Notes: generated from the letters alone by a model not told the origin. 64,000 nt of DNA from Alphaproteobacteria bacterium (GCA_964291415.2 OZ219920.1:768001-832000); one strand, 5' to 3'; positions 1-64,000 are shown, numbered from the stretch's first letter. A program made the numbers and translations.

Positions 1-1264
1 CCCGGTGAGGAGACGCACCTGCGCGAGCTCTATCCGATGCCCGGCCGCCACTGCGCAGTGTCCCGAGATGGGCGTCGATGCGATCCGTGACCTGCCTTCG
101 TTGCGGCAGGTTTTTCTTCTCCCGTTGCCAGACGTCGTGGAAACGCTCCGCCGTCTGCCTGGCGGTGTCGAGCACCGGTGTTGCAGCAAGACCGGCCTTG
201 CCCGCAAGGAAGGAGAGTTCATCAGGCGTGTAACCGTCAAAGCGTCTTGTTCTTGCGAACCTGAGCGCAGCTTCCTCGTCCTCGATGTAGGGAATGGTCG
301 AGACCAGATCATAGGCCGGCGCCAGAGCGGGCGTTCGTTTGTCCGGATAGACCAGCGACCAGTTCTTCAGATGCATGTCGGCGTTGCCGGTCAACGTGCA
401 GAAGGTCAAACGCCTGATGAATTCCTCGACGTCAACCTCGCCTGCCTCCGCTCCAAGCACGGTCGCAATGTTGCGGTAGCTCGCGGCCCGGTACTTGTTC
501 TCGGGGTAGACACCGAAGACCTGCGCGAAGTCTTCCGTGTGAACCGGGTGTCCCGCTTCACGGTCAAATCGCCTGACCGCCAGCGCCGGTCCCGGGAGAT
601 CCCCGATTCCTTCCGGCAGGTTCGTGATCTCGTCAACATCGATGAGCTGAATCTCCGGGACATCGATGCCGACCAGACGCGCCAGGGTCATGAGCGCGTA
701 CTCATTTTCAGGCATGCCTTCGAATCGCAGGGAGGGCAGTTTGACGATCCATGAACCGCCCACGCCGGACGCCGGTATCGTCAGGCCCTTGCCAGCTTCA
801 TCGTCGTGGACTGCCGAGAACTTCAGCTGGATGCCAGCGAGTGAGAAGCGCAGCGCCCTATTGCGCCTCCGGGCGTCGGGAGCGCTCTCGTTCGCCATGG
901 CGGGCGGCCATTCTTCGCCGCTTGCCTGCTCGACAGTCACTGCGCCAGAGAGGTCGTGTCCCAGGGCCCAGAGCAAATGGAACTCGCGCTCCTGATTGAC
1001 CCCGGCAAGACGGGCGAGGTACTGCCGCAGGTAGCCTTCGGGCAGCAGGTTCGAAAGGAAGGGCAACAGGCGCTTCTGCGTGACTGCAAACCCGGTAATC
1101 AGTTGTCTGTACTCGTCCTGGAAGCACAGCCCGAGCGTTGGCCGGTTCTCGTCGGCGATGTAGTCGTCCGTGAAGCTGAAAAGAGTGCGGTCGCCGCCGA
1201 CATGAGTCAGCGTACCGATCGTTTCGCCATGGAGATTGACATTGAGGACAGAGACGTCAGCCAT
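1..1264 (-). CDS. hipA: HipA-family Ser/Thr kinase toxin (stop codon lies beyond the window edge)
   Basis: Not in the ORF track. Manual translation from ATG 1264 gives MADVSVLNVNLHGETIGTL...FLSNLLPEG...FSLAGIQLKFS...ENEY...VRRFDR...HTEDFAQV...GNADMHLKNWS...LAPAYDLV, open to position 1. The start overlaps the end of the upstream HTH gene. Confidence 0.93.
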   Translation of the reverse strand, partial: MADVSVLNVNLHGETIGTLTHVGGDRTLFSFTDDYIADENRPTLGLCFQDEYRQLITGFAVTQKRLLPFLSNLLPEGYLRQYLARLAGVNQEREFHLLWALGHDLSGAVTVEQASGEEWPPAMANESAPDARRRNRALRFSLAGIQLKFSAVHDDEAGKGLTIPASGVGGSWIVKLPSLRFEGMPENEYALMTLARLVGIDVPEIQLIDVDEITNLPEGIGDLPGPALAVRRFDREAGHPVHTEDFAQVFGVYPENKYRAASYRNIATVLGAEAGEVDVEEFIRRLTFCTLTGNADMHLKNWSLVYPDKRTPALAPAYDLVSTIPYIEDEEAALRFARTRRFDGYTPDELSFLAGKAGLAATPVLDTARQTAERFHDVWQREKKNLPQRRQVTDRIDAHLGTLRSGGRASDRARAGASPHR

Positions 1265-1916
1265 CTCTGTCAACATCCAGACGATAAGCCGGTTTCGGCA
1301 GCGGTGGTGGCGGCGGAACGGCGTCCCGCAGCCGCTCGCGCAGGTCCTGCAGGGCGCTCGCCGCCTTTCGTAGTGCCTGCAGTTGCTCTGACGGAACTCC
1401 CGCTGCCTCGCGGATTGCCCTTGATTGTTCGGCGTGCCGCTCACCTGCTCCGGTCAGGTGCGTGCTGGTCCGTTGCAACTTGCGGACGAGCTTGCCCGTA
1501 TCCCTCACTGCCTTCAGTTCCTTGTCGACGTTGCCCAGATCTCTCAAAATCCGGATGCTCTCTTGGATCTCCTTCAGTTCGACCAGATCGGGATAAGCGA
1601 AGCGGAGCTCCCTGACGACATCCAGGGTACGGTTGAAATCCCTTGCTGCCCGTGTCGCGACGACGGGCGGGGCCGTGCTGCGCACGATACCGTCGACTGC
1701 AGGCACCGCCTTGCGCGGGATCAGCCGCAGGTCGAGGTCGAGCGCGCGCGCCAGTTCAACCAGACTCGACAGGCGGATGTCAGCGCCGCCATTTTCGATC
1801 TTGGAGACGTGACTTTGCGGTACGCCCGTGCGCCTGCCCAGGGCCTGCTGACTGAGTCCCTTGGCGACTCGCGCGCTCTTGAGCGCGTCGATGATGTTCT
1901 GCGTTGCGTAGATCAT
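1257..1916 (-). CDS. XRE/Cro HTH antitoxin (HipB-like) with long C-terminal extension
   Basis: N-terminal HTH LKSARVAKGLSQQALGRRTGVPQSHVSKIENG; C-terminal PKPAYRLD tail; overlaps the hipA start. Confidence 0.85.
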   Translation of the reverse strand: MIYATQNIIDALKSARVAKGLSQQALGRRTGVPQSHVSKIENGGADIRLSSLVELARALDLDLRLIPRKAVPAVDGIVRSTAPPVVATRAARDFNRTLDVVRELRFAYPDLVELKEIQESIRILRDLGNVDKELKAVRDTGKLVRKLQRTSTHLTGAGERHAEQSRAIREAAGVPSEQLQALRKAASALQDLRERLRDAVPPPPPLPKPAYRLDVDRDG

Positions 1917-1920
1917 TCAT

Positions 1921-1974
1921 ATATATCTACATATTTGACGCCCGATACAATATAGTAATATAGATATCTGTCAA
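1921..1974 (-). promoter_or_regulatory. Predicted sigma70 promoter and autoregulatory operator of hipBA
   Basis: AT-rich patch. On the minus strand TTGACA (1974-1969), 16-nt spacer, TATTGT (1952-1947). Inverted half-sites ATATCTA (1923-1929) and TAGATAT (1961-1967). Confidence 0.5.
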
Positions 1975-2226
1975 TGACACGATCTGCCTTCGCATTGTTC
2001 TGACAGTGCGCGGCGTTGCGATAACTCGGTCCCCGGTGTTTCTTCTCCGGATCGACGGTTTGGTCTGGCCGACAGGCCTTCCCGGGGATATCCCGGATCC
2101 AACGGAAACGGGTGGGTGTCGCCGGCGACTCACGTTTGAGCCAGACGATGGTCGACGGGCGCTGCCGGTGACAGAGGAACGTGTACCGGTTTCGGCGTGG
2201 GACCGGCCTGAAGGAGAGAGGACAGC

Positions 2227-2901
2227 ATGATGAGCGAACATCCCGTCATTCCGCTGCCCGGTTATCGGGAGCGCTCGGAGGACGAGATGATACGGCGGGC
2301 GCGCGAGTTCCGCGCGGAACTGAAACGGCGGCGCACGGTGCGGCATTTCTCGAGCCGTCCGGTGGCGCGGGAAATCATCGACGAGTGCCTGGGGACTGCG
2401 ACGACGGCGCCGAGCGGCGCCAACCTTCAGCCGTGGCATTTCGTCGTCATCGGCGATGCGGAAACGAAGCGGCGGATACGCCGGGCCGCCGAAGAGGAAG
2501 AGCGCCGTTTCTACCACCAACGGGCGCCGCAGGAATGGCTGGACGCGCTGGCGCCGCTTGGCACCGACGAGAACAAGCCGTTCCTCGAGACCGCCCCCTG
2601 GCTGATCGCCGTGTTCTCCCAGAAGCACGGCCGCCTGGCCGACGGCCGCAAGGTCAAGCACTACTATCCGATGGAATCGGTCGGGCTCGCGACCGGAATG
2701 CTGATTGCGGCGCTGCACGTGGCCGGGCTTGCGACCCTGACCCATACCCCGAGCCCCATGGCGTTCCTGAACGAGATCCTGGGACGTCCGCCATCGGTCG
2801 AGCGGCCCTTCCTGCTGCTGGTGACGGGCTATCCGGCCGAAAACGCGACGGTGCCCGATATCGCCCGAAAGCCGCTCGGCGAGGTGGTGAGCTACGTCTG
2901 A
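2227..2901 (+). CDS. Nitroreductase superfamily, iodotyrosine deiodinase (IYD)-like
   Basis: [23 protein letters not shown], lid EEEERRFY...[13 protein letters not shown]. Confidence 0.85.
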
Positions 2902-3151
2902 AGAGGGGGAGGGGCCTCGGAGCAGCCAGTGTCGAACCGCTTCATCTCCCGCCCTGCAACCTCCATCTCAACCACCGTCCCAAGGCATGGATGCTCGACG
3001 GCCTGTGGACAGCCGTCACCGGCACCCTCCGGACCCTCCAGCCCCGGAAACGCCGGACCGGGCTTGTTGCCGCCGGCCATGAGCCAGGCGGTTGCCGTAT
3101 CGACGATCACAGGGCGCGGTGAACGTTCAGCAGCGGGCCATGCGGGCGGGG

Positions 3152-4318
3152 TTACTGCAGCCGCGCGACTTCCTTCCAGTTGCCGTCTTCAATCACCGAG
3201 AGGATGGTGACGTCCACGCCCTGGTGGTCGTCGGCCGCAAAGGAGACGTGGTTGTCCATGAGCGGATCGTAGTAGTCGAGGCTCTCGACCGCCGCGAGGA
3301 AGCTCTCCACGCTGAGATCCCGGCCCGCCTTTTCCAGCGCCCGCGTGAAGCTGGTCGCACCGACATGGCCCAGCAGCGCACCGGTGCCGGGGAAGTCCCC
3401 GGTCGCCTCCATGTGGCTCGCGATGAAGGCCGCCGGCGCCTCCTCGTCGGCCCGTGCCGCGAGGTCGGCCCACACGCCGGTGGCGTACAGCCCCTCGGTC
3501 ACGCCCTCAGGCACCTTGGCGATCACGGTGTGGAACGAGCCGGACGTGCCGATCATCTTCAGGTGCGCGAGGCCGAGTTTCTTCGCCGTCGCCATCACCG
3601 TGATGACCTGGCGCACGCTCAGCGCCAGGGCGATCAGTTCGCACTCCTCGGCGGCGAGCTTCTGCAGCGAGCCCACGAAATCCGCCTCGTCGAGCTTGTG
3701 AGAGGTTTCGGCGACATAAGAGAGCGCCGGGTTGGCTTGCGCCTCGTCGACGGCGGCCTCCTTCATCTCCTTGCCGAAGTCCGAGGGAATGTACATGCCG
3801 CAGACTCTCGTGATTCCAAGCGTCCGGGTCAGATAGTCGGTCGCGAGCCGCATCTGTTCATAGTACGAACTGGAAACCGAGAAGCGCAGGCGAATCGGCT
3901 CGTCCAGCATGTGTCTCGAGGCACTGAGCGGCGTGAGATTGGGAATGTTCTTCGGCTCCATCAGATTGAAGCCGGCGATGTTCATCGGCGTGCCCAGCGA
4001 GAGCAGCATGGCGAACACGCCGTCGCGATTGATGAGCTTGTTGTAGCCCTGAATGGCCTTCGGCATCTGGTAGGCGTGGTCCTCGACGATGAACCTTATG
4101 GTCCGGCCGTGAACGCCGCCGGCCGCGTTGACGGCATCAAAATGCCGCTGGGCGGCCTCGACCGCCGGCGCACCGAAGGCGGAGAACGGTCCGGAGAGAT
4201 CGTTGACGGAGCCGATGATGACCTCGTCGTCGCTGACGCCCTGTTCGGCGAGCGCCGGAGTTCCGGCCAACGCCACCAGGGTGAGGATGATGCGTGGAAG
4301 TTTCGAGAGGTGTTTCAT
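3152..4318 (-). CDS. ABC transporter substrate-binding protein (LivJ/HAAT family)
   Basis: Signal peptide; QGVSDDEVIIGSVNDLSGP, GGVHGRTIRFIVEDHAY; last gene of the liv-like operon. Confidence 0.9.
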   Translation of the reverse strand: MKHLSKLPRIILTLVALAGTPALAEQGVSDDEVIIGSVNDLSGPFSAFGAPAVEAAQRHFDAVNAAGGVHGRTIRFIVEDHAYQMPKAIQGYNKLINRDGVFAMLLSLGTPMNIAGFNLMEPKNIPNLTPLSASRHMLDEPIRLRFSVSSSYYEQMRLATDYLTRTLGITRVCGMYIPSDFGKEMKEAAVDEAQANPALSYVAETSHKLDEADFVGSLQKLAAEECELIALALSVRQVITVMATAKKLGLAHLKMIGTSGSFHTVIAKVPEGVTEGLYATGVWADLAARADEEAPAAFIASHMEATGDFPGTGALLGHVGATSFTRALEKAGRDLSVESFLAAVESLDYYDPLMDNHVSFAADDHQGVDVTILSVIEDGNWKEVARLQ

Positions 4319-4333
4319 GACGTCGTTCCCTTT

Positions 4334-6202
4334 TCACCTGTACATGTCTTCAATCAATGCCTCGTGGTTCCTCTCCACGAAGCTGCGCCGAAGCTTCATG
4401 GTGGGGGTCATCTCGTCGTCGGTCGCCGTCAGCTGCCGGTCGATCAGGCGGAAGGCTTTCACCTGCTCGACCGGGCTGAAGCGGGCGTTTGCTTCCATGA
4501 CTTCAGCGGCGATCAGATCCTGCACCGGGCCCGCGGCGCAAAGCGAGGCGAAATCGGAGAATGGCACGCGCCTCTCCTGGGCAAAGGCCTCCACGGCCTC
4601 GTGATCGATCATCACGAGCGCGGTGAGGTATCTGCGGCGGTCGCCGATGACGATGGCATCGGAGATATAGGGAGAACATTTCATCTGGTTCTCGAGTGCG
4701 GCAGGCGCAATGTTCTTTCCGCCGGCCGTGATGATGATATCCCGCGCCCGCCCGGTGATCCAGACGAACCCGTCGTCGTCGATTCGACCGAGATCGCCGG
4801 TGTAGAGCCAGCCGTCGCGGATCGTTTTCGCCGTGCCTTGCGGATCGTTCCAGTAGCCCTGAAAGACCAGAGGACCCTTCGCGAGAATCTCCCCGTCGGC
4901 GGCAGTCGCAAGCTCGACGCCCGGCGCCGGCAGGCCGACGGAGCCGGTCTTGTTGCGCCCGGGCCGATTGACCGAAAGGACGCCAGAACTCTCCGTCTGG
5001 CCGTAGCCCTCCACCATGACGAGGCCGATCGCCCAGTACCAGCGCACCAGGTCGGGCGCGATGGGCGCGGCGCCGGTGCTGATGTGACGTGCGCGGTCGA
5101 GGCCGATCATGCGCCTCAGGTTCGCGAGCACGAGGACATCCCAGAGCCTGAAGCGCGCCTCCAGCTCGAGCGGGACCCGGCGCCCTTCCATCAGGTGGTC
5201 TGCGCGCGCCATGCCGCACGCGAGTGCGCGCGCGAAGGCCCAGCGTCCCAGCGGGCCCGCCTCCGCGGCGAGCATCGAGACGCGCGCGTGGACTTTCTCC
5301 CACACCCTGGGCACCGCCGTGAAGGAGGCGGGCGAGACTTCCCGCATGTTGTCGAAGACCGTCTCCATGCTCTCGGCGAAGTTCACCACCGATTTCGCGG
5401 CGAGTGGCGTGAAGACCGAGATGAGCCGCTCCAGCACGTGGCAGAGCGGCAGGAAGCAGATCTGCTCGTCGCCCTCGTTCACCGGCACCGCCTGGAGCAC
5501 GGAAGAGGCGGAAAACATGATGTTCTCGTGGGAGATCATCGCACCCTTGGGCTCTCCCGTGGTGCCGGAGGTGTAGATCAGGATCGCGGTGTCGTCAGGG
5601 CGCGATTCCGCCACAGCGCGCGCGAAGCGCTCGGGTTCCCGTTCGTGTGCGGCGCGGCCGCTCTCATAGAGCGCATCGAGAAAGACGACCCGGTCGTCTG
5701 CGAACTCGTGGAGACCGTCGCGGTCGAGCACCACGCACATCTCAAGGCCCGGAACCCGGTCGCGGATCTCCAGCACCTTGTCGAGCTGCTCGTCGTTCTC
5801 CACGATGACGAATCTGCTGCCCGCATGGCGCAGCAGGAACTCGACCTGTGCGGCGCTGTCGGTGGGATAGATGCCGGTGACGATCCCGCCGACGCACTGG
5901 ATGCCAAGATCGGCGTAGATCCACTCCTTCCTGTCTTCGGAGAGGATGGCCACGACGTCGCCCCGATTCAGTCCCAGCTGGACCAGCCCCATGCCGATGG
6001 CCCGGGCAGCGTCGTGAAAGTCCGCCCACGAGTGGCTGCGCCAGATGCCGTGCACCTTCTCGCGATGGGCCGTGCGCGCGCCCATCTCGCGGCAGCGGGC
6101 GAGGAAGAGTTTTGGCAGGGTGTCGCAGCCGTCAATCAGGCAGGGTCTCAGGGAGAGACTCGTGTCCACCACGTGTTTCCGGCGCTCCGGCATCTCACCC
6201 AT
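4334..6202 (-). CDS. Long-chain-fatty-acid--CoA ligase (AMP-binding)
   Basis: IYTSGTTGEPKG, EGYGQTE, WLYTGDLG, IIITAGGKNIAP, TPTMKLRR. Confidence 0.92.
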   Translation of the reverse strand: MGEMPERRKHVVDTSLSLRPCLIDGCDTLPKLFLARCREMGARTAHREKVHGIWRSHSWADFHDAARAIGMGLVQLGLNRGDVVAILSEDRKEWIYADLGIQCVGGIVTGIYPTDSAAQVEFLLRHAGSRFVIVENDEQLDKVLEIRDRVPGLEMCVVLDRDGLHEFADDRVVFLDALYESGRAAHEREPERFARAVAESRPDDTAILIYTSGTTGEPKGAMISHENIMFSASSVLQAVPVNEGDEQICFLPLCHVLERLISVFTPLAAKSVVNFAESMETVFDNMREVSPASFTAVPRVWEKVHARVSMLAAEAGPLGRWAFARALACGMARADHLMEGRRVPLELEARFRLWDVLVLANLRRMIGLDRARHISTGAAPIAPDLVRWYWAIGLVMVEGYGQTESSGVLSVNRPGRNKTGSVGLPAPGVELATAADGEILAKGPLVFQGYWNDPQGTAKTIRDGWLYTGDLGRIDDDGFVWITGRARDIIITAGGKNIAPAALENQMKCSPYISDAIVIGDRRRYLTALVMIDHEAVEAFAQERRVPFSDFASLCAAGPVQDLIAAEVMEANARFSPVEQVKAFRLIDRQLTATDDEMTPTMKLRRSFVERNHEALIEDMYR

Positions 6203-6208
6203 CCTGCG

Positions 6209-6979
6209 CTATCCCCAGGTCTTGCGGCGCTTCCAGCGCCGCTCTCCCCGCAGACCGCGCTGTTCGGCACCGAGGTAGAACTCCTGGATATCCGCGCTCT
6301 GCCGCAGGCGCTCGGCGGGGCCTTCCATCACGATGCGCCCGAGTTCCATGACGTAGCCGTCATCGGCGATATCCAGCGCCACCCTGGCATTCTGCTCCAC
6401 GAGCAGCATGGTGACGCCACGCTCGGCGTTGAGGCGACGGAGGATGGCGAAGATGTCGGTCACCAGCAGCGGCGAAAGACCAAGCGAGGGCTCGTCCAGC
6501 AACATGACCCTCGGCCCGGCCATCAGCCCGCGTGCAATCGCCAGCATCTGCTGCTGTCCGCCCGAGAGGGTGCCGGCGGTCTGGCGCAGCCGCTGCTTCA
6601 GAATGGGGAAGTAGGAGAAGACCATCTCGCGGTCCTCGTCCACGTCGCGGTCTCTGCGGGTGTAGGCACCCATGGCGAGATTCTCGTCCACGGTGAGCAG
6701 TGGGAAGATCTCCCGCCCCTCGGGCACGTGCACGACTCCCTTGCGTACAATCCGGTCGGGATCGCGGCCGGCGATGGTGTCGCCGGCCAGAAGGATGTCG
6801 CCCTTCGCCGGGTCCATGACGCCGGAGACGGTCTTCAGAAGCGTGGTCTTGCCCGCCCCGTTCGCGCCGAGCACCGTGACGATCCTGCCCTCGGGCACGT
6901 CGAGGCTCACGCCGCGGATCGCCATGACCGGGCCGTAGAAGCACTCGAGGTTGCGGATCTGGAGCAGCGTCCGGGTCAC
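6209..6979 (-). CDS. livF: ABC ATP-binding protein, LivF-like
   Basis: GANGAGKTT, LSGGQQQML, LLDEPSLGL. Confidence 0.9.
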   Translation of the reverse strand: MTRTLLQIRNLECFYGPVMAIRGVSLDVPEGRIVTVLGANGAGKTTLLKTVSGVMDPAKGDILLAGDTIAGRDPDRIVRKGVVHVPEGREIFPLLTVDENLAMGAYTRRDRDVDEDREMVFSYFPILKQRLRQTAGTLSGGQQQMLAIARGLMAGPRVMLLDEPSLGLSPLLVTDIFAILRRLNAERGVTMLLVEQNARVALDIADDGYVMELGRIVMEGPAERLRQSADIQEFYLGAEQRGLRGERRWKRRKTWG

Positions 6980-7749
6980 CGTGCCGTGGCCTCCCTCCCG
7001 AGATAGGCCTCGATCACCCTGGGATGAGACTGCACTTGCGCCGGCGTGCCGATCGCCATCACGCGTCCGTCGTCGAGCGCCAGAACCCGGTCCGAGACTG
7101 CCGAGACGAGCCCCATGTCGTGCTCCACCATGACGACGGTGACGCCCATCCGGGCGCGAATGTCCTTGATGCGGAACTGCATGTCCCTGGACTCCTCGGC
7201 GGAGAGTCCGGAAGCGGGCTCGTCCAGGAGCAGCATCCGGGGCTCGACGGCGAGCGCCCGGCCGACTTCCACCATCTTGCGAACGCCATAGGGGAGCCCG
7301 GCGATGATCCTGTCGCGGTGGGGCTGGAGGTCGAGGAAGTCGATCATCCGTTCGACCGCAGCCCTGTGGGCGATCTCCTCGCGCCTGACCCCGGGCGTAA
7401 AGAGGATCTGCTCGGGGATGGAGGCGCGCCGGCGTGTGTGGCGACCGATGAGCAGGTTCTGCAGCACGCTCGAGTGCTCGAAAAGTTCGATGTTCTGGAA
7501 GGTGCGCGCGATGCCGAGGCCGGCAATCCCCGAGGACGCGCGGCGGAGCAGGCTTTCACCCGCGAAGCGCAGATCCCCCTCGTCCGGCTCGTGGAAGCGG
7601 GAGATCAGGTTGAAGAGAGTCGACTTGCCGGCTCCGTTGGGCCCGACGATGGCGAAGATCTCGCCGGGCTCAACCGTGAACGAGACCCGCTCCAGCGCCG
7701 TGACGCCGCCGAAGTGTACCGTGACGCCATCCACCTCCAGCAGGCTCAC
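6976..7749 (-). CDS. livG: ABC ATP-binding protein, LivG-like
   Basis: GPNGAGKST, ARTFQN, LPYG, LLDEP, VEHDM. GTG start at 7749 overlaps the upstream TGA. Confidence 0.88.
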   Translation of the reverse strand: MSLLEVDGVTVHFGGVTALERVSFTVEPGEIFAIVGPNGAGKSTLFNLISRFHEPDEGDLRFAGESLLRRASSGIAGLGIARTFQNIELFEHSSVLQNLLIGRHTRRRASIPEQILFTPGVRREEIAHRAAVERMIDFLDLQPHRDRIIAGLPYGVRKMVEVGRALAVEPRMLLLDEPASGLSAEESRDMQFRIKDIRARMGVTVVMVEHDMGLVSAVSDRVLALDDGRVMAIGTPAQVQSHPRVIEAYLGREATAR

Positions 7750-8844
7750 CGCATCCGCTCCGTCTTCAGATAGCTCTTCTGCCGGCGGAACATGTCGCGG
7801 CGACAGAAAGGAAAGAGTTCGGCATAGACCCTCCACTTCTCAATGCGGCCATGGATACCGCGCGGCTCGAACAGGATGAAGAGAATGAGAATTGTCATGA
7901 ACACTCCGGTCTCGATCCCGGGAATCACGATGTTGCTGCCGAAAGCCGCCTGAGCCCCGTCGCGCGCGATGTTGATCGCCTGCGGGATGCTCACCAGCAC
8001 GAGCGCCCCCCAGTAGGCGCCCTGTATCGAACCGAGACCGCCGATCACGATCATCACCAGAAGCTGGATCGAGATGATGACAGTGAAGACCTCGTGGTTG
8101 AAGGTGTAGATGAAGTGTCCCATCAGAGCGCCGGCCCAGCCTGTGACCATGCAGGAGAGGCCGAAGGCGCAAGCCTTGGTCCTGGCCACGTTCACCCCCA
8201 TCGCCTGTGCCGAGATCTCGGAATCGCGGATCGCCAAGAAAGCCCGTCCCAGCGGCGTGCGCAGGACATTGCAGTAGCCAAGGGTGACGACCAGCGCCAC
8301 CGCAAGGCAGAGCCAATAGAAGAGATCGGGCGAGCCATAGCGGTCCACCTCGGCGCCCGCGATGGTGATGTCGGGCGCAACCAGTCCGATCACCCCGCCG
8401 GTCCAGGGCTCGGCGAGCACAATGATGTCCTCGGTCAGCATGGAAAGAGCGAGTGTCGCGATGGCGAGATAGATGCCGTGCAGCCTGAGAGCAGGAACTG
8501 CGATGAGGACGCCCGGCGAGCCCGGTGATCGCGCCCGCAGCCAGGAAGGAGACGACGAAGGGGAGGCCCATCCGCTCCATCAGGATTGCGTGGGCATAGC
8601 AGCCCACCGCGAGGAACGCCGCGTGGCCGAGGCTTGCCTGTCCGGCATGGCCTGTCAGCACCATGAGTCCCATGCCGGCGATGGCCCAGATCAGGACATT
8701 GGTGGCTTCGCCCAGGAGAAAGTCGTCCAGCAGCAGCGGCAGCGCTGCCGCGAGAGCCACCAGAACCGCATAGCGGAGCGCGCGCCTGACATCCGGAACG
8801 AGGCGGACGTCCTGGACGTAGCTGGTCTTGAGGGCGGTGCGCAT
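7746..8844 (-). pseudogene. livM: LivM-like ABC permease with one frameshift (~8512-8514); could be a sequencing error
   Basis: N-terminal half in ORF 7840..8844 (GQASLGHAAFLAVG), C-terminal half in ORF 7746..8441. Removing one base at LAG| restores LAGVLIAVPALRLHGIYLAIATLA. Confidence 0.85.
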
Positions 8845-9719
8845 CAGACCTTCTTGGCGTGAGCCTGGGCGAAAAGGCCGCGCGGCCGGATGAGAAGCAC
8901 GAGGATCAGCATCGCGTAGGGCGCGATCTGGGAGTAGCCCGAGGCGACGTAGCGGGCGGCGAAGGGCTCGATCAGTCCGACGATCAGGCCGCCCGCGAGC
9001 GCTCCCGGCAGCGAGCCGAAGCCGCCGATCACCGCGGCGGCGAAAGCCTTGATGCCGAGCAGCCCCGTGTTGGGATCGATCGAGCCCTTCGAGGCGAAGA
9101 GGATCCCCGCCACTGCCGCGATCGCGCCTGCCAACGCCCAGGCGAGCCCGTGGATCCGCCTCACCGGGATGCCCATGTAGTAGGCCGCGAGCTGGTTCTG
9201 GCTCGATGCCTGCATGGCGATGCCGAGTCTGGTGCGGCTGAAGAATGCGAAGAGAAGGCCGGTGAGTACGAGGGTCACGGCGATGACCGCGAGCTCGTCC
9301 AGACCCAGCACCAGGGTGCCGAAGCGCTGGTTGACGCCCGCGATCGGGCTTTCCAGCGTCAGCGGGTCGTGACCCCAGATGAGGCCGGCGGCGATGCGCA
9401 GCAGGAAGCCGAAGGCGATCGTCAGGATCACCACGGCAATCTGGGACTGGCCGAAGACCTGTCGCAGGACGGTGCGCTCCAGCAGCCAGCCGAGCACGGC
9501 CATGGCGGTGATCGCGCCGATGCAGGCGACCCAGAACGGCAGGCCCAGGTGCGATCCGTTGGTGAGGCCGAGTGCCACGAAGGCGCCGAACATCATCAGG
9601 TCGCCCTGAGCAAAATTGACCTGTTCGGTAGCCTTGTAGATGAGCGCGAAGCCCAGAGCGATCAGGCCATAGACGCAGCCGTTGGCGAGACCGCTGACGA
9701 TGAGCTGCAGTATCTCCAA
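8844..9719 (-). CDS. livH: LivH-like ABC permease
   Basis: GLANGCVYGLIALGFALIYKATEQVNFAQG, GIKAFAAAVIGGFGS. Confidence 0.9.
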   Translation of the reverse strand: MEILQLIVSGLANGCVYGLIALGFALIYKATEQVNFAQGDLMMFGAFVALGLTNGSHLGLPFWVACIGAITAMAVLGWLLERTVLRQVFGQSQIAVVILTIAFGFLLRIAAGLIWGHDPLTLESPIAGVNQRFGTLVLGLDELAVIAVTLVLTGLLFAFFSRTRLGIAMQASSQNQLAAYYMGIPVRRIHGLAWALAGAIAAVAGILFASKGSIDPNTGLLGIKAFAAAVIGGFGSLPGALAGGLIVGLIEPFAARYVASGYSQIAPYAMLILVLLIRPRGLFAQAHAKKV

Positions 9720-9957
9720 TGTCCCGCTCCCTTGGGCGGCGCCTCCTGGATACGGCCCGACGAGTCTTGGGTACCGGGGCGGGATGTCAACACCCGTCTC
9801 CGCGCCAAGCGCGCCGGCTCGCGGCGATGATCGGCCTCGATCCCGTTGTCATCGTTGCGCGAAAGGCCGCAAGCGGTACCTGTTGACCCGGTTCCCAAGG
9901 AATCTCTCGACCGTCCGTGTCGTGCACCGGTTGCCGCCCGCCGGGCAGGGACGCCAG

Positions 9958-9985
9958 AAAAAAAGGGGCCTTTTCAAGGCCCCTT
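9958..9985 (-). terminator. Rho-independent terminator (second of a tandem pair)
   Basis: Stem AAGGGGCCTT/AAGGCCCCTT followed by a U-tract on the minus strand. Confidence 0.75.
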
Positions 9986-9989
9986 CATG

Positions 9990-10029
9990 AAAAAACAGGA
10001 CGGAAGGGGCTCATGGAACCCCTTCCGTC
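9990..10029 (-). terminator. Rho-independent terminator (first of a tandem pair), downstream of the peptide SBP
   Basis: 11-bp stem GACGGAAGGGG/CCCCTTCCGTC, then CTG and six U on the minus strand. Confidence 0.75.
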
Positions 10030-10044
10030 TGACATGTCGGTGCT

Positions 10045-11691
10045 TCAGGATTCCATCGCCTCGATCGCCAGTTCCTCGGCGAAAATGTAGGTGGTGGGAT
10101 GCATCCCGTAGCCCTTTACCCGTGAATTCTGGACGTTGTAGACGCCACGCCACACCGGCTGAACGATCGGTCCGTCCTCCTGCATGATCGTCTGCAGCTT
10201 GGCCATGACCTCGCGCCGTTCGTCGACGTCGAGGATACCCTCGGCCTCGGTGAGGAGCGCGTCGAACTCCGGATTGGCATAGTGGCTCTCGTTCCAGGGC
10301 ACTCCGGTCCGGTAGGCCAGTCCGAGCACCATGAAGCCCAGTGGACGGTGGGTCCATGAGGTGAAGCCGAAGGGAACCTTGTCCCAGACATCCCAGAACT
10401 GGTCGGACGGCATGAGGTTGATGGCGACGTTGATGTTCGCATCCTTCCACTGCTCGACCATGGTCTGGACCGCCAGGAGCTCCCATGCCGGGTCCTTCTT
10501 GCAGGCGATCTCGAGATCGAGACCATCGGCATGTCCGGCTTCGGCGAGCAGTTCCTTGGCCGCGGCCACATCCCGTCCCATCCACGCCAGTTCGGCATAC
10601 TCGGGATGAATGGACGAGACGTGGTGATGCTCGGCGGGAGACCCCACGCCGCGGTGAGCCGCCTCGAGAACCGACGGCGTGTCGACGGCAAGGCGCAACG
10701 CCGTGCGGACCCGGGGATCGTCGAACGGCGCCATGTCGACCTGGCCGCGAACCACTGCCGTCTGGGCCGTGGTCCGGGTATTGACCTGGATATCCGCCAT
10801 GGCCTTGTAGGCGTCGAGCTGAACGACGTCGCCGCCGTCAACGGCGTCGACCTGACCCGACGCGATGGCGCCGATGGCTGCCGACGGATCGTCGCCGAGG
10901 TCGATGAACTCGAGACGATCGAGGTAGGGGCCCTCGCGATGCCACGTCGCATTGCCGGCATTCTCGAGGATCGAGACCTCGCCGACCACGTGCTCGACAA
11001 GCTTGAACGCGCCGGTCCCGTTGGAGCCCACACCAAAGACCCCGTCTTCCGAAGGATCGATGATGAGAAGCGGATAGTGGAACAGGTGTTCCGGGATGGC
11101 GATGTTCTTGGCGCGCGTGTTGAGGCGGACGGTATGATCGTCCACGACCTCGACGGCGTCGTCGCGCCACATCATGCTGCCCTCATCGTTCATCATGTAG
11201 CCCTTCATGAGGCCGAGAACCGATGAGCCGGTTTCCGGGTCGAGAACCCGGCGCAGGTTCCACGCGGCATCCTCGGCCGTGAAGGCCCGGCCACTGTGCC
11301 ACATGATGCCTGGACGTATCCTGAGATCCCAGGTCAGGAGATCTTCCGACGCTTCCCAGCCCTCGAGAAGGTCGGGACGGGTCACATTGTCGGAGCCGGT
11401 GCGGGTGAGATAGCCGCAGACCTGGCGGGCGATGTTCGAGTCGATGACCCAGGAGAACGTATGCGGATTGTTGACGGTGTAGACACGCATGCCGAGGCGC
11501 ATGGTGCCGCCCGAGGGTTTGTCCTGAGCGACGGCGCGGGGCGCGAAGTCCTCGCCGCTGATGAGGCCCGCCGCCGCGTAGGCTGTCGAGGCGGACACAC
11601 CCAGCAGGGCCGAGTAGCGCACGAATTCCCGGCGCTCGAGCCGTCCTTCTGCAAGCTGCTCCTGCAGCTTGCTGTAGTAGGGGTGTACCAT
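10045..11691 (-). CDS. Peptide/nickel (family 5) ABC substrate-binding protein, Tat-exported
   Basis: ERREFVRYSALLG Tat leader, PDLLEGWEASED, FTAEDAAWNLRR, GTGAFKL, PFDDPRVR; start taken at MVHPYY. Confidence 0.9.
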   Translation of the reverse strand: MVHPYYSKLQEQLAEGRLERREFVRYSALLGVSASTAYAAAGLISGEDFAPRAVAQDKPSGGTMRLGMRVYTVNNPHTFSWVIDSNIARQVCGYLTRTGSDNVTRPDLLEGWEASEDLLTWDLRIRPGIMWHSGRAFTAEDAAWNLRRVLDPETGSSVLGLMKGYMMNDEGSMMWRDDAVEVVDDHTVRLNTRAKNIAIPEHLFHYPLLIIDPSEDGVFGVGSNGTGAFKLVEHVVGEVSILENAGNATWHREGPYLDRLEFIDLGDDPSAAIGAIASGQVDAVDGGDVVQLDAYKAMADIQVNTRTTAQTAVVRGQVDMAPFDDPRVRTALRLAVDTPSVLEAAHRGVGSPAEHHHVSSIHPEYAELAWMGRDVAAAKELLAEAGHADGLDLEIACKKDPAWELLAVQTMVEQWKDANINVAINLMPSDQFWDVWDKVPFGFTSWTHRPLGFMVLGLAYRTGVPWNESHYANPEFDALLTEAEGILDVDERREVMAKLQTIMQEDGPIVQPVWRGVYNVQNSRVKGYGMHPTTYIFAEELAIEAMES

Positions 11692-11873
11692 GATGGTCGA
11701 TCCTTCCCTGTGATTGATCCATTGGCGCTCCGGCATATTGCCGGAGTCGTTGCATGGACCCATAGTTTTTGTGTTGCCCCGTCATGTCAACCCAAAACCC
11801 TTGCAAGCGGAGCACGTGATGGTGAATGGTGCCGCGTCGGTAGTCCTGTGACGGCTCAGGGAGGAGAGGTGGC

Positions 11874-12944
11874 GTGACGATGGGACTCCCGGCCATTGTT
11901 CTCTGGGCTGCGGTGACCGGATTCTCGCTGTGGCTTGTGGTGGAGGGCCGTGCGCTCATCCTCCCCTTCGTCGTCGCTGTCGTCCTGTGGTATCTCATCG
12001 CCACGTTGAGACAGGTCTACGCCCGTGTGCGGGGCGCGCCCGGGTGGCTGACTCTCCTTCTCGCCGTTGCCACGGTGGTCGCCCTCGTCGCCGTGCTGGT
12101 CGAACTGACGCTCGCCAATGTCAACGCCGTGGTGGATGCGGCGCCCTTCTACCAGGCCAATCTCGTGCAGCACTTTGGCAACGCCGCCGCCTTCTTCGGC
12201 GTTGCCGAACTGCCGACCATCGGCGAAATCCGCAATCGCGTCGATCTGGCCGGTCTCGTGACGTCCCTTGCTTCCGGCATGGCAACGTTCGTCGGCAATG
12301 TCGGCATCGTCCTTGTCTACCTCGCCTTCCTGCTGGTGGAACAGGGACACGCTGGCTCCAAGCTCGACGCGCTGCTCGGCGGCAATGCCGGCAGAATCGC
12401 CCGCGTGCGCCAGGTCATCTCCAGGATCAACGCCGATATCCGCACCTACCTGTGGGTCAAGACCCTGCTGTCCGTCGTCACCGGCGCCCTCTCGTGGATC
12501 GTCATGAAGGCTGTCGGGGTGGATCTGGCGGAGTTCTGGGCTGTGCTGATCTTCTTCCTGAACTTCATTCCGACCATCGGCTCGATTCTCGGGATCGTGT
12601 TTCCGGCCCTGCTGACCCTGGCGCAGTTCGCCGAACCCCTGGCGCCCTTCGTCATGGTGACCGCCCTGCTGGGAGTCACGCAGATCGTCACGGGCAATGT
12701 CATCGAGCCCCGGATGATGGGGCGCACGCTCAAGCTCAGTCCGCTGGTGATCCTCCTGTCGCTGGCCCTGTGGGGCAGCCTGTGGGGCGTCATCGGCATG
12801 TTCCTCAGTGTGCCGATCACGGTCATCGCCCTCATCGTCTTTGCCCAGTTCCGGCAGACGCGTCCGATCGCTATCCTGCTGTCCGACGATGGCAACATCG
12901 CCCACCTCGATGACGACAATGGCGAAGGGGGACATCCGGAATGA
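11874..12944 (+). CDS. AI-2E family transporter
   Basis: Multiple TM segments, FFLNFIPTIGS, GNVIEPRMMGRTLKLSP, WGSLWGVIGMFLSVP. Confidence 0.9.
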   Translation: MTMGLPAIVLWAAVTGFSLWLVVEGRALILPFVVAVVLWYLIATLRQVYARVRGAPGWLTLLLAVATVVALVAVLVELTLANVNAVVDAAPFYQANLVQHFGNAAAFFGVAELPTIGEIRNRVDLAGLVTSLASGMATFVGNVGIVLVYLAFLLVEQGHAGSKLDALLGGNAGRIARVRQVISRINADIRTYLWVKTLLSVVTGALSWIVMKAVGVDLAEFWAVLIFFLNFIPTIGSILGIVFPALLTLAQFAEPLAPFVMVTALLGVTQIVTGNVIEPRMMGRTLKLSPLVILLSLALWGSLWGVIGMFLSVPITVIALIVFAQFRQTRPIAILLSDDGNIAHLDDDNGEGGHPE

Positions 12945-13603
12945 GTCGCAAGAATGCGGGCCTTGCCGACGATCTCTACGACTACATGGTGCGAACCACC
13001 GTACGTGACGACGACATCCTGCGCCGCCTGCGCGAGGAGACCCTGGAGACAGGCTGGGGCATGATGCAGATTGCGCCGGACCAGGGGCAGTTCATGGCCC
13101 TCCTGACGCGCCTGACGGGGGCCCGTCGGGCACTGGAGGTCGGTGTCTTCACCGGTTACAGCAGCCTTTGTGTCGCGCGGGCCCTGGGGGAGGGAGGGTC
13201 GCTCGTCGCTCTCGATGTCAGCGAGGAATGGACAGCGATCGCCCGCCGCTACTGGGCCGAGGCGGGTGTGGCGGACCGCATTGACCTGCGACTGGCGCCG
13301 GCCGTGGAGAGCCTCGAAAGACTGGTTGAAGAAGGCCAGGCGGGGTCATTCGACATCGCCTTCATCGATGCCGACAAGGAGAACTACGACACCTACTACG
13401 AGCGTGCCCTTGTCCTCGTTCGCCCGGGGGGACTGATCCTCATCGACAATGTCCTGTGGGGCGGCGCCGTGATCGATGACAGCGATCAGTCAGCGGACAC
13501 CCGTGCAATTCGCGCCATCAACGAAAAGGTGGGCGGCGACGATCGGGTCGACATGGCCATGGTGCCGACGGGAGACGGCCTCACCATCGCCAGGAAGCGC
13601 TGA
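12941..13603 (+). CDS. Class I SAM-dependent O-methyltransferase (caffeoyl-CoA/catechol OMT family)
   Basis: LEVGVFTGYS, FDIAFIDADK, IDNVLWGG, GDGLT. Confidence 0.92.
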   Translation: MSRKNAGLADDLYDYMVRTTVRDDDILRRLREETLETGWGMMQIAPDQGQFMALLTRLTGARRALEVGVFTGYSSLCVARALGEGGSLVALDVSEEWTAIARRYWAEAGVADRIDLRLAPAVESLERLVEEGQAGSFDIAFIDADKENYDTYYERALVLVRPGGLILIDNVLWGGAVIDDSDQSADTRAIRAINEKVGGDDRVDMAMVPTGDGLTIARKR

Positions 13604-13651
13604 AACGGGGACGTGAGGCGGCAATCGCGTGATGATCCGTCCCGGCGCCGG

Positions 13652-14653
13652 TCAGGCATAGGGCAGCGCAGTCCCCACACCGAGTTGTTCGGCCTTGGCG
13701 AGCATGGCCCAGGCGAGTGCGATGTCGGAGGTCGAGAGACCCCGGTGCCAGAAGAGTATTCTCTCGCTGTCGCTTTCCCTGCCGCCCGTGAGTCCGGCGC
13801 AGATGGCGCCGATCTCGGCGTGGATGGTGTCGGCGGTGATGCGGCCTGAGTCGACATGGCGGCGCAGACAGCCGAAGGGGCCAACCAGACACTGCTGCCA
13901 GTGATCGACGACAATCTTGTCCATGACGTCGGCAAGGTCATCCTCGACGGCGCTGATGGTGCCGTAGGGGATGACAAGCGCTCCCGGCTCCACCCATGCG
14001 GTCTTCAGGAGAGGCTGCGGCGTGTCAAGCCGGGAGGCCTCCACCAGGATATCGGCGCCCTCGAGGCAGCTTTGCCAGTCCTCGGTGACGATGACGGGCT
14101 TGCCGAGATCCCGGGTCAGCCGCTCGCCGAAGGCTTCGCGGCTCTCCGGCCGCCTCGAGTGCACGCGGATCTCCGCAAAGTCGAACAGGTGATCGAGCAG
14201 GCGGACGTTCCAGTAGGAACTCCCCCTGGCGCCGATATGACCCAGCCTGCGCGGGTTTGAACGGGCCAGATACTTGGCGCCGAGCGCCGTCAGGGCGCCG
14301 GTGCGCATGTCCGTGATCGCCGTGCCGTCGACGAGCGCCCGCGGCATGCCGGTCCTGGCATCGAACAGGTTGACGAGGGCCATTTCCGAGGGCAGTCCCT
14401 TGCGGTAGTTGTCGATGTAGTCGCCAACCACCTTCACGCCGGCAATGCCGATGGGCGCAATGTAGCCGCGCAGCACGTTGAAGTGGCCGCGGAAGGACTC
14501 GTCTGCCACGAGATGCATGCGTGGCTCGATGACGGTTTCGCCGCGCCCCTGTGCCGCCAGGCTGTCCTCGATGGCATCGAGAATCTCGCCGGGAGTCATC
14601 TCCAGCGCGGCGACATCGGCACCGTTGAGGTAGCTGATTTCAATACGTGGCAC
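13652..14653 (-). CDS. Ornithine cyclodeaminase / mu-crystallin family protein
   Basis: GVKVVGD, ITDMRTGA, HIGARG, FWHRGLSTSDIA. Confidence 0.88.
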   Translation of the reverse strand: MPRIEISYLNGADVAALEMTPGEILDAIEDSLAAQGRGETVIEPRMHLVADESFRGHFNVLRGYIAPIGIAGVKVVGDYIDNYRKGLPSEMALVNLFDARTGMPRALVDGTAITDMRTGALTALGAKYLARSNPRRLGHIGARGSSYWNVRLLDHLFDFAEIRVHSRRPESREAFGERLTRDLGKPVIVTEDWQSCLEGADILVEASRLDTPQPLLKTAWVEPGALVIPYGTISAVEDDLADVMDKIVVDHWQQCLVGPFGCLRRHVDSGRITADTIHAEIGAICAGLTGGRESDSERILFWHRGLSTSDIALAWAMLAKAEQLGVGTALPYA

Positions 14654-15929
14654 GGTTCACTCTCCCGGTGTCCGGTTGAAGCAGGATCATGGCTGCATTC
14701 TCGAGGGCGGTCACGAGTTCGTCGCTGACCACTCCGTCGGCCTCGATGCCGTTGCCTGTCTGAAACGCCTTGACGGAGGCCCTCGTCATGGGTCCGGCAA
14801 TGTTGTCGACAGCTCCGTCGAGATAGCCCAGCAACACGAGGTAGCGCTGGGCCGCGACGACAGGAGCGCCCAGCGCCCCGGGAAGAGGCAGGCGAATGTG
14901 CGTCTCCTCCGTCGGCGTTCCCGGGAGGTTGCTCGCGCGCAGACTGGCGCGGCGATGTTCCCTCCAATCCAGGACGCTCGCCAGGCTGTCCATGAGTTCC
15001 CGCGCCACCCTGCGGGCGTCTCTGTCATCGCCACGGGCGGCCGCCACCAGCCAGGCATAGGCCTCGACCGGATTTCGTTCGATGCCCGTGCCATTGGCAA
15101 GGCAGGTAGCGAAGCTGATCTGGCCGAAGGCATGGCCGGACCGTGCCGCGGCTTCATAGGCAGCGGCGGCGCCCGCCAGGTCAACCGGTGTGCCGCGGCC
15201 GTACTGGAGCATGATGCCGAGATTGTTCTGGGCAACCGCCAGCCCCTTGTCGGCGGCCCGGCGATAGAGGGCGACGGCCCTTTCCGGGTCACGCGCAACG
15301 CCCAGTCCCAGTTCATACATGTGGGCAAGGTTGTTGTCGGCTTGCGCGAGTCCGGCCGCGGACGCCTGGTGGTACCAGGCGAGGGCCCGTTCGAGGCTGG
15401 CCCTGTTGCCGGTGTCGGCCGCGGAGAGTCGAGCCAGGCTATACTGTGCCTCCGGCAGGCCCTGGCGGGCAGCACGATGATACCAGTGGATGGCGAGATT
15501 GGGTTGCGGAGCACCATCGACGCCCCGCTCGTAGAGGCTTGCGAGGCTTTGCTGGGCGCGTGGAAAATCAAGGTTGGCGGCGCGCGAGAGAAGATCGACG
15601 GCCGCGGTCGTATCCGGAGACTCCGCCTTGAGCATATGATGGGAGAGAGCGACCAGCGCCACGGGCAAATTCCGGTGTGCCGCCTCGCTGTACCAGCCAA
15701 TGGCGCTCTCGATGTCGACGGCGCCGAGGAGTCCCGATTCATGAAGCCGGGCGAGGTAGTACTGCACGTCGACATCACCGTTGGCCGCACTCTCAACCCA
15801 GGCAGCGTGTGCATCCGCATAGCGCCGTTCTTCGACGGCCTGCCAGCCGGCAAGGAAACCGGAGTCCTCCGGCCAGGCGGGCACAGTCATGACCAGGACT
15901 GCTGCAAGAACGAGGCGGCTGATCGTCAT
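14640..15929 (-). CDS. Secreted Sel1-like repeat protein with C-terminal peptidoglycan-binding domain
   Basis: Signal peptide MTISRLVLAAVL. Repeated AQxxLAxLYxxGxG...AxxWYxxAA units. C-terminal AQRYLVLLGYLDGAVDNIAGPMTRASVKAFQ. Confidence 0.85.
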   Translation of the reverse strand: MTISRLVLAAVLVMTVPAWPEDSGFLAGWQAVEERRYADAHAAWVESAANGDVDVQYYLARLHESGLLGAVDIESAIGWYSEAAHRNLPVALVALSHHMLKAESPDTTAAVDLLSRAANLDFPRAQQSLASLYERGVDGAPQPNLAIHWYHRAARQGLPEAQYSLARLSAADTGNRASLERALAWYHQASAAGLAQADNNLAHMYELGLGVARDPERAVALYRRAADKGLAVAQNNLGIMLQYGRGTPVDLAGAAAAYEAAARSGHAFGQISFATCLANGTGIERNPVEAYAWLVAAARGDDRDARRVARELMDSLASVLDWREHRRASLRASNLPGTPTEETHIRLPLPGALGAPVVAAQRYLVLLGYLDGAVDNIAGPMTRASVKAFQTGNGIEADGVVSDELVTALENAAMILLQPDTGRVNRATY

Positions 15930-15952
15930 GGCCCGAGTATAGGCGCCGCACC

Positions 15953-16567
15953 GTGCTGATCGAACCCGGAAGGTTTGCCCGCACCTGGTGGCAAGCCACG
16001 GAAACACTGTGCCGTCGCGATCCCCGTCTCGGCGCTGTCATCGAACGCTACCCCGGCGAACGTCTTGAACCGCATGGCGATCTCTTCCGTTCCCTGATGC
16101 GCGCCATTGTCGGGCAGCAGATCTCCGTCATCGCCTCCGAGCGGATCTGGGATCGGCTGACCCGGAACCTCGCGGCCGTCACGCCCCGGGACGTCGCCCG
16201 GGTGGATGCCGCCACCATGCGGGGCTGCGGCCTCACCAACAACAAGGCCCGCAGCATTGCCACTGCCGCCAGTGTAATGGCCACTTGGGAGGGCACCCCG
16301 TCGGAGTCGGGGGAGATCCGACAGCAATTGCTGGCCCTCAGGGGAGTCGGTCCCTGGACCGTCGACATGGTCCTGATCTTCGCAGCGGGCGACCTTGATG
16401 TCCTGCCGGTGGCAGACATCGGCCTGCAGCGGGCCGTGGCCGCCGTCTACGGCTGCCCGCGCTCGCCGGATGCGGTGAGATCCCGCGCAACGGCCTGGCA
16501 TCCATGGCGTACCGTGGCAACCTGGTATCTCTGGCGCGATCTCGATCCTCTCCCGGTCGCCTATTGA
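15953..16567 (+). CDS. DNA-3-methyladenine glycosylase II (AlkA/HhH-GPD family)
   Basis: RAIVGQQIS, LRGVGPWT, DVLPVADIG, WHPWRTVATWYLW. Confidence 0.9.
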   Translation: MLIEPGRFARTWWQATETLCRRDPRLGAVIERYPGERLEPHGDLFRSLMRAIVGQQISVIASERIWDRLTRNLAAVTPRDVARVDAATMRGCGLTNNKARSIATAASVMATWEGTPSESGEIRQQLLALRGVGPWTVDMVLIFAAGDLDVLPVADIGLQRAVAAVYGCPRSPDAVRSRATAWHPWRTVATWYLWRDLDPLPVAY

Positions 16568-16632
16568 ACGACGGTGGATTGCCGGTTGACCAGCAAGCAT
16601 CATGACCGCACGGAACCGGGGGGAGATTCGGC

Positions 16633-17433
16633 ATGACGAGGCACGTCGCGATTGTGACCGGCTCGGCAACGGGGATTGGACGCGCCATCGCCCTGGGTCT
16701 GGCGGCGCGGGGCTGGGGCCTGGTGCTCAACTACACGACCAGCGAACGCGAGATGGCCGAAACCGAGGCGGCATGCCGCGAGGCCGGGGGCGATACCGTC
16801 ATCGTCAGGGGCGATGTGGCAGAGGACGCTCTGTGCCGCGAGCTCGTGCGGGCGGCCGCATGCCGCTGGAACCGCCTTGACGGCCTGGTCAGCAATGCCG
16901 GCGTGACCAAGTTCGTGGAGGCCGGAGATCTCGACGGCCTGGATCACGGCGACTTCGAGCGCATCCTCCGGGTCAACCTGGTCGCCTGCTGGCAGCTGGC
17001 GCGGGCCTCGGCGGACCTGATGCGCGGCACGGGCTCAGGCTCGATCGTCGCCATCTCGTCGCTGTCCGCCTTCACGGGGGCTGGAAGCAGCGCCGCCTAT
17101 GCCGCCTCCAAGGCGGCGCTCAACACCCTCGTGCTCTCCCTTGCCCGTGTCCTGGCGCCCGAGATCCGGGTCAATGCCCTGTGCCCTGGCTACGTCGATA
17201 CCCGCTGGTCGCGGCGGCGCATCGGAGAGGAACGCTACGCCGAATTCAGGGACAGCCTGAATGCGACCCTGCCCCTGAAGAAGATGGTCAACGCGGACGA
17301 CGTCGCCGACGCCGCCATATGGCTCCTGGCGGCGGCGCGCGCCGTCACCGGACAGGCCATCATCGTGGATGCCGGAGAGCACCTGCTGACCGGCCCCAAC
17401 GTGATGAGCGCGCCGTCCTCCGGTGATGTCTGA
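16633..17433 (+). CDS. Short-chain dehydrogenase/reductase
   Basis: TGSATGIG, SNAG, YAASK, VNALCPG. Confidence 0.9.
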   Translation: MTRHVAIVTGSATGIGRAIALGLAARGWGLVLNYTTSEREMAETEAACREAGGDTVIVRGDVAEDALCRELVRAAACRWNRLDGLVSNAGVTKFVEAGDLDGLDHGDFERILRVNLVACWQLARASADLMRGTGSGSIVAISSLSAFTGAGSSAAYAASKAALNTLVLSLARVLAPEIRVNALCPGYVDTRWSRRRIGEERYAEFRDSLNATLPLKKMVNADDVADAAIWLLAAARAVTGQAIIVDAGEHLLTGPNVMSAPSSGDV

Positions 17434-17541
17434 CCGGCCCGGCAATCGGCATCCGGACTGGAGATTCATGACATGGACAATGCCCGCGGAGGCGGCATCC
17501 GGAATGTTCCCGACATTCCTGACGCTGCGTCTGCCGGGCCA

Positions 17542-18987
17542 TCAGTCCGGATAGGCGCCCGGTTTGGAGGACCAGATCATGTAGGCCTCCCGCTGATCGT
17601 CGATGCCGATCTCATCGGTGATCTCGTTCCACTCTGCGGCCGCATGATCGAGAGCGGTGCGTGCATCCCGACCCGACAGCGCCGCCACGATGGCACGGGT
17701 CAGGGATTCCTCGTAGGCGAAGGTGCCGATGATCGAGAGATCGAAGAGGCCGGTCTCCGCCGCCTCTTCGAGTGCGGCAAGGTAATCTCCGGCCGCCGGC
17801 CACAGCGCCTCGTATTCGTCGCTGTTGAAGTGGGAGGTGCGGAAGGGATCGCGCAGTGCGAACGGCAGCGTGACCCGGGCAACGCTGACCTCCCGGCTGT
17901 TGAGCCACTGCGCAAAGAGGTAGGCGAGCTCCTTGTTCCTTGAATTCGACGACACGCACAGTGCGTACCCGGCAGCAAGTTCGGGATGCCCGCCAGGTGG
18001 CAGCGCATAGCCGACATTGCCGGCAATGGTCGTTTCGGGAAGCCAGGAGAGTTCCTCCGCATCGGCGCCGTATCCCGCCGACCAGCGGCCGGGCGGCGGC
18101 CACCAGATCTGCATCGCGAGCTCTCCGGCCAGCCAGGCATTGAGAACCTCGATGGGACCCCAGCCGGCCGCTCCGGGGGGCATGTTGTCGAGCTGGCGCA
18201 CCATGTCCTCGAGAACGGCGACAGCGATGTCGCTGTTGATCTGCGCGTCCATGGTTTCCGGATCGAAGAATCGCCCGCCGGCGGTTCTCAGCCGCATCTC
18301 GTAGAGGTAGTGCACGAGGCCCGGCGAGAGGATCAGTGCCGATCCATAGAGATCACCGTCTCCGGAGTCGGTAAAGAACTTCGAGATGTCGTAGAACTCG
18401 TCCCACGTCGTCGGAGGCGCCAGGTCGTACCCATAGGCGTCGCGGAAGGCCGCCCGGTTCGCCTTGTCGCCAAAGAGATCGGTCCGGTAGTAGAGCAGGA
18501 AGACGTCGCCGTCATCGGGCAGACCATAGATCTGGTCGCCGTAGGTGATCTGGTTGTTGCGGTACGCCGGCGCGATGTCGTCAAGCTCGTCGCGATAGCC
18601 GTAACTGTCGACGTAGGAGTCGAGGGGTTCGAGCACTCCGGCCCTGACCATGTCGGGCATCCAGGCCGGAACGACGCTGAGCATGTCGTAGGCCCCGGTC
18701 CCGGCGCGGTGTTCGGCGAGGGTCCTGGTGAAGAGCTCGTTGATCGGGATCTCGACGACATTGATCTTGACCCCGGTCAGTTGCTCCCAGACCGGGCCCG
18801 AGTGAATGAGAGGATCAAGGGCCTGAGGACCTGCCTCCCAGGTGATGTTGAGAGTTTCACCGGCATACTGCCTGGCCGCCTCGACCGCCCGGTCCGCCGC
18901 ATTCTCGGCTACAGCGGTTCCGGTTGCTGCCGCGAGGGCAAGGCCAAAAGCGACTCCCTGCAGGCCTCGGCTTCCCGGTACTGTCAT
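17542..18987 (-). CDS. Carbohydrate (family 1) ABC substrate-binding protein, orphan
   Basis: Signal peptide; WEQLTGVKINVVE, GLPDDGDVFLLYYRTDLF, PPTTWDEF. Confidence 0.85.
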   Translation of the reverse strand: MTVPGSRGLQGVAFGLALAAATGTAVAENAADRAVEAARQYAGETLNITWEAGPQALDPLIHSGPVWEQLTGVKINVVEIPINELFTRTLAEHRAGTGAYDMLSVVPAWMPDMVRAGVLEPLDSYVDSYGYRDELDDIAPAYRNNQITYGDQIYGLPDDGDVFLLYYRTDLFGDKANRAAFRDAYGYDLAPPTTWDEFYDISKFFTDSGDGDLYGSALILSPGLVHYLYEMRLRTAGGRFFDPETMDAQINSDIAVAVLEDMVRQLDNMPPGAAGWGPIEVLNAWLAGELAMQIWWPPPGRWSAGYGADAEELSWLPETTIAGNVGYALPPGGHPELAAGYALCVSSNSRNKELAYLFAQWLNSREVSVARVTLPFALRDPFRTSHFNSDEYEALWPAAGDYLAALEEAAETGLFDLSIIGTFAYEESLTRAIVAALSGRDARTALDHAAAEWNEITDEIGIDDQREAYMIWSSKPGAYPD

Positions 18988-19174
18988 GTTGTTCGCCTCC
19001 TCGACTGACGCACATTCAGCCCTGCGTTCCGGGCAGGAATGTGTCGGCGAGTTCAGTCATCGAACCGCACCACGCAGAACGAGAGGAGGCGCCTCCAGGT
19101 CCCGCGGCGTGTCGCGGCCCATGATCTGCGTCCCGGTTCCGGCAACGTCGGATCGCAGCATGGCCGGGCCGGCG

Positions 19175-20338
19175 TCAACACGTTCCCGAGTGGCCCGTCA
19201 GCCCGGTTCCGTCGCGGGTCTCGCGGACGACATGATCGACGACGGCACGGAAGGCGTCCATGTGATCCATTCCCTCCAGTCGGCACAGCCGCCAGAGATC
19301 GACCTGGCGGTCGGCGCTGTTGCCTTCGTCGATGATGGCGGTGGCCCGGCGGACCTCGTCTTCGCAGTCGAGGGCACGGGCGTCATCAGAGATATCGTCG
19401 ATGAGAGCGCGGGTCGCGTCGGCGATGTCCAGCCGGCCCTGGGCGGCCTCGATGTCGCCGAAGAAGGCCAGCACTCCGTAGCGCTGGGCAATCCAGCGAT
19501 TCTCGGAGATGATTTCGGTCAGCGGTTCGGCGGGAAGCGTTCCCTCGCGGGTCTGTCGCAGCAGACGCCGCACGAGGGATGCGTAGAGTGCGGCGATGGT
19601 GACGGCATCCTCGATCCGCGTGCACACATCGCAGATGCGCATCTCGATGGTCGGATAGGCATGGGAAGGGCGGATGTCCCACCACAGCTCGCTGCCGTCG
19701 CTGATGAAGCCCATGTTCCGGTATTCGTCGAGGAGGTTCTCGTAGTCCTCGTCCGACCACAGCGGGGCGGGAATGCCGACGCGTGGCAGGCCGCTGAAGA
19801 GGGCGAGGCGCCAGGAGCGGAATCCTGTCTCGTGGCCTTCGCTGAAAGGCGAGGAGGCGGACAACGCATGGAAGATGGGGAGATAGCGGCGCATTGCCGT
19901 CATCACGCTGATGCGCTCGTCGGCATTGCCAAACCCGGCATGGATGTGCATGCCTCCGACCAGCAGGCGGTTGAGCAGGACCTGGAGCGTGCCCGAAATT
20001 GTCCTGTAGCGGTCTTTCGGCGTCACCTCCGTGCGCGACCACTCCGCGAAGGGATGGGTGGACGAGGCCATGACCGCCGCCCCGTACCGTTCGGCTGTGT
20101 CGACGACCACGCGCCGTGTTTCCTTCAGCGCCTGGCGCAGTTCCGCCACGGATCCGCAGACCTTCGTGTTGGTCTCGATCTGCGTGCGCAGGGCCTCGCG
20201 CACCACGCGGTGCGGCCCTGCCGCTTCCTCGCAGTCAGCGAAGATGGCAGGGTCGGGATCGGCGAGCACGTCCCGCGTTCCGGGATCGACGAGAAAGAAC
20301 TCCTCCTCGATCCCGAGAGTGATGCCGGGTTCGGTCAT
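19175..20338 (-). CDS. Carboxylate-amine ligase (YbdK / glutamate-cysteine ligase family 2)
   Basis: TLGIEEEFFLVD, GMHIHAG, SASSPF, LWWDIRPS, TIEMRICD. Confidence 0.92.
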   Translation of the reverse strand: MTEPGITLGIEEEFFLVDPGTRDVLADPDPAIFADCEEAAGPHRVVREALRTQIETNTKVCGSVAELRQALKETRRVVVDTAERYGAAVMASSTHPFAEWSRTEVTPKDRYRTISGTLQVLLNRLLVGGMHIHAGFGNADERISVMTAMRRYLPIFHALSASSPFSEGHETGFRSWRLALFSGLPRVGIPAPLWSDEDYENLLDEYRNMGFISDGSELWWDIRPSHAYPTIEMRICDVCTRIEDAVTIAALYASLVRRLLRQTREGTLPAEPLTEIISENRWIAQRYGVLAFFGDIEAAQGRLDIADATRALIDDISDDARALDCEDEVRRATAIIDEGNSADRQVDLWRLCRLEGMDHMDAFRAVVDHVVRETRDGTGLTGHSGTC

Positions 20339-21005
20339 GCATCAAGCTCCCTTGAGACCATGGTCAATCATGACAACTGTCGCCGGCCGATGCCAACCCG
20401 GGCCATGCACATCGAGTTTCGGGTGCCTGCATCGGTCAGGGCAGAGATCATTCGCCCCGACTGCAAGCCGCATCGTGTGCGGTGATGTCGCGTCATCCCG
20501 GACTCGTATCGAACACCGGCACGACGTTCCCCTTCGTGGTGTCAACCCGATCTTGCCCCTGGAATCTGCGTCATGTCCGGCGGCGGACATGGGTCCACGT
20601 CCAGGTTGTTGTCATCGACGTGTCGGGAAAGCCTGAACGGTTCGACGGGAACCTCAAAGGCAGGCGGGGCTCACCTCCCCACGCCAAGGCTTGCAACAGC
20701 ACGGTGACCCGCAGGTCTCCATCCGCCAAGACCGGCATTGAACGGATGGATGACACGGAGCATGCCATCACACAGATGACGCCAATCGCGGGCTCTTGCA
20801 CTGAAGGGCAGAACCGACCTCATGTTCCCGTTCGCCCTCGGCGGCGTCGGCAAGCCGCGATATCGAGATCAGCTGGCCGCGAATGGCATGAGCAGTTGCT
20901 TGACGTTCCCCCGAGAACGGATGAACCTGATTTGGCTGGAACCGGGACAACCGGCTCGACTCCAGGAAGGAGACATCAATTTCGAAGTAGGGGGAGGAAT
21001 CAATC

Positions 21006-22133
21006 GTGGACAAGTCCAGACTTCGGGATCTGATTTACGCGTCGCGCACCGATCGTCGCGCCTTCAACCGCCATCTTGCTTCGCTGGGTCTGGCGTGTGT
21101 CGCCGTGCCGCTGGCGCCACGAATGGTCCGAGCCGCCGGTGACATGACCTATTTCACGTGGGCCGGCTACGAGATTCCCGAACTGCATCCTGCCTATGTC
21201 GAAGAGTACGGCGGATCACCGGAGGTCGCCTTCTTCGCCGACGAGGAAGAGGCCCTGATCAAGCTGCGGCAAGGTTACAATGCCGACGTCGTTCATCCCT
21301 GCAACACCGTCGTTCAGCGTTGGTATGAGGCCGGTGTCATCAAGCAACTCGACACGTCGCGATTGCAGTACTGGGACAACCTCATTCCAGCATTGCGGGA
21401 CGTGCCTGGGACGACTGCGGATGGCAAGCCGATCTTTGTGGCGAATGACTGGGGCAGCCACTCGATCGCCTATCGCACCGACGTGATCGATCCGGACTAC
21501 GCCAGGGAGAAATCCTGGGAATTGTTGCTCGATGAAAACTATGCCGGGCGTCTGTCGATGTGGGACTCGGTGGACGCGGCTGTCGCTTTCGCCGCCATGA
21601 TCCTCGGGGTCCGGGACACAACCAGCGTCACCGACGACCAGGTCGCGCAGATGAAGGATGTTCTGTTGCGTCAAAAGGCATTGTTGCGCTCCTATTGGTC
21701 GGTCGAGACCGACGGCGAGGCCATGATGTCGTCCGGTGAAGTCGTCGCCTCGTATTTCTGGAGCGGGCCAATCCTGAGGCTCCAGAATGCCGGCATTCCC
21801 GTGGAGTACATGCTTGATCCGAAAGGCGGCATCATTTCGTGGGCCTGCGGGCTCGTCATGGCCGCAAACGGCGGCGGCGACGAAGAGGCGGCCTACGACT
21901 TCATCAATGCCTGGAACTCGCCCGAAGCCGGCAAGTTCCTCATTGAGGTCTACGGCTACGGCCACGCGAACCTGCTGACCTACGACATCGTCGATCCGTC
22001 GATTCTCGATGCCATGGGGCTCGGCGGCGACATCGCCGGGTACCTTTCGGACTCGCTTCCATGGCAGTCGTGGCCACCCGAAGCGCTGCAGCGCTACGTC
22101 ACCATGTACGATGAGGTGAAGCTGGCCGAGTGA
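21006..22133 (+). CDS. PotD/PotF-like polyamine ABC substrate-binding protein, Tat-exported, orphan
   Basis: DRRAFNRHL leader, FTWAGYE, DWG, PKGGIISW, AAYDFINAW; RBS GGAGG upstream. Confidence 0.85.
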   Translation: MDKSRLRDLIYASRTDRRAFNRHLASLGLACVAVPLAPRMVRAAGDMTYFTWAGYEIPELHPAYVEEYGGSPEVAFFADEEEALIKLRQGYNADVVHPCNTVVQRWYEAGVIKQLDTSRLQYWDNLIPALRDVPGTTADGKPIFVANDWGSHSIAYRTDVIDPDYAREKSWELLLDENYAGRLSMWDSVDAAVAFAAMILGVRDTTSVTDDQVAQMKDVLLRQKALLRSYWSVETDGEAMMSSGEVVASYFWSGPILRLQNAGIPVEYMLDPKGGIISWACGLVMAANGGGDEEAAYDFINAWNSPEAGKFLIEVYGYGHANLLTYDIVDPSILDAMGLGGDIAGYLSDSLPWQSWPPEALQRYVTMYDEVKLAE

Positions 22134-22218
22134 GCGCCGGAACCGGCAGTTCTGGCGTTGGTTGGCCCGATTGCGATCTTGCGGCTGAACCGGATCTGAT
22201 CGTTCGCGAAAGGAATCG

Positions 22219-24414
22219 ATGACGACAACAAGACCGATGATGTGTCGCTTCTGCGACAACGGTTGCGGCGTCTTGATTGAGCTCGAGAACGGGCGCCCGG
22301 TGAAGGTTCGCGGTGATCGCGACAACCCGGCATACGCAGGCTTCTGCTGCATCAAGGGACAGCAGGTGCCCGACCAGTGGAATCACCCGGGGCGCCTGCT
22401 GCACAGTCAAAGGCGCATGGCCGACGGGACGTATCGTCCGATCCCGCTTTGCGATGCGGTCGAGGAGATCAGCGAGCGACTGAGCGACATCGTGGCGAAG
22501 CACGGGCCACGATCGGTTGCGCTCTACAGAGGCACCTACAGTGTCGTCAATCCCGCGACGGTGCCGGTTGCCCTTGCCTTCATGGAGGCAATCGGATCGC
22601 CCCTGGTTTTCGACACGAATTCGATCGATCAACCGGGCAAGGCCGTTGCCCAGGCCCTCCACGGAACCTGGCTGGCACCTCCGCCGGCGTTCGAAACGCG
22701 GGATGTCGCCCTCTTGATCGGCGCCAACCCGCTGGTCTCCTATCAGATGGGTCTGCCGCTGGCGAACCCGGGACGCGAACTGACGGCCGCCATCGCTCGC
22801 GGAATGCGCCTTATCGTCATCGACCCACGGCGGACCGAGACTGCCCGACGTGCACGCCTGCACCTGCAGTGCCGGCCCGGCCACGACCTGGTTCTGGTCG
22901 CGGCAATGCTCAACGTCATCTTCCGCGAGAACCTGTTCGACGGGGAGTTCGTCAAGGAGAACGTGACGGGCCTCGAAGCGCTCCGGACCTCCGTGGCGCC
23001 ATTCGAACCCGACCTTGTCGGCGAGCGCGCAGGCGTTCCGGTCGCCGACCTGTTGGAGGCAGCGCGGATCTTTGCCGCGGGACGCGGCGTTGCGACCGCC
23101 GGTACGGCCCCGAGTTTCAACGGCGAGGGCACGCTCTTCGAGTACCTGCTCCTGGCGCTCAACACGGTCTGCGGACAGTGGAGTCGCGTGGGAGATGCCG
23201 TGACGCATACCGGGACCCTGACGCCCGCCTTTCCCGCCATCGCACAGGCGTCCGCGCCACACCGTGGCTACGGCTATGATCCGCAGCTCCGGGTGCGCGA
23301 TATCGCCAACTGCGACGGCGGCCTCCAGGTGTCGGCACTGGCCGAGGAGATCCTGCTTGAAGGCAACGGGCAGATTCGTGCGCTCGTGAGCGTTGCCGGC
23401 AACCCTGCCGTGACCATTCCCGATCAGGTCCTGAACGTGCGGGCGCTCGAGTCGCTCGATCTGCTGGTACAGATCGACATCAAGTTCTCGGCAACGGCCC
23501 GCCTCGCAGACTACGTGATCGCGCCGAAACTCCCTGTCGAGATGGCAGGCATGACCCTGTCCCAGGAGCTCACCAGTTTCTATGCGCCCGGCATGGGCTA
23601 CAAGGACGCCTACGCGCAGTACACGCCGCCCATCGTCGAGCCGCCCGAGGGGTCGGATGTTGTCGAGGACTGGGAATTCTTCTATGTCCTGGCGCAGCAC
23701 ATGGGGCTGCGACTCGCGATCGAACCGGCAGCCGCTCCGGGGACGTCTGTCAACGGCGGCAAGGTCGACCTCGACATGGAGTCTCGACCGAGTACCGACG
23801 AAGTCTTCGAGATCCTGACGCGTGATGCGCGAGTGCCGCTGGAAGAGGTCAGGAAACATCCCCACGGCGCCATCTTCCGTGACGAGTCACTGGTCGTCGA
23901 AGGACGCGAGCCGGGCTGGGCCGAGCGTCTCGACGTTGGCAACCCGGAGATGCTTGGCGATCTTGCGGAGGCGGCCGACGATTTCGAGAACGCCCGGCAC
24001 ACCGAAGCGCAGGAACTCCGCCCCTATCGCCTGATCAACGGGCGCCTGATACACGCCTACAACACGAACGGTCAGGACCTCGAGGGGCTGCGGCGCAAGT
24101 GGCCCTACAATCCGGCGTTCATGCATCCCGACGACCTCGATCGCGAAGCCCTCTGCGCGGGGGATACGGTTGAGATTCGTTCCAAGCACGGCTCGATCCG
24201 GGGCATCGTCCAGCCTGACCCCGACCTTCGGATCGGCGTCGTCTCCATGGCGCCAACATACGGTGGCCTCCCCGGCGAGCAGGACGAACAGGTCCACGAG
24301 CGGGGAACGAACTCCGGTCGTCTGCTACGTGTCGACGACGGTGTCGATCGCTACACGGGCCAGCCAAGGATGGGGAACATTCCTGTCAGCGTGCGAGCCT
24401 GGGTCAAGAACTGA
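22219..24414 (+). CDS. Molybdopterin-dependent oxidoreductase (DMSO reductase superfamily), catalytic subunit
   Basis: N-terminal CRFCDNGC...C Fe-S motif, IGANPLVS, IVIDPRRTETA, C-terminal AFMHPDD...VEIRSKHG. Confidence 0.88.
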   Translation: MTTTRPMMCRFCDNGCGVLIELENGRPVKVRGDRDNPAYAGFCCIKGQQVPDQWNHPGRLLHSQRRMADGTYRPIPLCDAVEEISERLSDIVAKHGPRSVALYRGTYSVVNPATVPVALAFMEAIGSPLVFDTNSIDQPGKAVAQALHGTWLAPPPAFETRDVALLIGANPLVSYQMGLPLANPGRELTAAIARGMRLIVIDPRRTETARRARLHLQCRPGHDLVLVAAMLNVIFRENLFDGEFVKENVTGLEALRTSVAPFEPDLVGERAGVPVADLLEAARIFAAGRGVATAGTAPSFNGEGTLFEYLLLALNTVCGQWSRVGDAVTHTGTLTPAFPAIAQASAPHRGYGYDPQLRVRDIANCDGGLQVSALAEEILLEGNGQIRALVSVAGNPAVTIPDQVLNVRALESLDLLVQIDIKFSATARLADYVIAPKLPVEMAGMTLSQELTSFYAPGMGYKDAYAQYTPPIVEPPEGSDVVEDWEFFYVLAQHMGLRLAIEPAAAPGTSVNGGKVDLDMESRPSTDEVFEILTRDARVPLEEVRKHPHGAIFRDESLVVEGREPGWAERLDVGNPEMLGDLAEAADDFENARHTEAQELRPYRLINGRLIHAYNTNGQDLEGLRRKWPYNPAFMHPDDLDREALCAGDTVEIRSKHGSIRGIVQPDPDLRIGVVSMAPTYGGLPGEQDEQVHERGTNSGRLLRVDDGVDRYTGQPRMGNIPVSVRAWVKN

Positions 24415-24658
24415 CCCGGAGTCGTGACGGTTGGTACAATCTCCTGCAAGGGGTGGAGACTGATGCCTCTGCTCTCAATCGGACATCCTCGCGTCTCACC
24501 CGGTATCGTGTCGCGCGGACTGGCTCCATGCCGGCTTCAGGCTGTCGCGTCGCGGCAGCGGGACAACCTGAACCACTGCGAAGAACAGGGATTCGACGAT
24601 GTCCTGTCGCGTGCGCCGCAGCAACGACGGACAGCACGCCCGGTCGCGCGCCTTGGCC

Positions 24659-25570
24659 TTACGGCGTCCTTCTTGCTCCGAAGGCGCCGATGTAGCCGGT
24701 GGTGTCGAAGACGCCCCAGGCCTCCTCGTGCGCCGGCCCGTGGAAGGCTCCGGAGAGGTGGTCGGTCCCGGCGACGCCCGCGGCGAAGCGGCCGCCGGCA
24801 AGCGCCATGCCGGTCCAGTCGCCGATGGTGTGGCCGGCCACGTCGATGCCGACATCGACCCGCGGCTGCGAGAGATCGGCGATGGTCACCGTCGCCGTGC
24901 CCATGAGCCGCTCGAAGGTCCCCGTCGGGCTCGCCTCGGCGATGCCTCGCCACGTCGCGCTCCCCGTGCCGGCGGGGTTCGTGCCCGTGGCGTCGCCCGC
25001 CACGTAGGCCCGGGCCAGGGAGAAGCCGCCGGTGTACGCCGTCCCCTCGATCGTCGCCGCCAGCGGGCCTTCGCCCAGCGCCAGCACCGCGAAGCCGTGA
25101 TCGCCCCAGAACCCCCAGCTCGTCACCTCCGGAGAGGCGCTGAGGACCTCGAGGCTCTCCCGCGTCGTCGCCGTGGCGAACCCGCCACGCGTGCCGAGGC
25201 TCGCCTCGATCGTCTCGGGGCCCATGGCGCCCGAGGCGGAGGCGTCGAACAGGTCCGCCACCGTGGTCGCCGTGCCGTCCGCCGCAACGCAGCGGCCGCC
25301 GGCGCAGGTGACGCCCTCGACGCTGGAGTCCTCGATCGCCGCCCCGCCCTCGGCCATCAGGGACGCGTGCGTGCGCGAGCCGGTCATCAGCAGCGTGTCG
25401 GCACGCTCGAGCACGCCGCCGAGGCGGGCCACGTCCTCGTTGGCCGAGCCCGACAGACCCGACCCCGCGCCCGGCTCGCCGGGCGAGGAGGAGCCCCCGC
25501 CGCCGCCGCAGGCGGCGAGGGCCACGGCCGCGGCCACCACGGCCGCGGTCATCACTGTCCTGGAGTTCAT
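24659..25570 (-). CDS. Surface lipoprotein with TbpB/transferrin-binding-like C-terminal beta-barrel
   Basis: Lipobox VALAA|C followed by GGGGGSSS linker. Barrel motifs SATWRG, GAFHGPAHEEAWGVF, IGAFGARR. RBS-like AAGAGGGA upstream. Confidence 0.75.
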   Translation of the reverse strand: MNSRTVMTAAVVAAAVALAACGGGGGSSSPGEPGAGSGLSGSANEDVARLGGVLERADTLLMTGSRTHASLMAEGGAAIEDSSVEGVTCAGGRCVAADGTATTVADLFDASASGAMGPETIEASLGTRGGFATATTRESLEVLSASPEVTSWGFWGDHGFAVLALGEGPLAATIEGTAYTGGFSLARAYVAGDATGTNPAGTGSATWRGIAEASPTGTFERLMGTATVTIADLSQPRVDVGIDVAGHTIGDWTGMALAGGRFAAGVAGTDHLSGAFHGPAHEEAWGVFDTTGYIGAFGARRTP

Positions 25571-25608
25571 CGCAAGCATCCCTCTTGTCACGTTGGATCC
25601 GCGCCGGC

Positions 25609-28600
25609 TCAGAAGCGCAGACGCACGTCAAGCCTGAGCAGGTGCTCGGTCCCGGCGCCCTCGCGGCGCTCGCCCGCAAACTCGACATGCAGGCGCTCCG
25701 CCTCGAAGCGCGTCCCCAGCCGCAGCCGCCGGCTGTCGCCGCCGGCCACGCCGGTCTCCGCAAACGGCGTCAGCAACCCGTAGGGCGTCACGCCCAGGCC
25801 GTAGCCGATGCGCGCGTCCAGCGCCATGGCGCCGCCACCCGACGCCTCGCCCACCGTCGGCAGCTCGGCGCCCCACAGCGCCTCGGCGGCGCCCGTGCCG
25901 GCCCCCCAGTGCGGGCTCAGCATCAGCGACAGGCCGCGGCCCTGGGCTCCCGGACCGACACGCGCCGTCACGCTCACGCCGCGCTCCTCGGCGCCCTCCT
26001 CGGAGTGCGCCGCCAGCCAGCGGCCCCGCGCCTCCACATGGAACCGCGGCGCCGTGTAGCGCACGCCGCCCACGGTCTCCAGGCCGCTCCCGGCCAGACC
26101 GTCGCCGCCGTCGCGCCGCGCCGCCGCCTCGACGAAGGGCACCAGCGCCGTGTCGCCGTCCAGCGCAATGCGCCGCGACGCCTCCAGGCCCGTGCGCAGG
26201 CGCCAGCTGTCCGCCGTCAGGCCGTCCACATAGTCCGGGCCGTCGTCGGTCTCCAGGCGCGCCAGGCTGGCGTCCGCCCGCACCGCAAGGTCGAGGCCGG
26301 CCAGGGCCGGAAGCGCATGGCGCAGTCCCGCCGAGCCCATCCACATCACAAGGTCGCTGGTCTCGGCCTCGCCGCCCTCCAGGCGGTGCCGCGCCTCGCC
26401 GCGGCCGGCGCCCAGAACGCCGTGCAGTTCCAGGTCCTCCGACAGCGTCCACCGCCCGTAGGGGTAGAGCGCCGTCAGATCGGTCTCCAGGCGGCCCTCG
26501 CCGGAGCCCGCCGCGCCGTCGAAGCGGTAGTCCGCCTCGCCCGTGCCGTGGCTCACCGCCAGACCCGCCACCCACGGTCCCGACCGGGCGTCGATGCCCA
26601 GCCAGCCCGTGCGCAGCTCGCCCTCGTAGCGCATCCCTTCCGGGCGCCCCGCGAAGGTCCCGAGATCGCCGCGGCCCCACACCGCCCACAGCGGTGCATC
26701 CGAACCCTCGGCCTCACCCAGCGTCAGCGAGAACGCGCTCGCCTGCATGAGCTCTTCGGCCTCGACGCTCCGGCTGCGCACCGAAGCGCAGACCTCGCCG
26801 GCGTCCGTCTGCCCGAGGCGGCCCGGAACGTCGGGCACACACCTCCGCCCCACATCCGCAGGACCCGCCCCGGACACCCCGAACGGCACCGTCTCGCCGG
26901 CCAGCGTCAGACCGCTCGCCGGCACCGAGGCCGCAAACCGCGCCGCGATGTTGTCGAGCGCGCTCGACAGCGCCCGCCGCGCCACCGCCGCCAGCGTGCG
27001 CCGCACCGAACGCTTCACCAGCGCCGTGCGGGCGTCCGCCACCGTCACCTGGAACGTCAGGATCGCCGCATCCGTGTCCGCCAGGTTGGCGTCCGCGTCG
27101 TCCGCCCGCCAGGTGAAGACCCACTCTCCCTGCGACGCCGGCGTCCCCGACAGCGTCCGCGATCGCCGCGTCGATGTCGAGACCCGCCAGGCCCGCGGGA
27201 TCCGAGGTCAGGGCGTAGCTCAGCTCGCCGTTGCCCCCCGTCGCCGCCGGCAGCTCCGCAGGCTCCATCGCCTCGCCAACCGTCAGCACCAGGGATGCCA
27301 TCGGCGCCCCGAAGACCGGCGCCGTGTCGTCGTCGACCGGCTCCGTCGGCTCCGTCGGTCCCGTGTCACCGCCGGGCGAGACGTCGGGTGGAGGCCGGAG
27401 TCACCTTCAAGGCCTCGAAGCCCGCCGCCACGTTGCCCGCGATGTCCTGGATCGGGTCGTCGCTACGTCCGGATCGGAGTTCCGGTAGGTCCAGGTTCAC
27501 GCGCTGGCCGTCCGTCACCGTCCGGCCCAGCGTCAGCACCACCGTCCGGCCGGCCACCTCGACTTTGCTCACGATCGTGTGGATGTTGGTTACGGTCCCA
27601 TCGGAGTGGATGTCGTCCACGCTGACGGTGAACCTGGACGGCTCAGGCGCTGGCGTGCGGGACGGGTGCAGATACTCGTCGTAGACGAGCGTCAGCACCT
27701 TCCCCTGCACGCTGGCGCTGCGCAGCTCCGGCGCCTTCGCGTCGGACGTGAGGTTGTCGACCTCCTCGCCGTCGAGGTCTGGCGCCTCGTTGAGTTTCGC
27801 GTGGGTGTCCCGGATCGGGAATCGTGTCCTTCGTGTAGCTCACCGTGACCGCCTCGTCCTTGTCGACCGCCGAGTCCAGGGTCAGCACGACCGCGCTGCC
27901 GGTCACGTCGACGCCTGACGGTCGAGCGTATTCGTCCCCGCCGCCGTCACCGTGAAGTCCGTGGTCGCCGGCACGGAGTTCTGGTCCAGCGGCTCGTCGT
28001 AGAGCAGCGCCAGCGTCGTCGAGTGCACCACGGCGTCCTCCAGCACCGGCGGCTCGCCCGTGACGTTGTCGACCGCCTGGTCCGTGAAGCTCTCCACCGG
28101 ACCCCCCGTGCCGTCGGCAAGCCGGATCGGCTTTTCCGCGTCCGAGGTGTAGCTCACCGTGACCGTCTCGCCCTCGCCGACCGCCGAGGCCAGGGTCAGT
28201 TCCACCGTGCTGCCGCTCACGTCGACATCGGTGACGGAGAGCGAGTTGCCCGCTGCCGTCACCGCGAAGTCAGCCGGGGCTGGCTCGGAATCCTCGTCCA
28301 GCGCCTCGTCGAAGGTCAGTGTCAGCACCTGGCCGTCCACCGAAGCGGTCGCGAGTAACGGGCCGCACGCATACGCCGTCGTGCCGACGATCTCCGTCGA
28401 CACCGACGCCCCTTCGCCGTCGGTCGCTGTTACCGTGACCACCGTCTCGAACGTGCCGCCCGGGCCCGCTGGCCGCTGCGCCAGCGCGCATAGGTCGGCC
28501 ACGGATTTGATCGCGAAGGCCGCCTTCCTCAGGTGGGGGTAGTAACCCATCTGCTTGACCACGTCGGCGGGCTCCGCCGTGGCCGTGACGAGCAGCTGGT

Positions 28601-30709
28601 TGGCGGTGGGAGTGGGGTTGGGGGTTTCGGGGGTGGGAACGACAATCCCGGGGTTGCTGGTGATGTCCGGGTCGCTGAAGACCATGTCCATGAACACGAG
28701 AGTGCCCGGGGCGCGTTACGCATCAGATTGGTCTCGTCCACCATGACGGTCGGCCGGTGGTTGGACGTGTTCACCGTCACCGAAAAGTTCCTGAAGAAGG
28801 CCGTCGTCAGGTTGGCGCCCGGGCGGTGGCTCACGGTGACCGTGTCGCCGGCCCACGCCGCCTCCGGCAGCGTGAGCGTCACCGGCGTGGTCAGCACGTT
28901 GCCCAAAGTCGAGCCCGAGCCCACCTCAATCGTGCTCGGCGTCAGCGCCTGCCCGTTCACCGTGACCGTGTACTCGGAACTCTGCAGGCCGGACGGACTG
29001 AAGCTGGTGGAACTTTCACTTCTGTAGGACAGCGTCAGCGTCGTCCCGTCCAGTGTTGCGGACCCAAGCTGCGGGCACGTCGGCACGTTGCCGTTGCCTG
29101 AATAAGTGGTCAGGCGAAAATTCCGCGTGATCGACGCCGTCGCGCCGTAGGGGTCGGTCGCCGTCAGCGTGGCGGTGACCGTGGGATCCCCCTTGTTCCC
29201 GCGCGGAAGGATCAGCGGCTCGAGGTTCGCCAGCTGGCAGGGGGACTTGGCCATGTACCGAAGATACCTGTCAGTGACGTCGGAATTGTCGCTGTCGTCA
29301 ATGAACCCACCGTCAGTGTGCGCGTCGTCGCGGCTCAGGCTCAGCGAGAACGTCAGCGCGTCGCCGTCGGGGTCGCTGAACCACGACCTGTCGGCTTTCA
29401 GCGAGACCAGCTCCCCGCTCGGCGCGTCGACGCTTGCATCCCGCCGGATGTTCGGGAGGTTCTCGTGGAAGACGGGCGCATTGTTGTTCGCCCTCACATC
29501 CACCGCCACGTTGGTGAAGGAGGCCGTCTCGTTGCCGACGAGGTCCTGGATCGGACCGAACCTGAGGCCCGTCTGGCGCGCGAGCGACTTGTCATACTCC
29601 ACCGTGACGGACGTGGGGTTGGCCGGCACCGCTGAGGCCAGCGTCAGCGTGACGCTGCTGCCTGCAACCTCGGCGCGGTCGACCGTCACGCTGGACCGTA
29701 CCCCCCCGGGCTCCTGCACCCGAACCGAGAAGGCCAGGGTGGCCGGAACCGATCTCGGGTCCAGCTGCTCGTCGAAGTTCAGGCGAAGCCGCTTGGGCTC
29801 GGCTGTGACCAGGCGCGCGTTCGAAAGGGACGGAGCCGTACTGTCCTCCGTGCCGTTCACGCGGATCTTCATGGCAAGGGGGTTTGATCGCCATGCACCT
29901 GGGTCGGCTATGTCCTGGAATTGAACATCGTCGGCCACGCCCCACCCGGACTTCCCTCCCGAATCCTCGGTGTTGCTACGCGTAGTTTCGACAATGCCGC
30001 CTCCGGCAACGGTCACCCAGTACTCGGTATTGGGGTTCAGCGTCGTGCCGGCGGGCGCGGTGAACGCGAGATTGCGCATGTCGTACGCCGATGGATGGTT
30101 CAGGGTAGCGACCACTGTGGGCGTGGTGCTGCCGGGCAGTCCTGTGACCACTTGCACGGTCGTGGAAACACCCGGTCCCGACGCTGTGAATCTAATCTCG
30201 ATACTGCTGAGGTGGATGCTGACGCTACCGGTCGTGAACCCCTGCGCTCCTCTCCAACTCCCGGTATCTAAGATCGTATGGCCGGCCTGCCCGATATTGC
30301 TCACCAGCACGTCGGCGGACGCCGGCGCGGCCGTGGCGAGCGCTGCCGTCACGGTCACCAGCATCGCTGCTGCCCGCCCGGCAAAGGCGAGCGCGGGACG
30401 GAACGAGCGGGGACGCGCCGCTGGCCCGGAGCAGGCCCGGAAGGGTTCGGCGGACACGAGGCGGCCGACAAGGCCGGACAGGTGCGAAAGGAAGGGGGAG
30501 GCAGGTCCCGCCCTGAGGCGGAACGGCAGGCTCAGCGCGCGGGCAGGGCCATTCGAGGTGCGGGCATGCCGCTCCCGCCGGCGGGTCTCGTTGCGGCCGA
30601 CGGCGTCAAGCCACGCGCCGGACTGAGGAAACACGGGGCGCGCTCGGCGCCTGATTTTGCCACCAGAACCGCATTCGCGAACCGGGTTTTCGACTCGATG
30701 TGAAGTCAC
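25609..30709 (-). pseudogene. Large autotransporter adhesin (N-terminal 'choice-of-anchor R'-like domain, ~5 SwmB-like repeats, 2 cadherin-like repeats, putative Ig domain, type Va beta-domain), split by 5 frameshifts
   Basis: Consecutive minus-strand ORFs 28529..30709, 27903..28697, 27643..27906, 27366..27710, 26714..27301 and 25609..27048 join across shifts at ~28710, ~27920, ~27815, ~27390 and ~27163. SwmB-like LTLTFDEALD...FAVT...VELTLASAV...VTVSYT. Beta-domain WAVWGRGD...LYPYGRW... ends in RLRF. RBS GAGGGAG before GTG 30709. Confidence 0.82.
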
Positions 30710-30850
30710 TGACCCATCTCCCTCTCAGACAGTCCCACCGCCGGCCGCAACGCCGGGAACCGCTTCGGCGTCCTGGCCGCACAACCGCGGCTCGCAGACC
30801 CCGAAATCGTCCGATTCGACGCTATACGGGAATCTCAAGTCCCGAAAAGT

Positions 30851-31161
30851 CCTACAAAAATGCAGGTATTGAGGGTCTGATAGGGGGGCAGAGAGGGCGA
30901 CCGCAGAAGGGGTCGTGCCCGCGCCGCGCCAGGGCAGGGCGTCCACGACCAGCTGTCCATGGCAAGCGAAAGTGCAACACGTCAGGCGGCATCAATTCCG
31001 ACTGAAAATTGCGCACTTTCGGTGATCGAGAATCTCTCACTGTGGCTCGGTGCGAGGCGCCGGCGGCAGGGCAACGAAGGACCGGCCCGGCTCGGGAAAG
31101 GACGGGCAAAGGCCATCCGGTGTCGTCAGGGACGGTATCCCTTCAAAAACGCAGGTATCGA
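30851..31161. repeat. Imperfect 22-bp direct repeat, two copies
   Basis: CCTACAAAAATGCAGGTATTGA (30851-30872) and CCTTCAAAAACGCAGGTATCGA (31140-31161), 19/22 identical. Confidence 0.7.
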
Positions 31162-31379
31162 CCTGAACGGCACACAAGAAATCTGGCGCGAGAGGCGCCC
31201 GATTCAGGCCGGCCGCTCAACTGTCGGCTGGCTGGGCACCGAAAGACCGGCAACAGGGAGGCCTTGCGGTGCGTGGCGCTTCATGCGTGTGACGCTACCG
31301 GCGACGTCCCGGTGTCGGACGGTCGCCAACCCGCGCTGCATGCGGATTCTCGCTCAACGTGGATGTCATGGGGCCGGGT

Positions 31380-31690
31380 TCGAAAGCGGATGGCGTCGAT
31401 GATCGCGGCCATCGGGGAAGGCCGTTGCGTACGGGACATGCTTTGCGAGCGGGGCGCCTGCCAGGACGAGACCGCTGAGCGCCCCCGCGACATCGCCATC
31501 GTCTGTCGCCGCATGGTCTGGCGCGTCGCCGGGGCGGCCGGCGCCATCCAGGGGCTGATCGGGCGCGTCGTCGTCACACCCGGCACGTGGCGCTTCACGG
31601 CGTCATCCTCGAAGGGGCCGGGACGAGAGCGAGCGACACACCGCGGAACGGAATGTCGGTCCCGGTGGCGGCGAGAGCCCTCTTCGATCC
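31380..31690 (+). pseudogene. Degraded C-terminal remnant of a large serine recombinase/integrase
   Basis: Fragments MASMIAAIGEG..VRDM, DIAIVCRRMV, AAGAIQGLIGRVVVTPG and, after a frame change, ALHGVILEGAG..DTPRNGMSVPVAARA follow the order typical of these recombinase tails. No catalytic domain. Confidence 0.6.
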
Positions 31691-31862
31691 CTGTCGAGCG
31701 CGTTCCGAGTGGCGTGCGAGCAGGGCATCCCATCGGGATGGACGACGATGCAGGATCCCTGGACCGGTTGCGGGTTCGGCCGTGGCGCCGACGGTCCGTT
31801 GCGGCGCTTGACGGGTGGCGTCGCCGGCGGATCATGGGACGGCGAGACGGGGAGTGCGGGTG

Positions 31863-33029
31863 ATGTACCAGACGAACACCAGGGTCGATGCGGTCCAGGC
31901 GCCGCCGATACCGGAGGCCTGGACATGGGTCGAGGGCGTGGAACTGGCGGAGCCTCTGATCGATGTCTGCCAGGCGGTCCCGGCATCTCCTCCGCCTGAC
32001 GAGCTTCTTGCCCACGTGGCCGGGCGGGCGCGCGACGGGTCGACGGCCCGCTATACCGGCATCTTCGGCATGCCGGGCCTGAGGGAAGCCCTGGCGGACG
32101 ACATCAACGCTCTCTATGGCGGCAGCGTCGGCGCGGACGATGTCATGATCACCGCCGGCTGCAACCAGGCGTTCTTCAACACCATGCTGGCCCTGGCGGG
32201 GGAGGGGGACCAGATCGTCCTTCCCGTACCCTGGTACTTCAATCACGAGATGACGGCCCGCATGCTGGGGATTTCCGTCGTGCCTCTCGGCTTTCGCCCG
32301 GACCGTGGCGGTGTGCCGGATCCCGACGATGCCCGCCGCCTGGTCAGCGGCAGGACGAGGGCCATCGTTCTCGTCACGCCGAACAATCCGACGGGCGCGG
32401 TCTACCCGCCTGACGTCGTCGATGGTTTTCTCGAGGTGGCAAGGCAGGCGGGATGCGCTCTGGTCATCGACGAGACCTACCGCGACTTTCTCGGCGCCGG
32501 GATCCGCCCGCACGATCTCTTCACCGACGAGCGGTGGCGCGACACCCTGGTGCATCTCTACAGTTTCTCGAAGGTCTACTGCCTGACCGGTTACCGCGTC
32601 GGCGCGGTGGTGGCCGGCGGACGGCTTCAGGGCGCCCTCGAAAAGGTGTGCGACTGCGTTCAGATCTCGCCGCCGCATCTGGGTCAGGAAGCGGCGCTCT
32701 ACGGCATCCGTCATCTCGATTCCTGGCGGCGCCACAACGCCGGGGTCATGAGCGAACGGGCGCAGGCGCTCGCACGCGCCTTCACCCGCAACGACCTTGC
32801 CTGGGAACTCGTGAGCGCAGGCGCCTACTTCGCCTATGTCCGCCATCCGTTCCGTGGCAGGGGTGCGGTCGAGGTGGCCCGCGCCCTGGCTGTCGACGAC
32901 GGCCTCCTGACCCTGCCCGGGAGCTGGTTCGGTCCCGACCAGGAGGACTACATCCGCCTTGCCTTTGCCAACCTGGACGCGGACGCGATGCCGGTCATCG
33001 CCGGGCGACTGGCGCGCCTCGGCCCCTGA
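31863..33029 (+). CDS. PLP-dependent aminotransferase class I/II
   Basis: ITAGCNQA, VTPNNPTG, IDETY, SFSKVYCLTGYRVG. Confidence 0.92.
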   Translation: MYQTNTRVDAVQAPPIPEAWTWVEGVELAEPLIDVCQAVPASPPPDELLAHVAGRARDGSTARYTGIFGMPGLREALADDINALYGGSVGADDVMITAGCNQAFFNTMLALAGEGDQIVLPVPWYFNHEMTARMLGISVVPLGFRPDRGGVPDPDDARRLVSGRTRAIVLVTPNNPTGAVYPPDVVDGFLEVARQAGCALVIDETYRDFLGAGIRPHDLFTDERWRDTLVHLYSFSKVYCLTGYRVGAVVAGGRLQGALEKVCDCVQISPPHLGQEAALYGIRHLDSWRRHNAGVMSERAQALARAFTRNDLAWELVSAGAYFAYVRHPFRGRGAVEVARALAVDDGLLTLPGSWFGPDQEDYIRLAFANLDADAMPVIAGRLARLGP

Positions 33030-33049
33030 TCACGCCGGTCCTCGGGTGA

Positions 33050-34285
33050 TCAGGCGGAACGCCCCATGCCCGGTTCCGTCGCGTTGACGAGGCACGCCAT
33101 GTTGCCGGAAGCATGGGTGTTGTCATGCATCAGCTGGTGCGCGTGGCCGATCTCGTCGAAGGTGAAGGTCTCGGAGAGGCAGGGATCGATCCGGCGATCG
33201 ATCATCAGCTGGTTGACCGCGGCCGCCTGCTCGTCGTTGGAAAGATGGCTCCCCTGGAGACGCTTCTGGCGCATCCAGTGATAGCGCAGGTCCATGGTGA
33301 TGTTGTAGCCGGTGGTGCCGGCGCAGATGACCACCATGCCGCCGGTGGCGGCCAGGAATCCGCTGGTCGGGAGCGTCGATTCGCCCGGGTGTTCGAAGAC
33401 GATCCGCGGGCTGACCCGCTCGCCCACGGCCTCCCAGAGGGCCTTGCCGAAGGCGCGGGCCCCCTTGACCCAGGCGCCGTATTCCGGGCTCGAGGTATCG
33501 GGCATCGGCCCCCAGTGATCGAAGTCCTTGCGGTTGATGACGCCAACGGCGCCGTTGTCGAGGCAGAACTGCCGCTTGCCCTCATCGGAGACGACGGCGA
33601 CGGCGCGTCCGCCCATGGCCCGGGTGATCTGCATGGCATAGGACCCAAGGCCGCCGGCAGCGCCCCAGACGAGAACCACGTCGCCTTCCTCCACCGTGTT
33701 GGGGGGCCAGCCCATCAGCATGCGATAGGCGGTGGAGGCGCACAGCAGGTAGCAGCCCGCTTCCTCCCACGAGAGGTGCGTCGGCTTGGGCTGGCACTGG
33801 TGGGCCTGGGCCTTGGCGAACTGGCAATAGCTGCCGTAGTTGGTCTGATAGCCCCAGATACGCGTGGTTTCGGCCAGCATGGGATCGCGGCCCGACCGCA
33901 CCCATGGGTCGTCGGGCGGCCACCAGCCCGAATGAACCACGACCTCGTCGCCCGGCTTGACGTTGGTGACGGCGGAACCCACCTTCCAGACGATGCCGGA
34001 ACAGTCGGATCCGCCGGCATGAAAGTCCTCCGGTTCGCCCTGTTTCTGGCGCACGGCGATGACGTCGATGGGGTAGCCGAGCGCCGCCCACACGTTGTTG
34101 TAGTTGATGCCGGTCGCCATGTTGTAGACGAGAACCTCGTCAGCAGCGATGTCGGGAACGTCGATGATCTCCCTCTGCCAGGCGTCCCGCGGTGCGCCGA
34201 AACGATCCTGGCGCACACAAAAGACGTGCATGCGCTCCGGAACCTCTCCGAGGGGGGGCCGCTCGCCCAGCGCGCAGATATCCAT
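33050..34285 (-). CDS. ccr: Crotonyl-CoA carboxylase/reductase (ethylmalonyl-CoA pathway)
   Basis: [56 protein letters not shown]. Confidence 0.92.
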
Positions 34286-34409
34286 GAGTCCTGCTCCCGT
34301 TCCTTGACCTGGCGGGCGTCTTGTCCAATGCCTTGCCACGTGCGTCAAGTCCCCCGCTGCCCTGATGCCCTCCACCCCGGGAGCGTTGAGACACGCTCAC
34401 GGCTGGCCT

Positions 34410-34997
34410 ATGAATCATCCCATGCAGCGTGACCGCGTCCTGATTCCCGTTGAAGGCCTGCGCCTCGCGGCTCTGGGAATCCTCGCGAGCAGGGGGCCGA
34501 TGGACTACGCCGCCCTTGCCACCGCGGTGCGCCTGTTTGCCACGAGCTACGGTGCGTCGCCTGTCGATGTGATGTCGTCCTCCATCGAGCTCCTGCGGTT
34601 CGAGGGCCTGATCGCGATCGGCGACGAGGGTGAGGATGCCGGCAGCGCCCGGGTGACGCTGATGCCCGGGGGACGCGACGAACTCGAGCGCCTCATGCTC
34701 GCGCCGGTCAGGGTTTCCAGCGCCTCCTCGAGACTCATGGTGGCTCTCAAGATCCGTTTCTTTCGCCTCCTCGACACGACAGGACAACGACGGCTGGCCG
34801 AGGTGCTGGGCGATACCCTGAGGAGCGAGAGCGCGCGTCTTGTCAATCTGCGTCGTCACATGGAGGGTGAGGATCCCGGGTTCCTGGCGTGGCTCGACCG
34901 TGATATCGCGCGCACCGGGGAGGATCTGGCGTGGCTCGAGGAAGAGGAAGCGTTGATGACGCGACAACGGCCACGCGATGACGATACATCCACCTGA
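34410..34997 (+). CDS. Conserved hypothetical protein, probable winged-helix (PadR-like) fold, divergent from ccr
   Basis: LRLAALGILASRGPMDYAALATAVR...ELLRFEGLI...VTLMPGGRDELERLM, followed by a helical C-terminus. Confidence 0.65.
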   Translation: MNHPMQRDRVLIPVEGLRLAALGILASRGPMDYAALATAVRLFATSYGASPVDVMSSSIELLRFEGLIAIGDEGEDAGSARVTLMPGGRDELERLMLAPVRVSSASSRLMVALKIRFFRLLDTTGQRRLAEVLGDTLRSESARLVNLRRHMEGEDPGFLAWLDRDIARTGEDLAWLEEEEALMTRQRPRDDDTST

Positions 34998-36360
34998 GAG
35001 CATTGCCTCCGTCTGGCACGAGGCGGAGGCCATCGTCCGTCTTGCGGTCCCGCTCATCCTGACGCACCTCGCGCACATGGCGATCATGGCGACGGATGTC
35101 ATCATGATGGGGCGCATCGGTACCGAGACCATCGCCGCCGGTTCCCTGGCGCGGGACTTCTACTGGGTCATGGTGGCGTTCGCGATCGGCGTGCTCACGG
35201 GAGCGACCCCGGTCATGGCCCAGCACCTGGGGGCCCGCCGTTTCCGGGCGATCCGTCCGGTGGTGCGCAACGCGGCCTGGTTGTGTCTGCCGCTCACGGT
35301 GACCGTTGCGGTCCTTGCCTGGTACGCCTCGCCGATCCTCGTCATGTTCGGCCAGGATCCGGCCATCACCGCCCTGGGAGAGGCCTACCTGCGGGTCATG
35401 ATCTGGGGTCTCCTGCCGTCCCTGTGGTTCGTTGTCCTGAGCGAGTTCCTTGCCGCCCATGCCAGGCCCAGGGCGATCGTCGTGGTCACGGTCCACGCCA
35501 TCGCACTCAACGCCCTTCTCGACTACGCCTTCATGTTCGGCAAGCTCGGCGCCCCCGAACTCGGCCTCGTGGGCGCGGGCGTCGCCAGCGTCATCGTCAA
35601 CTGGGCTATGTTCGGCGCGCTTCTCTGGTTCGTGCATGCCGACCGGCGCCTGCGGCGCTACCGCCTGCTGGGCTATTTCTGGCGGCTCGATCGCGGCGTG
35701 ATGAAGGAGGTCGCCTTCCTCGGCGGGCCGATTGCCATCACGGAAGTCGGCGAGATGGGCCTCTTCTTTGTCACCACGATCATGATGGGCCTGATCTCGA
35801 CGGAGATGCTCGCTGCCCACGCAGTGACCGCCCAGTGCTATGCCTTCGTCTTCATGATTCCGGTCGGCTTTGCCCAGGCGGCAGCGGTGCGTGTCGGCCG
35901 CGGCGCCGGCGCCGGCAGTCCCGAGTGGTCTGCCCGTTCCGGCTGGATGGCGGTGACGCTCTCGGGAATCACGGTCCTGGCGCCCGTCATCGCCTTCTGG
36001 TTCTTCGGAACCGAACTCTCCTCGCTCATTCTCGACGCCGACGATCCCGCCAACGCCCACGCCCTGGGTCTTGCCGTGAGTCTGCTCAGCGTTGCCGCCA
36101 TCTTCATGCTGAGCGATGCGGTGCAGATCACGGCACGCGGCGCGCTGCAGGGACTCAAAGACACCGCGATTCCCATGGTCTACAGCGTCGCCACCAACTG
36201 GGGCCTCGGTCTCCCCTGTGCCGCTGCCTTCGGATTCTGGTTCGGCTGGTCCGGCGAAGGGATCTGGGCCGGCCTCGCCGTGGCCACCACCGGGGCGTCG
36301 CTGCTCCTCATCACCCGGTTCCGCAACCGTCTGCGGATCTTCCATGAGAGCGTCAGGTGA
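34978..36360 (+). CDS. MATE family efflux transporter
   Basis: LAVPLI, DVIMMGRIG, 12 TM pattern, GALQGLKDT. Confidence 0.92.
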   Translation: MTIHPPESIASVWHEAEAIVRLAVPLILTHLAHMAIMATDVIMMGRIGTETIAAGSLARDFYWVMVAFAIGVLTGATPVMAQHLGARRFRAIRPVVRNAAWLCLPLTVTVAVLAWYASPILVMFGQDPAITALGEAYLRVMIWGLLPSLWFVVLSEFLAAHARPRAIVVVTVHAIALNALLDYAFMFGKLGAPELGLVGAGVASVIVNWAMFGALLWFVHADRRLRRYRLLGYFWRLDRGVMKEVAFLGGPIAITEVGEMGLFFVTTIMMGLISTEMLAAHAVTAQCYAFVFMIPVGFAQAAAVRVGRGAGAGSPEWSARSGWMAVTLSGITVLAPVIAFWFFGTELSSLILDADDPANAHALGLAVSLLSVAAIFMLSDAVQITARGALQGLKDTAIPMVYSVATNWGLGLPCAAAFGFWFGWSGEGIWAGLAVATTGASLLLITRFRNRLRIFHESVR

Positions 36361-36459
36361 CGAGCATCCGCCGGGGCTGCGGCTTTCCCGGCCCTGCCGA
36401 TTGGTCTACAACGTGGATGCACGCAAACGACGGCTCCCGATCGGGGAAGGAAGGACACC

Positions 36460-37860
36460 ATGCTGAGGAACACCAGGTACGACGCCAGTGAACTGTGGCA
36501 GAAGGACCACGACCACGTCATTCATCCGTGGACGGATTTCTCACGATGGGACGACAAGGGTTCCGAGATCATGGCCGAGGCCGATGGCATCCATGTCTAC
36601 GACAGCCACGGCAACCGGTTCATCGACGGTATCGGCGGACTGTGGTGCGTCAACATCGGCTACGGCCGCGAGGAGATGGCCGAGGCGATTGCCGAACAGG
36701 TGCGCGCCATTCCCTACTACTCGCCGTTCCACCATCTCTCGACCCCGCCCGCAGGCCTTCTCGGGGCAAAGATCGCTTCCCTGACACCGGGAACCCTCGA
36801 TCACATGTTCTTCGGCACGGGCGGCTCCATGGCCAACGACACGGCCGTGCGCTTTGTCCACTTCTACTGGAACAACCTCGGCCGCCCCAACAAGAAGAAG
36901 ATTGTTTCCAGGGTGGACGCCTACCATGGCATGACCTACATGGCGGCGGCTCTGACCGGCATCGCCTACGACAAGATCGGCTTCGACCAGGCCGACGAGA
37001 TGGTGGTGCACGTCGCCTGTCCCTACACCTACAGGCGCCCCGAGGGCATGACCGAGGCCGAATTCTGCGACTGGCTGGTCGAGGACTTCCGCAAGCGCGT
37101 CGAGGAGGTCGGTGCCGAGAACATCGGCGCCTTCATCGCCGAACCCGTCATGGGCGCAGGCGGTGTGATCGTCCCTCCGGAGGGGTATCACAAGCGCATG
37201 TTCGAGGTCTGCAAGGCCAACGAGATCCTCTACATCTCGGATGAGGTGGTGACCGGGTTCGGCCGGCTCGGCCACTTCTTTGCCTCGGAGGACGTGTTCG
37301 GCATCGTTCCGGACATGATCACGTCGGCCAAGGGCATCAGCTCGGGCTATCAGCCGCTGTCGGCGACCATCGTGTCCCAGGAGGTGTACGACGTCCTCTC
37401 CACGCCCCAGGCCGACGGAGCGCTCTTCACCACCGGCTTTACCTATTCGGGCCATCCGGTGTGCTGCGCTGCCGGAATGAAGAACATCGAGATCATGGAG
37501 CGCGAGGACATACCCGGCCACGTGCGCAAGGTCGGCCCCTACTTCGAGAAACGCCTCGCCGAACTCAACGACCTGCCGCTGGTGGGTGAAACCCGCGGCA
37601 AGTGCTTCATGCTGGGTGTCGAGAACGTCGCCAACAAGGAGACCAAGGAGCTGTTGCCTGCGGAGGTCAATGTCGGAGAGCGCATTGCCGAACATGCCCA
37701 GGCGAACGGAGTCATCGTCCGCCCCCTCGGTCACCTCAATGTCATCTCGCCGCCGCTTATCATGACGGAAGCACAGATCGACGAGTTTGTCGGCGTCCTC
37801 AGGGGCGCCATCCTGGCGACCCAGGACGACCTCGTGCGCGAGGGGCACTGGAAGGGTTGA
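36460..37860 (+). CDS. Class III (omega-amine) aminotransferase
   Basis: DGIGGLWCVNIGYG, AYHG, FIAEPVMGAGG, DEVVTGFGRLG, TSAKG. Confidence 0.92.
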   Translation: MLRNTRYDASELWQKDHDHVIHPWTDFSRWDDKGSEIMAEADGIHVYDSHGNRFIDGIGGLWCVNIGYGREEMAEAIAEQVRAIPYYSPFHHLSTPPAGLLGAKIASLTPGTLDHMFFGTGGSMANDTAVRFVHFYWNNLGRPNKKKIVSRVDAYHGMTYMAAALTGIAYDKIGFDQADEMVVHVACPYTYRRPEGMTEAEFCDWLVEDFRKRVEEVGAENIGAFIAEPVMGAGGVIVPPEGYHKRMFEVCKANEILYISDEVVTGFGRLGHFFASEDVFGIVPDMITSAKGISSGYQPLSATIVSQEVYDVLSTPQADGALFTTGFTYSGHPVCCAAGMKNIEIMEREDIPGHVRKVGPYFEKRLAELNDLPLVGETRGKCFMLGVENVANKETKELLPAEVNVGERIAEHAQANGVIVRPLGHLNVISPPLIMTEAQIDEFVGVLRGAILATQDDLVREGHWKG

Positions 37861-37881
37861 AAGCAGGCCCGGCGGTTTCCG

Positions 37882-38556
37882 TCAGGGATCGCCGGGCACG
37901 CCGTAGCTGGGCGTGTTGCCGGGATCGAGGGCCCGCGTGACGTAGTCGTCCATTTGCGGGCCGAAGACATCCCACACGCGCCTCAGTTCGGCGATGGGTT
38001 CGTCGTGCCAGTCGACCCTGAGGTCGCACACCGGCCACTCGTGTTGGTGGCAGACCTTGATGCCTACCGAGCGCACCGGACCCATTTCGCCTCCGGCTTC
38101 CTCCCCTGCCTCCAGACCGCCGAGCAGGCGTTCCACGAAGGGGGCGTCGGCTGCCGCCTCGAAGGCGCGCACCATGGCGGTGGGAACGCCGGTGCTCGAA
38201 AGCAGGTTGCCGGCGGCAACGGCGTCTTTGCCTTCGGCGACCGCATGGGTCCCCAGGGTGCCCGAGCCCGAATGATGGGCGGTGTGTCCCAGGGAGTCGA
38301 TCATGGCGAGCTGGCGGTAATCCGGCCAGGCCCGCGCCTCGACGAGAATCGCCATGGCCCGTGCCGCGCCGTATCCCCGGGCCAGAAGGTCGAGGCCCAT
38401 GAGGCCCAGACCCGGGTCGGTGATGTTCTGGCTGGCGACGGCTCCGACATGGCCGCGCACCCAGGCGCAGCGGGCAGCGACGGCCGGGCTCGAGGAGGTG
38501 ACCACCACCCCGAACATGCCGGTTCTCCGGCAGCGGGCGGTCAGCGAAAACGTCAT
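37882..38556 (-). CDS. DUF1028 family protein (Ntn-hydrolase-like)
   Basis: MTFSLTARC, GAVASQN, AAGNLL, EAGGE, DLRVDWHDEP. Confidence 0.9.
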   Translation of the reverse strand: MTFSLTARCRRTGMFGVVVTSSSPAVAARCAWVRGHVGAVASQNITDPGLGLMGLDLLARGYGAARAMAILVEARAWPDYRQLAMIDSLGHTAHHSGSGTLGTHAVAEGKDAVAAGNLLSSTGVPTAMVRAFEAAADAPFVERLLGGLEAGEEAGGEMGPVRSVGIKVCHQHEWPVCDLRVDWHDEPIAELRRVWDVFGPQMDDYVTRALDPGNTPSYGVPGDP

Positions 38557-38969
38557 GGTCCGTCCTCCGGGATGACCGCATCGACATCGATTTCCATCAG
38601 CATCTCGGGCCTGGCCAGGGCCTGCACGACCAGGCCAGTCGACACCGGGTAGACTCCCTTGAGCCAGCGCCCGATGACATTGTAGACCGGTTCCCGGTGG
38701 CGCGGGTCCGTCAGGTAGATGGTGATCTTGCAGATGTGGTCGAGCTCGCTGCCGGCTTCCTCGAGCAGGCGCTTGACACAGGACATCGCCATCTCGGCCT
38801 GGGCGGCCGGATCGCCTACGCCATGGAAACTGCCATCGAGATCGAAGCCGGTCTGCCCGCGCATGAAGACGTGGTTGCCGGCTCTCACGACCATGCAGAG
38901 ATCGTTGTCGAGCGTCTGCTCCGGGTACATGTCCCGCGTGTTGAAGGTTCTGAAACGCTGGTGTGCCAT
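38553..38969 (-). CDS. RidA family protein (enamine/imine deaminase)
   Basis: HQRFRTFNTRDMYPEQTLDNDLC, RGQTG, YPVSTGLVVQALARPEMLMEIDV. Confidence 0.9.
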   Translation of the reverse strand: MAHQRFRTFNTRDMYPEQTLDNDLCMVVRAGNHVFMRGQTGFDLDGSFHGVGDPAAQAEMAMSCVKRLLEEAGSELDHICKITIYLTDPRHREPVYNVIGRWLKGVYPVSTGLVVQALARPEMLMEIDVDAVIPEDGP

Positions 38970-38999
38970 GAGGACTCCTGATGATTGGGCCGCTTCCCT

Positions 39000-40448
39000 C
39001 TACCGCGACATGACCCTGTCGGACAGTCCGGCGGCAGACTTGACGAACTCCAGCGGTCCGTTGAAGTCGAAGTTCCGGTAGACCGCGGCCAGGTGGGCGA
39101 AGGGCGGCGACTGGGCAAAGAGCTGGAATGTCACCTTGTGACCGGCGTAGTCGGAGTTGACGAGGTCGCGTCCGAAGGCGAGCAGGCGCCGCCGGTCCTC
39201 GGCCTGCCAGTCATCGTTCACGTTGTAGTACTTGTCCATCCACTCCTTGGTCTCCGGCGCGGTGAAGGCCGGACTGTCGGGTGTGACACAGATCTGCCCG
39301 CCGCACAGCTCGCGGGTGAGATGCATCATGGCCGGCAACTGGGTGCAGGCCAGCACGCGCCCGGTGAAGAGCAGCGATGGATTGGGCATCAGGTAGCCGG
39401 CCGGGCTGCGCTTTGCTTCGGCGATGGCCGCCGTCAGGTGGGCGTTGATGCCCTCGCGATAGCAGGCGAGCTGGGAGAGCTTTTCCATCACGGCCTGCTG
39501 GCGATCGAGGCCCGTCTGCCTGACGTTGAACAGGGCGGTGCCGATCATCAGGTCCGCCATGTGCAGGATGCGCAGCACGAACATGTAGGCGCTGTAGCGG
39601 TGCAGGGCGGCGCGGATGTAGACCGCCGCCTGCGTGTGGCGGTAGAACAGGATGTTCTCCCAGGGCACCAGGACGTTGTCGAAGATGAGCAGGGTGTCGA
39701 CCTCATCGAAGCCGTTGGACAACGGATAATCGGCCACAGGCTTGACGCCGGCGAATCCGCTGCGGCAGATGTGCTTGAGGTTGGGCGCATTCATCGGACA
39801 GATGAAGCCAAGCGCATAGTCCGAGAGCTTCGCGTCGCCCCAGTTGGCAATGGTTGGCTTGACGAAGGCCTGGTGGGCGTAGGCGGCCGCCGTCTCGTAC
39901 TTGGCGCCCCTGACAATGATGCCTGAATCGGTCTCCTTCACCACGTGAAGCAGCATGTCGGGATCCTGGTCCTGCGGCGCCTTGGAGCGATCTCCCTTGG
40001 GGTCGGTGTTGGCCGAGACGTGGAAGATGTCGTTGCCGAGAACATTGGTGATGTGGCGGTCGATGTTCTCGGCCCAGGAGCTGTCGACCTGGTTGAGGAC
40101 ATCCTTGCCGTCGGCAAGCGACCACAGTTCACCGACAGTCTCGTCACCGATGCGGGTCACGACACCGCCGATCTCCTTCATCACCATGTCGATCCACTCG
40201 CGCTTGGTCTGCCAGTCCTCGCGGGTGAAGGGCGGCTGCCAGGCGGTGGCGAAGGTCTCGCCGTTCTCCTCGAAGGTGAGGGTGTCCCTGAAGCGCTCTT
40301 CGTGGGCCATGTCGTAGACCCGGGCACGAACGTCGACGATCGGCCGGAAGGCCGGGTGATCGGGAACGCTCTTCACCCGTTCGCCGGAGATGTAGACCTC
40401 TCGGTCGTCACGCAATGAGTCGCGGTACTCTCTGCCGGTCATCAGCAT
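39000..40448 (-). CDS. 4-hydroxyphenylacetate 3-hydroxylase (HpaB/PvcC)-family flavin monooxygenase, oxygenase component
   Basis: TGREYRDSLRDDREVYISGERV..VPDHPAF, DPKGDRS, GIIVRGAK, YPLSNGFDEVD, FDNVLVPWE. Confidence 0.9.
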   Translation of the reverse strand: MLMTGREYRDSLRDDREVYISGERVKSVPDHPAFRPIVDVRARVYDMAHEERFRDTLTFEENGETFATAWQPPFTREDWQTKREWIDMVMKEIGGVVTRIGDETVGELWSLADGKDVLNQVDSSWAENIDRHITNVLGNDIFHVSANTDPKGDRSKAPQDQDPDMLLHVVKETDSGIIVRGAKYETAAAYAHQAFVKPTIANWGDAKLSDYALGFICPMNAPNLKHICRSGFAGVKPVADYPLSNGFDEVDTLLIFDNVLVPWENILFYRHTQAAVYIRAALHRYSAYMFVLRILHMADLMIGTALFNVRQTGLDRQQAVMEKLSQLACYREGINAHLTAAIAEAKRSPAGYLMPNPSLLFTGRVLACTQLPAMMHLTRELCGGQICVTPDSPAFTAPETKEWMDKYYNVNDDWQAEDRRRLLAFGRDLVNSDYAGHKVTFQLFAQSPPFAHLAAVYRNFDFNGPLEFVKSAAGLSDRVMSR

Positions 40449-40516
40449 CTGACATGTCCTTCCCTTGCTGAAGCGAGCGCAGAGGTTGACAGGATTGCGG
40501 CTTCCAGCAAAACATT

Positions 40517-40539
40517 TTCTATCGACACATTGCATAGAA
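40517..40539. promoter_or_regulatory. LysR-type T-N11-A operator
   Basis: Perfect inverted repeat TTCTAT-N11-ATAGAA between the divergent monooxygenase and lysR starts. Confidence 0.7.
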
Positions 40540-40543
40540 TAAA

Positions 40544-41483
40544 TTGATACGCTACACGCTGAAACAGTTGCGCTACTTCACCGCCGCCGCCGAAGCCGGG
40601 AGCATTTCGGGTGGCGCCGAGCGTTGCGCTGTTTCCCAGCCCTCCGTGTCCGCTGCGGTTGCGCATCTCGAGGACGTGCTCGGCGTTCAGCTCTTTGTCA
40701 GACAGCACGCGCGGGGTCTCGCCCTGACGCCGGCCGGCCGGCGCCTGCACACAGCCGCCCAGGCCCTTCTCCTTCAGGCAGATGAACTCGCCGAGGAGGC
40801 CGGCGGTCTTGCAGGGGGCCTTTCCGGCGATCTTGATGTCGGCTGTTTCGTGACCTTTGCTCCCATCGTGCTGCCGGGCCTCCTGCGCGTCCTGGCGGCG
40901 AAACAGCCCCTGATCCGCATCAGGCCCCACGAGGACGACCTGCGGGCATTGCAGCATGGCCTGCGCAACGGCCGCTACGAGGTGGCGCTCACCTACGATC
41001 TCAACCTGGAGAAGGACATTGCCTTCGAGCCCGTGGTCCCGGTCCCGCTCTACGCCGCCTTGCCGGCGGACCACCGGCTGGCTTCGGCGGCGGTGCTCGA
41101 CCTTCGCGACCTGGAGGACGAACCCCTGGTTCTCCTCGGTCTGCCCGACAGCCGCGGGCATTTTCTCTCGCTCTTTGCCGAAGCCGGATTTGAACCCGAC
41201 ATTGCCTACGAGACGCGGTCCTTCGAGATGGTGCGGGGCCTCGTTGCCAACGGCTACGGTTACGGGCTTCTCCATACCAGAGCGCCACACAACCGGACCC
41301 TGGACGGCTCAAGCCTCGTCTGCGTGCCGATCAGGGAACCTCGCCGCGCGATGCACATGGGCCTGGCGCGATTGAAACAGGCGCGGTCCACGGGCATGAG
41401 CGATGAAGGCTTCGAGCGCCGCCTTCGGCGATGTCTGCCATGCCCACCTCGGCGGCCTCCTCGACAACGGGGCGCTGCCGTGA
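40544..41483 (+). CDS. LysR family regulator; frameshift near the 3' end (~41400)
   Basis: YTLKQLRYF...SISGGAERCAVSQPSVS HTH and a substrate-binding domain. The natural-looking C-terminus SAAFGDVCHAHLGGLLDNGALP* is in another frame and ends at 41483. Confidence 0.85.
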
Positions 41484-41492
41484 CTCTCGCCG

Positions 41493-42305
41493 TCAAGCGC
41501 CAAAGAAGGCCGTCGCCGAGTCGGCAGCGGAGACGTCGGCCAGATTGAAGTGGAAGGCCGGTCCGGCGCCGCCATCAACGACGATGTCGGAGCCGTTGAT
41601 CCAGGCTGCGTCCTCGGAGAGGGCGAAGACGATCACTCTGGCAACGTCTTCCGGGAGGGCATTGCGTCCTCCCGACTGCGCCTTCAGACGATCCAGGAGG
41701 TCGGCCCCCATCGTGTCGTAGAAATGCCTGAGGAGTGGCGTTTCGACGGCACCCGGACTGACGGAAAGCGACCGCACGCCATAAGGACGCGCCAGCATCG
41801 ATCCCGCCATGGCATAGACGATCACGACTTCCTTGGAAAAATCATAAGAGTCCGGACCGCTCATCGGGTGGTCGCGGACCCACGCCAGTCCCGCGGCATA
41901 GGTGCGTTGGCGAAGCAGCTCGCGGACGAGATCGAGACGCTCCCGCCACGCGTGGCCGGCGTCCGAGGCCACATGGACGATCGCACTGGCGGGTTGCAGC
42001 CGCCCCAGGAGTGACTCGGTGACGTGGCGCAGACCCAGGACATTGACCCGCATCACCGCCTCGCCGTCGTGGCTCCCGGGCAGGCCGGCAACGTTGACGA
42101 GTCCGTGCAGGGGTTCATCGATTGCCGCGAGCGCCGCATCGATGGAAGCGGGATCGGTGAGATCGAAGCGATGGAATTCATCGACGCCGTCGCCGTCGCC
42201 GTTGGCATCGAGCCCGATGACCCGGACTCCGCGTTCGCGCAACAGCGTTGCCGTCGCCCTGCCGATCCCGGAATGGGTTCCGGTCACCACGATGGTCCGC
42301 TTCAT
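41493..42305 (-). CDS. SDR oxidoreductase (coniferyl-alcohol dehydrogenase / 3-alpha-HSD-like)
   Basis: TGTHSGIG, NVAG, YDFSK, SVSPGAVETP, VVDGG. Start overlaps the P450 stop. Confidence 0.88.
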   Translation of the reverse strand: MKRTIVVTGTHSGIGRATATLLRERGVRVIGLDANGDGDGVDEFHRFDLTDPASIDAALAAIDEPLHGLVNVAGLPGSHDGEAVMRVNVLGLRHVTESLLGRLQPASAIVHVASDAGHAWRERLDLVRELLRQRTYAAGLAWVRDHPMSGPDSYDFSKEVVIVYAMAGSMLARPYGVRSLSVSPGAVETPLLRHFYDTMGADLLDRLKAQSGGRNALPEDVARVIVFALSEDAAWINGSDIVVDGGAGPAFHFNLADVSAADSATAFFGA

Positions 42306-43546
42306 GCGTTCAACCGCACCGGCGTGTAGCGACAGGGCAGGTGGCGCATGCCGTTGATGAAGAGACCGTTGATTTCCCGCATGCCGTCGAGATCCACGTC
42401 GAGGTCGGGAAGCGTCTCGAAGAGAACCTTGAAGAGGTGATACATCTCGCGCCGCGCAAGGTGAATGCCCAGGCAGTGGTGAACGCCGCCGCCGCCGAAG
42501 CCGACGTGATCGTTGGGCGATCGTCTGATGTCGAAACGCTGGGGGTCGTCGAACACGGTCTCGTCGCGGTTGGCCGAGACATACCAGAACACCACCTGTT
42601 CGCCCGCGGCCACGCGCTGGCCGAGAATCTCCGTGTCGCGGGCCACCGTGCGACCGAAATGCACGACGGGACTGGCATACCGGACGATCTCTTCCATCGC
42701 TGTCGCCGCCAGTCCGTCGTAGTCCTCCCGCCAGCAACGCCACTGGTCGGGATGCCTGGCGAGAAAGCTCATTCCCTGGCCCAGCGAACTCGAGGTGGTG
42801 TCGATTCCGGCGGTAATCAGAAGCTGAAAGTAGATCCCGATGTCGTAGTCACGGAGTTTCTGCCCATCGACCTCGGCGGCGATCATCATCGAGACGAGGT
42901 CGTCGCCCGGCGCCTTGCGCCGGGCGCGGCATATCTCTTCGCCATAGGCGTTGAGAGCATAGAAGGCGGCCATGGACTCCTCTTCGTCGCCACCCAGTTC
43001 ATCACCGTATCCCTGGGCCACGATGCTGAGGCGGGCCAGCTCGTCGCGGTCGTTGCCCTCCGGGACGGCGAGCATGTCGCAGATCACCTTGGTGGGCATG
43101 CGGCTGGCGATGTCGCCGGCGAAATCGCACTGGCCGCGCTCGCTGATCTCCGCGATCACGGTGCGGGCCGAGGCGGCGATGGCGCCCTCGAGGTCCCGCA
43201 GCAGGCGCGGCGTGAAGGTCTTGGCCAGAATGCCCCTCAGACGCGGGTGAACGGGAGCGTCCCGGTTGACCATGCCGGCGACGTCGTAGGCAATGTCGGG
43301 GCCGTCGATGGTGGTCATGCCGGTCCCGTAGTGTGACAGGAAGAGCTGTGCGTTCCTGGTGATGTCGCGTGTTTCCCGGTGCCTGGTGAGCGACCAGTAG
43401 GTCGTGTCGCTGTCCGGCACCGATTGCAGCGAGATCGGTTGTTCCCGGCGGAAGCGGGCCAGAATGTCGTGCTTGTCGGGCCGACTCCAGAACGCCGGTT
43501 CGGCAAGACAGATCCCGTCCAGGCTCTCTGTGGCCGCTTGTGTCAT
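42302..43546 (-). CDS. Cytochrome P450
   Basis: I-helix LITAGIDTT, EEIVR, SANRDE, FGGGGVHHCLG heme motif. Confidence 0.93.
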   Translation of the reverse strand: MTQAATESLDGICLAEPAFWSRPDKHDILARFRREQPISLQSVPDSDTTYWSLTRHRETRDITRNAQLFLSHYGTGMTTIDGPDIAYDVAGMVNRDAPVHPRLRGILAKTFTPRLLRDLEGAIAASARTVIAEISERGQCDFAGDIASRMPTKVICDMLAVPEGNDRDELARLSIVAQGYGDELGGDEEESMAAFYALNAYGEEICRARRKAPGDDLVSMMIAAEVDGQKLRDYDIGIYFQLLITAGIDTTSSSLGQGMSFLARHPDQWRCWREDYDGLAATAMEEIVRYASPVVHFGRTVARDTEILGQRVAAGEQVVFWYVSANRDETVFDDPQRFDIRRSPNDHVGFGGGGVHHCLGIHLARREMYHLFKVLFETLPDLDVDLDGMREINGLFINGMRHLPCRYTPVRLNA

Positions 43547-43602
43547 GGACCCATTATCGGCGACAGACTCATGGACGCAACAGCATGGACCGGTGTCGCG
43601 GT

Positions 43603-44331
43603 TCAGACGAGGTGCTGGCCGCCGGTCACCATGATCTCGGTGCCGGTGACGAAAGCGGCGTCGGCGGAACACAGGTAGACAATCGTGCCGGCCACCTCGT
43701 CGGCGGTTCCCATGCGCCCCAGGGGAATTCGCGGCACGAGGTCCTGGTAGTCCTCCGACACCATGGCGGTCTCGATCTCGCCGGGCGACACGGCGTTCAC
43801 CCGGACATCGAGATGGGCGAACTCCGCCGCCATTTCCCGGGTCAGCGCCGACAGCGCCGCCTTGGAACACGCGTAGGCGCTGCCCGCGAAGGGGTGGATT
43901 CGGTGACCGGCGATCGAGGTGACGTTGACGACGGTACCCTTGCCCCGGTGCAGCGCCGCGGCAAACCCCCGGGCGAGAATGAGCGGGGCGAAGAAGTTGA
44001 GGTCGAAGACCTCGCGCCAGTGATCGAGGCTGCCATTGAGGGTACCGAGGCGTTCGGCGAAACTGGTCTTCGGAGAAACCCCCGCGTTGTTGATGAGGGC
44101 GTGGACCGGCCCGTCGCCGATGATGCCGCTGGCGCGGGCGATGAAGGATTCGAGACTTCCTTCATCCGAGAGATCGGCCGGAAAATGGTGATGTGGCGAG
44201 TCCGCCACCCGCCTGTCCTCCGGGATGTCGTCGCGCGAGCAACTCAGGACGCGCCAGCCTTCCTCGTAGAACCGGATGACTGTCTGGTGTCCGATGCCGC
44301 GGCTGGCCCCGGTGATGATCACTGTCTTCAC
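43603..44331 (-). CDS. SDR oxidoreductase
   Basis: TGASRGIG, NNAG, YACSK, NAVSPGEIET. Confidence 0.9.
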   Translation of the reverse strand: MKTVIITGASRGIGHQTVIRFYEEGWRVLSCSRDDIPEDRRVADSPHHHFPADLSDEGSLESFIARASGIIGDGPVHALINNAGVSPKTSFAERLGTLNGSLDHWREVFDLNFFAPLILARGFAAALHRGKGTVVNVTSIAGHRIHPFAGSAYACSKAALSALTREMAAEFAHLDVRVNAVSPGEIETAMVSEDYQDLVPRIPLGRMGTADEVAGTIVYLCSADAAFVTGTEIMVTGGQHLV

Positions 44332-44340
44332 GACACGGCC

Positions 44341-45204
44341 TCAGTGCGTGAACAGCACCGGCAGATCTGCATGATTGAGAATGAACCGCGTGGCGCCGCC
44401 GAGAATGAGCTGCCTGAGCTTCCCCTGGCTGAAGGCGCCCATGACCACGAACCTGGCGTCCTCGCTGCGGGCGATGTCGAGCAGGGTGTGCCCGATATTG
44501 GTCCAGTTCGTCGGCAGGTTGTGGACATGGCACCTGATGTCATGATGGGCGAGATACTCCGTCAGGGCATCCGGGCCTGGTCCCCGCATCGAGCTCTCCT
44601 CGGGCGCCATGATGGTGACTTCCTCGGCCTCCGTGAGCAGCGGCATGGCCCTGTGCACGGCGCGCGCCGCCTCCGCACTGCCGTTCCATGCAATGGCCGC
44701 ATTGCCCTTGAGGTCGCTGACATGGCCAGGCGGCACCAGGAGCAGGCCGCTTCCCGATTCCATGAGCACGGATTCGGCGACCACTTCTTCCTTGGCGTCG
44801 CCATGGGAGGTCGGTCGGGGAGCGATCACCAGGTCCGACAACCGTCCCCGCTCGGCGATGACCTCGTCCTCGCGTCCTTCCTGCTGCACGAAGGTGATGG
44901 AAAGACCGTGCCGGGGGGCTCGCGCGGCAATCGTGATGCCGTGTTTTTCTGCAAGATCCTTCAGGGCCGTCGAAGCGAAGTCGGCCCGTTGCTCGATATC
45001 CTGTTCGGCCGTCGAGACAATCTCCTCGATGACGGCGCCGGTCATGCCTTCGGTCATGAAGGCGACGGCGTCGCGCGGATTGCGTCGCACGTTGACGACC
45101 TCGACGTGGGCATCGAAGCGCCGGGCCACCAGGAGCGCCGACTCGACGGCGCCAAGGCCGTCTTCGGTGCCGGTCGCTGCAACCAGGATCTTCGATATCG
45201 GCAT
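44341..45204 (-). CDS. Universal stress protein (tandem USP)
   Basis: KILVA, AIAWNGSAEAARA, VVMGAF..GKLRQLILGGATR. Confidence 0.9.
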   Translation of the reverse strand: MPISKILVAATGTEDGLGAVESALLVARRFDAHVEVVNVRRNPRDAVAFMTEGMTGAVIEEIVSTAEQDIEQRADFASTALKDLAEKHGITIAARAPRHGLSITFVQQEGREDEVIAERGRLSDLVIAPRPTSHGDAKEEVVAESVLMESGSGLLLVPPGHVSDLKGNAAIAWNGSAEAARAVHRAMPLLTEAEEVTIMAPEESSMRGPGPDALTEYLAHHDIRCHVHNLPTNWTNIGHTLLDIARSEDARFVVMGAFSQGKLRQLILGGATRFILNHADLPVLFTH

Positions 45205-45271
45205 GATGTTCCTCCGAATCCTCCCGTGACAGTGTAGTGCGGTCGGCTCCAACCTTCCACGCCGCAACCGG

Positions 45272-45862
45272 TCAGGGGAAGAGTCGCGCCACCCGCCAGG
45301 CGCCATCGTCGCTGGTGCGCGTGTACTGGATGCGCTCGTGCAGGCGGAACGGCTTTGCCTGCCAGAACTCGACGAGATCGGGTATGACGCGGAACCCCGA
45401 CCAGTGGGCCGGCCGGGGAATGCGCCCGACGTGAAACCTCACCGCCATGCGGGCGACATTCCTTTCGAGATCACGCACGCCTTTCATGGGCCGCGACTGG
45501 TCGCTGGCCCAGGCGCCGATCTGGCTGTCCCTCGGCCTGCTGGCGAAGTAGGCATCGGCTTCGTCGTCGCTCACCGGCTCGACCCTGCCCTGGATCCTCA
45601 CCTGGCGCTCGAGGGGCATCCAGTGAAAGCACAGCGCTGCCTTCGGGTTGGCCAGGAGTTCGCCGCCCTTGCGGCTCTCCAGGTTGGTGTAGAAGACGAA
45701 CCCCTCCGGTCCGTGACCCTTCAGCAGGACCATGCGCAATGATGGCTGACCGGAGGCATCGGCGGTCGCCAGGGCCATCGCGGCGGGTTCCTTCAGCCCG
45801 CATTGCCGGGCCTCGTCATACCAGCGCGCGAAGATCGAGAAGGGGCATTCGGTGTCGTTCAT
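45272..45862 (-). CDS. pdxH: Pyridoxamine 5'-phosphate oxidase
   Basis: MALATA, RMVLLK, FYTNLESRKG, RQVRIQG, SRPRDSQIGAWAS, EFWQ...RLHER. Confidence 0.95.
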   Translation of the reverse strand: MNDTECPFSIFARWYDEARQCGLKEPAAMALATADASGQPSLRMVLLKGHGPEGFVFYTNLESRKGGELLANPKAALCFHWMPLERQVRIQGRVEPVSDDEADAYFASRPRDSQIGAWASDQSRPMKGVRDLERNVARMAVRFHVGRIPRPAHWSGFRVIPDLVEFWQAKPFRLHERIQYTRTSDDGAWRVARLFP

Positions 45863-45981
45863 GATCCAGACACTTCGCTTTTTCTTCACCTCGTGCGACA
45901 AATCACACAAGATGGTCCGGTATCCGCCACGGGATGGCAACCGGTCTCCCGTTCGGTTCAACCTTCACCAGGAATAATGAC

Positions 45982-46458
45982 ATGATTGCAATCAGGATCG
46001 CGGCGGCGATGCTCGCCGCCACTCTCATCCTCCCGGCGTGTTCCCAGACGGCGGGAGACAAGGCAACCGCCGGAACAATCCTCGGGGGCATTGGCGGGGC
46101 GGTGCTCGGATCCGAGGTCGGCGGCGGCAGCGGCCGGATCATCGCAACGGCGGTGGGGGGTGTCATCGGCGCCTGGCTTGGCTCCGAGATCGGCGCATCG
46201 CTCGACAGGGCCGATCAGGCCTACGCGGCCCAGGCCCAGGAGCAGGCTCACCAGGTGCCCGTCGGCAGCCAGGTGACATGGAACAACCCGGAGTCGGGCA
46301 ATCACGGCACTGTCATACCGCAGCGCGACGGCCAGGATCAGAATGGCAACTACTGCAGGGAGTACCAGACCACGGTGACCATCGGTGGCGAAACCCATCA
46401 GGCCTATGGCACGGCCTGCCGCCAGCCGGACGGCACATGGGTCATTGTCGAAACCTGA
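45982..46458 (+). CDS. RT0821/Lpp0805 (17-kDa surface antigen) lipoprotein with glycine zipper
   Basis: Lipobox LPAC, glycine zipper, WNNPESGNHG, CREY...GTACRQPDGTW. Confidence 0.9.
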   Translation: MIAIRIAAAMLAATLILPACSQTAGDKATAGTILGGIGGAVLGSEVGGGSGRIIATAVGGVIGAWLGSEIGASLDRADQAYAAQAQEQAHQVPVGSQVTWNNPESGNHGTVIPQRDGQDQNGNYCREYQTTVTIGGETHQAYGTACRQPDGTWVIVET

Positions 46459-46565
46459 ATGGTTCTGCCTCGTTCCCGCTCGCTGTCCGGCGCCCTGGCT
46501 GCGTGGCCGGGGTCCCGTGTTATGTGTAGGATCGATCGTCTGTCGTCACTGAACCCGGGTATGCC

Positions 46566-47381
46566 ATGACCAACGCCGCCCCGCTCCTCGCCGGAAAGCG
46601 CGGCCTCATCATGGGTGTGGCCAATGACCGGTCGATTGCCTGGGGGATCTCCCGTACCCTCGCGTCCGCCGGTGCGGAGATCGGATTCACCTATCAGGGC
46701 GATCTCTTTGCCAGGCGCGTCAAGCCCCTGGCGGAATCGATCGGCGCAACCCTTGTCATCGACTGCGACGTCACGGATGACGCCAGCGTCGACAGCGCCT
46801 TCGAGAGCGTCGCCTCGAGCTGGGGCTCGATGGACTTCCTGGTGCATGCCATTGCCTTCTCGGATCGCGACCAGCTCAAGGGGCGATATGCGGACACGAC
46901 CCGCGACAACTTCCTGCACACGATGGACGTGTCCTGCTACAGTTTCACGTCCGTCGCCCGGCGCAGTGCCGATCTGATGCCCCATGGCGGCAGCCTTGTG
47001 ACTCTCACCTACTATGGCGCCGAGCGCTGGATGCCCCACTACAACGTCATGGGTGTTGCCAAGGCGGCCCTTGAATCCAGCGTGCGCTATCTTGCTGCCG
47101 ACTTCGGTGAGCAGGCCGTGCGTGTGAATGCCATTTCGGCTGGTCCCATCAAGACCCTCGCCGCTTCCGGAATCGGCGATTTCCACTACATTCTCAAGTG
47201 GAACGAACTCAATGCTCCGCTCGGCCGGAACCTCAGTATCGACGAGGTCGGACAGGCTGCTCTCTATCTCGTCAGCGATCTTTCCACGGCGGTCACCGGC
47301 GAAATCCATCATGTCGACTGCGGCTACCACGTCGTCGGCATGAAGAACCCGAAGGCGCCGGATATCTCCGTCGTTAGCTAG
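46566..47381 (+). CDS. fabI: Enoyl-ACP reductase
   Basis: [34 protein letters not shown]. Confidence 0.95.
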
Positions 47382-47385
47382 GGCC

Positions 47386-48456
47386 ATGGCGTCGAACAGC
47401 TTCGGGCAGGTCTTCCGGGTCACGACCTGGGGCGAGAGCCACGGCCCCCGCATCGGCTGCGTGGTCGATGGCGTGCCGCCGCGAATTCCCATCAGCGAGG
47501 ACGAGATCCAGCACTGGATGGATCGCCGTCGGCCCGGAACGTCGCGATACACGACCCAGCGCCGCGAACCCGACCGGGTGTCGATCGTCTCGGGCTGGTT
47601 CGAGGGCATGACCACCGGTACCCCCCTTGCCATGACAGTGGAGAATGTCGATCAGCGCTCCCGCGACTATGACGACCTCACCTCCGTATGGCGTCCGGGC
47701 CATGCCGACTACACCTATGACGTGAAGTATGGCATCCGCGACTGGCGCGGCAGCGGAAGAGCGAGCGCCCGGGAGACCGCGATGCGCGTGGCCGCCGGCG
47801 CCGTGGCCCGCAAGGTCCTGGGCGAGGCGATCGTCATCAGGGGAGCGGTGGTCCAGATCGGCCCTCACGCCATCGACAGGTCGGCCTGGGACTGGGAGGA
47901 AACCGGCCGCAATCCCTTCTGGTGTCCCGACTGCGCCATGGCGTCGCACTGGGCGGATTACCTTGACGGGGTGCGCAAGGAGGGATCGTCGGCAGGCGCC
48001 GTGATCGAGATTCGCGCCTCGGGCGTACCCGCGGGCCTGGGAAGTCCGGTCTATGGCAAGCTCGACAGCGACCTGGCTGCCGCCATGATGTCCATCAACG
48101 CCGTCAAGGGGGTCGAGATCGGCGATGGATTCGCCCTGGCCTCCGCGCCGGGCACGGAGGCAGCCGACGAGATGCGCTCCGGCGGGAATGGCCCACAATT
48201 CCTGTCAAACCGGGCGGGAGGCATTCTCGGGGGCATTTCGACCGGCGAGGAGCTGATCGTGCGCTTCGCGGTCAAGCCGACGAGCTCGATCTATCACGAG
48301 CGGCGCACCGTCACGAACGAGGGGCATGACACGACGGTCCGGGTCACCGGCCGCCACGATCCGTGCGTCGGCATCCGGGCCGTACCCGTCGGCGAGGCGA
48401 TGATGGCCTGTGTCCTCGCCGACCACCTGCTGCGTCACAAGGCCCAGTGCGGCTGA
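47386..48456 (+). CDS. aroC: Chorismate synthase
   Basis: [36 protein letters not shown]. Confidence 0.96.
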
Positions 48457-48535
48457 TCCCGTGACCATTGCGCTGGCCGATGCTGCACCGATCTGAACGG
48501 GCGCCCTCCGTTTCCCGGGCAGGTCGCACAGGGCC

Positions 48536-50935
48536 CTAGGAGCGGTCACGTGACCGCGTGAGCGCGCGTGTGCCCGGTTCCGCGTCGATCTTCATGAGCA
48601 GCGGGGGCAGCAGGAAAAAATCGGCCAGGAGCGCCAGGGCGATGACCAGCGCGGTGAGCCTGCCCATGCTGGCGTTGAGTTCGAAGCTGGAGAAGCTGAC
48701 CACGACGAATCCGGCCACCAGCACAAGGGATGTCGTGACCAGGGCGCGGCCCACGGTACGGAAGGCAACGCGCACGGCATCGGGAGAGTCATGTCCGAGT
48801 TCGCGGCGGGCCCTGCGGTACTTGCTCAGGAAGTGCACCGTGTCGTCGACCACGATGCCGAGCGTCATGGCCGTCACCATGGAAAGCGACACCCCGACCT
48901 CTCCGACCGCCCACCCCCAGATGCCGAAGCCAAGCGCGCCGGGAACAAGATTCGGGACCAGGCTGGCGATTCCGAGCCGCAGGGATCGCAGTGCGAGTAT
49001 GAGGACGAAGGAGATTCCGACGAGTGCGATCGTGGTCCCCAGCAGCATCGCGACAATGTTGCGCCGACCGAAATGGGCGAACATCAGGGTGCCGCCGGCG
49101 CTCTCGACGCGGGTGATGTTCGGCGCGTTGTCCGCGAGCCAACGCAACGCGCGTCGATCAAGAGCGATCACGTCGTTGGACGAGAGGGTCTGGGTCGCCA
49201 CCGTCATGCGGGTCGCCGATTTGCCGACGTCGATCTGGTTGTTGAGATCCAGGCCGAATGGAAGGGACAACTCGTAGAGCAGCAGGAGTTGCGCGGCCAG
49301 CTCCCCGCTCGCGGGCAGACGGTACTCGGCAGGATCGTCGCCGTGCATGCTCATGTTGAGCCGCCGAAACGTGTCGGAGATGGCGTTGACGTGGATCGTC
49401 TCGGGTTGCTGGCGGTACCACTCCGCGAACGCGGCAAGATCGGAAAGATAGGCGGGGTCGGTGATCGCTCCGGGCGCGCCTGCGGCGAGCGCGTACTCCA
49501 TGGTGTAGAGGCCCGTGAGGTTCTCGACGGTGAAATCCGCGTCGCGGCGAAACTCGACGCTCTCGTCGAAATAGTGAAGGAAGACGTCGTTCAGTTCATT
49601 GCGGGGTATCGAGACGACAAGCGCCAGCACGATCGCACAGAACCCCCACCCCAGCGCGCGACGCCGGCGGATCACGAATTCTCCAAGAGCGGCCATCGCC
49701 GCGTCGCGACGGTCCCTGGTCGCGCGTACCCGGATCGGCAGCAGCGAGAGCAGTGCCGGCAGAAGGGTCACGGACAACACGAACGCGGCGCCGACCCCGA
49801 ACGCCACGAAGGTGCCCAGATGACGCAGAGGCGGGGACTCGGAGAAGTTCATGCTGAGGAAGCCGAGCGCGGTGGTCAGGCAGGCCAGGAAGACCGGCTG
49901 GAGATTGATCCGCATCGACTCGACGATCGCACTTCGCTTGATCCCGCCGTCGGCGAGGAGAGAAGGCGGGCCGCCCGCGTCCCGGTCCGCCGGCGCGCGC
50001 GACGAATCGTTCCGCATGTGGTGGACGAGGCTCGAGAATATGTGGACGCAGCTCGCGATCGCGACCGTGAGCACGACCACCGGCGCAACGGCGGACGGCG
50101 CCGTCATCGGCAGCCCCACCCAGCCTCCGAGCCCCACCGCGGTCATGACGGAGAGTGCAACCACGAGCATGATCGCGAGGGTCCCGCCCAATCCCCCCGT
50201 CAGGAGAACCAGCATCAGGATCATGGCTGCGAAGCTCGCCGGGACCAGGATCTTGAGATCGCGCAGCGAGACCTCCATGAAGGCCTGGTTGAAGATCACC
50301 AGGCCCGTCACGCGCACGTCGATTCCGGGGAATCGCTCGCCAACCTGGTCGGCAAGTCCGTACGAGAACCTGGCGACCCGGGAGCCTTCGCGCATCTGGT
50401 TCCCGTCCGGCAGCACCACGGTGACGTTGACGCCGCTGGCCCCGCCGTCGGCTGCCATCAGGCGCCCCGAGAGCAGCGGTTCGGCCAGGGCGACCGCACG
50501 AATGCGGGACCGCTCGTCGCCGTCGCCGAGAGCGGCGTCGTCCACGAGATCGCGGACCAGAATGTCGTCTTCGGCGGCCGTGGTGTGCTGGTAGTTGGTC
50601 AGCGAGTCGACGCGGGTGGCGTAGGGAATCTCCCACGACCGTTCGGTGAGCCAGAGCGCGGCCTCCAGCGCCAGGGCGGAGGTAGCGTCGCGGTCTTCGG
50701 GCACGACGGCGAAGAACACGTTGCTGGCCTCGCCGTAGGTGTTCTCCATTGCCTCGCTTGCCAGGAGTTCGGGATTGTCCCTGGAGAAGTAGATCCGGTC
50801 ATCGGCCGAGAACTCGAGAAACGCCGTTCCGCTGGCGGCGATTGCGACCAGGACCAGAGCGACGCCGACAATCGGCCACCGGAACTCGATGGCCCAAGCG
50901 CCCAGCCGCGACTCCAACTCGCGTACCGTCAGCAT
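48536..50935 (-). CDS. MMPL/RND-family exporter (hopanoid/sterol-transporter-like)
   Basis: Two repeats of TM + periplasmic domain + 5 TM; LTTALGF, LGIVVDDTVHF. Confidence 0.88.
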   Translation of the reverse strand: MLTVRELESRLGAWAIEFRWPIVGVALVLVAIAASGTAFLEFSADDRIYFSRDNPELLASEAMENTYGEASNVFFAVVPEDRDATSALALEAALWLTERSWEIPYATRVDSLTNYQHTTAAEDDILVRDLVDDAALGDGDERSRIRAVALAEPLLSGRLMAADGGASGVNVTVVLPDGNQMREGSRVARFSYGLADQVGERFPGIDVRVTGLVIFNQAFMEVSLRDLKILVPASFAAMILMLVLLTGGLGGTLAIMLVVALSVMTAVGLGGWVGLPMTAPSAVAPVVVLTVAIASCVHIFSSLVHHMRNDSSRAPADRDAGGPPSLLADGGIKRSAIVESMRINLQPVFLACLTTALGFLSMNFSESPPLRHLGTFVAFGVGAAFVLSVTLLPALLSLLPIRVRATRDRRDAAMAALGEFVIRRRRALGWGFCAIVLALVVSIPRNELNDVFLHYFDESVEFRRDADFTVENLTGLYTMEYALAAGAPGAITDPAYLSDLAAFAEWYRQQPETIHVNAISDTFRRLNMSMHGDDPAEYRLPASGELAAQLLLLYELSLPFGLDLNNQIDVGKSATRMTVATQTLSSNDVIALDRRALRWLADNAPNITRVESAGGTLMFAHFGRRNIVAMLLGTTIALVGISFVLILALRSLRLGIASLVPNLVPGALGFGIWGWAVGEVGVSLSMVTAMTLGIVVDDTVHFLSKYRRARRELGHDSPDAVRVAFRTVGRALVTTSLVLVAGFVVVSFSSFELNASMGRLTALVIALALLADFFLLPPLLMKIDAEPGTRALTRSRDRS

Positions 50936-51186
50936 GGCGGGCTTTCAGAGCGGCTCACACCCGGCTCCCGTATCCGGCCTGACCGGCATCTTACGTCGCG
51001 GCGGCCGGTGCGCGGTACACGAATCGCGATCAGGCAAGCGAGTTGAAGCACAGGCGGGCGCGCAGTGGAGAGGCTGTCCCGCCGCCCGATACGAGGTCAA
51101 CGGGCTTCAAGCCGAAGCCAGGACTTGATATGCCTCCCTTGCTTCAGGCGTGTGGTTGCGACCCGTTTCACAATGGGAGGTCGCCG

Positions 51187-53262
51187 ATGGCTGCAAAACC
51201 CTTCCGCGTCGCGACCGACGTTGGCGGAACCTTTACCGACCTGCTGGTCTTCGAATCCCACGAAGAGACAGGAAAGGCTCGCGTTCGCAGCGCCAAGTCG
51301 GACACCACGCCCGGCGGCTACGAGAGAGGCGTGTTCGACGTCATGGAGAAGGCGGGCATCGCGGCGGACTCGGTGAACTTCCTTGCCCACGGCACGACGG
51401 TGGTCATCAACGCGCTGACCGAACGCACCGGCGTCAAGGTCGGCCTCATCACGACCCAGGGATTTCGCGACACGCTGGAGATTGCGCGCGGCAACCGGCC
51501 CGACTTCTTCAACCTGCACTACCGGAAGCCCGAGCCCTTCGTGCCGCGCCGGCTCCGCCGCGAGTTGCCCGGTCGCATCGATTACCACGGCAACGAGATG
51601 CAGCCCCTCGACCTCACGCCGCTGCCGGAGATCGTCGCGGACTTTCGGGCCGAAGGCGTGGAGGCGGTCGCCATCTGCTTCATCCACTCCTACGCAAACT
51701 CCTCGCACGAGGAGCGGGCGCTGGAGGAACTGGTTCGCCTCTGGCCCGGGGTTTCAGCCATCTCGTCTCACCAGATCACGCGGGAGTGGCGAGAATACGA
51801 GCGCACCAGCACCGCCGTGCTGTCCGCCTACGTACAACCCGTGTCGGAGCGCTACCTCCAACGCCTCGACGCCGGACTCGCCGAGCGCGGCTTCGATGGC
51901 GGCCTCTACCTCATGCAGTCCAACGGCGGCGTCGATTCCGTCGACACTGTCTCGCGGATTCCGATTACCATGGTGGAGTCGGGGCCGGCGTCGGGCGTCT
52001 GGGGCGCAGCCGAGCTCGGACGACTCATCGGCGAGCCCAGCGTGCTGGCCCTGGATATCGGCGGCACCACCGCCAAGTGCTCGCTGATCGAGGACGCCGA
52101 CGTCAGGATCAAGACCGACTACTGGATCGGGCGCAGTCGCGAGACCGCCGGCTATCCGATCATGGTGCCCGTGGTCGATCTGGTGGAGATCGGCAATGGC
52201 GGCGGATCCATCGCCTGGGTCGACGACTTCGGCAAGCTGCACGTCGGTCCGCGGTCCGCCGGCGCCTTGCCGGGTCCTGCCGCCTATGGGCGCGGCGGCA
52301 CCGAGGCCACCACCACCGACGCCAATCTATGGCTCGGCCGGATCAACCGCGACTACTTTTGCGGCGGCGAGGTGGAAGCCGACATGGATGCCGTGCGAAG
52401 GGCCATCGAAGCGGTGGGGGCGCGGCTCGGCGTTGACGCCGACGCGGCCGCCCGCGGCATCGTGCGCATCGCCAACAACAACATGGTGAACGCCCTCAAA
52501 CTGGTTTCGGTCAACCGCGGATTCGACCCGCGCGACTTCACGCTGATCGCCTTTGGCGGCGGTGGCGCGATGCACGCGGTCGCGCTGGCCCAGGAACTCG
52601 GCGTCACCAGGGTGGTGGTGCCGGCAGACGCCTCGGTTTTCTCCGCCTGGGGCATGCTGATGTCCGACCTACGTCGGGACGACGTGGTGACCCTCCTCGT
52701 CGATCTCACCCGCGACAACGCGGCTGTCATCGAGGCGGCGTATGGCGAGGCGGAGGAGCGCGCGCGGAGCCGCTTTGCGGCCGAGGGCATCGCTGCATCG
52801 GCGGTCAAGATCGCGCGCCTCGGCAGATTCCGCTATCAGAACCAGGAGCACACCACCGAGGTGCCGCTGGCGAGAGGCCCGGTGACCGCCGACGATGTCG
52901 CCGTCATCGAAGCCGACTTCCACGAGATCTACGAGCGCGAGTACACCTACAGGCTCGACGCCCCGGTCGAGATGGTGGGCCTCCACGTCGTCGCCACGGT
53001 CGACATCGGCAAGCTCACCGTGATCCCGCGGGAGACGACAGGGCGAATTCTCGCAGACGCGCAGAAGGGCACGCGCCGGGTCGACTATGCACTCGAAGGC
53101 CTGCACGAGGCGGCGCTCTACGACGGCGAGCGGCTGGAGCCCGGCATGGGCTTCGATGGCCCGGCCATCGTGGAGGATCCTGGCACCACGGTCGTCATCC
53201 ACCCCGGCAATCACGCCGAGGTGGATGACTTCGGAAACATCCGCATTCATATTCGCAACTGA
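51187..53262 (+). CDS. Hydantoinase A / 5-oxoprolinase (ATP-binding subunit)
   Basis: DVGGTFTD, HGTTVVINA, REYERTST, ESGPASG, DIGGTT, AFGGGGAMHA. Confidence 0.92.
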   Translation: MAAKPFRVATDVGGTFTDLLVFESHEETGKARVRSAKSDTTPGGYERGVFDVMEKAGIAADSVNFLAHGTTVVINALTERTGVKVGLITTQGFRDTLEIARGNRPDFFNLHYRKPEPFVPRRLRRELPGRIDYHGNEMQPLDLTPLPEIVADFRAEGVEAVAICFIHSYANSSHEERALEELVRLWPGVSAISSHQITREWREYERTSTAVLSAYVQPVSERYLQRLDAGLAERGFDGGLYLMQSNGGVDSVDTVSRIPITMVESGPASGVWGAAELGRLIGEPSVLALDIGGTTAKCSLIEDADVRIKTDYWIGRSRETAGYPIMVPVVDLVEIGNGGGSIAWVDDFGKLHVGPRSAGALPGPAAYGRGGTEATTTDANLWLGRINRDYFCGGEVEADMDAVRRAIEAVGARLGVDADAAARGIVRIANNNMVNALKLVSVNRGFDPRDFTLIAFGGGGAMHAVALAQELGVTRVVVPADASVFSAWGMLMSDLRRDDVVTLLVDLTRDNAAVIEAAYGEAEERARSRFAAEGIAASAVKIARLGRFRYQNQEHTTEVPLARGPVTADDVAVIEADFHEIYEREYTYRLDAPVEMVGLHVVATVDIGKLTVIPRETTGRILADAQKGTRRVDYALEGLHEAALYDGERLEPGMGFDGPAIVEDPGTTVVIHPGNHAEVDDFGNIRIHIRN

Positions 53263-53281
53263 GCGAGATGGTGGCAGCACC

Positions 53282-54997
53282 ATGAACACGACGAGCCCGA
53301 TCGCGAACGACCCGATCACCCTGGAGATCATCCAGAACTCGCTGCAGAGCGCGGCCGACGAGATGTTCGCCGCCATGAAGAAGACGGCGATGAGTTCGAT
53401 CATCTACGAGGTGCTCGACATGGGTACAGGGATCACCGATGCGAAGGGAGAGATCGCCTGCTCCGGCGCCGGCATTCCGGGTTTCGTCGGCGTGCTCGAC
53501 AAGGCCGTGAAGGTGATTGCCGGGAAGTTTGGCGCCCCCGGCGCCGTCGAAGCCGGCGATGTCTTCGTCACCAACGATCCCTACTACGGCGGGGTGACGC
53601 ACCTCAACGACATCGTGGTCGCGATGCCGGTCTTCGCCGAAGACCGCATCATCGCCTGGACCGCGAACATCGCGCACAACTCCGACGTGGGCGGCATGGC
53701 GCCGGGCTCGCTGACCGGCGATGCGACGGAGATCTTTCAGGAAGGGCTCCGCCTTCCCGCCATCAAGATGATCTCCAGGGGCGAGCCCATTCAGCCGGTC
53801 ATGGAGATCATCAAGGTCAACTCGCGCATGCCCGACGTGCTCGAGGGCGACGTATGGGCGGCTGTCGCGTCCGTGCGCATCGGCGCCGCCCGGCTTGCCG
53901 AGATCGCCGGAAAGTATGGCGCCGCCACCTTCGAAGAGGCGATGACCGCGTTCATGGACTATGGCGAACGGGTCTCGCGGGCGGCGCTCTCGACGCTGCC
54001 CAAGGGCGTCTTCACGCTTTCGGAGGAGCAGGACGACGGTCTGGTCTTCAACGTCACGATCACGATCGAGGACGACGAATTCGTCGTCGACCTTGCGGAC
54101 AATCCGGACCAGGCCGCCAGCCCGGTCAACACCAGCCGGGACAGCGTGATCGTGTCGGCCCAGATGATCTTCAAGTCGCTGACCGCCCCCCATTCACCCT
54201 CGAATGCCGGCTCGTTCCGTCCCATCCGCCTGCTGACGAGGGAGGGCTCCGTGTTCCACGCCAGGGAGCCCGCGCCCGTCGGCTTCTACTACGAGGTCGA
54301 CCTGCGCGCCTACGACCTGATGTGGCGCTGCCTCGCCCGGCACATGCCGGAACGTCTGGCGGCCGGGCACTTCGCCTCCGTCTGCGGCACCTTCATCGGC
54401 GGCATCCATCCCGACACTGGCCGCCAGTACACCATCATCGAGCCGCAGCTCGGCGGCTGGGGCGGCCGCGAGGGCATGGATGGCAACAGCGCCATGTTCT
54501 CCGGCGCCCATGGCGAGACCTTCAACTGTCCTGCCGAGGTGAACGAGGCGCGCAACGGGCTCTACGTCGACCAGTTGACGCTCAACCTCGAACCAGGCGG
54601 GGAGGGCCAGTTCACCGGCGGTCGCGGTATCGTCATGGACTACCGCGTGCGCGCGGACGATGGCTTCCTCACCGTCGGGTACACGCGTTCGAAGTATCCT
54701 GCCTGGGCGCTCGACGGCGGCAACGAGGGCTCGCCCAACTACGTCGAGTTCATTCCGCGCGAGGGCGAGCGGCAGCGCTTCGCCTTCGTCTCGGGCCTCA
54801 AGACGCGCCGCGACGACGTGATCCGCGTCGTCACCGGCAACGGCGGCGGCTTCGGAGATCCCAGGAAGCGCGACCCCGAGAATGTGCGCCGCGACGTGAA
54901 GAACGGCCTTATCAGCGCCGAGCGGGCGCGGGAGGTCTACGGCGTGACGGTCGACAAATCCGAGACAGCCGGTTCAGACAACGCGAGGACCTCATGA
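53282..54997 (+). CDS. Hydantoinase B / 5-oxoprolinase subunit
   Basis: DPITLEII, NDPYYGGVTHLND, HNSDVGG, FQEGLRLP, GGGFGDP. Confidence 0.92.
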   Translation: MNTTSPIANDPITLEIIQNSLQSAADEMFAAMKKTAMSSIIYEVLDMGTGITDAKGEIACSGAGIPGFVGVLDKAVKVIAGKFGAPGAVEAGDVFVTNDPYYGGVTHLNDIVVAMPVFAEDRIIAWTANIAHNSDVGGMAPGSLTGDATEIFQEGLRLPAIKMISRGEPIQPVMEIIKVNSRMPDVLEGDVWAAVASVRIGAARLAEIAGKYGAATFEEAMTAFMDYGERVSRAALSTLPKGVFTLSEEQDDGLVFNVTITIEDDEFVVDLADNPDQAASPVNTSRDSVIVSAQMIFKSLTAPHSPSNAGSFRPIRLLTREGSVFHAREPAPVGFYYEVDLRAYDLMWRCLARHMPERLAAGHFASVCGTFIGGIHPDTGRQYTIIEPQLGGWGGREGMDGNSAMFSGAHGETFNCPAEVNEARNGLYVDQLTLNLEPGGEGQFTGGRGIVMDYRVRADDGFLTVGYTRSKYPAWALDGGNEGSPNYVEFIPREGERQRFAFVSGLKTRRDDVIRVVTGNGGGFGDPRKRDPENVRRDVKNGLISAERAREVYGVTVDKSETAGSDNARTS

Positions 54998-55803
54998 AGG
55001 CCAACGCCCCCCTCAAGGTCATGTACCTCAGCCCGACCGGAGCCGACGACTACGATGCTGTCTTCGCCGAGATGGCGCGAAGCTACAAGCTGTCAAGCAC
55101 CGAGGTGCACGTCACCTGCCTCGCCAACCCGGGCGGGAGCTTCACCCACATCGAGTACCGCTCCTACGAGACCATCGTCTCGCGCGGCATCATCCAGGCG
55201 ACTCGCCAGGCGGCGCGGGAGAACTTCGACGCGCTGGCCATCGGCTGCTTCTACGACACGGGCCTGCACGATGCGCGCGAGATTTCGGGCGAGATGGTGG
55301 TGACCGCCCCCTGCCTTGCCTCCTGCGAGATTGCGTCGAGCCTCGCCAACCGCTTCGGCATCATCGTCGGCAGGCGGAAATGGGTAAACCAGATGAACGC
55401 CGTCGCCCGCGAGCACGGCTACGGCGAGCGCCTCAGCGGCTTCTATCACGTGGACCTCGGCGTGAACGACTTCCAGACCGACCATGCGGAGACCAGACGC
55501 CGCCTGGTTGCGGCCGGACGCAAGGCAGTGGAGGAGGACTACGCCGAAGCGCTCATTCTCGGCTGCACGCTGGAGATCGGCTTCTACAAGGAGGTCGAAG
55601 AGGCCGTGGGCGTGCCGGTGATCGACCCCTCCATCGCCGCGATGAAGCGGGCCGAGTATGCCGCCAATCTCAAGCGTCAGTGCGGCTGGGTGCCGAGCCG
55701 GATGTGGTCCTGCGAGCCGCCGCCGGAGGAGGAGATCGCCCGCTTCGGCGGCTTCGACGACGGTGACGCCTTTGCCCGGCGCCTGGTGGTGGAGGCGCAG
55801 TGA
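54994..55803 (+). CDS. Hydantoin racemase (Asp/Glu/hydantoin racemase family)
   Basis: IGCFYDTGL and ILGCT two-cysteine motifs, VPVIDP; ATGA overlap with hydantoinase B. Confidence 0.88.
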   Translation: MKANAPLKVMYLSPTGADDYDAVFAEMARSYKLSSTEVHVTCLANPGGSFTHIEYRSYETIVSRGIIQATRQAARENFDALAIGCFYDTGLHDAREISGEMVVTAPCLASCEIASSLANRFGIIVGRRKWVNQMNAVAREHGYGERLSGFYHVDLGVNDFQTDHAETRRRLVAAGRKAVEEDYAEALILGCTLEIGFYKEVEEAVGVPVIDPSIAAMKRAEYAANLKRQCGWVPSRMWSCEPPPEEEIARFGGFDDGDAFARRLVVEAQ

Positions 55804-55857
55804 GGGTCCCGCCAACCCGCCTCTTCGAATGCCGGACAGCCCGGAGAAGAGGATCAG

Positions 55858-56610
55858 CTAGTAGATGCTGAAAGAGAAATAGCGGGCGTTGATCGCCTCG
55901 TAGGTGCCGTCAGCCAGGATCTCCCCGATCGCCTGATTGAGCCGCAGGCGCAGTGTGTCGTCATCCTTGCGGACGGCGATGCCGATGCCCTCGTCGAGGC
56001 GATATCCGTCGCCGGCAAACTCGAAGTCGGCGCCTTGCGGACTCTGCAACCAGTCCCAGAAACCGAGTCCGTCGCCGAAAATCGCGTCAATGCTGCCCTC
56101 GACAAGCGCCTGCAGGGGCGCACCGGATTCCGTGAACAGCCTGATGTCGGCAACTCCCGACAGGTTGGCCTCCAGCCAGTCCGACGAGACTGTCGCGCGC
56201 GCCGCGCCGATGGATCTTCCCGCCGGCGCTTCCGGGTCGAAGCCCGAGTCCTTGCGGCTCACGAATCGGACGACATTGCTGTAGTACCGGTCAGTGAAGG
56301 ACACCAGATGCCTGCGTTGTTCGGTAATCGACATGCTGGAAACGATGGCGTCGAACCTGCCGTCCCGCAGTCCGGGGATCAACTCCTCCCAGTCCTCGCG
56401 GACGAAGGCGCACTCGACCTCCAGCCTTGCGCAAAGCGCCATGGCAATGTCGACATCGAAGCCGCTGAACTGCCCGTCGTCATCGATGTGACTGAAGGGC
56501 GGATAGTCGGGAGCGATGCCGATACGCAACGTTGACTGCTCCGTATCGTCGCCGAACGCGGAGGCCAGAAACAGAAGCGCCAACGCCAGTGCTGCGGTCA
56601 GTACTCTCAC
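55858..56610 (-). CDS. Polar amino-acid (family 3) ABC substrate-binding protein, orphan
   Basis: YPPF, GFDVDIA, SMSITEQR, GIAVRK, DGTYEAI; GTG start after GGAGG. Confidence 0.88.
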   Translation of the reverse strand: MRVLTAALALALLFLASAFGDDTEQSTLRIGIAPDYPPFSHIDDDGQFSGFDVDIAMALCARLEVECAFVREDWEELIPGLRDGRFDAIVSSMSITEQRRHLVSFTDRYYSNVVRFVSRKDSGFDPEAPAGRSIGAARATVSSDWLEANLSGVADIRLFTESGAPLQALVEGSIDAIFGDGLGFWDWLQSPQGADFEFAGDGYRLDEGIGIAVRKDDDTLRLRLNQAIGEILADGTYEAINARYFSFSIY

Positions 56611-56699
56611 GGTCACCTCCCTGTCGATGCCCGCCACGTTATCACGATGGGTGACAGGGTGGGGACGAACTCCCCCCTGGGTCCATTGAAGATCAGGAT

Positions 56700-56917
56700 C
56701 TTTCAGCGGCTGTACGGCGGCCCCACGCGCCGCCCTGGTGTGCGGCATCGGTGCGGCCGATGCCCTCAGCGTGGGCACTTCCCATAGTGTGATGTCGCAG
56801 ACGCACAAGGGGCGAGTCCGCGTTGGTGACAGTGACGAAGTCCTGGTATTGCGGAGACAGCTGACTGCGGTCCCCGTGCCACCACAGCAGGATGTGGGGG
56901 AGCGTGCGGCGTTTCAC
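56700..56917 (-). pseudogene. Degenerate VapC (PIN) toxin remnant
   Basis: GTG overlaps the antitoxin stop. Translates to VKRRTLPHILLWWHGDRSQLS...SPL, then after a frame change CVCDITLWEV. The first catalytic Asp (LLDTH) is lost and no C-terminal half is visible. Confidence 0.65.
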
Positions 56918-57168
56918 CGCTCCAGCCTGTCCCAGTGCTCTTCCGGAAACACCGGTTCCAGAACATCGCCGATGATGACGACCGTTCCCTTCAGATCGTC
57001 CTGAGGACACCCCTCGTCCTCTCCGGTAGCACGTGAGAGAGCAGCGACAGGCCGGCCGTGCTTCAGAATGACCACCCGCTCGCCCGTCTCATGGACCTGG
57101 TCGAGGATGGCAAGACATCGCGCCTTGAAATCGGATGCGTTGATGGTCGTCTGTCTTGATTGAGGCAT
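56914..57168 (-). CDS. Phd/YefM family antitoxin
   Basis: INASDFKARCLAILDQVHETGERVVILKHGRPVA. Confidence 0.88.
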   Translation of the reverse strand: MPQSRQTTINASDFKARCLAILDQVHETGERVVILKHGRPVAALSRATGEDEGCPQDDLKGTVVIIGDVLEPVFPEEHWDRLER

Positions 57169-57184
57169 GTCGTCAGCGGGCAAG

Positions 57185-58237
57185 TCAGCCGGGGTCGAGT
57201 TCGGGGTCGGGTATCCGTCCGCGCCAGGCCTTGCGGTACTCGTAAACGTCCGTGATCATCATCTCCGTCCACCAGCCGCAACGGGTCGGCGGATAGCGTG
57301 CCGGCCGGTCGTCGTTCACGAACCGCTCGATGGGTGTGACGACGCAGTCATGGTTGGCGCCGAAGAAGAAGGGGAACGACACCCTCTCGCGCCCCGACCT
57401 GTTGATGACCCGGTGAGGCGTTGAGACGAATTCGCCGTTCGTCCAGCGCATCAGCATGTCGCCGATGTTGACGACGATGCTGCCGGGGATCGGCGTCGCC
57501 TGGATCCACTCGCCGTTGCGATGGCCGACCTGGAGGCCGCCGACATCATCCTGGAGAAGGAGGGTGAAACACTCGTAGTCGGTGTGGGCGCCGATACCGA
57601 TACGGCGGGGATCGATGGGCCCGTCCTGCGGCGGATAGTAGATCAGCCGCAACTGGCCCATGGGCTTGTTGGTCCTGTCGTCAAACCAGCCTTCCTCGAG
57701 ACCAAGCGTCATCTCGAACGTGCGCAACAGCATCCGGGCAAGACCGAGGACCGACTCGTAGTAGGAATAGACCGCATCCTGAAAGCCGGGCAGATTGTCG
57801 GGCCAGACGTTGGGGCCAAGCATGATGTTGCCGGCAAGGTAGTCCGGGTCGTCGTGGGGCAGTTCCAGGGAGACCTCGTAGCCTTCCTGGACGTCCGGCT
57901 CGGAATTGATGTCGGCATAGAGACCGCCCTGGGGCACATAGCCGCGGTGGCGCTGAACGTGATCGATGTCGAGCTTCAGCTTTTCTTCAAGGGGCTGATT
58001 GAAAAAACGGAAGGTCTGGTGGATCAGCGAGTCGATCCTGGTCTCCGGAATGCCGTGATTGACGATGTAGAAGAAGCCCGTGTGACGGCAGGCGTCACCG
58101 ATCGCCTGCGCCACCTGGCGCTTCGCGTCGCCCGATCCGTTCCGGAAGGGTGCGAAGTCGATGACCGGGATGGTGCTGATGTCGAGTGTCCTGGCGTCGA
58201 TCGTTTCAGTCCTGTCCAGAGCCGTGCCTGCGGTCAT
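57185..58237 (-). CDS. 2-oxoglutarate/Fe(II) oxygenase (isopenicillin N synthase family)
   Basis: IPVIDF, GFFYIVNHGI, HTD...H facial triad (AHTDY, STPHRV), RVSFPFF. Confidence 0.92.
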   Translation of the reverse strand: MTAGTALDRTETIDARTLDISTIPVIDFAPFRNGSGDAKRQVAQAIGDACRHTGFFYIVNHGIPETRIDSLIHQTFRFFNQPLEEKLKLDIDHVQRHRGYVPQGGLYADINSEPDVQEGYEVSLELPHDDPDYLAGNIMLGPNVWPDNLPGFQDAVYSYYESVLGLARMLLRTFEMTLGLEEGWFDDRTNKPMGQLRLIYYPPQDGPIDPRRIGIGAHTDYECFTLLLQDDVGGLQVGHRNGEWIQATPIPGSIVVNIGDMLMRWTNGEFVSTPHRVINRSGRERVSFPFFFGANHDCVVTPIERFVNDDRPARYPPTRCGWWTEMMITDVYEYRKAWRGRIPDPELDPG

Positions 58238-58368
58238 GGTTCCCCTTCCGGATTGCCCTCGATTGGCCTGGCGGGAAGTGTGGCGCAAGGGTCGCGCAGG
58301 GACAAGGTCTTGCCCGCCGCCGGTTGCTTGAGCGAAAGTGAGCCGCTCCGAGGCGGGGGAAACCGGAC

Positions 58369-59931
58369 GTGCGGCGTATTGGGATCGATGTCGGGGGGAC
58401 CAACACCGACGCCGTGCTGGTCGATGGCACGACGGTGGTGGCGAGCATCAAGGTTGCGACCACCGCCGATATCATGACCGGCATCTCGCGTGCCCTTGCC
58501 GGAGTGATCGGCGAGCCGGAGGCGTCCGGTCCGGTCGAGGCGGTCATGGTGGGAACCACCCGCTTCACCAATTCCATTGTCGAGGGGCGCAACCTGGACT
58601 CTGTCGCCTGCCTGCGCATCGGTCTTCCCGCCAGCCGCACGCTCGCGCCCCTTGTGGACTGGCCATCCCGTCTCGCGAAACCTGTTCGTGGCCTGGTCTG
58701 CAGTGTCGAGGGTGGGCACGAGGTCGACGGCAGGGTTCTTGTCGCTCTCGACGAGGAGGCGGTTGCCGCCTTCGCCGACCGGGTTGCCGACAGCGAGTGC
58801 CGCAACGTGGCGATTGCCTCGATATTCTCACCTCTCAACAGGTCCTGCGAGGAACGGGCCCGGGACATCATTGCCATGCGGTGCCCCGACTGCCGTATCA
58901 CGCTGTCGGCCGATATCGGAAGGATCGGTCTCCTGGCGCGCGAGAATGCCGCCATCCTCAATGCCAGTCTGCGCCCCCTTGCAGAGCGCTTCACCAGGGC
59001 CCTGGACGACGCCCTGGAAGACGCAGGCCTCGACTCCCGTCTCTATCTCACCCGGAACGACGGCACGGTTCTGCTTGCCGGGGAAGCCGAGCGGTTTCCT
59101 GTCTTCAGCCTGGCCTGCGGACCGACCAATTCGATGCGGGGCGCCGCCCTTCTGAGTGGGCTTGACCACGGCATCGTCGTCGATGTCGGTGGCACGACGA
59201 GCGACGTCGGCATGCTGGAGGCAGGATTCCCGCGAGAAGCGAACAATGTCGTCATCCTGTCCGGTATCAGGACCCTCTTTCGCATGCCCGATCTCATTTC
59301 GATCGGTCTTGGCGGCGGGTCACTGGTCGACGAGAAGGCGGGCACCATCGGACCTGCCAGCACGGGCCACGAGATTGATCCGCGGGCCCGTGTCTTTGGC
59401 GGCGACGAACTGACGGCAAGCGATCTGGGCGTGGCGGCGAACAGGCTTGATCTTGGCGACAGGGGCCGTCTGGCGGACCTCGATCCGGCGACGGCCGATT
59501 CCCTTCTCGACGTCGCCTCGACCATGCTCGCCGACGCCATCGACCGCATCAAGGTCCGTGCCGGCGATGAGCCGGTCATCGCCGTGGGAGGAGGGGCCTT
59601 TCTCGTGGCGGACGACGTCAGGGGCGCCAGCGAGGTGATCCGCGTCGAACATGGCGCCGTCGCCAACGCGGTGGGTGCGGCCATGGCCCAGGTTTCGGGA
59701 GAATGCGACCGGGTGTTCACGGGCCTGGCGCGGGACGAGGCACTCCGCCGCGCCCGCACCATGGCCGAGGAGAACGCCGTCGCCGGCGGCGCCGAGGCGC
59801 GGACGCTGCAGACCGTCGACATGGAGGATCTGCCCCTTGCCTACCTTCCGGGCAATGCGCTGCGCGCCAGGGTGCGCGTCGTGGGCGACATCGCCACTGA
59901 GGCTCAGCCGTCGGCCGTGACGCCTGACTGA
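58369..59931 (+). CDS. Hydantoinase/oxoprolinase A-family protein (short form)
   Basis: GIDVGGTNTD, GTTRFTN, CGPTNSMRGA, DVGGTTSD, ANAVGAA. Confidence 0.88.
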   Translation: MRRIGIDVGGTNTDAVLVDGTTVVASIKVATTADIMTGISRALAGVIGEPEASGPVEAVMVGTTRFTNSIVEGRNLDSVACLRIGLPASRTLAPLVDWPSRLAKPVRGLVCSVEGGHEVDGRVLVALDEEAVAAFADRVADSECRNVAIASIFSPLNRSCEERARDIIAMRCPDCRITLSADIGRIGLLARENAAILNASLRPLAERFTRALDDALEDAGLDSRLYLTRNDGTVLLAGEAERFPVFSLACGPTNSMRGAALLSGLDHGIVVDVGGTTSDVGMLEAGFPREANNVVILSGIRTLFRMPDLISIGLGGGSLVDEKAGTIGPASTGHEIDPRARVFGGDELTASDLGVAANRLDLGDRGRLADLDPATADSLLDVASTMLADAIDRIKVRAGDEPVIAVGGGAFLVADDVRGASEVIRVEHGAVANAVGAAMAQVSGECDRVFTGLARDEALRRARTMAEENAVAGGAEARTLQTVDMEDLPLAYLPGNALRARVRVVGDIATEAQPSAVTPD

Positions 59932-61118
59932 GTGAAGCGGGTGATGTCGCTGTCGCTGTAGCCCAGTTCCGCGAGAATCTCCCGGGTGTACTGGCCGTAG
60001 ACCGTGGCCGGCCGTGCCGGACCGCCGGGCGTCGCCGAGAACTTGACCGGCAGGCCAAGGGTCTGCACCTTCCCGGCGACAGGGTGGTCCTGCGTCACCA
60101 CCATTTCGCGGTCCAGCGCCTGGGGATCCCGGTGCATGCCCGGAATGGTGTTGATGGGTCCGCTGGGCATGCCGGCCGTCTCGAGTTCCGCGATCCACTC
60201 GTTGGTCGTCTTCACCGACATGCGCTCGTCAAGCTCGCTTGCAAGTTCCGCAACATTGGCCATGCGCTTGGCGTTGGTGTCGAATCGCGGGTCGTTTTCG
60301 AGGGCGGGGTCCACCAGTTCGCAGAACTTCGGCCACATCCAGCCGCCGGCACTGACCGTGATATGGCCGTCTTTCGTGCGAATGGCCTGGTAGGGGGCAA
60401 CAAGGGGGTGCCCGGACCCCAGGGGTTGCGGCGCCTCGCCGGTGGCAAAGGCGATGGCCGAATGCCAGTAGGTCTGGACGATACCGGCCTCGAAGAGGGA
60501 GGTGTCGACCATCTGCCCTTCGCCCGTCGCGTCGCGGTGGCGAAGGGCAGCGCACAGGCCCATGGCGAGCAGGATGCCGGCAGTGATGTCGGTCATCGGC
60601 ACGCCGGGCTTCACGGGAGGGCGTCCCGGCGCCTCTCCGGTCACGCTCATGATTCCGGACATGGCCTGGGCCATGAGATCGTAGCCCGGGCGCTGGCCAT
60701 AGGGCCCTGTCCTGCCGAAACCGCTCACCGCGCCGTAGATGATGGCGGGATTGACCGCGCGGGCATCCTCGTAGCCGAGACCGAGGCGGTCGAGCACGCC
60801 GGGGCGGAAGTTCTCGACGATGATGTCCGCAGACGCGATGAGGCGCCTTGCGATGTCGACTGCCTCCTTGCGCTTGAGATCGAGTGGAAGGCCCCGCTTG
60901 TTGCGGTTGACGATCATGTAGGACGCCGACACGCCGTTGATCCAGTAGGGATCGTCGGCATTGTGGGACGGGTCCTCTTCGAAGGGGACGCGCTCGATCT
61001 TGATGACGTCGGCTCCCATGTCGGCGAGCATCAGCGTGCAGGTCGGACCGGCCATCACATGGGTGAAGTCGATGACACGGACGCCGTTGAGGGGCCCATA
61101 GCCGCTTTCCACGGTCAT
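59904..61118 (-). CDS. Family III CoA-transferase (CaiB/BaiF)
   Basis: PLNGVRVIDFT, LADMGADVIKIE, NRNKR, ENFRPG, YDLMAQAMSG. Confidence 0.92.
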   Translation of the reverse strand: MTVESGYGPLNGVRVIDFTHVMAGPTCTLMLADMGADVIKIERVPFEEDPSHNADDPYWINGVSASYMIVNRNKRGLPLDLKRKEAVDIARRLIASADIIVENFRPGVLDRLGLGYEDARAVNPAIIYGAVSGFGRTGPYGQRPGYDLMAQAMSGIMSVTGEAPGRPPVKPGVPMTDITAGILLAMGLCAALRHRDATGEGQMVDTSLFEAGIVQTYWHSAIAFATGEAPQPLGSGHPLVAPYQAIRTKDGHITVSAGGWMWPKFCELVDPALENDPRFDTNAKRMANVAELASELDERMSVKTTNEWIAELETAGMPSGPINTIPGMHRDPQALDREMVVTQDHPVAGKVQTLGLPVKFSATPGGPARPATVYGQYTREILAELGYSDSDITRFTQSGVTADG

Positions 61119-61897
61119 CGTCCCCTGAACTGCGGTGCCGTGCGCGCGGCAAACGCGGCCCGGCCGATGTCGTAGTCCTCGGTGGCGAAGCAGGCCATGG
61201 GTTCCTTTCGTTCCTCGTCGGTCAACGGCGCCGGATCGAGCAGACGGCGGGCGAACTTCTTGTGCCAGCGTGCCGAGAGCGGCGCGTTCGCGGCAATGCG
61301 CTCGGCGCAGGCATAGGTTTCCTTTTCCACTTCGTCGTCGGCGACGACGCGGTTGACGAGGCCGATGTCGAGCGCGCGCGCTGCCGAGAACTGCGAGGCT
61401 TCGAGAAGGATCTCGAGGGCATGGGCGTGACTGATCAGGCGTTTGAGCCTGTCGATGTCATCGTGCCCGTAGGTGATGCCGAGCCGTCCGGCGGGAATGG
61501 CGAAACGGGCACTCTCGCCGGCGATGCGCAGATCCGTGTCGGGGAGAAGGCCGAGGCTGCCGCCGATGCAGTAGCCCCTGATCATGGCTATGACGGGATG
61601 CCGGCAATTCGCCAGCCCCTGACCCCAGGCCTCCTCGTACTCGAACGCCTGTTCGGGATTGTCGCGCCGTTCGGAGAATTCGCTGATGTCGGCCCCCACA
61701 CCGAAGGCGCGCTCGCCGGCGCCGCGCAGCACCACGACGCGCACGGTGTCGTCCGCCGACAGCATGTCGAAGGCGTCCGACAGCCCGCGGGCCGTCACCG
61801 TGTCGATGGCATTGAGCTTTTCGGGACGATTGATGGTGACGGTGGCAATGAACCCCTGTCGCTCCACCAGAATACTCCCGGGAAGGTTGCCGTTCAT
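61115..61897 (-). CDS. Enoyl-CoA hydratase/isomerase family
   Basis: NRPEKLNA, AFGVGADI, IRGYCIGG, DLRIA, GLVNRVV. Confidence 0.9.
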   Translation of the reverse strand: MNGNLPGSILVERQGFIATVTINRPEKLNAIDTVTARGLSDAFDMLSADDTVRVVVLRGAGERAFGVGADISEFSERRDNPEQAFEYEEAWGQGLANCRHPVIAMIRGYCIGGSLGLLPDTDLRIAGESARFAIPAGRLGITYGHDDIDRLKRLISHAHALEILLEASQFSAARALDIGLVNRVVADDEVEKETYACAERIAANAPLSARWHKKFARRLLDPAPLTDEERKEPMACFATEDYDIGRAAFAARTAPQFRGR

Positions 61898-62022
61898 GTC
61901 GCCTCGTCTCGATGAGCACCGGGATGATCGTACCGCAACTGGCCCCGCCAGGTCAGGTCCTCCGGTCACAAGACCGGAAGGCCTGACTGTGGACGTTCAA
62001 GCTCACCAATCCCGGACGGCCC

Positions 62023-62413
62023 CTATCCAACCGCGGGCGTATCGACCCCGGCGGTCCGCGCCGCTGTGACCAGGGCCCGGTCCAGTGTGGCGAGCGGCAA
62101 ACGCATGCGCAGTGCGAGTTCAAGATAGGTCGCGTCATGCACACTGAGGTTGTGCCGGTCGGCGAGTGCGATCACCGTTTCCCAAACCCGGGACGTGGAC
62201 ACACCGGTTCAACCTCGATTGGCAGGGCTTCCAGGCCGGAGCAGATTTGCGGCCACTCATCTGCCCTGATGCGTCGGCGGCGAGTCGCGGCAAGCAGCAC
62301 GCTGGCGACTTCAATCGGCCAGAGGGACGGGACGAAAGCCCGATCGTCGATGAGAGAATCGCGCAACCGCTCGGTTGCGTCGGAGCCACCGAGCAATCGA
62401 GAACGAACGGCAT
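62023..62413 (-). pseudogene. VapC (PIN) toxin with two frameshifts
   Basis: MPFVLDCSV | SDATERLRDSLIDDRAFVPSLWPIEVASVL...EVEP | VWETVIALADRHNLSVHDATYLELALRMRLPLATLDRAL...VG*, three segments separated by two frame changes. Confidence 0.8.
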
Positions 62414-62676
62414 CAGTACCTGCGTGCCTCCTCGATGATCTGCCGCACCGAAATCCCACCGAGCGAATGGTTTTTCTGGAAGTGTTTCAAGGCATCGATC
62501 GCGGTCTGCACCTTGTCGGCATCCCGCGCACGGAATGGAATCAGTTCGGCCACGGGACGGTTGTGCCGGGTAATGACGAAACGTTCGCCCGCAGCCACGC
62601 GCTGAAGCAGTCGCGGCAAATGCGTCTTTGCCTCAAAGGCTCCGATCTCCGACACAGGATTTGCCTCCGACAGCAT
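62413..62676 (-). CDS. Phd/YefM family antitoxin
   Basis: EIGAFEAKTHLPRLLQRVAAGERFVITRHNRPVAELIP; stop overlaps the vapC start; start may be GTG 62655. Confidence 0.88.
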   Translation of the reverse strand: MLSEANPVSEIGAFEAKTHLPRLLQRVAAGERFVITRHNRPVAELIPFRARDADKVQTAIDALKHFQKNHSLGGISVRQIIEEARRY

Positions 62677-63023
62677 GTCCTGAAACAGACGAGTCGCAGT
62701 CAGGTTGATTCTGCGATGCACGTCAAGATCAGAGCGTTCCCCCGCCAATGCTCACCGCACCAGATTGCACTGGCGGCCTGTGTTCGCATCCGCTGCTCTC
62801 TCGAGTAAGGCGTCCTTCAGGCAGCTCACCGGTCTCATGACGACAGGGATCGCCATGCCGGTCCGGGCAATCCTCCCTTCAAGGGGGCGGTCCCGATCGG
62901 TACGGGCCGGCTCGTGCGTTCAAGGAATGGTTGTGCGGTGACGCAGAGCTGTCCGAACGCGATGCGTGGCGCGCGCCACCACAGCCGGGACTTTCCTGTG
63001 GCCGTCCTGTCTGATAGCCGCTA

Positions 63024-63043
63024 TCATGTGACTAGTTTCATGA
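63024..63043. promoter_or_regulatory. Palindromic operator upstream of the third phd
   Basis: TCATGTGACTAGTTTCATGA, 16/20 self-complementary, 15 nt before the ATG. Confidence 0.5.
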
Positions 63044-63292
<249 letters not shown>

Positions 63293-63310
63293 CATTGCCG
63301 GTCGGCTCGA

Positions 63311-63628
63311 ATGCTCTATTTCGACACCAGTTTCCTCGTCCCACTCATCCTCCCGCTGCCCGAACCGGTTGCCACTTTTCTTGAACTGCGGAGGATCTGG
63401 CGGTCAGCCATTGGACCCGGGTGAATCGCTGCTGCCCGCCGTGCAATCTTTCACGGCGGCGCACAAGGCGGTGCGGTTCCGATGGTCGAGGAGTCCTCGG
63501 TGATCGAGCCGCGAACGCCCCGTCTGAGGGCCGGGGCCGCAGTTGCTGCAGGCGGAAGCCCGGGAAGGGCGGGAAAGACGCTGGGTGTGCCGACAAGCCC
63601 GGGGATTCTCCTCCCGGACTAGCGATTG
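63311..63628 (+). pseudogene. Deletion-riddled first copy of vapC (tandem duplicate)
   Basis: Begins ATGCTCTATTTCGACACCAGTTTCCTCGTCCCACTCATCCTCCC exactly as at 63667, then matches in blocks separated by small deletions. Confidence 0.75.
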
Positions 63629-63666
63629 ACGGCATTCTCGCCGTGTGGGAACCGATCGGCCCTCGA

Positions 63667-64000
63667 ATGCTCTATTTCGACACCAGTTTCCTCGTCCCAC
63701 TCATCCTCCCGGAAGCTGCCAGCGAACCGGTTGCCACTTTTCTTGAAGGCGTGCCTGCGGAGGATCTGGCGGTCAGCCATTGGACCCGGGTCGAGTTCGC
63801 ATCGCTGCTTGCCCGCGAGGTTCGCATGGGCAATCTGGATGTCACGGCGGCGCACAAGGCGAGTGCGAGGTTCGAAACGATGGTCGAGGAGTCATTTGTC
63901 ACATTGTTGCCGAACCGCGACGACTTTGATCGAGCCGCGGAATGGCTTGGCCGTTTCGCGACCGGTCTGAGGGCCGGGGACGCATTGCATCTCGCCATTG
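63667..64000 (+). CDS. VapC (PIN) toxin, open to the window end
   Basis: MLYFDTSFLVPLIL...SHWTRVEFASLL...GLRAGDALHLAI. Confidence 0.85.
   Translation, partial: MLYFDTSFLVPLILPEAASEPVATFLEGVPAEDLAVSHWTRVEFASLLAREVRMGNLDVTAAHKASARFETMVEESFVTLLPNRDDFDRAAEWLGRFATGLRAGDALHLAI

Follow-up and report, generated by a model that had tools for sequence, protein, structure and literature searches.

An HpaB-family oxygenase beside RidA, DUF1028 and HinK-like genes: a probable variant of the imidazole-4-acetate branch of histamine catabolism

Why should the gene for an oxygenase of the HpaB family, known for phenol hydroxylases, stand in one operon with RidA and DUF1028 genes under a divergent LysR-type regulator? 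The cluster in question lies in a 64-kb stretch of alphaproteobacterial DNA (64,000 nucleotides, hereafter the window). Pfam matches confirmed the arrangement noticed in the first-pass annotation, in which the LysR gene diverges from an operon of HpaB-family oxygenase, RidA and DUF1028 that converges on a class III aminotransferase gene (Table 1). The right-hand limit of 41483 given there falls short, as the LysR open reading frame (ORF) continues to 41548. With a probability of roughly two in three, we read the locus as a compact variant of the bacterial histamine pathway, in its imidazole-4-acetate (ImAA) branch.

Table 1. Features of the cluster, in window coordinates
Feature	Position	Strand	Evidence
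Class III (omega-amine:pyruvate type) aminotransferase	36460..37860	+	Pfam Aminotran_3, 271 bits
DUF1028 (Ntn-hydrolase superfamily)	37882..38556	-	Pfam DUF1028 (PF06267), 208.6 bits
RidA-family protein	38553..38969	-	Pfam Ribonuc_L-PSP, 70.8 bits
HpaB-family oxygenase component	39000..40448	-	HpaB_N PF11794, 278.7 bits; HpaB PF03241, 181.3 bits
Divergent promoter region with LysR box	40449..40543	.	Sequence reading
LysR-type regulator, TTG start	40544..41548	+	Pfam HTH_1 and LysR_substrate

The longest ORF for the oxygenase covers 39000-40535 on the minus strand, with HpaB_N beginning at residue 33. The likeliest start is the ATG at 40448, which follows a GGAAGGA-type ribosome site and yields a protein of 482 aa, within the range of its relatives (480-484 aa); the divergent intergenic region then measures 95 bp. 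The RidA and DUF1028 ORFs overlap by 4 nt, and the convergent gap between DUF1028 and the aminotransferase is 21 nt. The flanking ORFs scanned included no flavin reductase, M20/ArgE-like gene, aldehyde dehydrogenase or ring-cleavage dioxygenase, as had been stated beforehand, and neither hpa meta-cleavage genes nor an HpaC-type flavin reductase were found among the window ORFs scanned.

The system that the cluster most resembles is the Hin pathway of Pseudomonas putida U and P. aeruginosa PAO1, described with hinFLHG as PA5393-PA5390, HinK as PA0218 and hinC as PA0221, where HinL is called an ‘enamine deaminase’ and HinC is a histamine-pyruvate aminotransferase (PMC8231116, PMC6467879). By the account in PMC8231116, hinFLHG is under the control of HinK, whose activator is ImAA. 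We tentatively equate HinF, HinL, HinH and HinG with FMO-like, RidA, DUF1028 and M20 proteins by their published names and functions and by gene order. For Pseudomonas HinH, membership of the DUF1028 family is a presumption drawn from the first-pass annotation and from gene order. The FMO family takes in many Pseudomonas species (74-77% identity), and no Pseudomonas name occurs among the named minority of the best 120 relatives of a DUF1028 protein from an FMO cluster.

Like the Hin system, the window cluster combines a LysR-type regulator whose best solved relative is HinK, a flavin monooxygenase followed by a RidA-type protein and then an amidase-type hydrolase, and a class III aminotransferase nearby, a possible counterpart of HinC. 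However, its oxygenase is of the two-component HpaB family while HinF is a single-component FAD/NAD(P)H monooxygenase (EC 1.14.13.5); it lacks an M20 gene of the HinG type, an aldehyde dehydrogenase of the HinD type and a transporter; and its regulator is adjacent and divergent, whereas that of Hin sits at the hinDAC locus. No FMO-like (HinF-type) orthologue was found in this genome, the best match having 36-37% identity. The best genomic matches to the M20 gene (ArgE-like deformylase, HinG-type) and to the aldehyde dehydrogenase have 44% (C2:871009-872151) and about 40% identity, respectively.

Over residues 1-283 the window LysR scored 229 and 228 bits against PDB entries 3FZV and 6M5F, the latter listed as HinK of P. 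aeruginosa, and the next PDB match reached 100 bits. These scores are comparable to those of LysRs from two FMO-type clusters, L119 and L118, against HinK (226 and 187 bits). The genome has 13 LysR HTH matches, and a search with the cluster LysR picked out just one other match, 31% identical. On these alignments the cluster LysR is a HinK-type regulator, and we presume that it is an ImAA-responsive activator. The perfect T-N11-A box reported earlier is indeed present as TTCTATCGACACATTGCATAGAA (TTCTAT-N11-ATAGAA) at 40517-40539, within the divergent region. Allowing up to one mismatch, it is the sole match in the window, and none of 100 shuffles contained any match. Its offset from the LysR start is the same in close relatives (L002-L010, L014 and L063), with one arm mismatch in four of them.

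The DUF1028 protein, encoded by a single-copy gene in this genome, matched its model over the full length (profile positions 1-193 of 193), with 2IMH as a solved relative (55 bits). It belongs to a clade of 85 entries (SH-aLRT 99) in which copies linked to HpaB and copies linked to FMO and histamine dehydrogenase interleave. All Hin-type copies fall inside this clade, and DUF1028 proteins outside it have 25-39% identity. The cluster RidA is 49-76% identical to the RidA proteins encoded beside DUF1028 in loci of the HpaB and FMO types, and the genome has a single further RidA-like match, at 45.5% identity. By tree and identity, the RidA and DUF1028 of the cluster are orthologous to those of the FMO operons linked to histamine dehydrogenase. 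Both lie directly downstream of the oxygenase, the position that HinL and HinH hold behind HinF, and we presume RidA to be an enamine/imine deaminase of the HinL type and DUF1028 to be an amidase of the HinH type for which the ring-opened product is the substrate.

Eighty loci of the HpaB type, with oxygenases 67-98% identical, were surveyed beside a comparison set of 13 FMO-type loci. The HpaB-type loci contained RidA (72 loci), DUF1028 (68), this LysR (67), a flavin reductase (34) and an ArgE-like M20 gene (25); M20 was present in 7 of the 13 FMO-type loci, whose layout is FMO-RidA-DUF1028-(Aldh)-LysR-HDH-M20, HDH being histamine dehydrogenase. HDH was found in 6/13 FMO-type versus 3/80 HpaB-type loci, and Aldh in 5/13 versus 1/80. 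HDH stands beside FMO in L130, L132 and L135-L137, the L135 enzyme scoring 1227 bits with 6DE6 and 820 with 3K30, both solved histamine dehydrogenases, and 509 with trimethylamine dehydrogenase. It stands beside HpaB in L028, L033 and L043, the L033 enzyme scoring 1069, 948 and 558 bits in the same comparisons. L028 and L033 have the layout HpaB-RidA-DUF1028-LysR-HDH with HpaB as the only oxygenase, so that HpaB holds the place of FMO in otherwise canonical HDH clusters, in line with the earlier suggestion that it occupies the HinF position. The FMO-type layout with HpaB in place of FMO was seen in two Dongiaceae loci. L043 reads HpaB-reductase-RidA-DUF1028-Aldh-LysR-HDH, and Gaiellales HpaB loci include a copper amine oxidase. 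The relatives' RidA-DUF1028-LysR block thus adjoins HDH with either oxygenase; in the window, however, no dehydrogenase adjoins the cluster, and the six paralogues of that family in the genome are 48-58% identical.

Genomes carrying this DUF1028 clade were sampled for both oxygenases (12 Gammaproteobacteria and 33 Alphaproteobacteria). Of the 45, 26 carried HpaB alone and 13 FMO alone; 3 had both and 3 had neither of them. In the same order the counts are 19, 8, 3 and 3 for Alphaproteobacteria, and the gammaproteobacterial genomes comprise 7 with HpaB and 5 with FMO as the sole oxygenase. Fisher's test gave p = 0.0014 for Alphaproteobacteria and 3e-6 pooled, values that overstate the case because kin are not independent. 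Among genomes with the DUF1028 clade the two oxygenases are largely mutually exclusive. The exclusivity proposed at the outset thus stands for the 39 genomes with exactly one oxygenase and is not strict, since three genomes, and 3 of the 80 loci, have both. The complementary distribution, the interleaved DUF1028 tree and the HinK-like regulator together give comparative support to the earlier suggestion of non-orthologous replacement. Both oxygenases occur in G340, G594 and G401, and the FMO gene has an in-frame TGA in two genomes having both. In G401, where DUF1028 was not found, HpaB-RidA is followed by an EamA transporter gene and then by an imidazolonepropionase-like amidohydrolase gene. 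In a sample of 301 alphaproteobacterial species, the oxygenase subfamily (at least 60% identity) was present in 25; it is also found in Gammaproteobacteria, Burkholderiaceae, Streptomyces and Gaiellales. Among its cultured carriers are Aestuariivirga litoralis KCTC 52945, Caballeronia sordidicola LMG 22029 and Streptomyces varsoviensis.

The window oxygenase shares the fold family of HpaBC (T. thermophilus 2YYG-2YYM, E. coli 6QYH/6QYI). Among solved structures it comes closest to the T. thermophilus HpaB (TtHpaB), with 173 bits. Yet it falls below the cut-offs of both NCBIfam HpaB equivalog models, with 228.2 versus 480.2 bits for TIGR02309 and 169.8 versus 885.2 bits for TIGR02310. For true HpaB, the catalytic residues are given as Arg100-Tyr104-His142, with Ser197 at the carboxylate (TtHpaB numbering; PMC10537072). 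In the window enzyme the flavin-hydroperoxide-stabilising Arg100 is kept (R99) and the carboxylate-binding position remains Ser/Thr (S197 to Thr199), but Tyr104 is replaced by Glu103, so that the hallmark trio is only partly preserved; these residues are invariant in all 200 subfamily sequences surveyed. The His142 column holds Ser145, and His143 lies two residues earlier, both likewise invariant in 200/200, so the substitution need not mean loss of the catalytic His. Retention of Arg and Ser/Thr together with an invariant Glu for the phenol-binding Tyr fits a non-phenol aryl-acetate substrate, as had been supposed for this HpaB-family enzyme. We propose that it is a two-component, FADH2-dependent hydroxylase of ImAA or a close analogue. 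As in HpaBC, a separate flavin reductase would be needed, and the reductases linked to HpaB-type clusters score best with the RutF model. This genome has three PF01613 genes, all outside the window.

The aminotransferase scored 720 bits against NCBIfam PRK07036 (cut-off 618), and its nearest solved relatives are amine, polyamine and putrescine:pyruvate transaminases. Of 19 close relatives, 17 have it next to the HpaB cluster. In L024/L025 a copy with 65% identity is part of the HpaB cluster itself, and in the FMO-type locus L138 a copy with 53% identity adjoins an aldehyde dehydrogenase gene. Because the window gene is co-directional with upstream AphA-like and MatE genes its operon membership is uncertain, and outside close kin its link to the module is weak. 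By analogy with HinC, it is a candidate for converting a histamine-like amine to the aldehyde.

From these parts we infer the substrate, the products, the roles of RidA, DUF1028 and the transaminase, and the reductase partner as follows. The HinK-like LysR would bind the T-N11-A box in the divergent region, and would turn on the three-gene operon when ImAA or a compound closely resembling it is present as co-inducer. The oxygenase, supplied with reduced flavin by a reductase from another genomic locus, would hydroxylate the imidazole ring beside the acetate side chain to give imidazolone-acetate, replacing the single-component FMO-like HinF. The translationally coupled RidA and DUF1028 would then take the ring-opened imine/formimino intermediate towards formyl-aspartate and aspartate, and the convergent omega-transaminase may supply the pathway from the amine. 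A similar division of labour occurs in the Rut pyrimidine pathway (RutA/RutF/RutC/RutB). There, an N-heterocycle is attacked by a two-component flavin monooxygenase, and the reactive products of ring opening are left to a RidA-family protein and a hydrolase. Rut differs in its oxygenase family (the luciferase-like RutA), its hydrolase family and its substrate.

Taken at its annotation, the enzyme would be an ordinary 4-hydroxyphenylacetate (4-HPA) or phenol 3-hydroxylase with RidA and DUF1028 as bystanders. This is what the HpaB_N and HpaB domains suggest, as do the best solved relatives, which are 4-HPA and chlorophenol hydroxylases, and the label ‘4-hydroxyphenylacetate 3-monooxygenase’ in the relatives' source annotations. 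We nevertheless consider it very improbable given the equivalog scores, the invariant Glu, the lack of ring-cleavage and hpa genes among the flanking ORFs scanned, and a linkage to RidA, DUF1028 and a HinK-like LysR that is strict across phyla; of the 301 genomes sampled, 25 have HpaB, and 22 of these also have a Hin-type DUF1028. It is also improbable, though less markedly so, that the trio serves another nitrogen-heterocycle or amino-compound pathway, of the hydantoin, pyrimidine or guanidino type, and that the likeness to Hin reflects shared enzyme families only. The three genomes with neither oxygenase have the DUF1028 clade beside hydantoinase A/B or nucleoside hydrolase genes, Streptomyces loci contain an NCS1 purine/allantoin-type permease, and agmatinase- or creatinase-like genes occur in some loci. 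Set against these are the HinK-like regulator, the linkage of histamine dehydrogenase, amine oxidase and aldehyde dehydrogenase in several HpaB loci, and a layout identical to that of FMO-type histamine clusters.

More weight is due to the possibility, still unlikely in our judgement, that the same module and chemistry act on an N-heteroaryl-acetate other than ImAA (an N-methylated or substituted imidazole-acetate, or another imidazole or azole acid) and that the FMO-type enzyme is the true ImAA monooxygenase. A GbcA-like Rieske oxygenase gene is present in 26/80 HpaB loci versus 0/13 FMO loci, and a PhyH dioxygenase gene in 8/80 versus 1/13; these counts, along with the scarcity of histamine-entry genes beside HpaB, may indicate that the compound fed into the pathway differs or is modified. 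Histone-deacetylase-like amidohydrolases (7/80 at the set threshold) and agmatinase-like genes also occur beside HpaB, with 0-1 of the 13 FMO loci having them, and in three of the 80 loci (L020, L052 and L072) an intact FMO orthologue shares the operon with HpaB. On the other side are the predominance of genomes with exactly one oxygenase, the HDH clusters L028 and L033 with HpaB alone, a regulator as close to HinK as those of the FMO clusters, and the lack of a Rieske or PhyH gene in the window's own cluster.

An ImAA-directed function thus remains our preferred reading of the locus. We lean, if only slightly, towards the wider view that this widespread ‘HpaB’ subfamily consists of two-component imidazole-ring monooxygenases, not phenol hydroxylases, in which the invariant Glu would activate the imidazole N-H, and that the FMO-type imidazoleacetate monooxygenase was replaced several times independently within a conserved RidA-DUF1028-HinK module. 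Full-text searches of the literature library used here found no paper describing an HpaB-type imidazole-acetate variant. If the proposal is true, the annotation of a large cross-phylum subfamily, ‘4-hydroxyphenylacetate 3-hydroxylase family protein’, would need correcting, and azole-ring hydroxylation would join the reaction range of the HpaB-type flavin monooxygenases, which are widely used in biocatalysis, as the first non-phenolic azole substrate among those of group D. The module would also be a clean case of repeated non-orthologous displacement in a fixed catabolic setting, and histamine and imidazole-acetate turnover would extend to many marine bacteria, including sponge-associated ones, and soil bacteria that do not have the Pseudomonas-type enzyme.

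The window genes were placed by Pfam and NCBIfam scans, and the layout proposed in the first-pass annotation, a LysR gene divergent from HpaB-type oxygenase, RidA and DUF1028 genes beside a class III aminotransferase gene, was recovered in full, with all five genes in the expected range. GC content around the locus is 63–68%, in a window that is GC-rich, and the RidA and DUF1028 genes overlap by 4 nt. The oxygenase almost certainly starts at the second position given in the table, because an in-frame ATG there has a GGAAGGA-type ribosome site ahead of it, the long ORF enters the Pfam domain only at its residue 33, and related proteins are 480–484 aa in length; the divergent region between oxygenase and LysR is therefore 95 bp. 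The flanking ORFs scanned were an AphA-like regulator, MatE, a Zn-dehydrogenase, a class I/II aminotransferase, an SDR, a P450, a universal stress protein and a PNP oxidase. As the first-pass annotation had noted, Pfam and NCBIfam found no flavin reductase, ArgE-like M20 hydrolase, aldehyde dehydrogenase or ring-cleavage dioxygenase among them.

Coordinates of genes and sites (window positions, unless a genome contig, C, or related locus, L, precedes the colon)
Feature	Position	Strand	Basis
AphA-like (PadR-type) regulator and MatE efflux gene	34365-36360	+	
Class III aminotransferase	36460-37860	+	Pfam/NCBIfam
DUF1028	37882-38556	-	Pfam/NCBIfam
RidA-family protein	38553-38969	-	Pfam/NCBIfam
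HpaB_N + HpaB protein	long ORF 39000-40535, start preferred at 40448	-	Pfam/NCBIfam
T-N11-A box TTCTATCGACACATTGCATAGAA	40517-40539		
LysR regulator	40544-41548	+	Pfam/NCBIfam
SDR and cytochrome P450	41493-43870	-	
HDH-family paralogue	C1:1106324-1108381		
HDH-family paralogue	C2:1124723-1126777		
HDH-family paralogue	C2:839206-841263		
HDH-family paralogue	C4:897402-899471		
HDH-family paralogue	C1:98637-100673		
HDH-family paralogue	C4:1547634-1549643		
FMO and HpaB in one operon	L020:5119-9886		
FMO and HpaB in one operon	L052:7449-13038		
FMO and HpaB in one operon	L072:2548-6421		
Rieske alpha subunit	L036:9941-11107		
PhyH dioxygenase	L019:6899-7765		
DUF1028 group of genome G571	L145:2587-6694		
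HpaB-RidA group of genome G401	L148:8001-12564		
PLP-dependent decarboxylase	L132:11816-13159		
Flavin-reductase-domain protein and luciferase-like monooxygenase	L130:2376-4336		
FMO-type gene with TGA	G003:C23:15969-17180		
FMO-type gene with TGA (L143)	G517:C21:1210740-1211957		

The AphA-like and MatE genes lie directly upstream of the aminotransferase and are co-directional with it; close relatives share this order, and the aminotransferase may therefore be transcribed with these two genes and not with the oxygenase operon. Its closest solved relatives are amine-, polyamine- or putrescine:pyruvate transaminases, a kinship consistent with a HinC-like role and not specific to it. Downstream of LysR, on the opposite strand, lie a coniferyl-alcohol-dehydrogenase-like SDR and a cytochrome P450 that only some close relatives retain; the long ORFs called for them overlap, the real start codons lying further in.

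By sequence, the oxygenase departs from standard HpaB: against the two NCBIfam HpaB equivalogs it reaches 228 bits (cut-off 480) and 170 bits (cut-off 885), and against Thermus thermophilus HpaB (TtHpaB) 173 bits. According to PMC10537072, the phenol hydroxyl is bound by a conserved catalytic set, Arg100-Tyr104-His142, with Ser197 as a ligand of the carboxylate. A HMMER alignment to TtHpaB retains Arg100, while Tyr104 becomes Glu103, His142 becomes Ser145 and Ser197 becomes Thr199. Residues R99, D102, E103, T104, H143, S145 and T199 are invariant among 200 subfamily sequences, some of them near-duplicates (the window protein, HpaB ORFs above 440 aa from the 80 loci described below and the 120 best database matches). 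The alignment is reliable at the Tyr-to-Glu position, which falls in a helix; the His142 column falls in a loop, and the catalytic His could be supplied by an invariant His two residues earlier. Retention of the Arg and the Ser/Thr with exchange of Tyr104 for Glu suggests an aryl-acetate site that has lost phenol binding, and this exchange, with the scores below the equivalog cut-offs, fits the non-phenolic substrate already suspected in the first-pass annotation.

The T-N11-A box it had reported is present in the divergent region; it is the sole such site in the window, none arose in 100 shuffles, and close relatives hold it at the same offset. When the upstream regions of LysR genes at distant loci were scanned for 6-bp T-N11-A palindromes, the window box was found in close kin only, with ATAGAT-like half-sites scattered upstream of other LysR genes. 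Over residues 1–283 the window LysR matches PDB 3FZV and 6M5F at 229 and 228 bits, the next PDB match being 100 bits. A review table, seen in extract, lists 6M5F as HinK of Pseudomonas aeruginosa, and with imidazole-4-acetate present HinK binds at the promoters of hinD and hinF (PMC8231116, in extract). The genome has 13 LysR HTH matches, yet the window LysR as query found one further match only, at 31% identity. LysRs of clusters with a single-component flavin monooxygenase (FMO-like) at the HinF position match HinK as strongly as the window LysR does (226 and 187 bits).

In Pseudomonas, hinFLHG corresponds to PA5393–PA5390, HinF being an FAD monooxygenase (EC 1.14.13.5), HinL an enamine deaminase, HinH an amidase and HinG an amidase annotated in PAO1 as 'probable peptidic bond hydrolase' (PMC8231116, PMC6467879, both in extract). 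NCBIfam has no Hin-specific model, and the FMO-like proteins (about 430–446 aa, Pyr_redox_3 domain) match only its MSMEG_0569 family, below cut-off. A protein search of the FMO-like family gave many Pseudomonas-named members at 74–77% identity; no Pseudomonas name occurs among the named entries, a minority, of the best 120 relatives of an FMO-cluster DUF1028. Papers naming locus tags PA5391–PA5393 give no protein family for them; from the first-pass annotation and gene order, HinH is presumed to be a DUF1028 protein. Loci L097 and L129 have the order FMO-RidA-DUF1028-M20, which is that of F-L-H-G, while alphaproteobacterial FMO-type loci read FMO-RidA-DUF1028-(Aldh)-LysR-X-M20, Aldh being an aldehyde dehydrogenase. 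X of L135 scores 1227 bits against histamine dehydrogenase (HDH) 6DE6, 820 against HDH 3K30 and 509 against trimethylamine dehydrogenase. By these scores X is an HDH, which on gene content makes the FMO-type module a histamine pathway. In one such cluster (L132) a PLP-dependent decarboxylase (Pyridoxal_deC) lies between HDH and M20, and just upstream of another (L130) are a 308-aa flavin-reductase-domain protein and a luciferase-like monooxygenase. The trigonelline/homarine route was set aside: as far as the source excerpt describes it, the hom operon comprises an FAD protein, a partner protein, a peptidase and an aldehyde dehydrogenase, not the HpaB/RidA/DUF1028 set.

A protein search with the oxygenase gave more than 120 clusters at 70% identity or above, annotated as HpaB family only. 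The genome-contig scan kept 80 loci (oxygenase 67–98% identical) in Alphaproteobacteria, Arenicellales and other Gammaproteobacteria, Caballeronia/Burkholderia, Streptomyces and Gaiellales; carriers include candidate sponge-associated taxa such as Poriferihabitaceae and Ca. Persebacter. Neighbors within 8 kb were tallied from tblastn matches passing set identity thresholds, some loci being truncated at contig ends; cluster representatives scanned with Pfam and NCBIfam supplied the family names. RidA was found at 72 of the 80 loci, DUF1028 at 68, window-type LysR at 67, flavin reductase at 34, ArgE-like M20 at 25, the window-type aminotransferase at 19 (17 of them close kin), a histone-deacetylase-like amidohydrolase at seven, and copper amine oxidase, present in Gaiellales loci, and an FMO-like monooxygenase at three each.

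That an HpaB-type enzyme can sit at the HinF position, as first proposed, is supported by Dongiaceae loci L028 and L033, where HpaB takes the FMO's place in HpaB-RidA-DUF1028-LysR-HDH; the L033 dehydrogenase scores 1069 bits against 6DE6, 948 against 3K30 and 558 against trimethylamine dehydrogenase. Locus L043 reads HpaB-reductase-RidA-DUF1028-Aldh-LysR-HDH. In a quick ML tree of DUF1028 (IQ-TREE, 89 rows, leaving out ten near-identical close relatives and HSPs under 170 aa) all 85 Hin-type copies form one clade (SH-aLRT 99), in which HpaB-linked copies are intermixed with FMO-linked ones; 5 changes of the FMO label are needed, at least 3 being forced by the starred branches.

Genome G300 was left out of all counts. 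The DUF1028 model, run on 300 species of Gammaproteobacteria (the class holding Caballeronia), matched 23 genomes, of which 12 carry a DUF1028 49–57% identical to the window copy; other genomes with a tblastn match reach 25–39%. Seven of the 12 have the HpaB subfamily (66–75% identity) and no FMO orthologue (G001 has a 39% FMO paralogue), while five have the FMO-like protein, adjoining RidA-DUF1028-(M20) or elsewhere in the genome, and no HpaB orthologue (G115 has a 29% HpaB paralogue). Among 301 Alphaproteobacteria genomes, the window's included, 33 have DUF1028 at 46% identity or above: 19 with HpaB only, 8 with FMO only, 3 with both (G340, G517, G594) and 3 with neither (G408, G571, G587). 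The DUF1028 clade is present in 22 of 25 HpaB-positive genomes, with no match in G367, G393 and G401. In G401 the genes after HpaB-RidA encode an EamA transporter and an amidohydrolase whose composite domain is imidazolonepropionase-like; this HutI-like enzyme may do the work of DUF1028. Given DUF1028, HpaB and FMO are negatively associated (Fisher p = 0.0014; 3e-6 pooled), values that overstate the case because related genomes are not independent. The suggested exclusivity holds for most DUF1028-clade genomes, but not for the three with both enzymes. In G003 and G517, genomes with an intact HpaB-RidA-DUF1028 set, the FMO-type gene has one in-frame TGA, and these may be decaying copies of a displaced enzyme.

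Several observations bear against a one-for-one swap. At three loci (L020, L052 and L072) the operon with RidA and DUF1028 holds both oxygenase genes, FMO and HpaB, next to each other and each intact; either replacement is caught there in transition, or the two enzymes differ in substrate. In G340, LysR-HDH-FMO and LysR/HpaB-RidA-DUF1028 are at separate loci. HDH and Aldh (the latter, beside HpaB, of the L043 type) adjoin FMO at 6 and 5 of 13 loci and HpaB at 3 and 1 of 80, while the GbcA-like Rieske oxygenase and PhyH dioxygenase are commoner beside HpaB (26/80, 8/80) than beside FMO (0/13, 1/13). The Rieske alpha subunit (as in L036) or PhyH (as in L019) can be inserted between RidA and DUF1028; one guess at their role is N-demethylation of a methylated imidazole acid. 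In the three 'neither' genomes the DUF1028 clade lies beside hydantoinase A/B, or a nucleoside hydrolase and 2OG oxygenase. In L145 (G571) and L147 (G587) these neighbors are hydantoinase/oxoprolinase A and B, or a group of nucleoside hydrolase, 2OG-Fe(II) oxygenase and glutamine-synthetase-like gene. Because of these patterns, the substrate of the HpaB-type enzyme in some lineages may be a related imidazole acid, perhaps a modified one.

The window's genome (G000), listed with 8.99% contamination, has one DUF1028 gene, one HpaB-subfamily gene and no FMO orthologue (best match 36–37% identical). Its three PF01613 reductase genes are all outside the window; the best M20 match is 44% identical and the best aldehyde dehydrogenase match about 40%. 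Six histamine/trimethylamine-dehydrogenase-family paralogues, 48–58% identical to cluster-linked HDHs, suggest broad amine oxidation capacity.

A full-text literature search found no paper that assigns an HpaB-family enzyme to imidazole-acetate or histamine clusters. The HinK-like LysR, the HDH-linked relatives and the complementary oxygenase distribution argue for the variant imidazoleacetate operon of the first-pass annotation. From these comparative data we give a probability of roughly 0.87 to Hin-like oxidation, by this operon, of imidazole-4-acetate or a close N-heteroaryl-acetate analogue, with imidazole-4-acetate itself the probable substrate. The locus is predicted to be a variant of the known Hin pathway.
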